A stretch of 64,000 bases of DNA from Octopus bimaculoides (taxonomy: Eukaryota), in the NCBI RefSeq assembly GCF_001194135.2, contig NC_068984.1, positions 124,057,071 to 124,121,070 of the forward strand, given 5' to 3'. The notes below the pieces were generated by a model. It was not told the origin of the DNA. It did not search any database and worked only from the letters and a program-made list of their open reading frames with translations. This document shows positions 1 through 64,000 of the stretch, in pieces. Both the position numbers and the translations under genes were made by a program. How positions within the stretch are numbered: position 1 is the first letter of the stretch; every line of letters begins with the position of its first letter.

Positions 1-26714: not shown

Positions 26715-26873
26715 TCCTCAATTCCAATTACCTTGATATTCCTGTTGATAACTTCTGATTCTACACGTGGGGTCAGATCCATCTTTAAGGATGTTTGCAA
26801 GGTAGTTTCTGGTAGGTAAGTTCTGATCTTGCGCTGCAATAACAGAACCTTCTGTTTCTTTTTTCAGACCTGT

Positions 26874-26876
<3 letters not shown>
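26715..26876 (-). mobile_element. R4/Dong-like fragment upstream of the zinc knuckle
   Basis: GLKKETEGSVIAAQDQNLPTRNYLANILKDGSDPTCR. Confidence 0.85.
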
Positions 26877-26910
<34 letters not shown>

Positions 26911-27429
26911 AGTAGTAGTAGTAGTAGTGGTAGTGGGCTATTTTTAGCCATAAAACAAATAATGTGACATTATGAAGCATATGACGGACGGACAATCTAT
27001 CCCTTGAAGATCTACCGCAAACGAACTCATACAAACACATCCAATCACATACACACACATACAGACATCAATCTAAATAACTACACACACACACACACAC
27101 ACAGGGATATACACTTACACGCACGCACACTGGCTTCTTCCTGACGCAATATAGAGAAACCCTTATTTCTGTATGACTAGTGTAGGGGACATTATGGTTT
27201 ATGTCCACTTTGCATTGTTGTCACTTTGTTGATTCATCAGGGAGAGAAATATGTTAAATACGTTAATAATTTATGGCGATGGCGGTGTTAAAGAGGTTGC
27301 ACGTACGAAGTGTGACGTTGGGACGGTAGCGGTATCACTGGCAAAAAAAAAAGAACATTCACAGCGCCATTGTTTTCTTTTAAAATGTTTCATCTTCTTT
27401 ACACAGCCACCACCGCTAAAAGGGAAACC

Positions 27430-27478
<49 letters not shown>

Positions 27479-27528
27479 TCAATAATGATAATAATAATAA
27501 TAATATCAATAATAATAATAATAATATC

Positions 27529-27577
<49 letters not shown>

Positions 27578-27579
27578 TC

Positions 27580-27625
<46 letters not shown>

Positions 27626-27627
27626 TC

Positions 27628-27661
<34 letters not shown>

Positions 27662-27702
27662 TCAATAATAATAATAATAATAATAAATAATAATAATATC
27701 AA

Positions 27703-27735
<33 letters not shown>

Positions 27736-27941
27736 GCGCTGCCGTCTCTCAATCAGTAATAATAACGATAACAGCAACAATAATAAATATTAATGTCGCA
27801 TAATCAGTAGCTGAACGTTACTAAATAACAAAAATAATAAATAATAAATAATAAATAACAAATAAATAGAAGCAAAACTGCTATAAAAATGTGGCGTTCA
27901 TCGATTTTTTGTAATGATGATGATGGTAATAATAACGATAA

Positions 27942-28020
<79 letters not shown>

Positions 28021-28040
28021 AAGGACAGCAACAATAATAA
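27430..28040. repeat. (AAT)n arrays with ATC interruptions plus (ACT)n
   Basis: Direct reading. Confidence 0.97.
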
Positions 28041-28788
28041 TTGCTTTTGTGGTCTTAAAAATAGTTTACACTGTACTCATTGGTCTTTAAATCTTCCTTT
28101 TGGAGTATCTTCCTTTCTTTTTTACTTTAAAGACATACACACTCTCTCTTTCTCTCTCTCACGCTTACTTTCCCTCTCTCTATGGAGAGAGAGAGAGAGT
28201 GAGAGAGAGGGTGATAGAGAGAGGGTGAGAGAGAGGGTGAGAGAGAAAGTAAGAGAGTGAGAGAGAGAGTGAAAGAGATAAAGAGAAAGAGATGGAGACC
28301 TTGGTTAAGGTCGATCAGACCAAATATTTCAAAAACAATATTGAACTGTACTCACGAAGGATATTTTAACAAAATGTATCTTAAATGCACTTAAACCAAC
28401 TCAAACGTGCCAAAAAAAAAAAAAAATTGCAAGCACAGCCCATTACATGTTATTTCAGTGTCAGTCATGTTGTCTCTTTAGAACATTTGAATGTGAAACG
28501 AAATAAAGATTGTACGCTACATAATGACGATCAGAAATGTTGAAGAAAAATTTAAGTACACTTTTAAAATATGCTTTCATTATATTCTTTTAAAAACACA
28601 ATCGTTGATGAAGACTCTTCACAAGGTAAATTTAGAACATAAATTTTCACTGTAGTATGCGCATTTATTTTTAGTATAACAGACTATAAAAATCTCTTGT
28701 ATGAATGTAGTTTCATTCAACACCCACATACATGTATTTACGTGTAATGCGAGTGTGGCTGTGTTATATATATACATATATATATATA

Positions 28789-28825
<37 letters not shown>

Positions 28826-29256
28826 ATAGACAGATAAAGAGAGAGAAAGTGAGACTGATATATATATATATTAGTCAAAATATACTGTATTTTAGATCCA
28901 TTTCCGCTGTTCATATTAATCGGTTTCGTACTGGGAACTAAAACCGGATGTTACATAATATCACAGTTGATACTGCGTGCTCTTCAGTGGTGTGAGATAT
29001 GAAAAAAAAAATAATGCGTTCTATACTTTTTTCCATACCTGCCGTCTCTGCTGAGTACGCTGTGTTACTTAACGTTGCTGTTATTTAACGCCGTCTGTAG
29101 TACTCGTTGCGAAGCCGATGGATAAGATTTGCGATAATAGAAATATAATGGTGTGTACTTTGTTTAATGTGCCCATTCTATTGAGAAATATAGGAGTGCA
29201 TCTTTTTCCTGACTTGTGGATTCCTATACGACTATATAAATATATGTAAAGGGGAG

Positions 29257-29294
<38 letters not shown>

Positions 29295-29711
29295 NNNNNN
29301 NNNNNNNNNNNNNNNNNNNNNNNNNNNNNNNNNNNNNNNNNNNNNNNNNNNNNNNNNNNNNNNNNNNNNNNNNNNNNNNNNNNNNNNNNNNNNNNNNNNN
29401 NNNNNNNNNNNNNNNNNNNNNNNNNNNNNNNNNNNNNNNNNNNNNNNNNNNNNNNNNNNNNNNNNNNNNNNNNNNNNNNNNNNNNNNNNNNNNNNNNNNN
29501 NNNNNNNNNNNNNNNNNNNNNNNNNNNNNNNNNNNNNNNNNNNNNNNNNNNNNNNNNNNNNNNNNNNNNNNNNNNNNNNNNNNNNNNNNNNNNNNNNNNN
29601 NNNNNNNNNNNNNNNNNNNNNNNNNNNNNNNNNNNNNNNNNNNNNNNNNNNNNNNNNNNNNNNNNNNNNNNNNNNNNNNNNNNNNNNNNNNNNNNNNNNN
29701 NNNNNNNNNNN

Positions 29712-29932
29712 ACGCCAGTCCATCGCAGCGTTACTCAAGAAACAGGAAGCAAGAGTGAGAGAAAGTTGGGGCGAAAGAGTACAACAGGGGTCACCACCAC
29801 CCCCTGCCGGAGCTTCGTGGAGCTTTTAGGTGTTTTCGCTCAATAAACACACACAACGCCCGGTCTGGGAATCGAAACCGCGATCCTCCGAACGCGAGTC
29901 CGCTGCCCTAACCAGTGGGCCATTGCGCCTCA
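29712..29932 (-). mobile_element. tRNA-derived SINE (GTGGAGGCGCAATGGCCCAGTGG family)
   Basis: Reverse complement of the 37630-37830 copy. Confidence 0.9.
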
Positions 29933-32138
29933 ACAAATCCATTCCATACTTCATCAATATTTGATTTCGTCCTAAGGATTTGAAAAGCAAAGATTACCTT
30001 AGCGTGATTTGAATTCAGAAAGTAAAGTAACTGAAGATTTTTCCAAGTAGCCTACGGCGGAATTTGAACTCGGAATGCAAACCATCCAGTCCAAAGTTCT
30101 TACAGCTTCACCAGTGCATCTCTTTGGAATGGTACTGTTTTATCGGTTCCGAAGTAATAAACAGTAAAAATTACCTCGGCGGGATTTGGACTCAAAATGA
30201 GGTGAGTTAGAACAAATATCACGGTCTGATATCAATTCTCCTGTATATAATCACTCAGTCTACTAGAAACAGCAACCAAATATCCCTCACATTACAACAA
30301 AGCAAAGTAATAAAGGAATGACTTACTTAATAATAAAGTTCTAGATACATAACGCCTTAAGATGGAATGGTCATATTGGAGTGTCTTTGATACTAGGTCT
30401 ATTAGCTCATGATTTAGCAACCAAATGACCCTTAAGCTATAACCTAATATCTTAAAGAAAGAAAGATATACTGGATAATTATGTCCAAAATACGGTCAAA
30501 AATATAAAATGGGATGGTCATAACTAGAACAACTTTGGTTATAGATCTAATTCATTAGGGCTGACCAAAAGCTGAACAAAACACCAATAACCATAACAAC
30601 ACTTATTTCCTTCATCAAAAGAAATTTCAGATATTCGCATTTCTCTGCTTGTGACCCTTGAATTTATATAATTACATAACTGACGCCATCTTTCTTTTCG
30701 AATATCACCCTTTGAAACACTAGATATAAATCTGGTTAGAAGCTTAGCGTATCAAAGCACGTTTATTTCTCTATTCCTCGCAGCTTAGATTACAAACCTT
30801 TTTGTTCTTAGCTTTATTGATTTCTTTTTAAAACAATTCCGATATGCCAATCGGAAACATCACTTAAAGAACGTCCCAGTGGATCTGTGATGCAGTTGTA
30901 TCCTCCTTCTCACTAATCAAATACGCAGTCGAAATAAATATTTTCTTTCATTCTCTTACATTCTATTATACGTGGAAGTTGTATTTCTATCTCCTCGCTT
31001 CTTGTGTCCTTTTCTTTTGTCATTTACAGTTAATACGATTTTGTGGACGAAAGCTGATTAGTCGAGAAGTGTTCTTGACGAGTCGAGTTCGAGATCTTTT
31101 ACAGTCCCAGTCATAAAAGTTCCGTTATTCCCATTTATTACTCATAGACCTATATTACACCTCCGCGTTCGAAATACGATGAAGTTGACATTGCTTTTCA
31201 TTGTCGATGAAATAACTTCTAATAATCAACAAGGACAGTTATATNNNNNNNNNNNNNNNNNNNNNNNNNNNNNNNNNNNNNNNNNNNNNNNNNNNNNNNN
31301 NNNNNNNNNNNNNNNNNNNNNNNNNNNNNNNNNNNNNNNNNNNNNNNNNNNNNNNNNNNNNNNNNNNNNNNNNNNNNNNNNNNNNNNNNNNNNNNNNNNN
31401 NNNNNNNNNNNNNNNNNNNNNNNNNNNNNNNNNNNNNNNNNNNNNNNNNNNNNNNNNNNNNNNNNNNNNNNNNNNNNNNNNNNNNNNNNNNNNNNNNNNN
31501 NNNNNNNNNNNNNNNNNNNNNNNNNNNNNNNNNNNNNNNNNNNNNNNNNNNNNNNNNNNNNNNNNNNNNNNNNNNNNNNNNNNNNNNNNNNNNNNNNNNN
31601 NNNNNNNNNNNNNNNNNNNNNNNNNNNNNNNNNNNNNNNNNNNNNNNNNNNNNNNNNNNNNNNNNNNNNNNNNNNNNNNNNNNNNNNNNNNNNNNNNNNN
31701 NNNNNNNNNNNNNNNNNNNNNNNNNNNNNNNNNNNNNNNNNNNNNNNNNNNNNNNNNNNNNNNNNNNNNNNNNNNNNNNNNNNNNNNNNNNNNNNNNNNN
31801 NNNNNNNNNNNNNNNNNNNNNNNNNNNNNNNNNNNNNNNNNNNNNNNNNNNNNNNNNNNNNNNNNNNNNNNNNNNNNNNNNNNNNNNNNNNNNNNNNNNN
31901 NNNNNNNNNNNNNNNNNNNNNNNNNNNNNNNNNNNNNNNNNNNNNNNNNNNNNNNNNNNNNNNNNNNNNNNNNNNNNNNNNNNNNNNNNNNNNNNNNNNN
32001 NNNNNNNNNNNNNNNNNNNNNNNNNNNNNNNNNNNNNNNNNNNNNNNNNNNNNNNNNNNNNNNNNNNNNNNNNNNNNNNNNNNNNNNNNNNNNNNNNNNN
32101 NNNNNNNNNNNNNNNNNNNNNNNNNNNNNNNNNNNNNN

Positions 32139-32182
<44 letters not shown>

Positions 32183-32183
<1 letters not shown>

Positions 32184-32330
32184 TACGACGGGCTTCTTTC
32201 AGTTTCCGTTTACCAAATCCACTTACAAGGCTTTGGTCGGCCCAAGGCTATAGTAGAAGACACTTGCCCAAGGTGCCACGCAGTGAGAACTGAACCCGGA
32301 ACCATGTGGTTCGTAAGCAGGCTACTTAAT
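32183..32330 (-). mobile_element. SINE (GGCTG.GTGGTAAG.AGCTTGCTT family) 5' part
   Basis: Reverse complement of the 46953-47112 copy. Confidence 0.88.
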
Positions 32331-32383
32331 TCTTTAAATTTTTTTAATTGTTTCAGCTTTCAAGCTGCGGTCATGCTGGAGCA

Positions 32384-32570
32384 TACAACATTGGTGACAT
32401 GAATATTCTCTGTAATTATTGTGAAGCGTTTAGATTTATAAATGAAACTCTGAAGTGCTGAGAGAATGGAAAAGTCATGCTCCCTCAATTCCAACCTTAT
32501 CCAGAAGAACTGAAAGATGTTTTTAAATGAAAATAATGCAAAATATACAATTTTGAAAGAAACATAAATT
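32384..32570 (+). mobile_element. Helitron Rep/Hel N-terminal fragment
   Basis: YNIGDMNILCNYCEAFRFINETLKC*ENGKVMLPQFQPYPEELKDVF matches the Helitron G.M...C..C.A.....E....CC..GKV.LP....PEEL motif. Confidence 0.8.
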
Positions 32571-33106
32571 TTTATGGTTCTATATAAACTTCCAACTATC
32601 TAAAAAATGTTGTTTTTACTTTGGAATTTTCACGGGTGCTGCAAGTTACTGTTAATAAATTTTTAATCCTAATCCATAAAAGGGAACATTATAGAGAAAA
32701 CGGGAATTTTCTGAATCAACATTAGTCGCTCGATTGATTTGTAAATTACAGATGTGATGCGATACGAACCTTTTAAAGTCATTAATAAAGCCATTTTTCT
32801 ATCGTCAGTAACGTCTGTCTTCAAATAAAATTTTTTGCGCCAACACCTGGGGCAATAAACCACTCGAGCATGTCATTCTGTTAACCAATATGGGAACTGC
32901 TGAGGTGATATTGTTATATGATGATCACGACTGCAGCGTAGTAGTAGTAGGAGGAGGAGGAGGAGGAGTAGGAGTAGTAGTAGTAGTAGTAGTAGTAGAT
33001 ACTGCCTATGGAAGCTCTGCTGAAAATAGTCCTTACAAAATTTCGATTAATTTTCCCCATAATTGTACGGTTTCGTTTCCAGCTGTTAAAGATTATTCCC
33101 ATTCAG

Positions 33107-33290
33107 GGGCCTTTCGATTAAGTCGATTACATCGACCCCAGTGCGTAACTTGTACTTAATTTATCGACCCCCGAATGGATGAAAGGCAAAGTCGACCTCG
33201 GCGGAATTTGAACTCAGAACGTAATGGCAGAGGATATACCGCTAAGCATTTCGCCCGGATGCTAACGATTTTGCCAGCTCTCCTCTTTTA
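33107..33290 (-). mobile_element. tRNA-derived SINE (GGCGAGCTGGCAGAA family)
   Basis: Reverse complement of the 44118-44355 copy. Confidence 0.9.
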
Positions 33291-33574
33291 GAAACTGAAT
33301 ATTGAGAAATATATGCGGAAATAGTTTATCGGCACACGAAATATGACGACTGAAATTTATTTTAAAAGTAAATTAAGGCAAATTATAATCCTTTGGTAAA
33401 CGTATAACCATCATTATCACCTTAATGAACATAGTGAAATTGTTACGAAATTCGCCTCGCTAAGCCAAAGAAGGATTACAGTGAAATAGCGAGGCTAGGT
33501 TAGAAATTTGGGTCTATATAAAACTGAAACACAAATTCTAGAGATAATGAAAATAAGAAAAGGAAACAACTAAC

Positions 33575-33688
33575 CTGATATTTAAAAGACCCTTGGGTTG
33601 TGTGAATATATAATGTATTTTCAACTGGGCCAACCTGACGCGCTAGAAATACAGCATCAAATGTTGTGTTTCCTCCAGGAGGAACCAT
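33575..33688 (-). CDS. TMEM131: Internal coding exon of transmembrane protein 131 (MVPPGGNTTFDAVFLARQVGPVENTLYIHTTQGSFKYQ)
   Basis: Acceptor ttcttattctatctcttgCAG, donor CAG|GTTAGT, 114 nt, phase 0-0; closely matches human TMEM131 ILPGGNTSFDVVFLARVVGNVENTLFINTSNHGVFTYQ as recalled. Confidence 0.9.
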
Positions 33689-34214
33689 CTGCAAGAGATA
33701 GAATAAGAATTTATTACAAATCACAGATTCTACAAAGAAATAAAATATTAATTAATTTTCATTAATTCACTGAATGATAGTTTTAATTGACAAAAACAAA
33801 GTAATAATTATGTGATAGTGATGATAACCCAAAAAGGATACACGACTATAAAGATAGCTTTACAAGACCTAACTTTAAAATGCTAGCTAACTTTAAAATC
33901 CTGACTCAAACTGCAATGCGTGACATCTTCAATATATGTTTTTTGCTTTAGTTTCGGGATTACTCAAGTCTTGTGAATGAAATTAGTTAAACAGAAACTT
34001 TTGTGGGATTGTACTGGAAATTCAAATGAGCCAGGCTTATCACACCGATATTATGCTGATAATACTCTGATTCTGCCTGAGATGACACATATATGTGGAA
34101 TATACACATATAAGAATATCCAATGAGCGGGTGGTTTCTTTGATGACTCATCGTCGATAACAACGGAGACCCAGTTATCATTTATAACGCCATGTTGCTA
34201 TATCAATTACAAGT

Positions 34215-34335
34215 ACTAAGGTTGACGTTCACCCTTTCGGAATCAACAAAATATATACCATCTGAGTACTGGGGTCGATGTAATCAACCTAGTCCCTTCC
34301 CACAAAATTTCGAACCTTGTGCCTATAGTAGTACG
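34215..34335 (+). mobile_element. SINE 3' half (GGCGAGCTGGCAGAA family)
   Basis: ACTGGGGTCGATGTAATC core and CCTTGTGCCTATAGTAG tail followed by (TAC)n. Confidence 0.75.
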
Positions 34336-34336
34336 A

Positions 34337-34389
<53 letters not shown>

Positions 34390-34771
34390 ACCGAATATAT
34401 TACTATAATTACTATCACGATATAGAAAGCCTCTAGCTGGCTTTTCTCTCTGCTAGAAATAGAAAGCAGCTTCTCCTCAAATCTCATCCCTCAGTTTTGA
34501 AAAAATGAAACGAAACGCTGTATAACAGCCTTGCAGACAAATAACGAGAAAGTGATTCCAGAAACACTTTTGATCATAGGTCTGCGTGATCAGGTTCAAC
34601 CTAGGGCTAAACGGTAACGACAATTACACCTAAGTTATCATCGCAACAGTCAAAAATAAGATGACAACTACAACGACAATCACCATGGCTGTGGTAACCA
34701 TTGTAAACGCCATCAAAGATAGCTACTTACACTGTGCAGCTAACTACAACAACAACAACAACAACAACAGC

Positions 34772-34814
<43 letters not shown>

Positions 34815-34972
34815 GCAACAACAACAACCACCATAATAATACCGTTGTAGTTAGTTTTTCAACGACCTTAAATCACTAATTCTATAGCTGTCACCATATC
34901 TGCAATCTCACTACTACTACTACTATTACTCCTACTACTACTACCACCACCACCACCACCATCACCACCACT

Positions 34973-35004
<32 letters not shown>

Positions 35005-35017
35005 CACCACCACCACC

Positions 35018-35083
<66 letters not shown>

Positions 35084-35225
35084 AACGTCGCTACTACGTC
35101 GTATTGTGTAGATATGAGGCCACCATGCTGTGACCACAAATCCTCAAATCCCCAGAACACCCTGCACCAACACCACCACCACCACCACCACCACCACCAC
35201 CACCACTACCCACACCACCACCACA
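34330..35225. repeat. Compound trinucleotide microsatellites (TAC, AAC, CAC, GAC, TGC)
   Basis: Direct reading. Confidence 0.93.
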
Positions 35226-35692
35226 TCCTATCGCTGTAATTTGACCCTTTCGTCATCCTTTCTACGTTGTCCCATCGCTCCTCTTGGGAGAAGGCAGATT
35301 ACCCTCCATATCACTGTTTTAATCAGTAATAAATCGATATTGTTGTTTGATCACTGGTTGTATCATTGTCGTCACTGTGGAAATGACATGGCTGGGTGGT
35401 AACGTGATGGGATTTAGAAAGCAAAAACAAAATGCAAAAGAGAGAAGAGAAAGAGAGGGGGAGGAAGAGCAGGAGAGAGGGAGAGAGAGAGAAAGAAAGA
35501 AGGAAATATACGGGGAGGTGTGCACGTGTTAAGACAAGTAGTAAAAAAAAATACGATTCTAGTGTATGTGCATGGGTGTTGGCTGCTGTGGTAGTTGTAG
35601 TAGTAATAAAGTTGCGGATGTAGTGCTGGGATAGTGGTGGATATTGTGGTAGTACAATGTAGTTTGTAGTGGCATTGTAAGGTTGGATACCA

Positions 35693-35820
35693 AAGGCGGT
35701 GAGCTGGCAGTATCATTAGCATGCTGGGCAAAATGCTTGGTGGTATTTCGTCCGTCTTTACATTCTGAGTTCAAATTCCGCCGAGGTCGACTTTGCTTTT
35801 CATCATTTTGGGGTTGATAA
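35693..35820 (+). mobile_element. SINE 5' part (GGCGAGCTGGCAGAA family)
   Basis: A/B-box head; 3'-truncated. Confidence 0.85.
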
Positions 35821-36285
35821 AGACAAGACCACTAACAAGTTTTTTTTTGGTTGGGTATGTTGAATACTGTGACAATGGTTGAGGTAGATTATGACATCAC
35901 GCACACATATACAGAATATAAAATCTACGCTACTATAAACACCCACACACACACATATATATATATAAATTTAAATAACAAGGGTAAAAAATTGAATATT
36001 AAATGTAATTGGTAGAACTATATACATGTTCAATCTCATGCGGACGTCTCGTGTATAGTTCTGCAGGTTATATTGCAAAGGACGATCATACTGAAGAATT
36101 GCAGACAATTACGTAAGTAATTACGTAAGTAGTTGACAACGAAACCAGTCTATGACTAATTCTTTATATTTTGTATCTTTTCATTTGTCTTGCTCGGTTA
36201 CGTTCTGAATTTTCTTGAGAACAATCTTTTCTTAGTGGTCAGACCGTAGGTGGTCTTCTTCTAGCAAAAAGGATGTCCACTTAGT

Positions 36286-36388
<103 letters not shown>

Positions 36389-37629
36389 AACCATTTCACA
36401 CATATATATGAAATTACTTCGCGATTTTTTACTCGGCGCTTGATGTTATGTTATATTAATATTTATTGAATTCATATTCTAAATTTACATAAATCATCTG
36501 AGATTGACTAGAACATTTGTCCTTCCAAGATTAGTAAAAATATATACCAGTTAAATACTGGTATCGATATACTCTATCAAGCTCTTGTACAAACTTGTGA
36601 CCAATTTCAGCAATCAATATTTATAAGGACAATTGTGGATTAGCCGACTCCACAGATACTAATCTTCAATCCTGAAAAACGGTTGTAGATTGTAGAGCGG
36701 TGGAAAAAAGCGAATTTCAAGATTTTCTACTAAATTGATGTATCGCAACAAATGATTGGTTTGATTCTCGTGGCCGGTTCTTTGCTCATTTTCCCATCTT
36801 GACATTGTGCTTGCACGGTTATAATTTTCTTTAATGTTCACACACACACACACACACACACTTGCAATATGTCTTTCTATTCTGATATGCAAAATGCAAC
36901 AATTTTTTATTTTTGTTCCTCGTAAATAAGGCCTAACCGATCGAATAAATCTTGGGAAGAGAATTAAGAGAACTCATTGACAAGAATGTGGTACAAGTGA
37001 ATCGAAATTCTCGATTTTCATTGACGTATCAGCGAAAGGAAAAAGTAGGAGGTAAAGGCACAAACGCACCATTAACACATATATGTATATACATGAATAC
37101 ACACATAACATCAAATATGAATATATACATATATAGCACGCATTCCACTCAAACAAACATATACCGTGTGCAAAACAACATATTCTATTTACACTAATGT
37201 ATCAAACATCTCTGTTTGTTTAACCATAACTATACAGTCGCCATTTTGTTTACACACACTCGTGGCCACCAGCTTGTCAAAACATGCCACTTCGACTAAC
37301 ATTTAACCTCTAACCTCTGCTTACAACTGAAATGTCCGTACAATAAATATAAGACGAATATTTTCATGAGTAGAGAGTTAGCAATTGAGCGTTTTTAAGT
37401 ATTAAGCATTATATTTATAAACAAATTGTATTCGAATGGTATTGCATGGTCACGGTTTGACAGTAGAGTGCTGTACTGATTGACTGTCAGTGACGATTAA
37501 TGGTTAAGAGTAATTAGCTACGTTCCAAACAAGGGATCGAATGAATAAACAAAGCTAGTTCATCTGTAGTTGATATTCTGGAATTATGTGCCATCTTGGT
37601 CAAATATAGTTTGCACACCTAAACACATT

Positions 37630-37830
37630 GTGGAGGCGCAATGGCCCAGTGGTTAGGGCAGCGGACTCGCGGTCATAAGATCGCGGATTCGATTCCCAGA
37701 CCGGGCGTTGTGAGTGTTTATTGAGCGAAAACACCTGAAGCTCCATGAGGTTCCGGCAGGAGATGGTGGCGACCCCTGCTGTACTCTTCCACCACAACTT
37801 TCTCTCACTCTTACTTCCTGTTTCTGTTGT
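37630..37830 (+). mobile_element. tRNA-derived SINE
   Basis: A box TGGCCCAGTGG, B box GGATTCGATTCCC. Confidence 0.92.
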
Positions 37831-39956
37831 GCCAGTAATATTTTCGTGTATACCAGAAATTACATTTTCCAACGTATCTTTCTTTATTCTAAATGATTGT
37901 CAGAGGGGTTTAGCTGTAAATTTTAGCAAATTGATCGACCGTGTAGACGCACCCTTTCTCATCGTCTCGGTTGATTTAATCGACTTTATTCACTTCACTT
38001 TCTCTGCGATCAGTCCGACAACTAACGTGTGGTATACCGTAACCCCTATTCAGGCAACGTCGATTTGATAGAGGGAGTGAGATTAATGTACTGCACATAC
38101 ATTTCATCTCTATAAACAAATCATTTGTGCAAGTAGTTCAGCTAAAGCTCAACACTCAACGGTTTTCGATTCCGTTGCGTAGCTTTTTGGGGAAAGCGTG
38201 TTGTCTTTTACTAGAAACTCGGTTCGATTCTGTTCGACATGACAGAAATTGTAAGGACGTCCGTCGAATGGTTTGTCTTTGTAAATGAAATATGGCCTTG
38301 TATATTTAGTCACATTGATTCTTCCATAAAGTTGCACTAATGATAAAAGTATCTCTGGAATACTCATCCACTTAAATGCTAGTTCAACAATATACCGTTT
38401 TATTGATAGAAAATCTGAAACACTCATCGCCGAAACCGATGAAAATCCATTTTACAAAAAGCTAAAAGAAATACAGAAAAAATATATTTAAGGAAGGATA
38501 GTCGAAGCTGGAACGCCTTTGACCATGTCTAGTAGATTGGCTGCATAAAAAGCAACAAAAACAACAATTTACGCACATCTCGACACGGCAATCCAGTGGA
38601 AGAAAACCGGAATGCAAATAAACACACGTGTCTCTGATGAGGTCAGAATGGTTTTGTTCTTATTGTTGATTGTTGTTGTCGCTAACTAAACATCGTAATA
38701 TGACAGTATCGTGTGAATTTCTGTTTAGGTTTGGTAATTGTGTTATTGTTGTTTGAACATTTGACATTGTTTGTACTGCAACATCATCTCGGTACTCCAG
38801 TCACCACCAGCACGGCCAGCACTAAGCAGCAGCACTGGCACCATCGCTACCACCAAAACCACAACCAAAACCAACACCACCACTACCACCACCACTACCA
38901 CTATCGCCGTCACTATGACCACCATTACCCTTATTACCGTCAAGGTCACCAACACTAACATTATGTCACCAAAACTACCCCCCGGCAAATTCCCATCTCT
39001 ATCACCTCACCACCACCACCACCACCACCATAATCGCTACCACTACCACTGCCTTCACCACTACAATCCCTAGTATCGCCATTACCGCTACCACCACTAC
39101 CATTGTGACCATCGTGGTGGCTACCACCAGTGTCACTATAACCAATACCACCGTCACTAGTACTAAATTACCATCACCACCAACACCAACACCAACACCA
39201 CGACCACCATCAGTACCATGACCACCACCACCTTCATCAACATCATCAAAACAGCCACCACTACGACCTTCACTGAGACACGAACTAATGCACATGTTTT
39301 CCATACACCTATCAACCTTATCAGTAAATATATATGCATAATACACACACGCGCGCGTGACACACATACACACATGTACACACACTATATATGATTGTAT
39401 TCACACACACAAAGACAGGGTGGTTACGTAGATAGAAAGAGAGAGAAGGAGGGAAAAGAGTCACATACATGCACACAAAGATGGAGAGTTGCATATCTGG
39501 ATAAAATGAAAGGGGGAGAGAGGAGTGAGGCAGGCAGACTGACAAAGAGATAAAAGGGGAATGAGTGACGGGAGGAGGAAGAAGAGGAGGGTAGTTATTT
39601 GATTTAGCATAGCAACGAATTGTCATAGGTCAACTTTGACCTTTCAAATGTGCTTAAACTAAGAGGAACTGGAAAATAAAGTCTAGAGCATCCTTCTGCT
39701 TGCGTTAATCTTGTAGAAAAATACCGAAGACGCAATAACAAAAACAACCTGCAAAGAGGAAGAAATTCACCTGAGATGATCGGTGAGGTGGGCCGCATGA
39801 AAAGAAAAAGAAGAAAAAGAAGAACAACGTTATGTAAGAGATGTGGAGATTAGAATTTTTATATGAGACCAGGTTTAGTCCTGTCGGAGATAAAGTCATA
39901 GTTTGAAAGTGTATTAAACGAGGGCGGATGTGAATTACTACTGGATAAGGCTAACA

Positions 39957-40129
39957 GAGTTAAATTGAACGAGTTGGTAAGATAGAAAGGAACATGCTGT
40001 ACAGTTATCATGTCATGTCTTGTTACAAGCAACGCATAATTGTCAGTGTTGTTTTAAGGCTTGAGACAAGACATATGATAACTGTACAGCTTGTTCTTTT
40101 CTATCTTACCAACTCGATCAATTTGACTC
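39957..40129. repeat. Long inverted repeat (67/64-bp arms, 42-nt spacer)
   Basis: 39957-40023 vs reverse complement of 40066-40129: 4 mismatches plus a 3-nt bulge. Confidence 0.93.
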
Positions 40130-40435
40130 GATCAGGCTTGGGTATACTAGGCAGTTGCCTGGGGGCCCTCGTAGGTTTAGTGCACCATTTCTGATCTACG
40201 TATGATGTGGCTTGCTGTCAGTTAATAAATATAAGACCTCGTGCACGGATTTGCCCCAAGTACCTATAATGATGCTGAGATGGTTCCGATCATAGTAGGT
40301 GTGGTAGAGCGGTAAACCTTAAATTAATCGAGAGAAAAGAACGTCATTTTAAGAATAGTATTCCTTTATTACATGTTATATATGTTTCAATATTCAGAAA
40401 CGCTGTCGGAAGCCGAATACGCCCAATTATACTTA

Positions 40436-40504
<69 letters not shown>

Positions 40505-41676
40505 NNNNNNNNNNNNNNNNNNNNNNNNNNNNNNNNNNNNNNNNNNNNNNNNNNNNNNNNNNNNNNNNNNNNNNNNNNNNNNNNNNNNNNNNNNNNNNNN
40601 NNNNNNNNNNNNNNNNNNNNNNNNNNNNNNNNNNNNNNNNNNNNNNNNNNNNNNNNNNNNNNNNNNNNNNNNNNNNNNNNNNNNNNNNNNNNNNNNNNNN
40701 NNNNNNNNNNNNNNNNNNNNNNNNNNNNNNNNNNNNNNNNNNNNNNNNNNNNNNNNNNNNNNNNNNNNNNNNNNNNNNNNNNNNNNNNNNNNNNNNNNNN
40801 NNNNNNNNNNNNNNNNNNNNNNNNNNNNNNNNNNNNNNNNNNNNNNNNNNNNNNNNNNNNNNNNNNNNNNNNNNNNNNNNNNNNNNNNNNNNNNNNNNNN
40901 NNNNNNNNNNNNNNNNNNNNNNNNNNNNNNNNNNNNNNNNNNNNNNNNNNNNNNNNNNNNNNNNNNNNNNNNNNNNNNNNNNNNNNNNNNNNNNNNNNNN
41001 NNNNNNNNNNNNNNNNNNNNNNNNNNNNNNNNNNNNNNNNNNNNNNNNNNNNNNNNNNNNNNNNNNNNNNNNNNNNNNNNNNNNNNNNNNNNNNNNNNNN
41101 NNNNNNNNNNNNNNNNNNNNNNNNNNNNNNNNNNNNNNNNNNNNNNNNNNNNNNNNNNNNNNNNNNNNNNNNNNNNNNNNNNNNNNNNNNNNNNNNNNNN
41201 NNNNNNNNNNNNNNNNNNNNNNNNNNNNNNNNNNNNNNNNNNNNNNNNNNNNNNNNNNNNNNNNNNNNNNNNNNNNNNNNNNNNNNNNNNNTGTGTGTGT
41301 GTGTGTGTGTGTGTGTATCCGTAATGGTTAGATACACGGAATAATCCATGCAAATTGTAAATCCGACATTATTCCCCCCTGAATCGGTTGGTGCATTAAT
41401 TACTGAGTTGCTTTTAAGCAATCGGACAAAAAGTGAAGATAATGTTGTTACATAAGTTTATCCAAGGTTGCGATCAATTCACATGGCTAGAGGGACAATT
41501 CCATCGCTATATATTGGTTTGTATGCATAATTAATCAATTTATTATTCAATTGCATATAAACCAATGTAAAGTGAGGAAACAGCTCCTCTAACCATTTGA
41601 AACAATCATTGCTTTAAATAAAGTTCTCAAACATTATTTTACACATCTAACCATCCTCGAACACACACACCCTCCA

Positions 41677-41711
<35 letters not shown>

Positions 41712-41789
41712 ATATATTTCTGTTGATTCATTGGAAGATCTTTATCCCTGAAGTTGTTGCGTACTCCGGAGAGAAACTAGTTTCTAGTA

Positions 41790-41920
41790 GTCTGAACGTT
41801 TATCTTGGAAATTCGTTGAGCACTCTGCCAGTCCATATTGTTTTGGAAAGCCTTAGAGTTCACTAATTGATACACAAGGAGTGGTTTCAGTGTCAAGTCT
41901 CTTGAGACACTGCACACAGA
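41790..41920 (-). mobile_element. pogo/Tigger DDE_1 transposase fragment
   Basis: SRDLTLKPLLVYQLVNSKAFQN resembles SGD.KLKPLLVY.S.NPRA.KN. Confidence 0.6.
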
Positions 41921-42125
41921 AATTAAAGAACTTGTCCCGTTCATTATTTTACCGATCTCACATGGATGAAAAATACAGGTCACTTCGGTGGGATTTGAAT
42001 ACAGTGTTTAAAGGTCTGTAACTAAATACCACCAAGTTATTTTCTCTAATACTATAATGATTGTGATAATTCACCGCCCTAACTATGATTATGCTGATGA
42101 TGAGGATAGCAATAATAATAATAAC

Positions 42126-42176
<51 letters not shown>

Positions 42177-42905
42177 CCAGTATAATAACGATATTTCCAA
42201 CTTTAAAATAATAAAATAAGAGAATGCGAAAGAAGAGGACAGGCGAAGAAAAAAACAGAGAAGAATGAGAAGAAAGAAAAGGAGGAATATTAAAATTATG
42301 GACAAAAAATAAAAAAAAGAAACCCTTTTAAACAAGAAAATTTTGAAGCAAACACAAGTCCATTGTTATACTTGGGGCCAATGAATACAAAACATATTTC
42401 GATGACGACGTTAAAACAAAAGAAGAGCTTTTCATTAGTTCTTCGTCAACTGTCCCCAAAATGTCCTTTAGAGCATCGTAAAGTTAGGATGTACAAACGA
42501 GTTTTGGTCACGATTTTCAGATATTGTGCATATATACATTGACACTAACTGCTGACATTCATACACACTCTCTCAGTCAACTGCTCTCTCGCCCACTCTC
42601 TCTCTTAATTCTTGTTCCTTTCTCTTAATGCAAAATTTCATATATATACATGTGTGTGTGTGCGTGCGCGCGCGTGTGTGTGTTTGTGTGTGTGCATGTG
42701 TGTGTGTATGCAGACACATACATGCAAACACACATACATGCAAACACACATACATGCAAACACACATACATGCAAACACACATATATGGTGTTCAGTTGA
42801 ATTGCTAAGATATTCACTTTCATTTATGAACTGAAGTTTCCACAGAGTTAACCCTTAAATTTGAGGTTCATATTTGTATTGGCAGAAATTGTGGCAGAAA
42901 TTAAA

Positions 42906-43140
42906 GGTGACGAGCTGGCAGAAACGTTAGCACGCCGAACGAAATGCTTAGCGGTATTTCGTCTGCCGTTACGTTCTGAGCTCAAATTTCGCCGATGTCG
43001 ACTTTGCCTTTCATCCTTTCGGGGTCGATAAATTAAGTACCAGTTACGCACTGGGGTCGATGTAATCGACTTAATCTCTTTGTCTGTCCTTGGTTGTACC
43101 CTCTATGTTTAGCCCCCTGTGGGCAATAAAGAAATAAGAA
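42906..43140 (+). mobile_element. Full-length tRNA-derived SINE
   Basis: A/B boxes, conserved core, tail CAATAAAGAAATAAGAA. Confidence 0.93.
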
Positions 43141-43499
43141 ATTGTAGTTGTCAAGCAGTTTAGTATGGCAGCTCATGAAATGAACTAATAAAAGTTTTGA
43201 TATTTACAAAAGCTTTACCTGAATATTATGACATTGAATATGTTAAACTCAAAGAGAATAGATAACTGTTTTACTGTGTTTTTTAGGAAGATTTTCAGAA
43301 GTGTTTCTCAACGAATTTCACTTCGAGCTCATTCCAAGCAAAATTACCTGAAAATTATTTGAAATAGATTGAGAGAGAATGGGTTGAGAGAGAAAATATT
43401 CAGGCCTTATTTGTGGATATAGACATCAAGATGAGAAGAAATTGTAATTGCTAGTCATGAATTTGAAATAATAACCGAAAGAGTATGATCAAGAACACA

Positions 43500-43830
43500 A
43501 GCGGCCGAAAAGCGCAAAGCTCGGGTATCAGGGAGTCTCCTCAGGTCGAACCACTACTTCTTCGTACTGAGAGGTCGCAGCTCTGACACTACGGACATGT
43601 GATTGGAATGTTACAGAATAGAAATGCAACATTGATTCTTCAAGCCGAGCTACCTGATAAGAGAGCTAGGTGGTGGGGGTGGGGTACCAAGAAAGTGATG
43701 GTTGGATAATATCCATAGTCTCAGTTTGGCAGACATGGGAATCCAGCAAGAAAATCTAATGAAGAATGCTTCTGATAGGACCCTATGGAAGGGGTGTCTG
43801 AGTATTTTATTCTCACGATCCTCTCTGAAA
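43500..43830 (+). mobile_element. LINE (RTE-like) 3' end fossil
   Basis: VEPLLLRTERSQL.HYGHVIGM..R resembles the RT C-terminal 'QLRW.GHV.RM' motif. Confidence 0.65.
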
Positions 43831-44117
43831 TAATTAGCGGAGAAGATGGATGGATGGATGGAATGCTACTGTGTCGTCTGTTATATTTCCATACATTTCA
43901 GAGATTAGTTCCCACAATGCCCCAATTAAGTGGGGTCCACGATGTTGTTAGATTTTTATCCTGATCTATATTTCTCCGCTACTCTAACTATAGTTTCTTC
44001 TGCACATATTGAATTGGTAATTTTCCGGCTGGCTATAAACGGCATCAATGTCACCACAGAAGAACCTGCGTAAACTTTGGGCACGTTCATTAATTTGCGA
44101 ACTAGGTGATAGAAACC

Positions 44118-44355
44118 AAGGCGGCGAGCTGGCAGAAACGTTAGCACACCGGGCGAAATGCTTAGCGGTATTTCATCTGCCGCTACGTTCTGAGTTCAAA
44201 TTCCGCCGAGGTCGACTTTGCCTTTCATTCTTTCGGGGTCGATAAATTAAGTACCAGTTACGTACTGGGGTCGATGTAATCGACTTAATCCGTTTGTCTG
44301 TCCTTGTTTGTCCCCTCTATGTCTAGCCCCTAGTGGGCAATAAAGAAATAAGAAA
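44118..44355 (+). mobile_element. Full-length, young-looking tRNA-derived SINE
   Basis: Very similar to the 42906 copy; intact A/B boxes. Confidence 0.95.
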
Positions 44356-44728
44356 CTAATGTTGTAGAGGCAATACGGCTACAAATTCCGATTGGCTGTT
44401 GCTTGAGTACAAATTGTGAGGAGCGTTTTCTACAACAAATTCTCCCATATGATGTGAATTGCAAATGGCAAACTGCCAATGAGACGTTGTCAACAAAAAA
44501 TGGCTCTTAATCTTCTCAAATGATCTTTCTATTTTAATGACACTGAAAATATTTTTTACATATTCTATCTAATATATTTCAATTATAAATGTATAAGTTT
44601 AGTATCCTGTATAATCTATCTATCCATCAATCTATCTATCTGCCTATCTATCTGTGTGTGTGTGTGTGTGTGTGTCTGTCTGTCTGTCTGTCTTCCTCTC
44701 TGTACATGTATATATATATATATGTGTG

Positions 44729-44777
<49 letters not shown>

Positions 44778-44973
44778 TATATGTGTGTGGAGAGGGCTGT
44801 GTGTGTGTGTGTGTATTTGCTGACAAGAGGTCAGAGTTAATGGCTCCATTAACGATTGCTATATATACATCCTAACCCTTACGCCACGTGACTTTGCATA
44901 GCTTGACATAAAAACCATTATTATGTGTAGGTATTTATAGACATGCATACATGCACAGAGGGGGGAAAGAGAG

Positions 44974-45051
<78 letters not shown>

Positions 45052-45984
45052 AGAGAGAGAATGAGAGAGAGAGAAAGAGAGAGAGAGAGAGAAAGAAAGA
45101 GAAAGATTGAGAGAGTGAGAGAGTGTTTGGGTATCTAAACTGATAAACAATGACAACAGTAATATCATGATGTCAGTCAGTTACTAAATCATACTCCATT
45201 CTTATTCAAGGAAGGACACATTAGCTAATGTATTTCTTCATGGTATTAAATTATGATACATATTTAGTAATACTTTAACGAAAGTGTACTTCCTTGATTA
45301 AGACAGAGGAGTATGGTCACATCTGGAATGTTTTTGATCGTAGGTTTTTCTGGTCTGGTTTGTCCTGTGGGTAAACGACAGCATTAATGTACAGGAGAAA
45401 CTTTTACTTTCATTTGCCTTTAGTTATTTCCCGATATAATTACTTGTTGAGAGAGGAGCGGACAAAATTCTAAGGAGAGAAACGAAATTGTGTGAGAATC
45501 ATGCCTTTCTCATGGACATAAATAGAAAACTAAAACTACGTGGATGCAAAAAGAGACAGAAGTAAAGAGAAAACGCACCTTCAAAACATTGGACTTGGTA
45601 GAAAGGAAAATTTGACGTCAAAGACGAAAAATGGCTGCAATTTGGAATTGAAAGTAAATGGCAAAAATAGAATTTAATGGGCATTGTTACTCACCTGCTG
45701 TTGATTTATATATTTATGCTTCGTTTTGGAAATAAGTTTAATATAAACACGATACATTTTTTTAATGCGCGATGCTATTTCATTATTTATATATTTTCGT
45801 ATTTGTTTCTTTAAATTAGCAAAGCGTATCTTCGTATCACTTAACAAAGACATCGATAATTTGTTTGTTCAGAGCAATATTGCCCTTTGAGTGATATTTT
45901 CAATAATGCTCGTTTCTTTATTTGAATCAATAAATAAAATAGAAGGAAAAAAAAAACAAATATGAATCAACAAATGCATAAAGA

Positions 45985-46170
45985 CAGGAACAATTTTCAA
46001 ACATTCCGAGACCGGATACAAATACGTTAAATTAATCTGCTTATAGCTGTGTCAACAGAACGGGATTCTGGGAGTATTTGTGTTCCGAAAATGAAATGGT
46101 GCCGTCACGTGACAAGTAAGTGCAGTAGCTTAACAAGTTATCTTTGTCCAAACACGTGACGTGAGACAAA
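45985..46170 (-). promoter_or_regulatory. Promoter-like block: two CACGTG E-boxes plus TATA-like TATAAG
   Basis: GTCACGTGAC at 46104-46113, CACGTG at 46153-46158, CTTATAG (reverse complement of CTATAAG) at ~46040-46046; conserved in the paralogous copy. Confidence 0.5.
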
Positions 46171-46233
46171 ATGGTTGGATAAACTGACTGTAATATATTC
46201 ATAGACAAATTTTTAATGCTGTGTAACTAATCA

Positions 46234-46296
<63 letters not shown>

Positions 46297-46332
46297 ATTG
46301 ATAGATAGACAGATAGATAGATAGATAGATAC

Positions 46333-46391
<59 letters not shown>

Positions 46392-46952
46392 TACACACAC
46401 AAACATAGCAATATATGTTCTTTTATAAAAGCACATTTATATGCCTAAATTCTTATTTGTACATTTTATAGTTACACAAGCACTAGTGCACTTATAAATA
46501 TATTATTGTATTGACTTAATTATTTGTACATTAAAATATATGAGCTTTTGTGCTTCAGTATCGCTACGTTTTTTATGCTTACACACACACACACACACAT
46601 ATATGTGTGTGTGTACGTTTACGCGTGCACTAATTAACACATATTGATATACGTACACTTATATATGCACATATTTGGTCTACATTTATTATGGGTTATC
46701 ATACCATATGTCTGTGTACTTATATATGTAGATTTTCATATTTTTTTGACGATTCGTGCGTACATTAAAATGTATAGATTTACATTTGCACACTTTTATA
46801 CTTTGTTCCAGAACTATCCAGGGAAATATTATCACCGGTATCTAAGTTTATAACCCTTTGATATGTAACTAGTTTCACATGTGCTAACGCACGAAACTCT
46901 CAGTACTTGAGTCCCTTTGTTTCTGATATATATTAATAAAATATATATATAC

Positions 46953-47110
46953 AGGCGCAGGCGTGGCTGCGTGGTAAGAAGCTTGCTTTCCATCCACATG
47001 ATTCCGGGTTCAGTCTCATTGCGTGGCACCTTGGGTAAGTGTTTTCTACTATAGCCGCGGGCCGACCAATGCCTTATGAATGGATTTGGTAGGCGCAAAC
47101 AGGAAGGACC

Positions 47111-47188
<78 letters not shown>

Positions 47189-47585
47189 CCACTTTTACCC
47201 GCTCCCATTGATTGCACCTAGTATAGCACTAGTGTAGCAATAATTGGGTCCCCTCCCAGCAGTATACTGGATAGATACTATCCCTTAGTGGGTTGAACCC
47301 CCAACCCCTAACTCTCTCACGTTATATATATATATATATATATGTATATTTATAAGTATATATCTATGTGTGTGGGTCTGTGTGTCTGCATTTGTCCTTC
47401 CCCCGTCACCGCTTGACAACAGCTGTTTCTGTGCTTACATCCCAATAACTTAGCCGTTCCGCAAAATAGTCCGATAAAATAAGTACTATGCTTAAGAAAT
47501 AAGTCCTGGGGTAGAACTCTTCAAGGCGGTGATCCAGCATGGCCGGAGCCAAATGACTGAAACGAATAAAAGAATAAAAGAATAC
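46953..47585 (+). mobile_element. SINE (5' part 46953-47112, 3' part 47370-47585) split by microsatellite and an insert
   Basis: Head GGCGTGGCTGCGTGGTAAGAAGCTTGCTT; tail CCAGCATGGCC..GACTGAAAC. Confidence 0.85.
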
Positions 47586-48097
47586 GCGTGTTTTGAGTTC
47601 CATTTTTCCTGTTTGCAGCGCTGAACCTATCGGCACAATTAAATATTCATTTTTAATTTATAGAAAGCTGAAATTCAATAAACCGACAATATATAACAAA
47701 ACTGTGAATATTTCCCATAATTAGTCGAAAATGGGAAACGGGAAGCTCTGAGAAATGATTTATTAAATTTCAGTTTAAATTAAAATACATAAATCTGATG
47801 GGTTACTCTATACTTTTGTAGAGTACAAACTTATAATTATCAGTAACTTCGAAGTTTCGACCAGCTAAGCTATGTTATTAGTTAGTCTTCCATAAGTCAG
47901 AAACAAAAGTTCACTCAATGTAAGTAATAGAAATGATATATTGGTATATCGTCAAACGTTGTTAGAATGTGACTCAGTTTCGCGTCGACAATCTGACTGG
48001 TAAGGTAGTGAAACCAGTAATATAGTACTTGATGATATAAAAGTATCAATATGTACATATTTACATATATGCATACATTTACATATGCGTATATGAA

Positions 48098-48169
<72 letters not shown>

Positions 48170-49566
48170 CACTTGTCTGTCTATCTAACTATGAATATGA
48201 CAAAACAGGAAAGTGGAAATCTTTTGGTATTATTTATTCTCCATCACACGTCTTTCATTTGCTAATAAGAATCACAGAGATTTACATGTTAGATAGACAT
48301 GTCAGGAATTTTCTATTAGAGATTATTCAGATACAGAAAAATTATATGTACAATAACATTTGGATAAAGCGTTTATATCTAGATATTAAACAGGAGAAGC
48401 ACAATATATGCACGCACACACACACACACACATATATNNNNNNNNNNNNNNNNNNNNNNNNNNNNNNNNNNNNNNNNNNNNNNNNNNNNNNNNNNNNNNN
48501 NNNNNNNNNNNNNNNNNNNNNNNNNNNNNNNNNNNNNNNNNNNNNNNNNNNNNNNNNNNNNNNNNNNNNNNNNNNNNNNNNNNNNNNNNNNNNNNNNNNN
48601 NNNNNNNNNNNNNNNNNNNNNNNNNNNNNNNNNNNNNNNNNNNNNNNNNNNNNNNNNNNNNNNNNNNNNNNNNNNNNNNNNNNNNNNNNNNNNNNNNNNN
48701 NNNNNNNNNNNNNNNNNNNNNNNNNNNNNNNNNNNNNNNNNNNNNNNNNNNNNNNNNNNNNNNNNNNNNNNNNNNNNNNNNNNNNNNNNNNNNNNNNNNN
48801 NNNNNNNNNNNNNNNNNNNNNNNNNNNNNNNNNNNNNNNNNNNNNNNNNNNNNNNNNNNNNNNNNNNNNNNNNNNNNNNNNNNNNNNNNNNNNNNNNNNN
48901 NNNNNNNNNNNNNNNNNNNNNNNNNNNNNNNNNNNNNNNTATATATATATATATATACACTTATACAAACTTGCAAGCACAAATTCACGCACACATAGGC
49001 AAACACACACACACACACACACACACGCGCGCGCGCATGCAAATATACACTTATAGATCCATACACACATACACATAAGTTTTAAGTACGCAACATTAAT
49101 AAAATTGAACTTGTATAAATATAGAACAATCATTCTAGTCTGCATTTTTGTTTCATGTCACGTGTTTGGACAAAAAAAAAAGCTTCTGCAGTTCAATCAT
49201 TGCGTTTACTTGTCACGTGACAGCACCATTCCATTTTGGAAGACAAACACACCCAGAATCCGGTTCTGTTGACACAGCTATAAGCAGATTAGATTGACGT
49301 ACTTGTATCCGGTTTCGGAATATTTGAAAATTGCCTCGGCATTTATATATTTATTCATTTACTTTTTTTGTTTTTCTATTTTATTCATTCATTTTCTCCA
49401 TTTATTTATTCATAATAACGAAACGAATGTTATTGGGAATAATGCTCAGTGAACAAAAATCACTTTGCCTAAGCAAATTATTGATGAATTTGTGAAGCAA
49501 TACGAGGCAAAATTTTGTAAATTGAAAGAAGTAAAAATTAGAATTATAAAAATGAAAGATAATTAA

Positions 49567-49826
49567 CTTCACAGTTCTATATTTAAGAGATGAGGAATTA
49601 TTTACATTATTTACATTATTTACATTTGTCGGATATTTGTCCTCATCTTGTTTGTTGTTAACACAACGTTTCGGCTGATATACCCTCCAGCCTTCGTCAG
49701 GTGTCTTGGGGAAATTTCGAACCTGGGTTCTCATTCCTAACGATGTTACTATTATTATATTATTATTACTATTATTAATCAGGTCGCTGCCGTGAATCGA
49801 ACTCGGAACCTTGGGGTTAGTAGCCC
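49567..49826 (-). mobile_element. Short non-autonomous element: tRNA-like head, (AAT)n linker and Penelope-type hammerhead tail
   Basis: Minus-strand B box GAGTTCGATTC (49794-49804); tail shared with 63480-63645; an A-box-bearing head continues on the + strand at 49829-49847 into the gap. Confidence 0.8.
49660..49705 (-). ncRNA. Minimal type I hammerhead ribozyme
   Basis: GACAC-CUGACGA-A-GGCUG(GAGGGUAUAU)CAGCC-GAAA-CGUU|GUGUU: intact core, 5-bp stems I and II, palindromic AACGUU stem III, GUU cleavage triplet. Confidence 0.82.
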
Positions 49827-50254
49827 ACGGGCATATGGCGTAGTGGTNNNNNNNNNNNNNNNNNNNNNNNNNNNNNNNNNNNNNNNNNNNNNNNNNNNNN
49901 NNNNNNNNNNNNNNNNNNNNNNNNNNNNNNNNNNNNNNNNNNNNNNNNNNNNNNNNNNNNNNNNNNNNNNNNNNNNNNNNNNNNNNNNNNNNNNNNNNNN
50001 NNNNNNNNNNNNNNNNNNNNNNNNNNNNNNNNNNNNNNNNNNNNNNNNNNNNNNNNNNNNNNNNNNNNNNNNNNNNNNNNNNNNNNNNNNNNNNNNNNNN
50101 NNNNNNNNNNNNNNNNNNNNNNNNNNNNNNNNNNNNNNNNNNNNNNNNNNNNNNNNNNNNNNNNNNNNNNNNNNNNNNNNNNNNNNNNNNNNNNNNNNNN
50201 NNNNNNNNNNNNNNNNNNNNNNNNNNNNNNNNNNNNNNNNNNNNNNNNNNNNNN

Positions 50255-50589
50255 TCAACGGAACAGCCTGCTCGTGAAATTAACGTGCAAGTGGCTGAGC
50301 ACTCCACAGACACGTGTACCATTAACGTAGTTCTCGGGGATATTCAGCGTGACACAGTGTGACAAGGCTGGCCCTTTGAATTACAGGCACAACAGAAACA
50401 GGAAGTAAGAGCGAGAGAAAGTTGTGGTGAAAGAGTACAGCAGGGTTCGCCACCATCCCCTGCCGGAGCCCCGTGGAGCTTTAGGTGTTTTCGCTCAATA
50501 AACACTCACAATGCCCGGTCTGGGAATCGAAACCGCGATCCTATGACCGCGAGTCCGCTGCCCTAACCACTGGGCCATTGCGCCTCTAC
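50255..50589 (-). mobile_element. Near full-length tRNA-derived SINE
   Basis: Intact A/B-box head on the minus strand; same family as 37630 and 29712. Confidence 0.95.
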
Positions 50590-50935
50590 CGTTGGTGTCT
50601 ACGTTCATCCTTTCCTTCTCACACAAAACAATAAACAAGTAAATACATAAAACAACATAATTAACAATACGTATAACAAAATAAAAAAAATAACAATATA
50701 TAAAATAAGTAACACTATCTGGTGACAAAGTTACGAGACTTTTGGTAGGAAGTCTTCAGGTGTCCGAGAAATATCCAGCTCTTTTTTCTCGCTTAAGCCC
50801 CACGGAAAATCACGAACATCACACCATTTCGTTTCCCTCTCGACAGCTTTATAGTCCTGCTCTTGAATAACAAAAAAAAAAAAATGAAGTCAAAAGATAT
50901 CTAAAATTATTATTGTCTCTAAAAGNNNNNNNNNN

Positions 50936-50984
<49 letters not shown>

Positions 50985-51519
50985 ATACACACACACACAT
51001 ATCTGTTTTGTCCGAATCTAAGGAAAAAGTTAATCGTCACTACATGTGACTGGGGCGGGAGTCGATGCACCTACATGGCTAGAAATAAGCGTCAAAACCT
51101 CTTAATGCTGTAAGAAGAGCGCAATATATATACAGTGACAGAGGAGGTAGCCACGTCATGACCGTCTCTAAAATCACTAGACTAGATTAGTTTCACCTAT
51201 ACATCATCAGTAGTGAGTACGCAAACGGTCGATGCTTTGGCTAACTCCGTCTACCAGTATATATATTTTTTTATATAAAAATTAATGGCTTATATATATA
51301 TGCATACTTACATACATGAAAGTATGTATATATGCATGTACTTACGTATGGTTGCATTCTTTGCATACTTATTGAGATTTCGAATGTGTCAGAATAGGTA
51401 GAATATTAGTCTAGAGTTGATACAATAGCTAGGTGAAGTACTGGGTGCTCGTCTGTAAGTAGTACCACGGTATATTCACCGTTTTTAGAACTGACACGAA
51501 CATAATTTTGTCCGTCTTT

Positions 51520-51860
51520 TCGTTCAGAGTACAAAATCCGCCCAGGTCGACTTTACCTTTTATCCTTCCGAACTCGATAAAATGAATACCAATTGAGTAC
51601 TGGGGTCGATGTGATCGACTTAGCCCCTCTCCGAAATTGCTGGCATTGAGCCAAAATTTTTGAGCAATATTTGGCTCAAAGCTACAAATTTTGACGGATG
51701 GACCCAAGTATTTAACTGATATTTCCTTTTATCGACACCGGAAGGACTAACAGGTAAAGTTGATCTCAACGTGACTTGAACTCACAGCGTAAGGCGCCAG
51801 AAGAAAAATTCCGGTAGGCATTTTGCCCGACCTGCTAATGATTCTGCTAGCATGCCATCT
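51520..51860. mobile_element. Two degraded SINE copies in opposite orientation
   Basis: GGTCGACTTT..ACTGGGGTCGATG core on + (51520-51660); reverse complement at ~51700-51860. Confidence 0.65.
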
Positions 51861-52571
51861 TAGGTTATAAAATAATTAAAAAAATATAATACTGGATCTA
51901 GAATTTTTGATTAATAAAGAGACAAACAGAAAAAAATAAGCTCTTTATAGTAACATGAATATAATTAAAATACAATTCCAGTTTTGATAGTTAAACTGGG
52001 ATTCAACACTAAAAATATGTTTACATTGAAAGAAAAGAAAAACCTGCAGATTTAAACAAGGATGAAAATATGTGAGAATTAGTTTCCTTATATTTATTTT
52101 CTTTTATTTTTTGTATTATTTTATTTGTAACAGCACGTTTCGCTTTGTTTAACTGCAAATATCGTAATATTTCTTTAGAGTTTAAGGTGGCTCATAAAAG
52201 TATTCAGACAGAACATTAAGAATCATTCTCAGTGTTACTAAAGTAGCAAAATGACTTGAGAAGATTAGGAACTAGACAAACATACAGTGGTTGACATCCT
52301 GACATCGGCAATTTGCCATGAACATAATTACATCACAGGAGATTGTTTACAGTAACAAATGTACTTCCCAAATTGCACTTCAGCTTAGAGGCAATCCGAA
52401 CTTTTAGCAATACTGTCATTGCAGTATTTGTTTTTATGAGCCAGCCATGAAAGAAGAAAGCATTAACGTTTGCCGAACCTACGCCCCCTTATGAGAATGA
52501 TGTTGTCGATACTCAATATGAACGTCTACTAGGGAAAAGTATAGATAGGTTAGCGAAAAAGCGTCAGCCTA

Positions 52572-52643
52572 GTTCGAATTCAAAATGAATTCCTGGTTCG
52601 AATACAAAATGAATTCCTGGTTCGAATACAAAATGAATTCCAC
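52572..52643 (+). repeat. 24-bp tandem repeat x3
   Basis: GTTCGAAT(T/A)CAAAATGAATTCCTG. Confidence 0.95.
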
Positions 52644-53174
52644 TGAAAGATGGAATGTTGGGCCAGACCTCTAGATTGCATGACAGTTTGAAAGAAAACG
52701 TCATAGTTCTATGAGCATCACCTGTATTTGCTTAAGTCTGATACCTAGATCCACATATAAGGCATGAGTCATTTGCACGTATCCATAAGCATGTCTTTGA
52801 AATAATTTTCCGAGATCTGTAGTTGAAATAATTTCCGGTATGCAACACCTGAATTTTCAGTACCGAAATACCTCCTCGGAAATTCTACCTGTAAAAGTTA
52901 ATTAATCATTCGTGTATTTTAGCGACTTCTAAATGAAAAATAACCAGTATCACAACAGTCAAATACAGCTGCAGTACATATTCAGTGACTTCTAATTTTC
53001 AGCAGATTCGCCGTCGTTAGTCTGACGACAACATGCAAGCTAAAACTTCGAGGTCACGCTAAATATTAATAAATATAAACTCTACAAAAAAATATCCTTC
53101 GGTTTCATATTAAATTGTTTTTATATATAACTTCACTTAGGAACAAACATTAATATATACATATATAGGCAAAT

Positions 53175-53383
53175 CAAAAATACAAACAAGAACAGAAAAA
53201 AACAACAAGAGTCAAATGGGCGTATGCAGTAAATGTATTACACTGACACTCAAGAAGGTTTAAGATGAAAAAAAGAGGGGCGTGACGTTTCGTACATCGC
53301 TCTTCGTCAGAAAGAGAAAAGAGGAAAATGTCCGGAGAGAAGGAAAAGAATAGTCCGAGAAAACGACATGTGTCGTTACATAT

Positions 53384-53385
<2 letters not shown>
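53175..53385 (-). mobile_element. Penelope-like terminal-repeat fragment with a degenerate hammerhead core
   Basis: Minus strand CUGACGA-AGAGCGAUGUAC-GAAA-CGUC (53284-53310); stems I and II poorly paired. Confidence 0.5.
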
Positions 53386-53465
<80 letters not shown>

Positions 53466-54069
53466 ATGTATATATATATANNNNNNNNNNNNNNNNNNNN
53501 NNNNNNNNNNNNNNNNNNNNNNNNNNNNNNNNNNNNNNNNNNNNNNNNNNNNNNNNNNNNNNNNNNNNNNNNNNNNNNNNNNNNNNNNNNNNNNNNNNNN
53601 NNNNNNNNNNNNNNNNNNNNNNNNNNNNNNNNNNNNNNNNNNNNNNNNNNNNNNNNNNNNNNNNNNNNNNNNNNNNNNNNNNNNNNNNNNNNNNNNNNNN
53701 NNNNNNNNNNNNNNNNNNNNNNNNNNNNNNNNNNNNNNNNNNNNNNNNNNNNNNNNNNNNNNNNNNNNNNNNNNNNNNNNNNNNNNNNNNNNNNNNNNNN
53801 NNNNNNNNNNNNNNNNNNNNNNNNNNNNNNNNNNNNNNNNNNNNNNNNNNNNNNNNNNNNNNNNNNNNNNNNNNNNNNNNNNNNNNNNNNNNNNNNNNNN
53901 NNNNNNNNNNNNNNNNNNNNNNNNNNNNNNNNNNNNNNNNNNNNNNNNNNNNNNNNNNNNNNNNNNNNNNNNNNNNNNNNNNNNNNNNNNNNNNNNNNNN
54001 NNNNNNNNNNNNNNNNNNNNNNNNNNNNNNNNNNNNNNNNNNNNNNNNNNNNNNNNNNNNNNNNNNNNN

Positions 54070-54110
<41 letters not shown>

Positions 54111-54419
54111 CAGAGAGAGTAACTGATAGAGAGATTGTGTGTGTGTGCGCGCGCGCGTGTATCAACAGTTATTGTACATATGCAGAACATCTGACAGCTG
54201 CCATAAAAGCTCGTTTATTTGTCCTGAGTTTAAGCTTACGAAGGCATCTCTACCGTTTTAACATCGTCGATGAAATATGTTTTGTATTCATTGTCTCCAA
54301 GTTTAACAATAGGCTCGTGTTTGCCTCATGTTTGTCTTGTATAATCGCATTCTTTTCCTTTCTTTTCTTCTATTTTATTTTTCATATTCCTTTTTTTTTT
54401 CTTCTGGCAGAATTCTTAG

Positions 54420-55010
54420 AGTATTAACATTCTGAATTCAAATCTCACTCAGGCCGTCTTTGCCTTTCATCCTCCCAGCGGTTGATAAAATAAAGTACCA
54501 GTGAAAAGTCACTGTCGATGGTAATGAATAAATCCCTTACCTCAAAATTAATGGCCTTCTGACTAAATAAAATACCCTTATTAAATGGCGCTGAGCAGTT
54601 ATAGTCAATAAAACATAGGACAAAATTCTTTGCAATAATTATTCCGGTTCTTTACTGTTTCTGAGGTCAAATACCGCCGGGGTCAACTTTGCCTTTCATG
54701 CTTTCGGAGCAAATGAAATAAAAAACCAGTCAAGCACTGGGATTGATGTAATTGGCTCGCTTCTTCCCGTTCAATTTTGAATCAATTCTTATTTTATTAT
54801 TATTCGTATCGCAAAGGTGGCGAGCTGGTATAATCGTTAGCACATCGGGCAAAATGCTTCGCGGCATTTCGTCCGTTTTACATTCTGAGTTCAAATTCAA
54901 CTGAAGTCGACTTTGCCTTTCATCCTTTCGGGGTCCAGTGAAAAACTGGGTCAATGTAATCGACTAATCCTTTCACCAAAAATTTCAGGCCTTGTGCCTT
55001 TAGTAGAAAG
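54420..55010 (+). mobile_element. Cluster of three SINE copies (GGCGAGCTGGCAGAA family)
   Basis: Repeated CTTTGCCTTTCATCC / GATGTAAT core at ~54450, ~54680 and ~54900. Confidence 0.8.
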
Positions 55011-55127
55011 AATTATTTATTGTTTTGCAAGAAACAAATTCCTGTTCTTGATAATTATATCTGGATATTTTCTCTGATATCATTTTCAGTCTCGGTAGTT
55101 TGCATTGCACCACACACACACATACAC

Positions 55128-55264
55128 TGAGGCATGGCAATGTGGTAAGAAGCTTGCTTCCCAACCACATGGCTCCAGGTTCAGTCCCAATATATGGCAA
55201 CGTCTTCTGCTTTTGCTTTGGGCCGAACGAATCATTATGAGTGGACTCGGTAGACGGAAAATCG

Positions 55265-55265
<1 letters not shown>
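55128..55265 (+). mobile_element. SINE 5' part (GTGGTAAGAAGCTTGCTT family)
   Basis: Homologous to the 46953 copy. Confidence 0.85.
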
Positions 55266-55299
<34 letters not shown>

Positions 55300-56232
55300 G
55301 TATATATGCATATATATATATANNNNNNNNNNNNNNNNNNNNNNNNNNNNNNNNNNNNNNNNNNNNNNNNNNNNNNNNNNNNNNNNNNNNNNNNNNNNNN
55401 NNNNNNNNNNNNNNNNNNNNNNNNNNNNNNNNNNNNNNNNNNNNNNNNNNNNNNNNNNNGGAGATATACAGTTGACAATTCAAAAATTAAAATTTATTAA
55501 CATAATATTTTATTATATTATATTTTGATAATAATATAATAAATAATATATATCGAATACAAATTACATGCAATTGTTTCGATTCTTACCTATAATAAAA
55601 TTACAAAATTTCATTGTTTGTGGGTAAGAATCTCTTCAGTGTAATTTTTGATATATGAGGATTCACAGATCCAAGAAAAGACTGAATTTAAATATATTCA
55701 TGTTTTCAAGCGTGCGCGTCAATAATTAAAAACAAAAACAAACAAAAAATTTAAAAAATGAAAAATAAACTAATACAAAGGACATAAAATATATTTGTAT
55801 ACTATTAAGTATTTTAATCTAAATATATCTTAGCTCATTAGTTTGTTTTTTTTAAATACCAGAAACAATATCTTAAAAATATATTTAAAAAAACCATGGC
55901 GAAATAAGAAATATCCCTTTCATTCTTTCATATTATTAAAAAATAGACGTTATTATAATAACAATATCCTATTTATCTATGGGTAAATAGCAAAATAATA
56001 TATTTCAAATTTTTTATCACCAAATAGCAAATAATATTATAAATTTCATTGCATTAATTATTTATAATAATCTTTACTAAAAATCAAAGATTAATAATTA
56101 AAAATTACGTAGTTTATATAAGAAAGAAACTTTGGAGAAAGAAACTAAAAAAAGAAACTAAGAAAGAAACTTGTGGAGTCAAACAGACATAGACACACAC
56201 ACACGCACACGCACAAAAACACACACACATAC

Positions 56233-56400
56233 AAGTATATACTGCAGGCTCCTTTCAGTTTTCATTTACCAAATCCACTCACAAGGCTTTGGTTGGTCCG
56301 AAGCTATAGCAGACGACACCTGCCCAAGGTGCCACTTAGTGGAATTGAACCTGAAATCATGTGGATAAGAAGTCAGCTTCGTGCCACACAGCCACGCGTA
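56233..56400 (-). mobile_element. SINE 5' part (GTGGTAAG family)
   Basis: Homologous to the 32183 copy. Confidence 0.85.
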
Positions 56401-56966
56401 CAGAAAGTGTAGATGAGCACAGACATACACAGAGACACGTACAAATACATACATATATACATGCCTACATACATGCATCCATACATATAAACAATCATAC
56501 ATACATACATACATACATACAAACATACATACATACACACACATGTTACAAATACGGAGGGGAAAGCACAGAAATGCCAACAAAAATACCATACCCCAAC
56601 AAAATAAAAACGATAATGATGGTAAAGGAGAAAAACAATAAAGAAAGCACAACAAAAGCAAACAACAAATGTTGGGGAAAAGCAACAGCGACAATGCAGA
56701 GAGAGAAGGGAGGAAGTCACGTGCCCCTTTTCCTGTTTGCTAGACACCAATCAGCACCCCTTCTATTGCCTCATTTGTAAAATGTTCTAGCTCTGAAAGC
56801 AGCTAAACCAAACGTCTGCCGAGAGTTTAAACGTTTCTAAGGTGAGTGGAGATGTTTCTTGGATTTCTATTTCGTAGACTTTTCTGTTCATTGTCCTTGT
56901 TGTTGTTCTTGATGTAGCCGTCGTCGTCGTCGTCGTTGTTGTTGTTGTTGTTGTTGTTCTTCTTCT

Positions 56967-56998
<32 letters not shown>

Positions 56999-57066
56999 TT
57001 CTTCTTCTTCTTCTTCTTCTTCTTCTTCTNNNNNNNNNNAGATTATCATCATCATCATCATCATCA

Positions 57067-57121
<55 letters not shown>

Positions 57122-57124
<3 letters not shown>

Positions 57125-57320
57125 GGCGGTGAGTTGGCAGAATCGTTAGAGCGCTGGACGAAATATTACGTTCTGAATTCAAATTTCGCCGAGGTCGCTT
57201 TTGCTTTTCATCCTTTCGAGTTTGATAAAATAAGTACCAGTTGAACACTGGAGTCAATATAATCGACTCATCCACCTCCCCTAAAATTGCTGGCCTTGTG
57301 GCAAAATTTGAAACCATTAA
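57122..57320 (+). mobile_element. SINE following a (TTC)n/(TAT)n array
   Basis: A/B boxes; tail AATTTGAAACCATT. Confidence 0.9.
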
Positions 57321-57669
57321 TAATGTTTTTTGTTTTATTAGCCACATGGGCCCACATAGAACATACTCGGACGCAAATATAGGGGCACAAACGGACAGAA
57401 ACGGAGAGGTCTACCGAGTAAACATTTAAAACAATAACAAATATTAACAATAAAATTAAACAAGTACAATTCCTCAGTAGGGTGGTGGGGGAACTTCCAA
57501 AGGAAAACCGTGCAAACCCCACAGAAAATCAGTTTCCTTGACCACTTAGGCAAGTATTTCCTCTCCCTTTTGCTCCATTAAGAAGGGCTTGCTCAGAGCA
57601 GGTCCGTTCACACGAACCATGCTCGCTACTCTCGTTCACCTTTCAATAAATTAAAACCATTAATAAGGC

Positions 57670-57714
<45 letters not shown>

Positions 57715-57723
57715 TAATAATAA

Positions 57724-58274
57724 TTGCCCGGTTGTAGTACCAGGCAGTGGCTCTCATGGCTTCTGATCTTAATTGATTGGAAGTGTTATCATGTATATGT
57801 TTTGTCTTGGTATAAAATATGGGCTACAGCAAATATTCTGCTTAATACCACAGATTTGCTAGTCATTTGTTTGACCTTAACCATTTGAGCATGTCCCTTG
57901 GTGGCTGACGATATGTGCATCTCTGATCCTGAGCAGAAGTAGTGGGAGAGCATCATAGCCATGAGTTGAGAGGAATTCTTTGGGGTTTAGATAATTCACC
58001 TTTGGTAACATGGGTGTTTTCCTCAAAATACTTAAACCTTATTCAAGAACCTTTTGAGCGGGATGGGCTACTCGACTTGAAGAAAATTCTAACTGGGCCC
58101 CACCTGCGAGATCATGCGCTGTTTATCTTGATATGAGATCACCATGTTGCGCACATATGGTTGTGGTGCATGTGTCTGTTGTACCCTTATCAGACGGGTA
58201 GTCATGTTGGGTATAATGGGCTTCGTATATTTTACCCCAGTGTCACTTTGATGGTATGAGCTGCTCTCTCACTC
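57724..58274. mobile_element. ~550-bp non-coding interspersed element bounded by (TAA)n on both sides
   Basis: Complex sequence flanked by (AAT)n at 57670-57723 and 58275-58311; recalled as an abundant octopus repeat; possibly a LINE 3' UTR. Confidence 0.6.
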
Positions 58275-58310
<36 letters not shown>

Positions 58311-58312
<2 letters not shown>

Positions 58313-58650
58313 GGCGAGTTGGCAGAATCGGTATCACACTGTAAAATGCTTAGCGGTATTTCGTCCGTCTTTACGTTCTGAGTTCAAATTTAGCCGAGGT
58401 CAACTTTCCCTTTCAATCTCTAGGGGGTCGATAAAATAAGTATCAGTCGTGTACTGGGGTCGATGTAATCGACTATCTCCCAACTCCAAATTTCAGGCCT
58501 TGTGCCTATAGTAAAAAGGATTCTCAAGGTGGTGAGATGGCAGAATCGTTACCGTGCCGAGCAAAATGCTTAGCACCATTTCGTCCGTCCGTATGCTCTG
58601 AGCTCAAATTCCGCCGAGGTCAACTTGCCTTTTATTCCATCGGGGTGAAC
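58311..58650 (+). mobile_element. Two tandem SINE copies (GGCGAGCTGGCAGAA family)
   Basis: 58311-58520 near full length; 58525-58650 is a 5' part. Confidence 0.88.
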
Positions 58651-59574
58651 TTTCAATTCACGAACCGCAAGCACCGATACTAAAAGCTATCAATATACAC
58701 TTAGTCCAGTAATTTATCTATCATAAAGTGGTAAGTTGGCTAAAGTAAGAATAACACAAAATGCACGGTTCGAATTCAGAAAAACTTCATTGGTTCCTTC
58801 ACACAAGACTGCCAAAGATAGCAGTTAAAAAATATTCATAGCACCTGTGGAAGCTGCAGAATCTCCCGAAGATTTGACCATTTCTATTGTTATTGTAATG
58901 GCATGAACTTTCCCTGCTATGAACTCTTTGCGTTGCGTGCTCAAATCCCACCGAAGTTAATTTCGCCTGTTGTCACTTTGTCCCCCCCCCACCCTAAAAA
59001 AAAAGTTATCAGTGAAATACTGGGGTCGGTAGTATCGATTAATCCCCTCTCCTCAAAAATTGTTGTCTTTGTGCCTAAATTAGAAACTATTATGTCTTGA
59101 AATGACCACATTCTTCCCCACCTAACCAAACTACAAAAATGCTTATGTTAAATATTAGAACAACATGAATGACCAAGTGGTTAAAATATTAAAGAACTAT
59201 CTCAATACATTTTTAAAAGTATTATCATATCTTTCTATTAATCTTCTAATCCGAGGAGAACAACACGTAGGATGTTCCTTAGTTTGTTCGCTCTGATATT
59301 TAGGTGTTCCATTAGTAATCAGAAGTGTAATGTCAAAGCGATTTTTAGACATCATGATACGCTTCATTTGGAATGTTGTTGTCAAGCTCGATCTCGACCT
59401 TATCTGGAGTATGTGCTAGCGTGGCTGAGTCTGGAATTGCTACGGTAACTACTCGGTCACTTGGAAAACAACTCGGAAACTACTAGAGATTTGATTCCAG
59501 TATTTCAACTTCTTGGTCCAAACGGTCTTCTCTATTACTGATTTACCTCTTTGACAGAACCTTTCTGGATGATA

Positions 59575-59900
59575 GAAACACCTTGGGCAAGTGCCTTCTG
59601 CTATAGGCTCAGGCCGACCAAAGCCTTGTGAGTGGATTTGGTGGACGGAAACTGAAAGAAGCCCGTCGTATATATACATATATATACACATGCGTGTGTT
59701 TTGTGTTTTTGTGTCGGTGTTTGTTCCCCCATCACCGCTTAACAACTAGTGTTGGTGTGTTTACGTCCCCGTTTCTTAGAATAAGTACCATGCTGAAAAA
59801 GAAAATAAGTGTTAGAGTCGATTTTTTCAACTAAAACCCTTCAAGGTGGTGCTCCAGCAGGGCCGCTGTCACATGACTGAAAAAAGTAAAAAAATAAACG
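59575..59900 (+). mobile_element. 5'-truncated SINE (GTGGTAAG family) with 3' tail
   Basis: CCGACCAAAGCCTTGTGAGTGGATTTGG ... GGTGCTCCAGCA. Confidence 0.85.
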
Positions 59901-60222
59901 AATAATAATGTGTGTGTGTGTGTATGTGCGTGTGTATGTATGCATGATAATATTATGTATGTATGTATGTATGCATGTATGTATGTATGTATGTATATAT
60001 GTATGGGTTGCTTTAATAGGCCTCAACACCTGATAATGTATGCACAAACCCGGAACGTTTTACCTGGTTGCATACATACATTCATACATACGTACATACA
60101 TACATAACCCTCCACACACATATATACATGTATGTATATATTAGTATGTATGTATGTTTGTATGTATGTATGTTTGTTTGTATGTATGTATGTGTGTCTA
60201 TATATATGTGTGTGTGTGTGTC

Positions 60223-60255
<33 letters not shown>

Positions 60256-60402
60256 TTGTGTATGTATGTATGTATGTATGTATGCATCACTAAATTTTGT
60301 AATTCCATAATTCCATTCTTTCAAAATCCATTTGTAACACAAAGACTCAAGTAATTTTCTATTGTATCTCACCCACCTCTTTCCCACATCCTTTCTGCCC
60401 TC

Positions 60403-60600
<198 letters not shown>

Positions 60601-61302
60601 ACTTTTTGTCATTTACTTTCCACCTCCCTCTCTGTTTTCATTTCCCCTTCTGCCCTGCTCCAGCTCTTTTATTTAACTGGTAATCGTGAGTAGACTTTCA
60701 TAGAATCTATTATGTAACTAATGAACAACAAACTCACTCAGCTAATCGCATCTTCTGTTCATTAAATATATCTCAGATTTTGAAATCCTTTCTGATTCTC
60801 AAGGTAACATTCCCAGCTGCCGCTGTCATTTAATCTAGAATGTTCTGGATATTTCTAATACTTCAACTAACCCCAGTTGAGATAAGGCACACATATCTCT
60901 TGGCCTCTTATCGATTTTCTATTACACTTTAAACTAGCAGCTATTTCTGCCGTGTTTCTGCAGTGTTGCGAATGCGTATGGTAATGTCGTGCCTATAAAA
61001 GCACATATGCATATATAAATTACTGCATGTAATCCTGTACATATGTTTGTATGTATGTATGTTTGTTTTATGTATGCGTTTGTTTGTGTGCGTGTGTGTA
61101 TGTTAATGCTGTTAGCTTCATTTGTCTGAAAAATCCATTCCTAACTCGAAGAATCAAAGCTGTTCTAAGTATGTTTGTACGTTTGTACGTATTTATGTAG
61201 GCTTGTGTATATATTTGTGTGAACGAATGTTATGTTTAAAAGCATTTTTGCGCGTCTGTCTACTTATCTATCTATCTATCAATCTATCTATTTATCTATC
61301 AA

Positions 61303-61402
<100 letters not shown>

Positions 61403-61614
61403 CTTGTTTGCATGTATGTCTCTAAGTTTCCACCTATATATCTATATTTATACATGTTTCTTTTTCTAGATTAACTAGATTAACACAATCCTGATGGAAG
61501 GAAATTTCGTGCTTTACAAAAAAAGCCCACTTCCAATGGTCTTGTTATCTGTTTTTTAAAGACATTTTTTGTATAAAATTAATAGTTTTTAATTTTAGAA
61601 TACAGTTTTTTATC

Positions 61615-62530
61615 ATGGCGGCGAGCTGGCAGAAACGGTAGTACGACAGGCGAACTGCTTATCGGTATTTCTTCTGTCGTTACGTTTTGAGTTCGAATTC
61701 CACCGAGGTCGACTTTGCCTTTTATCCTTCGGGGTCGATAAATTAAGTACCGGTTGCATACTGTGGTCGATCTAATCGACTGTCCTCCTTCCCTAAACAT
61801 TTTCGGGCCTTGCGCCTGGAGTAGAAAAGATTACATTTTTTCATATATTGTTACTGTATAAAGACTTTTTCCTGCGTAGTCAGAAGTTTGCTTCCCAACC
61901 ACATGGTTCAGAGTTCAGTCCTACTGCGTGGCACCCTGTGCAAGTGTCTTCTACTATTACTGCGGGCTGATCAAAAGCATGTGAGTGGAAACTGAAAGAA
62001 GAGTACCGTATATCTTTTATCTTATCTTTCAGTTTTTTCAGTCATTAGAATGCGGCCATGGTGGGGCACTACCTTGAAGGATTTTAGCAGAATGGATCGA
62101 CCTCAGTATTTTTTTTAAAGCCTGGTACTTATTTTATCAAACTCTTTTGCGGAACTGCTAAGTTACGGGTACGTAAACACACCAACACTGGGTGTCAAAC
62201 AGTGGTGGTGGACCAAAAACATAAATACACACACACGCACACACACACACATACGGTAGGCTTCTTTTAGTTTTCACCTACCAAATCGACTCACAAGTCT
62301 ATGGTCAGCCCGTGGCTATAGAAAAATCAAGTTTCTTACCACAAAGTCACACCTGCACCTGTGTATATGTGTGTATGTATGTGTGCATGTGTAAGTGTGT
62401 GTGTGTATGCGTGTGTTTATTTGTGTCTATCCCTCGCCACCGCTTGAAAAACGGTGTTGGTATGTTTACGTCCCAGTAACTTACCGGTTCGGCCTAAGAG
62501 ACTGATAGAATAAGTACCAAGCTAAAGAAA
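61615..62530. mobile_element. SINE cluster of mixed families and orientations
   Basis: 61615-61830 GGCGAGCTGGCAGAA (+); 61880-62030 (+); 62020-62330 (-); 62400-62530 (+) tail. Confidence 0.8.
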
Positions 62531-62959
62531 AAGCAAAAAACATGAAATGAACTACTTTTTTAAAAACCACTATAATCGTTTCGACACGCTTTTACACTCG
62601 TAACACATTGGGAAGATGTGTAATCTCCATCATCCATCTGTGGTAAAATGCACCTCTTCAGGTGGTTGCTTTGAATAGTCCCTTCGTAAGTATGTATGTA
62701 TGTATATGTATATATATATATATATATNNNNNNNNNNNNNNNNNNNNNNNNNNNNNNNNNNNNNNNNNNNNNNNNNNNNNNNNNNNNNNNNNNNNNNNNN
62801 NNNNNNNNNNNNNNNNNNNNNNNNNNNNNNNNNNNNNNNNNNNNNNNNNNNNNNNNNNNNNNNNNNNCCGTCGTATATATGTATATATATATATATGTGA
62901 GTGTGTGTGTGATTGTGTGTGTTTGTGTGTGTGTTTGTGTGTGTGTGTGTGTGCGCGTT

Positions 62960-63340
62960 CCTTCATAATTTATGTAAATTACAGCGTCGGAAGTTAAATA
63001 GTGACAAGATTGACAGTCCCATAGCTTGTCTGGAATCGAAGTGAGAAAATCCACTCGGTCCCTCTCTTACTGAGCTCCATTATCTTTAGAAGAAAGTTTC
63101 GCACGGCAAAGCCCTCTAGTCTCATCTAGCTCTTTCCCTGCTAGAAAAAAAAGGTAAAAGCCTCCTTCAGAAAGTGTTCCTGATTCTGCAAGACGTATCT
63201 GATGGAGTGTAGTGATGTCCATTCCAAATTTTAGAAGTTCATTGTTAATCACTGTTGCTTTTCGTGCATCACTGATGTTCAGGAGGTAACATGACAGTCT
63301 CATGATCGTATTCTCTACATTCCAGGATTATTGACTGAAT
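62960..63340 (-). mobile_element. RTE-clade LINE apurinic endonuclease (APE) N-terminal fragment
   Basis: DARKATVINNELLKFGMDITTLHQIRLAESGTL ... IFSLRFQTSYGTVNLVTI.LPTL. Confidence 0.8.
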
Positions 63341-63479
63341 GTTGGCTTTCAATTGTTTTCTGACTCTTGGTGCATTCTTAGCATTCGTACTTCTGACTAC
63401 TTGTATCTCTAAGCCCTACATAACCTACGCATTGAGGCACACTGACTGTGGTGTGATAGCACCTAATTTGATGGTTTCT

Positions 63480-63645
63480 GTTCTATATTTAAGAGATGAG
63501 GTATTATGTACATTATTTACATTTGACGGATACTTGTCCTCATCTTGTTTGTTGTTAACATGTTTCAGCCTTCTTCGGTTGTCTTGGGGGAAATTTCGAA
63601 CCTGGGTTCTCATTCCTAAGCTGTTTTTCGATGTTATTATTATTA
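63480..63645 (-). mobile_element. Second copy of the hammerhead-tail element; ribozyme core disrupted
   Basis: Matches 49575-49750 but lacks GGCTGATATACCCTCC and has lost CUGACGA. Confidence 0.85.
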
Positions 63646-63659
63646 TCATTATTATTATT

Positions 63660-63975
63660 TTATGTTTGACTTTTGCTTTGCATTTGTACAATTTGGATCC
63701 AAGTCTCACCCAGAGACCTCAAGAGACAACAAGTTAGAAGTTCATGTAGGTGTTATGCCTAGGGTACCATATATTTCGATTTGTACATAGTGTTGTTCCA
63801 GAGAATGTTTAAGAAACCATAAGAAAATTATGTGTTTGTTTTAATATTTGAGATCACATAGACAGTATTTTACGTAGGATATGGGCAGTTCCCATGAGCA
63901 CTATCTTTTGAACTTCAGCCATTTTGGGGTTTCCTGGTATCTGAGCTAGGTAGTAATCAGCCCGTTTCGCTGTCA
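63660..63975 (-). mobile_element. R4/Dong-like RLE element 3' end and UTR inserted in (TAA)n
   Basis: IPGNPKMAEVQKIVLMGTAHILRKILSM*; flanked by (TAT)n on both sides; UTR matches 10377-10603. Confidence 0.88.
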
Positions 63976-64000
63976 TTATTATTATTATTATTATTATTGT

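What the first reader, a model, noticed from the sequence alone, without database searches (positions are those of the whole stretch)
42330..54340. Ancient ~12-kb inverted duplication: two head-to-head decayed copies of an unidentified ORF
By-eye alignment gives six colinear inverted blocks: 45750-46170/49150-49540, 45450-45520/50810-50870, 44370-44570/52200-52430, 43950-44070/52440-52560, 43280-43440/52730-52890 and 42330-42540/54170-54340. In the frames pointing away from the centre several blocks show synonymous and conservative changes: QSEFVAVLPLQH vs QSELLAILSLQY (5 silent changes), KQIIDVFVK vs KQIIDEFVK, HDSHTISF vs HEHHTISF, and FNVVIEICFVFIGPKYNNGLVFAS vs FNIVDEICFVFIVSKFNNRLVFAS. 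Both copies now carry stops and frameshifts and arm-specific SINE/LINE insertions. One block (43.3/52.8 kb) reads better inward (ALFVDIDIKMR/ALYVDLGIRLK, with an AG acceptor at the same position in both), so strand is not fully resolved. I could not assign the protein; it may be a lineage-specific gene family or an unclassified transposon.
Basis: partly seen in the sequence, partly recalled or inferred. Interest (0 to 1): 0.7.

Follow-up and report, generated by a model that had tools for sequence, protein, structure and literature searches.

The report
Decayed non-coding inverted duplication in octopus
Two 4-5 kb stretches of octopus DNA lying back to back really are old mirror-image copies of each other, but nothing suggests they ever encoded a protein, so this is an ordinary decayed inverted duplication and not a lost gene pair.

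Summary
The similarity is real. Five blocks form one colinear anti-diagonal: 45778-46268/49043-49557, 44348-44579/52196-52437, 43200-43428/52739-52981, 42479-42605/54098-54232 and 42268-42417/54255-54405. A sixth short block (45475-45529/50784-50839) is significant only locally. They cover 1213 aligned nt at 74% identity (K2P 0.33). Four of the 12 single-copy repeat pairs in the 64-kb window lie on this one diagonal.

The "decayed ORF" reading is not supported:
- All six frames are conserved alike, and every frame of every block has a stop in at least one arm (4-11 per arm in B1).
- pN/pS values fall mostly within a simulated non-coding null.
- Only 7 of 36 indels are multiples of three.
- Pfam finds nothing in any frame.
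- 776 aa of block peptides find no homolog among 5.8 billion proteins, a set that does hold Octopus proteins.

The DNA between blocks is mostly arm-specific SINEs, micro- and minisatellites and assembly gaps; about 0.6 kb in each arm stays unexplained.

Best reading: an old local inverted duplication of non-coding DNA, decaying neutrally.

Still open: genome-wide copy number (which would separate a duplication from a transposable element), the scaffold join that sets the inverted orientation, and why a 140-nt core with two CACGTGAC motifs is better conserved (86%). Interest is low.

The parts
42268..46300 (.). Left arm of the inverted duplication. One contig, GC 36.5%. Holds blocks B5, B4, B3, B2, a short weak block and B1, reading from the outer end inward.
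49010..54405 (.). Right arm. Four contigs joined by N gaps at 49848-50254, 50926-50935 and 53481-54069. Holds the same blocks in mirrored order and orientation.
45778..46268 (.). Block B1, left copy. 77.6% identical to 49043-49557 over 487 aligned nt (K2P 0.27). Has 4-11 stops per frame.
49043..49557 (.). Block B1, right copy (reverse complement of the left copy).
45978..46117 (.). Best-conserved 140-nt core of B1. 86% identity against 73% for B1 as a whole (permutation P 4.5e-4). GC 39% against 29% for B1. No RNA-structure signal. Its right-arm partner is 49208-49346.
49208..49346 (.). Right-arm partner of the B1 core.
46104..46160 (.). Two CACGTGAC E-box-type motifs: GTCACGTGAC at 46104-46113 and CACGTGAC at 46153-46160. 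Both are kept in the right arm at 49212-49221 and 49157-49164.
45475..45529 (.). Short weak colinear block. Partner 50784-50839. About 70% identity over 56 columns, local z 7.5.
44348..44579 (.). Block B2, left copy. Partner 52196-52437. 70% identity over 230 nt, K2P 0.38.
52196..52437 (.). Block B2, right copy.
43200..43428 (.). Block B3, left copy. Partner 52739-52981. 67% identity over 221 nt, K2P 0.44.
52739..52981 (.). Block B3, right copy.
42479..42605 (.). Block B4, left copy. Partner 54098-54232. 69% identity. In both arms it ends in a (CT)n/(AG)n microsatellite.
54098..54232 (.). Block B4, right copy. It abuts (AG)n at 54070-54119 and gap 53481-54069.
42268..42417 (.). Block B5, left copy and outer end of the detectable homology. 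Partner 54255-54405. 79% identity. The homology fades in A-rich sequence with no sharp terminus.
54255..54405 (.). Block B5, right copy. Followed by three SINE copies at 54427-54973.
46301..49009 (.). Spacer between the arms. Contents: (GATA)23 at 46300-46391 and its mirror image (TATC)24 at 48098-48192; another SINE-like repeat at 46959-47186; microsatellites; and gap 48438-48939, which is flanked on both sides by (CA)n/(TA)n.
42840..43151 (+). Left-arm-specific full-length tRNA-derived SINE. K2P 0.08 from the window consensus, so it is younger than the duplication.
44054..44365 (+). Second left-arm-specific full-length SINE of the same family. K2P 0.07 from the consensus.
43429..44053 (.). 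Left-arm-specific sequence with no other copy in the window. It contains a peptide (43699-43830, + strand) that I recall as resembling a LINE ORF2 C-terminal tail. This is unverified: Pfam and the protein search found nothing.
49574..50604 (.). Right-arm-specific interspersed repeats around gap 49848-50254. 49574-49775 matches 63480-63663. 50255-50604 is a tRNA-like SINE head that also occurs near 37.6-37.9 kb.
51505..51972 (.). Right-arm-specific SINE copies (51505-51622 on +, 51698-51869 on -). They lie on the opposite side of B2 from the left-arm SINE, so they are independent insertions.
52568..52641 (.). Right-arm-specific 24-nt minisatellite (3.1 copies).

Best explanation
A stretch of non-coding octopus DNA was duplicated locally in inverted orientation. 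About 3 kb of it is still recognisable as unique sequence. The result is a palindrome-like pair of arms around a 1.7-2.8 kb spacer.

Since then both arms have decayed without detectable protein-level constraint. They differ by 26% in the parts that still align (K2P 0.33) and carry about one indel per 34 nt. The arms were pushed apart by independent SINE insertions, microsatellite and minisatellite growth, and unassembled gaps. Only five or six islands of similarity are left.

Shown: two copies, adjacent, colinear and mirrored (given the scaffold); no coding signal; younger arm-specific repeats.

Inferred:
- The event was a local duplication and not two insertions of a mobile element.
- The mechanism is unknown. 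Candidates are fold-back or template-switch replication, or a tandem duplication followed by an inversion between oppositely oriented SINEs.
- The age is tens of millions of years. Arm divergence of at least 0.16 per arm compares with 0.07-0.08 for the young SINE copies inserted afterwards. Octopus TE bursts are reported at about 25 and 56 Myr (as summarised in PMC12988792).
For: - Colinear inverted blocks at E from 1e-82 to 2e-5.
- Those blocks match only each other in the 64 kb.
- Four of the 12 single-copy pairs in the window lie on one anti-diagonal.
- Spacing between blocks becomes comparable in the two arms once arm-specific SINEs, satellites and gaps are removed.
- The microsatellites at the edges of B1 and B4 sit at homologous positions in both arms.
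- No coding signal.
- No Pfam family, Rfam family or protein homolog.
- The SINE copies inserted into the left arm are only 7-8% from their consensus, so they are younger than the arm divergence.
- 74% identity rules out haplotype or fold-back-chimera artefacts.
Against: - Genome-wide copy number could not be measured, so a low- or medium-copy non-autonomous element is not excluded.
- The inverted orientation depends on one scaffold join across gap 48438-48939.
- Conservation is uneven. A 140-nt core is 86% identical while neighbouring sequence is 60-70%. About 250-300 nt at matching positions (43.9-44.05 kb against 52.44-52.74 kb) are barely alignable. Simple uniform neutral decay does not predict this.
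- No breakpoint signature of any particular mechanism survives.
Confidence: 0.6

Rival explanations
1. The arms are two copies of an old non-autonomous interspersed repeat that landed head to head. Alternatively the whole 12 kb is one foldback-like element with kilobase-long terminal inverted repeats.
For: - About 45% of the octopus genome is repeats (PMC12988792), and this window is dense with them: 18 copies of one SINE.
- The blocks have no coding capacity, as expected of a non-autonomous element.
- Other two-copy repeats exist in the window.
Against: - There are exactly two copies in 64 kb, adjacent to each other, and both keep the same five or six segments in the same order. For a family of 1000 copies or fewer in a genome of about 2.7 Gb (size from my own knowledge), a second full copy within 10 kb is expected less than 1% of the time by my estimate.
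- There are no transposase, reverse-transcriptase or integrase remnants.
- There is no sharp terminus. The outer end fades in A-rich DNA, so no target-site duplication can be defined.
- The 28-nt invariant core string has no match in JGI metagenome contigs. This is a weak test.
Confidence: 0.2
2. One reading: two head-to-head pseudogenes of a lineage-specific protein-coding gene, with the blocks being former exons.
For: - Similarity comes in discrete blocks separated by unalignable DNA, as exons would.
- Short peptide pairs such as FNVVIEICFVFIGPKYNNGLVFAS/FNIVDEICFVFIVSKFNNRLVFAS exist.
- In one 114-nt stretch of B5, two frames are free of stops in both arms.
Against: - All six frames score alike in tblastx, and stops sit inside the best-conserved stretches.
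- Stops occur in every frame of every block in at least one arm, over the full block alignments.
- pN/pS is within the non-coding null.
- Only 7 of 36 indels are multiples of three.
- No non-low-complexity open stretch exceeds about 100 aa between 41.3 and 55.3 kb.
- Pfam gives 0 families in six frames.
- There are 0 homologs for 776 aa of block peptides in a database that holds Octopus proteomes.
Confidence: 0.03
3. The two copies are real paralogs but the inverted arrangement is a scaffolding error. The right-hand group of contigs would be flipped or misplaced, and the true structure would be a direct tandem or dispersed duplication.
For: - The left arm is a single contig (41292-48437) and no contig holds parts of both arms.
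- The orientation rests on the join across the 502-N gap at 48438-48939, which is flanked by microsatellite.
- Another gap edge in the window carries a 100% identical 137-nt duplicate, which shows that this assembly has local errors.
Against: - The four right-arm contigs are mutually consistent in order and orientation with the left arm mirrored. A flip would need coordinated errors at both ends of the group.
- The microsatellite types on the two sides of the central gap match: (CA)n(TA)n on the left, (TA)n...(CA)n on the right.
Confidence: 0.08
4. The duplication is real, and the surviving blocks are kept by selection or gene conversion. The B1 core is the main candidate, for example as a duplicated cis-regulatory module with two E-box (CACGTGAC) sites or as exons of a non-coding RNA.
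For: - The core 45978-46117 is 86% identical against 73% for B1 overall (P 4.5e-4).
- Both CpG-containing CACGTGAC motifs are kept in both arms. The motif has 8 strand hits in the window against 0.8 expected, and 6 of the 8 come from the two cores.
- Neighbouring DNA at matching positions is barely alignable.
Against: - The core is also the least AT-rich part of B1 (39% GC against 29%). The flanks may simply mutate, slip and misalign more.
- Given 86% identity, keeping two 8-mers is not surprising (probability about 0.09 by my estimate).
- There is no RNA-structure signal (z 0 to 1) and no Rfam family.
- With only two sequences, constraint cannot be separated from gene conversion or chance.
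Confidence: 0.09

Closest known systems
Inverted segmental duplications and genomic palindromes (for example the ampliconic palindromes of primate sex chromosomes)
   Same: Two adjacent arms in mirror orientation around a short spacer, colinear along their length, produced by a local rearrangement and not by transposition.
   Different: Classical palindromes are tens to hundreds of kb long and more than 99% identical because arm-to-arm gene conversion maintains them, and they carry expressed genes. Here the arms are about 4-5 kb, 74% identical in the parts that still align, gene-free and visibly decaying.
Foldback (FB) and other long-TIR DNA transposons
   Same: One unit bounded by long inverted repeats with a non-repeated middle, and no coding capacity in non-autonomous copies.
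   Different: FB arms are built from tandem subrepeats, have defined ends with target-site duplications, and occur in many copies. None of these was seen here: there are no subrepeat arrays in the blocks, no sharp ends and only one pair in 64 kb. Genome-wide copy number was not testable.
Penelope-like elements, which often insert as inverted or tandem partial dimers
   Same: Head-to-head arrangement of two copies of the same sequence.
   Different: No reverse-transcriptase or GIY-YIG endonuclease remnant in any frame. The arms share five or six segments over their whole length, not a truncated 5' piece.
Hairpin-RNA (hpRNA) inverted-repeat loci that give endogenous siRNAs
   Same: Inverted repeat with a loop of a few kb.
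   Different: Functional hpRNA stems are near-perfect. Here the stems would be 60-86% paired with frequent indels. Expression is unknown.

Membership tests
Protein-coding gene or pseudogene pair | An open or nearly open reading frame shared by both copies | tested here: not met
   B1 has 4-11 stops per frame in each arm. Every frame of every block has a stop in at least one arm. No non-low-complexity open stretch exceeds about 100 aa between 41.3 and 55.3 kb.
Protein-coding gene or pseudogene pair | Codon-periodic substitution pattern (excess of synonymous change in one frame) | tested here: not met
   pN/pS is 0.43-1.5 with no frame standing out. The simulated non-coding null has mean 0.82 and best-of-six median 0.43. 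The one low value (0.22) is in a frame with two stops per arm.
Protein-coding gene or pseudogene pair | Indels biased to multiples of three | tested here: not met
   7 of 36 indels are multiples of three.
Protein-coding gene or pseudogene pair | Homologous proteins or domains elsewhere | tested here: not met
   Pfam gives 0 families at E<=0.1 in six frames. There are 0 hits at E<=0.01 for 776 aa of block peptides among 5.8 billion proteins. Octopus proteins are present in that set.
Interspersed repeat / transposable element | Many dispersed copies in the genome | not testable with these tools
   No cephalopod genome is searchable here. Within the 64-kb window the blocks have exactly two copies. 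Window ORFs are not on record in the contig index. The core string has no match in metagenome contigs.
Interspersed repeat / transposable element | Remnants of transposase, reverse transcriptase or integrase, or defined termini with target-site duplication | tested here: not met
   No Pfam family in any frame. The outer end of the homology fades in A-rich DNA and the inner end lies in microsatellite, so no terminus or target-site duplication can be defined.
Local inverted segmental duplication (palindrome) | Two adjacent copies, inverted, colinear over several segments | tested here: met
   Five or six colinear blocks with coordinate sums of 95324-96785. Four of the 12 single-copy pairs of the window lie on this diagonal.
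Local inverted segmental duplication (palindrome) | Orientation and adjacency supported by contiguous sequence | not testable with these tools
   The arms lie on different contigs. The join is the 502-N gap at 48438-48939.
Assembly artefact (haplotig or fold-back chimera) | Near-identical arms | tested here: not met
   The arms are 74% identical with 36 indels in 1.2 kb.
Structured non-coding RNA gene pair | Match to a known family, or a fold more stable than shuffled sequence | tested here: not met
   The only Rfam hits are microsatellite-driven, below-threshold miRNA, snoRNA and scaRNA models outside the blocks. There are no tRNAs. The core folds with z of 0.0 to 1.1 on both strands of both copies.

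The most novel reading that the evidence does not exclude
The 140-nt B1 core (45978-46117 and 49208-49346) may be a functional non-coding element that was duplicated with the arms. It would have been kept by selection or by arm-to-arm gene conversion while the rest decayed. It carries a perfect GTCACGTGAC palindrome and a second CACGTGAC about 45 nt away, both retained in both arms. One possibility is a pair of mirror-image bHLH-Zip-responsive regulatory modules or promoters of divergent non-coding transcripts.
Probability: 0.08. Interest if true: 0.35.

Novelty: new member of a known kind. Interest (0 to 1): 0.12.

Why it matters
It matters little beyond annotation. The result removes a candidate "unknown gene family" from the list. 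It also shows that by-eye peptide matches in AT-rich non-coding DNA are not evidence of coding. Small old inverted duplications like this one are raw material for studying how cephalopod genomes were rearranged. A recent review notes that rearrangement breakpoints have not yet been analysed in coleoids (PMC12988792). A single decayed example without a recoverable breakpoint adds almost nothing to that question. Only the better-conserved E-box core would be worth a look in expression or chromatin data.

Tried and rejected
- The repeat finder on 40-57 kb was swamped by N runs and microsatellites. Unfiltered blastn and tblastx were swamped too. I redid both with low-complexity filtering.
- Rfam at E<=1 gave only (TG)n/(TA)n-driven, below-threshold miRNA, snoRNA and scaRNA hits, none of them in a block. 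ARAGORN found no tRNA.
- DNA references cannot be scanned against Pfam when they contain stops. I pasted the frame fragments instead and got 0 families.
- Pfam on the nine longest non-repetitive ORFs of the window and on a LINE-tail-like peptide gave 0 families.
- Exact-protein look-ups of two window ORFs in the public contig index found nothing on record. I therefore could not reach other copies or other assemblies of this genome.
- I tested whether the palindrome extends outward through apparently colinear hits at 32-40 kb and 56-62 kb. Rejected: those are multi-copy SINEs and microsatellite.
- I tested whether an old SINE just outside B5 in both arms was part of the duplicated unit. Rejected: the left copy is no closer to the right copies than to the family consensus (K2P 0.44 against 0.40).
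- I tested whether the SINE at 44110-44275 and the inverted one at 51698-51869 are homologous by position. Rejected: they lie on opposite sides of B2 and differ greatly in age (0.07 against 0.34 from the consensus).
- Folding the B1 core as RNA gave no signal.
- A metagenome scan for the invariant 28-mer gave 0 matches.
- The Albertin 2015 genome paper is not held in the library. TE figures are taken from the review PMC12988792.

Full report
Setting. The window is 64 kb, 36% GC, with 14 N gaps and a great deal of microsatellite. It comes from an Octopus genome. Peptides read from two of its interspersed repeats match an O. sinensis protein at 89% (LOC115224785 isoform X2) and an O. bimaculoides protein at 73% (A0A0L8GQ56). 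One tRNA-derived SINE alone has 18 copies in the window. No Pfam domain was found in the nine longest non-repetitive ORFs of the window. No tRNA genes were found.

Noticed in passing
window 7556-7692 and 7993-8129: A 137-nt direct repeat, 100% identical. Its first copy starts exactly at the right edge of gap 7009-7555. This is probably assembly redundancy at a gap edge and not biology.
   Followed up: no
window, 18 sites (e.g. 10725-10892, 33116-33288, 42840-43151, 44054-44365, 54427-54973, 61614-61781): A tRNA-derived SINE, about 170 nt for the core and about 310 nt full length, has 18 copies in 64 kb with K2P to the consensus from 0.07 to 0.37. A piece of it is exonised or mis-annotated inside O. 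bimaculoides protein A0A0L8GQ56, an aminopeptidase-like protein (PF17900/PF11838).
   Followed up: partly
window 49574-49775 and 63480-63663: Another interspersed repeat. Its reading frame (MRTQVRNFPKTP...) forms the N-terminus of O. sinensis LOC115224785 isoform X2 at 89% identity. That makes it a repeat-derived first exon or an annotation artefact.
   Followed up: partly
window 10353-10706 and 63637-63998: An otherwise single-copy direct repeat pair, 84% identical over 363 nt and 53 kb apart. The second copy runs to the end of the window.
   Followed up: no
window 46300-46391 and 48098-48192: (GATA)23 and (TATC)24 are mirror images of each other inside the spacer. They may be the innermost surviving part of the palindrome, which would shrink the spacer to about 1.7 kb. 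Such arrays are common in this window, so this could be chance.
   Followed up: partly
window 46104-46160 and 49157-49221: Each arm carries a pair of CACGTGAC motifs, one of which is the perfect palindrome GTCACGTGAC. The 8-mer has 8 strand hits in the window against 0.8 expected, and 6 of them come from these two cores.
   Followed up: partly
window 19960-20680, 24940-25380, 27250-28260: Several low-complexity tracts of hundreds of nt (poly-T/CT-rich, (ATT)n/(AAT)n and similar) produce long spurious ORFs in the ORF listing.
   Followed up: no
window 4871-5623 (- strand): The longest N-free, non-microsatellite ORF in the window (250 aa, Ser/Leu/Thr/Pro-rich) has no Pfam family. It found no homolog when included in the composite query, and it is not indexed in public contigs. 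It may be a repeat-derived ORF.
   Followed up: partly
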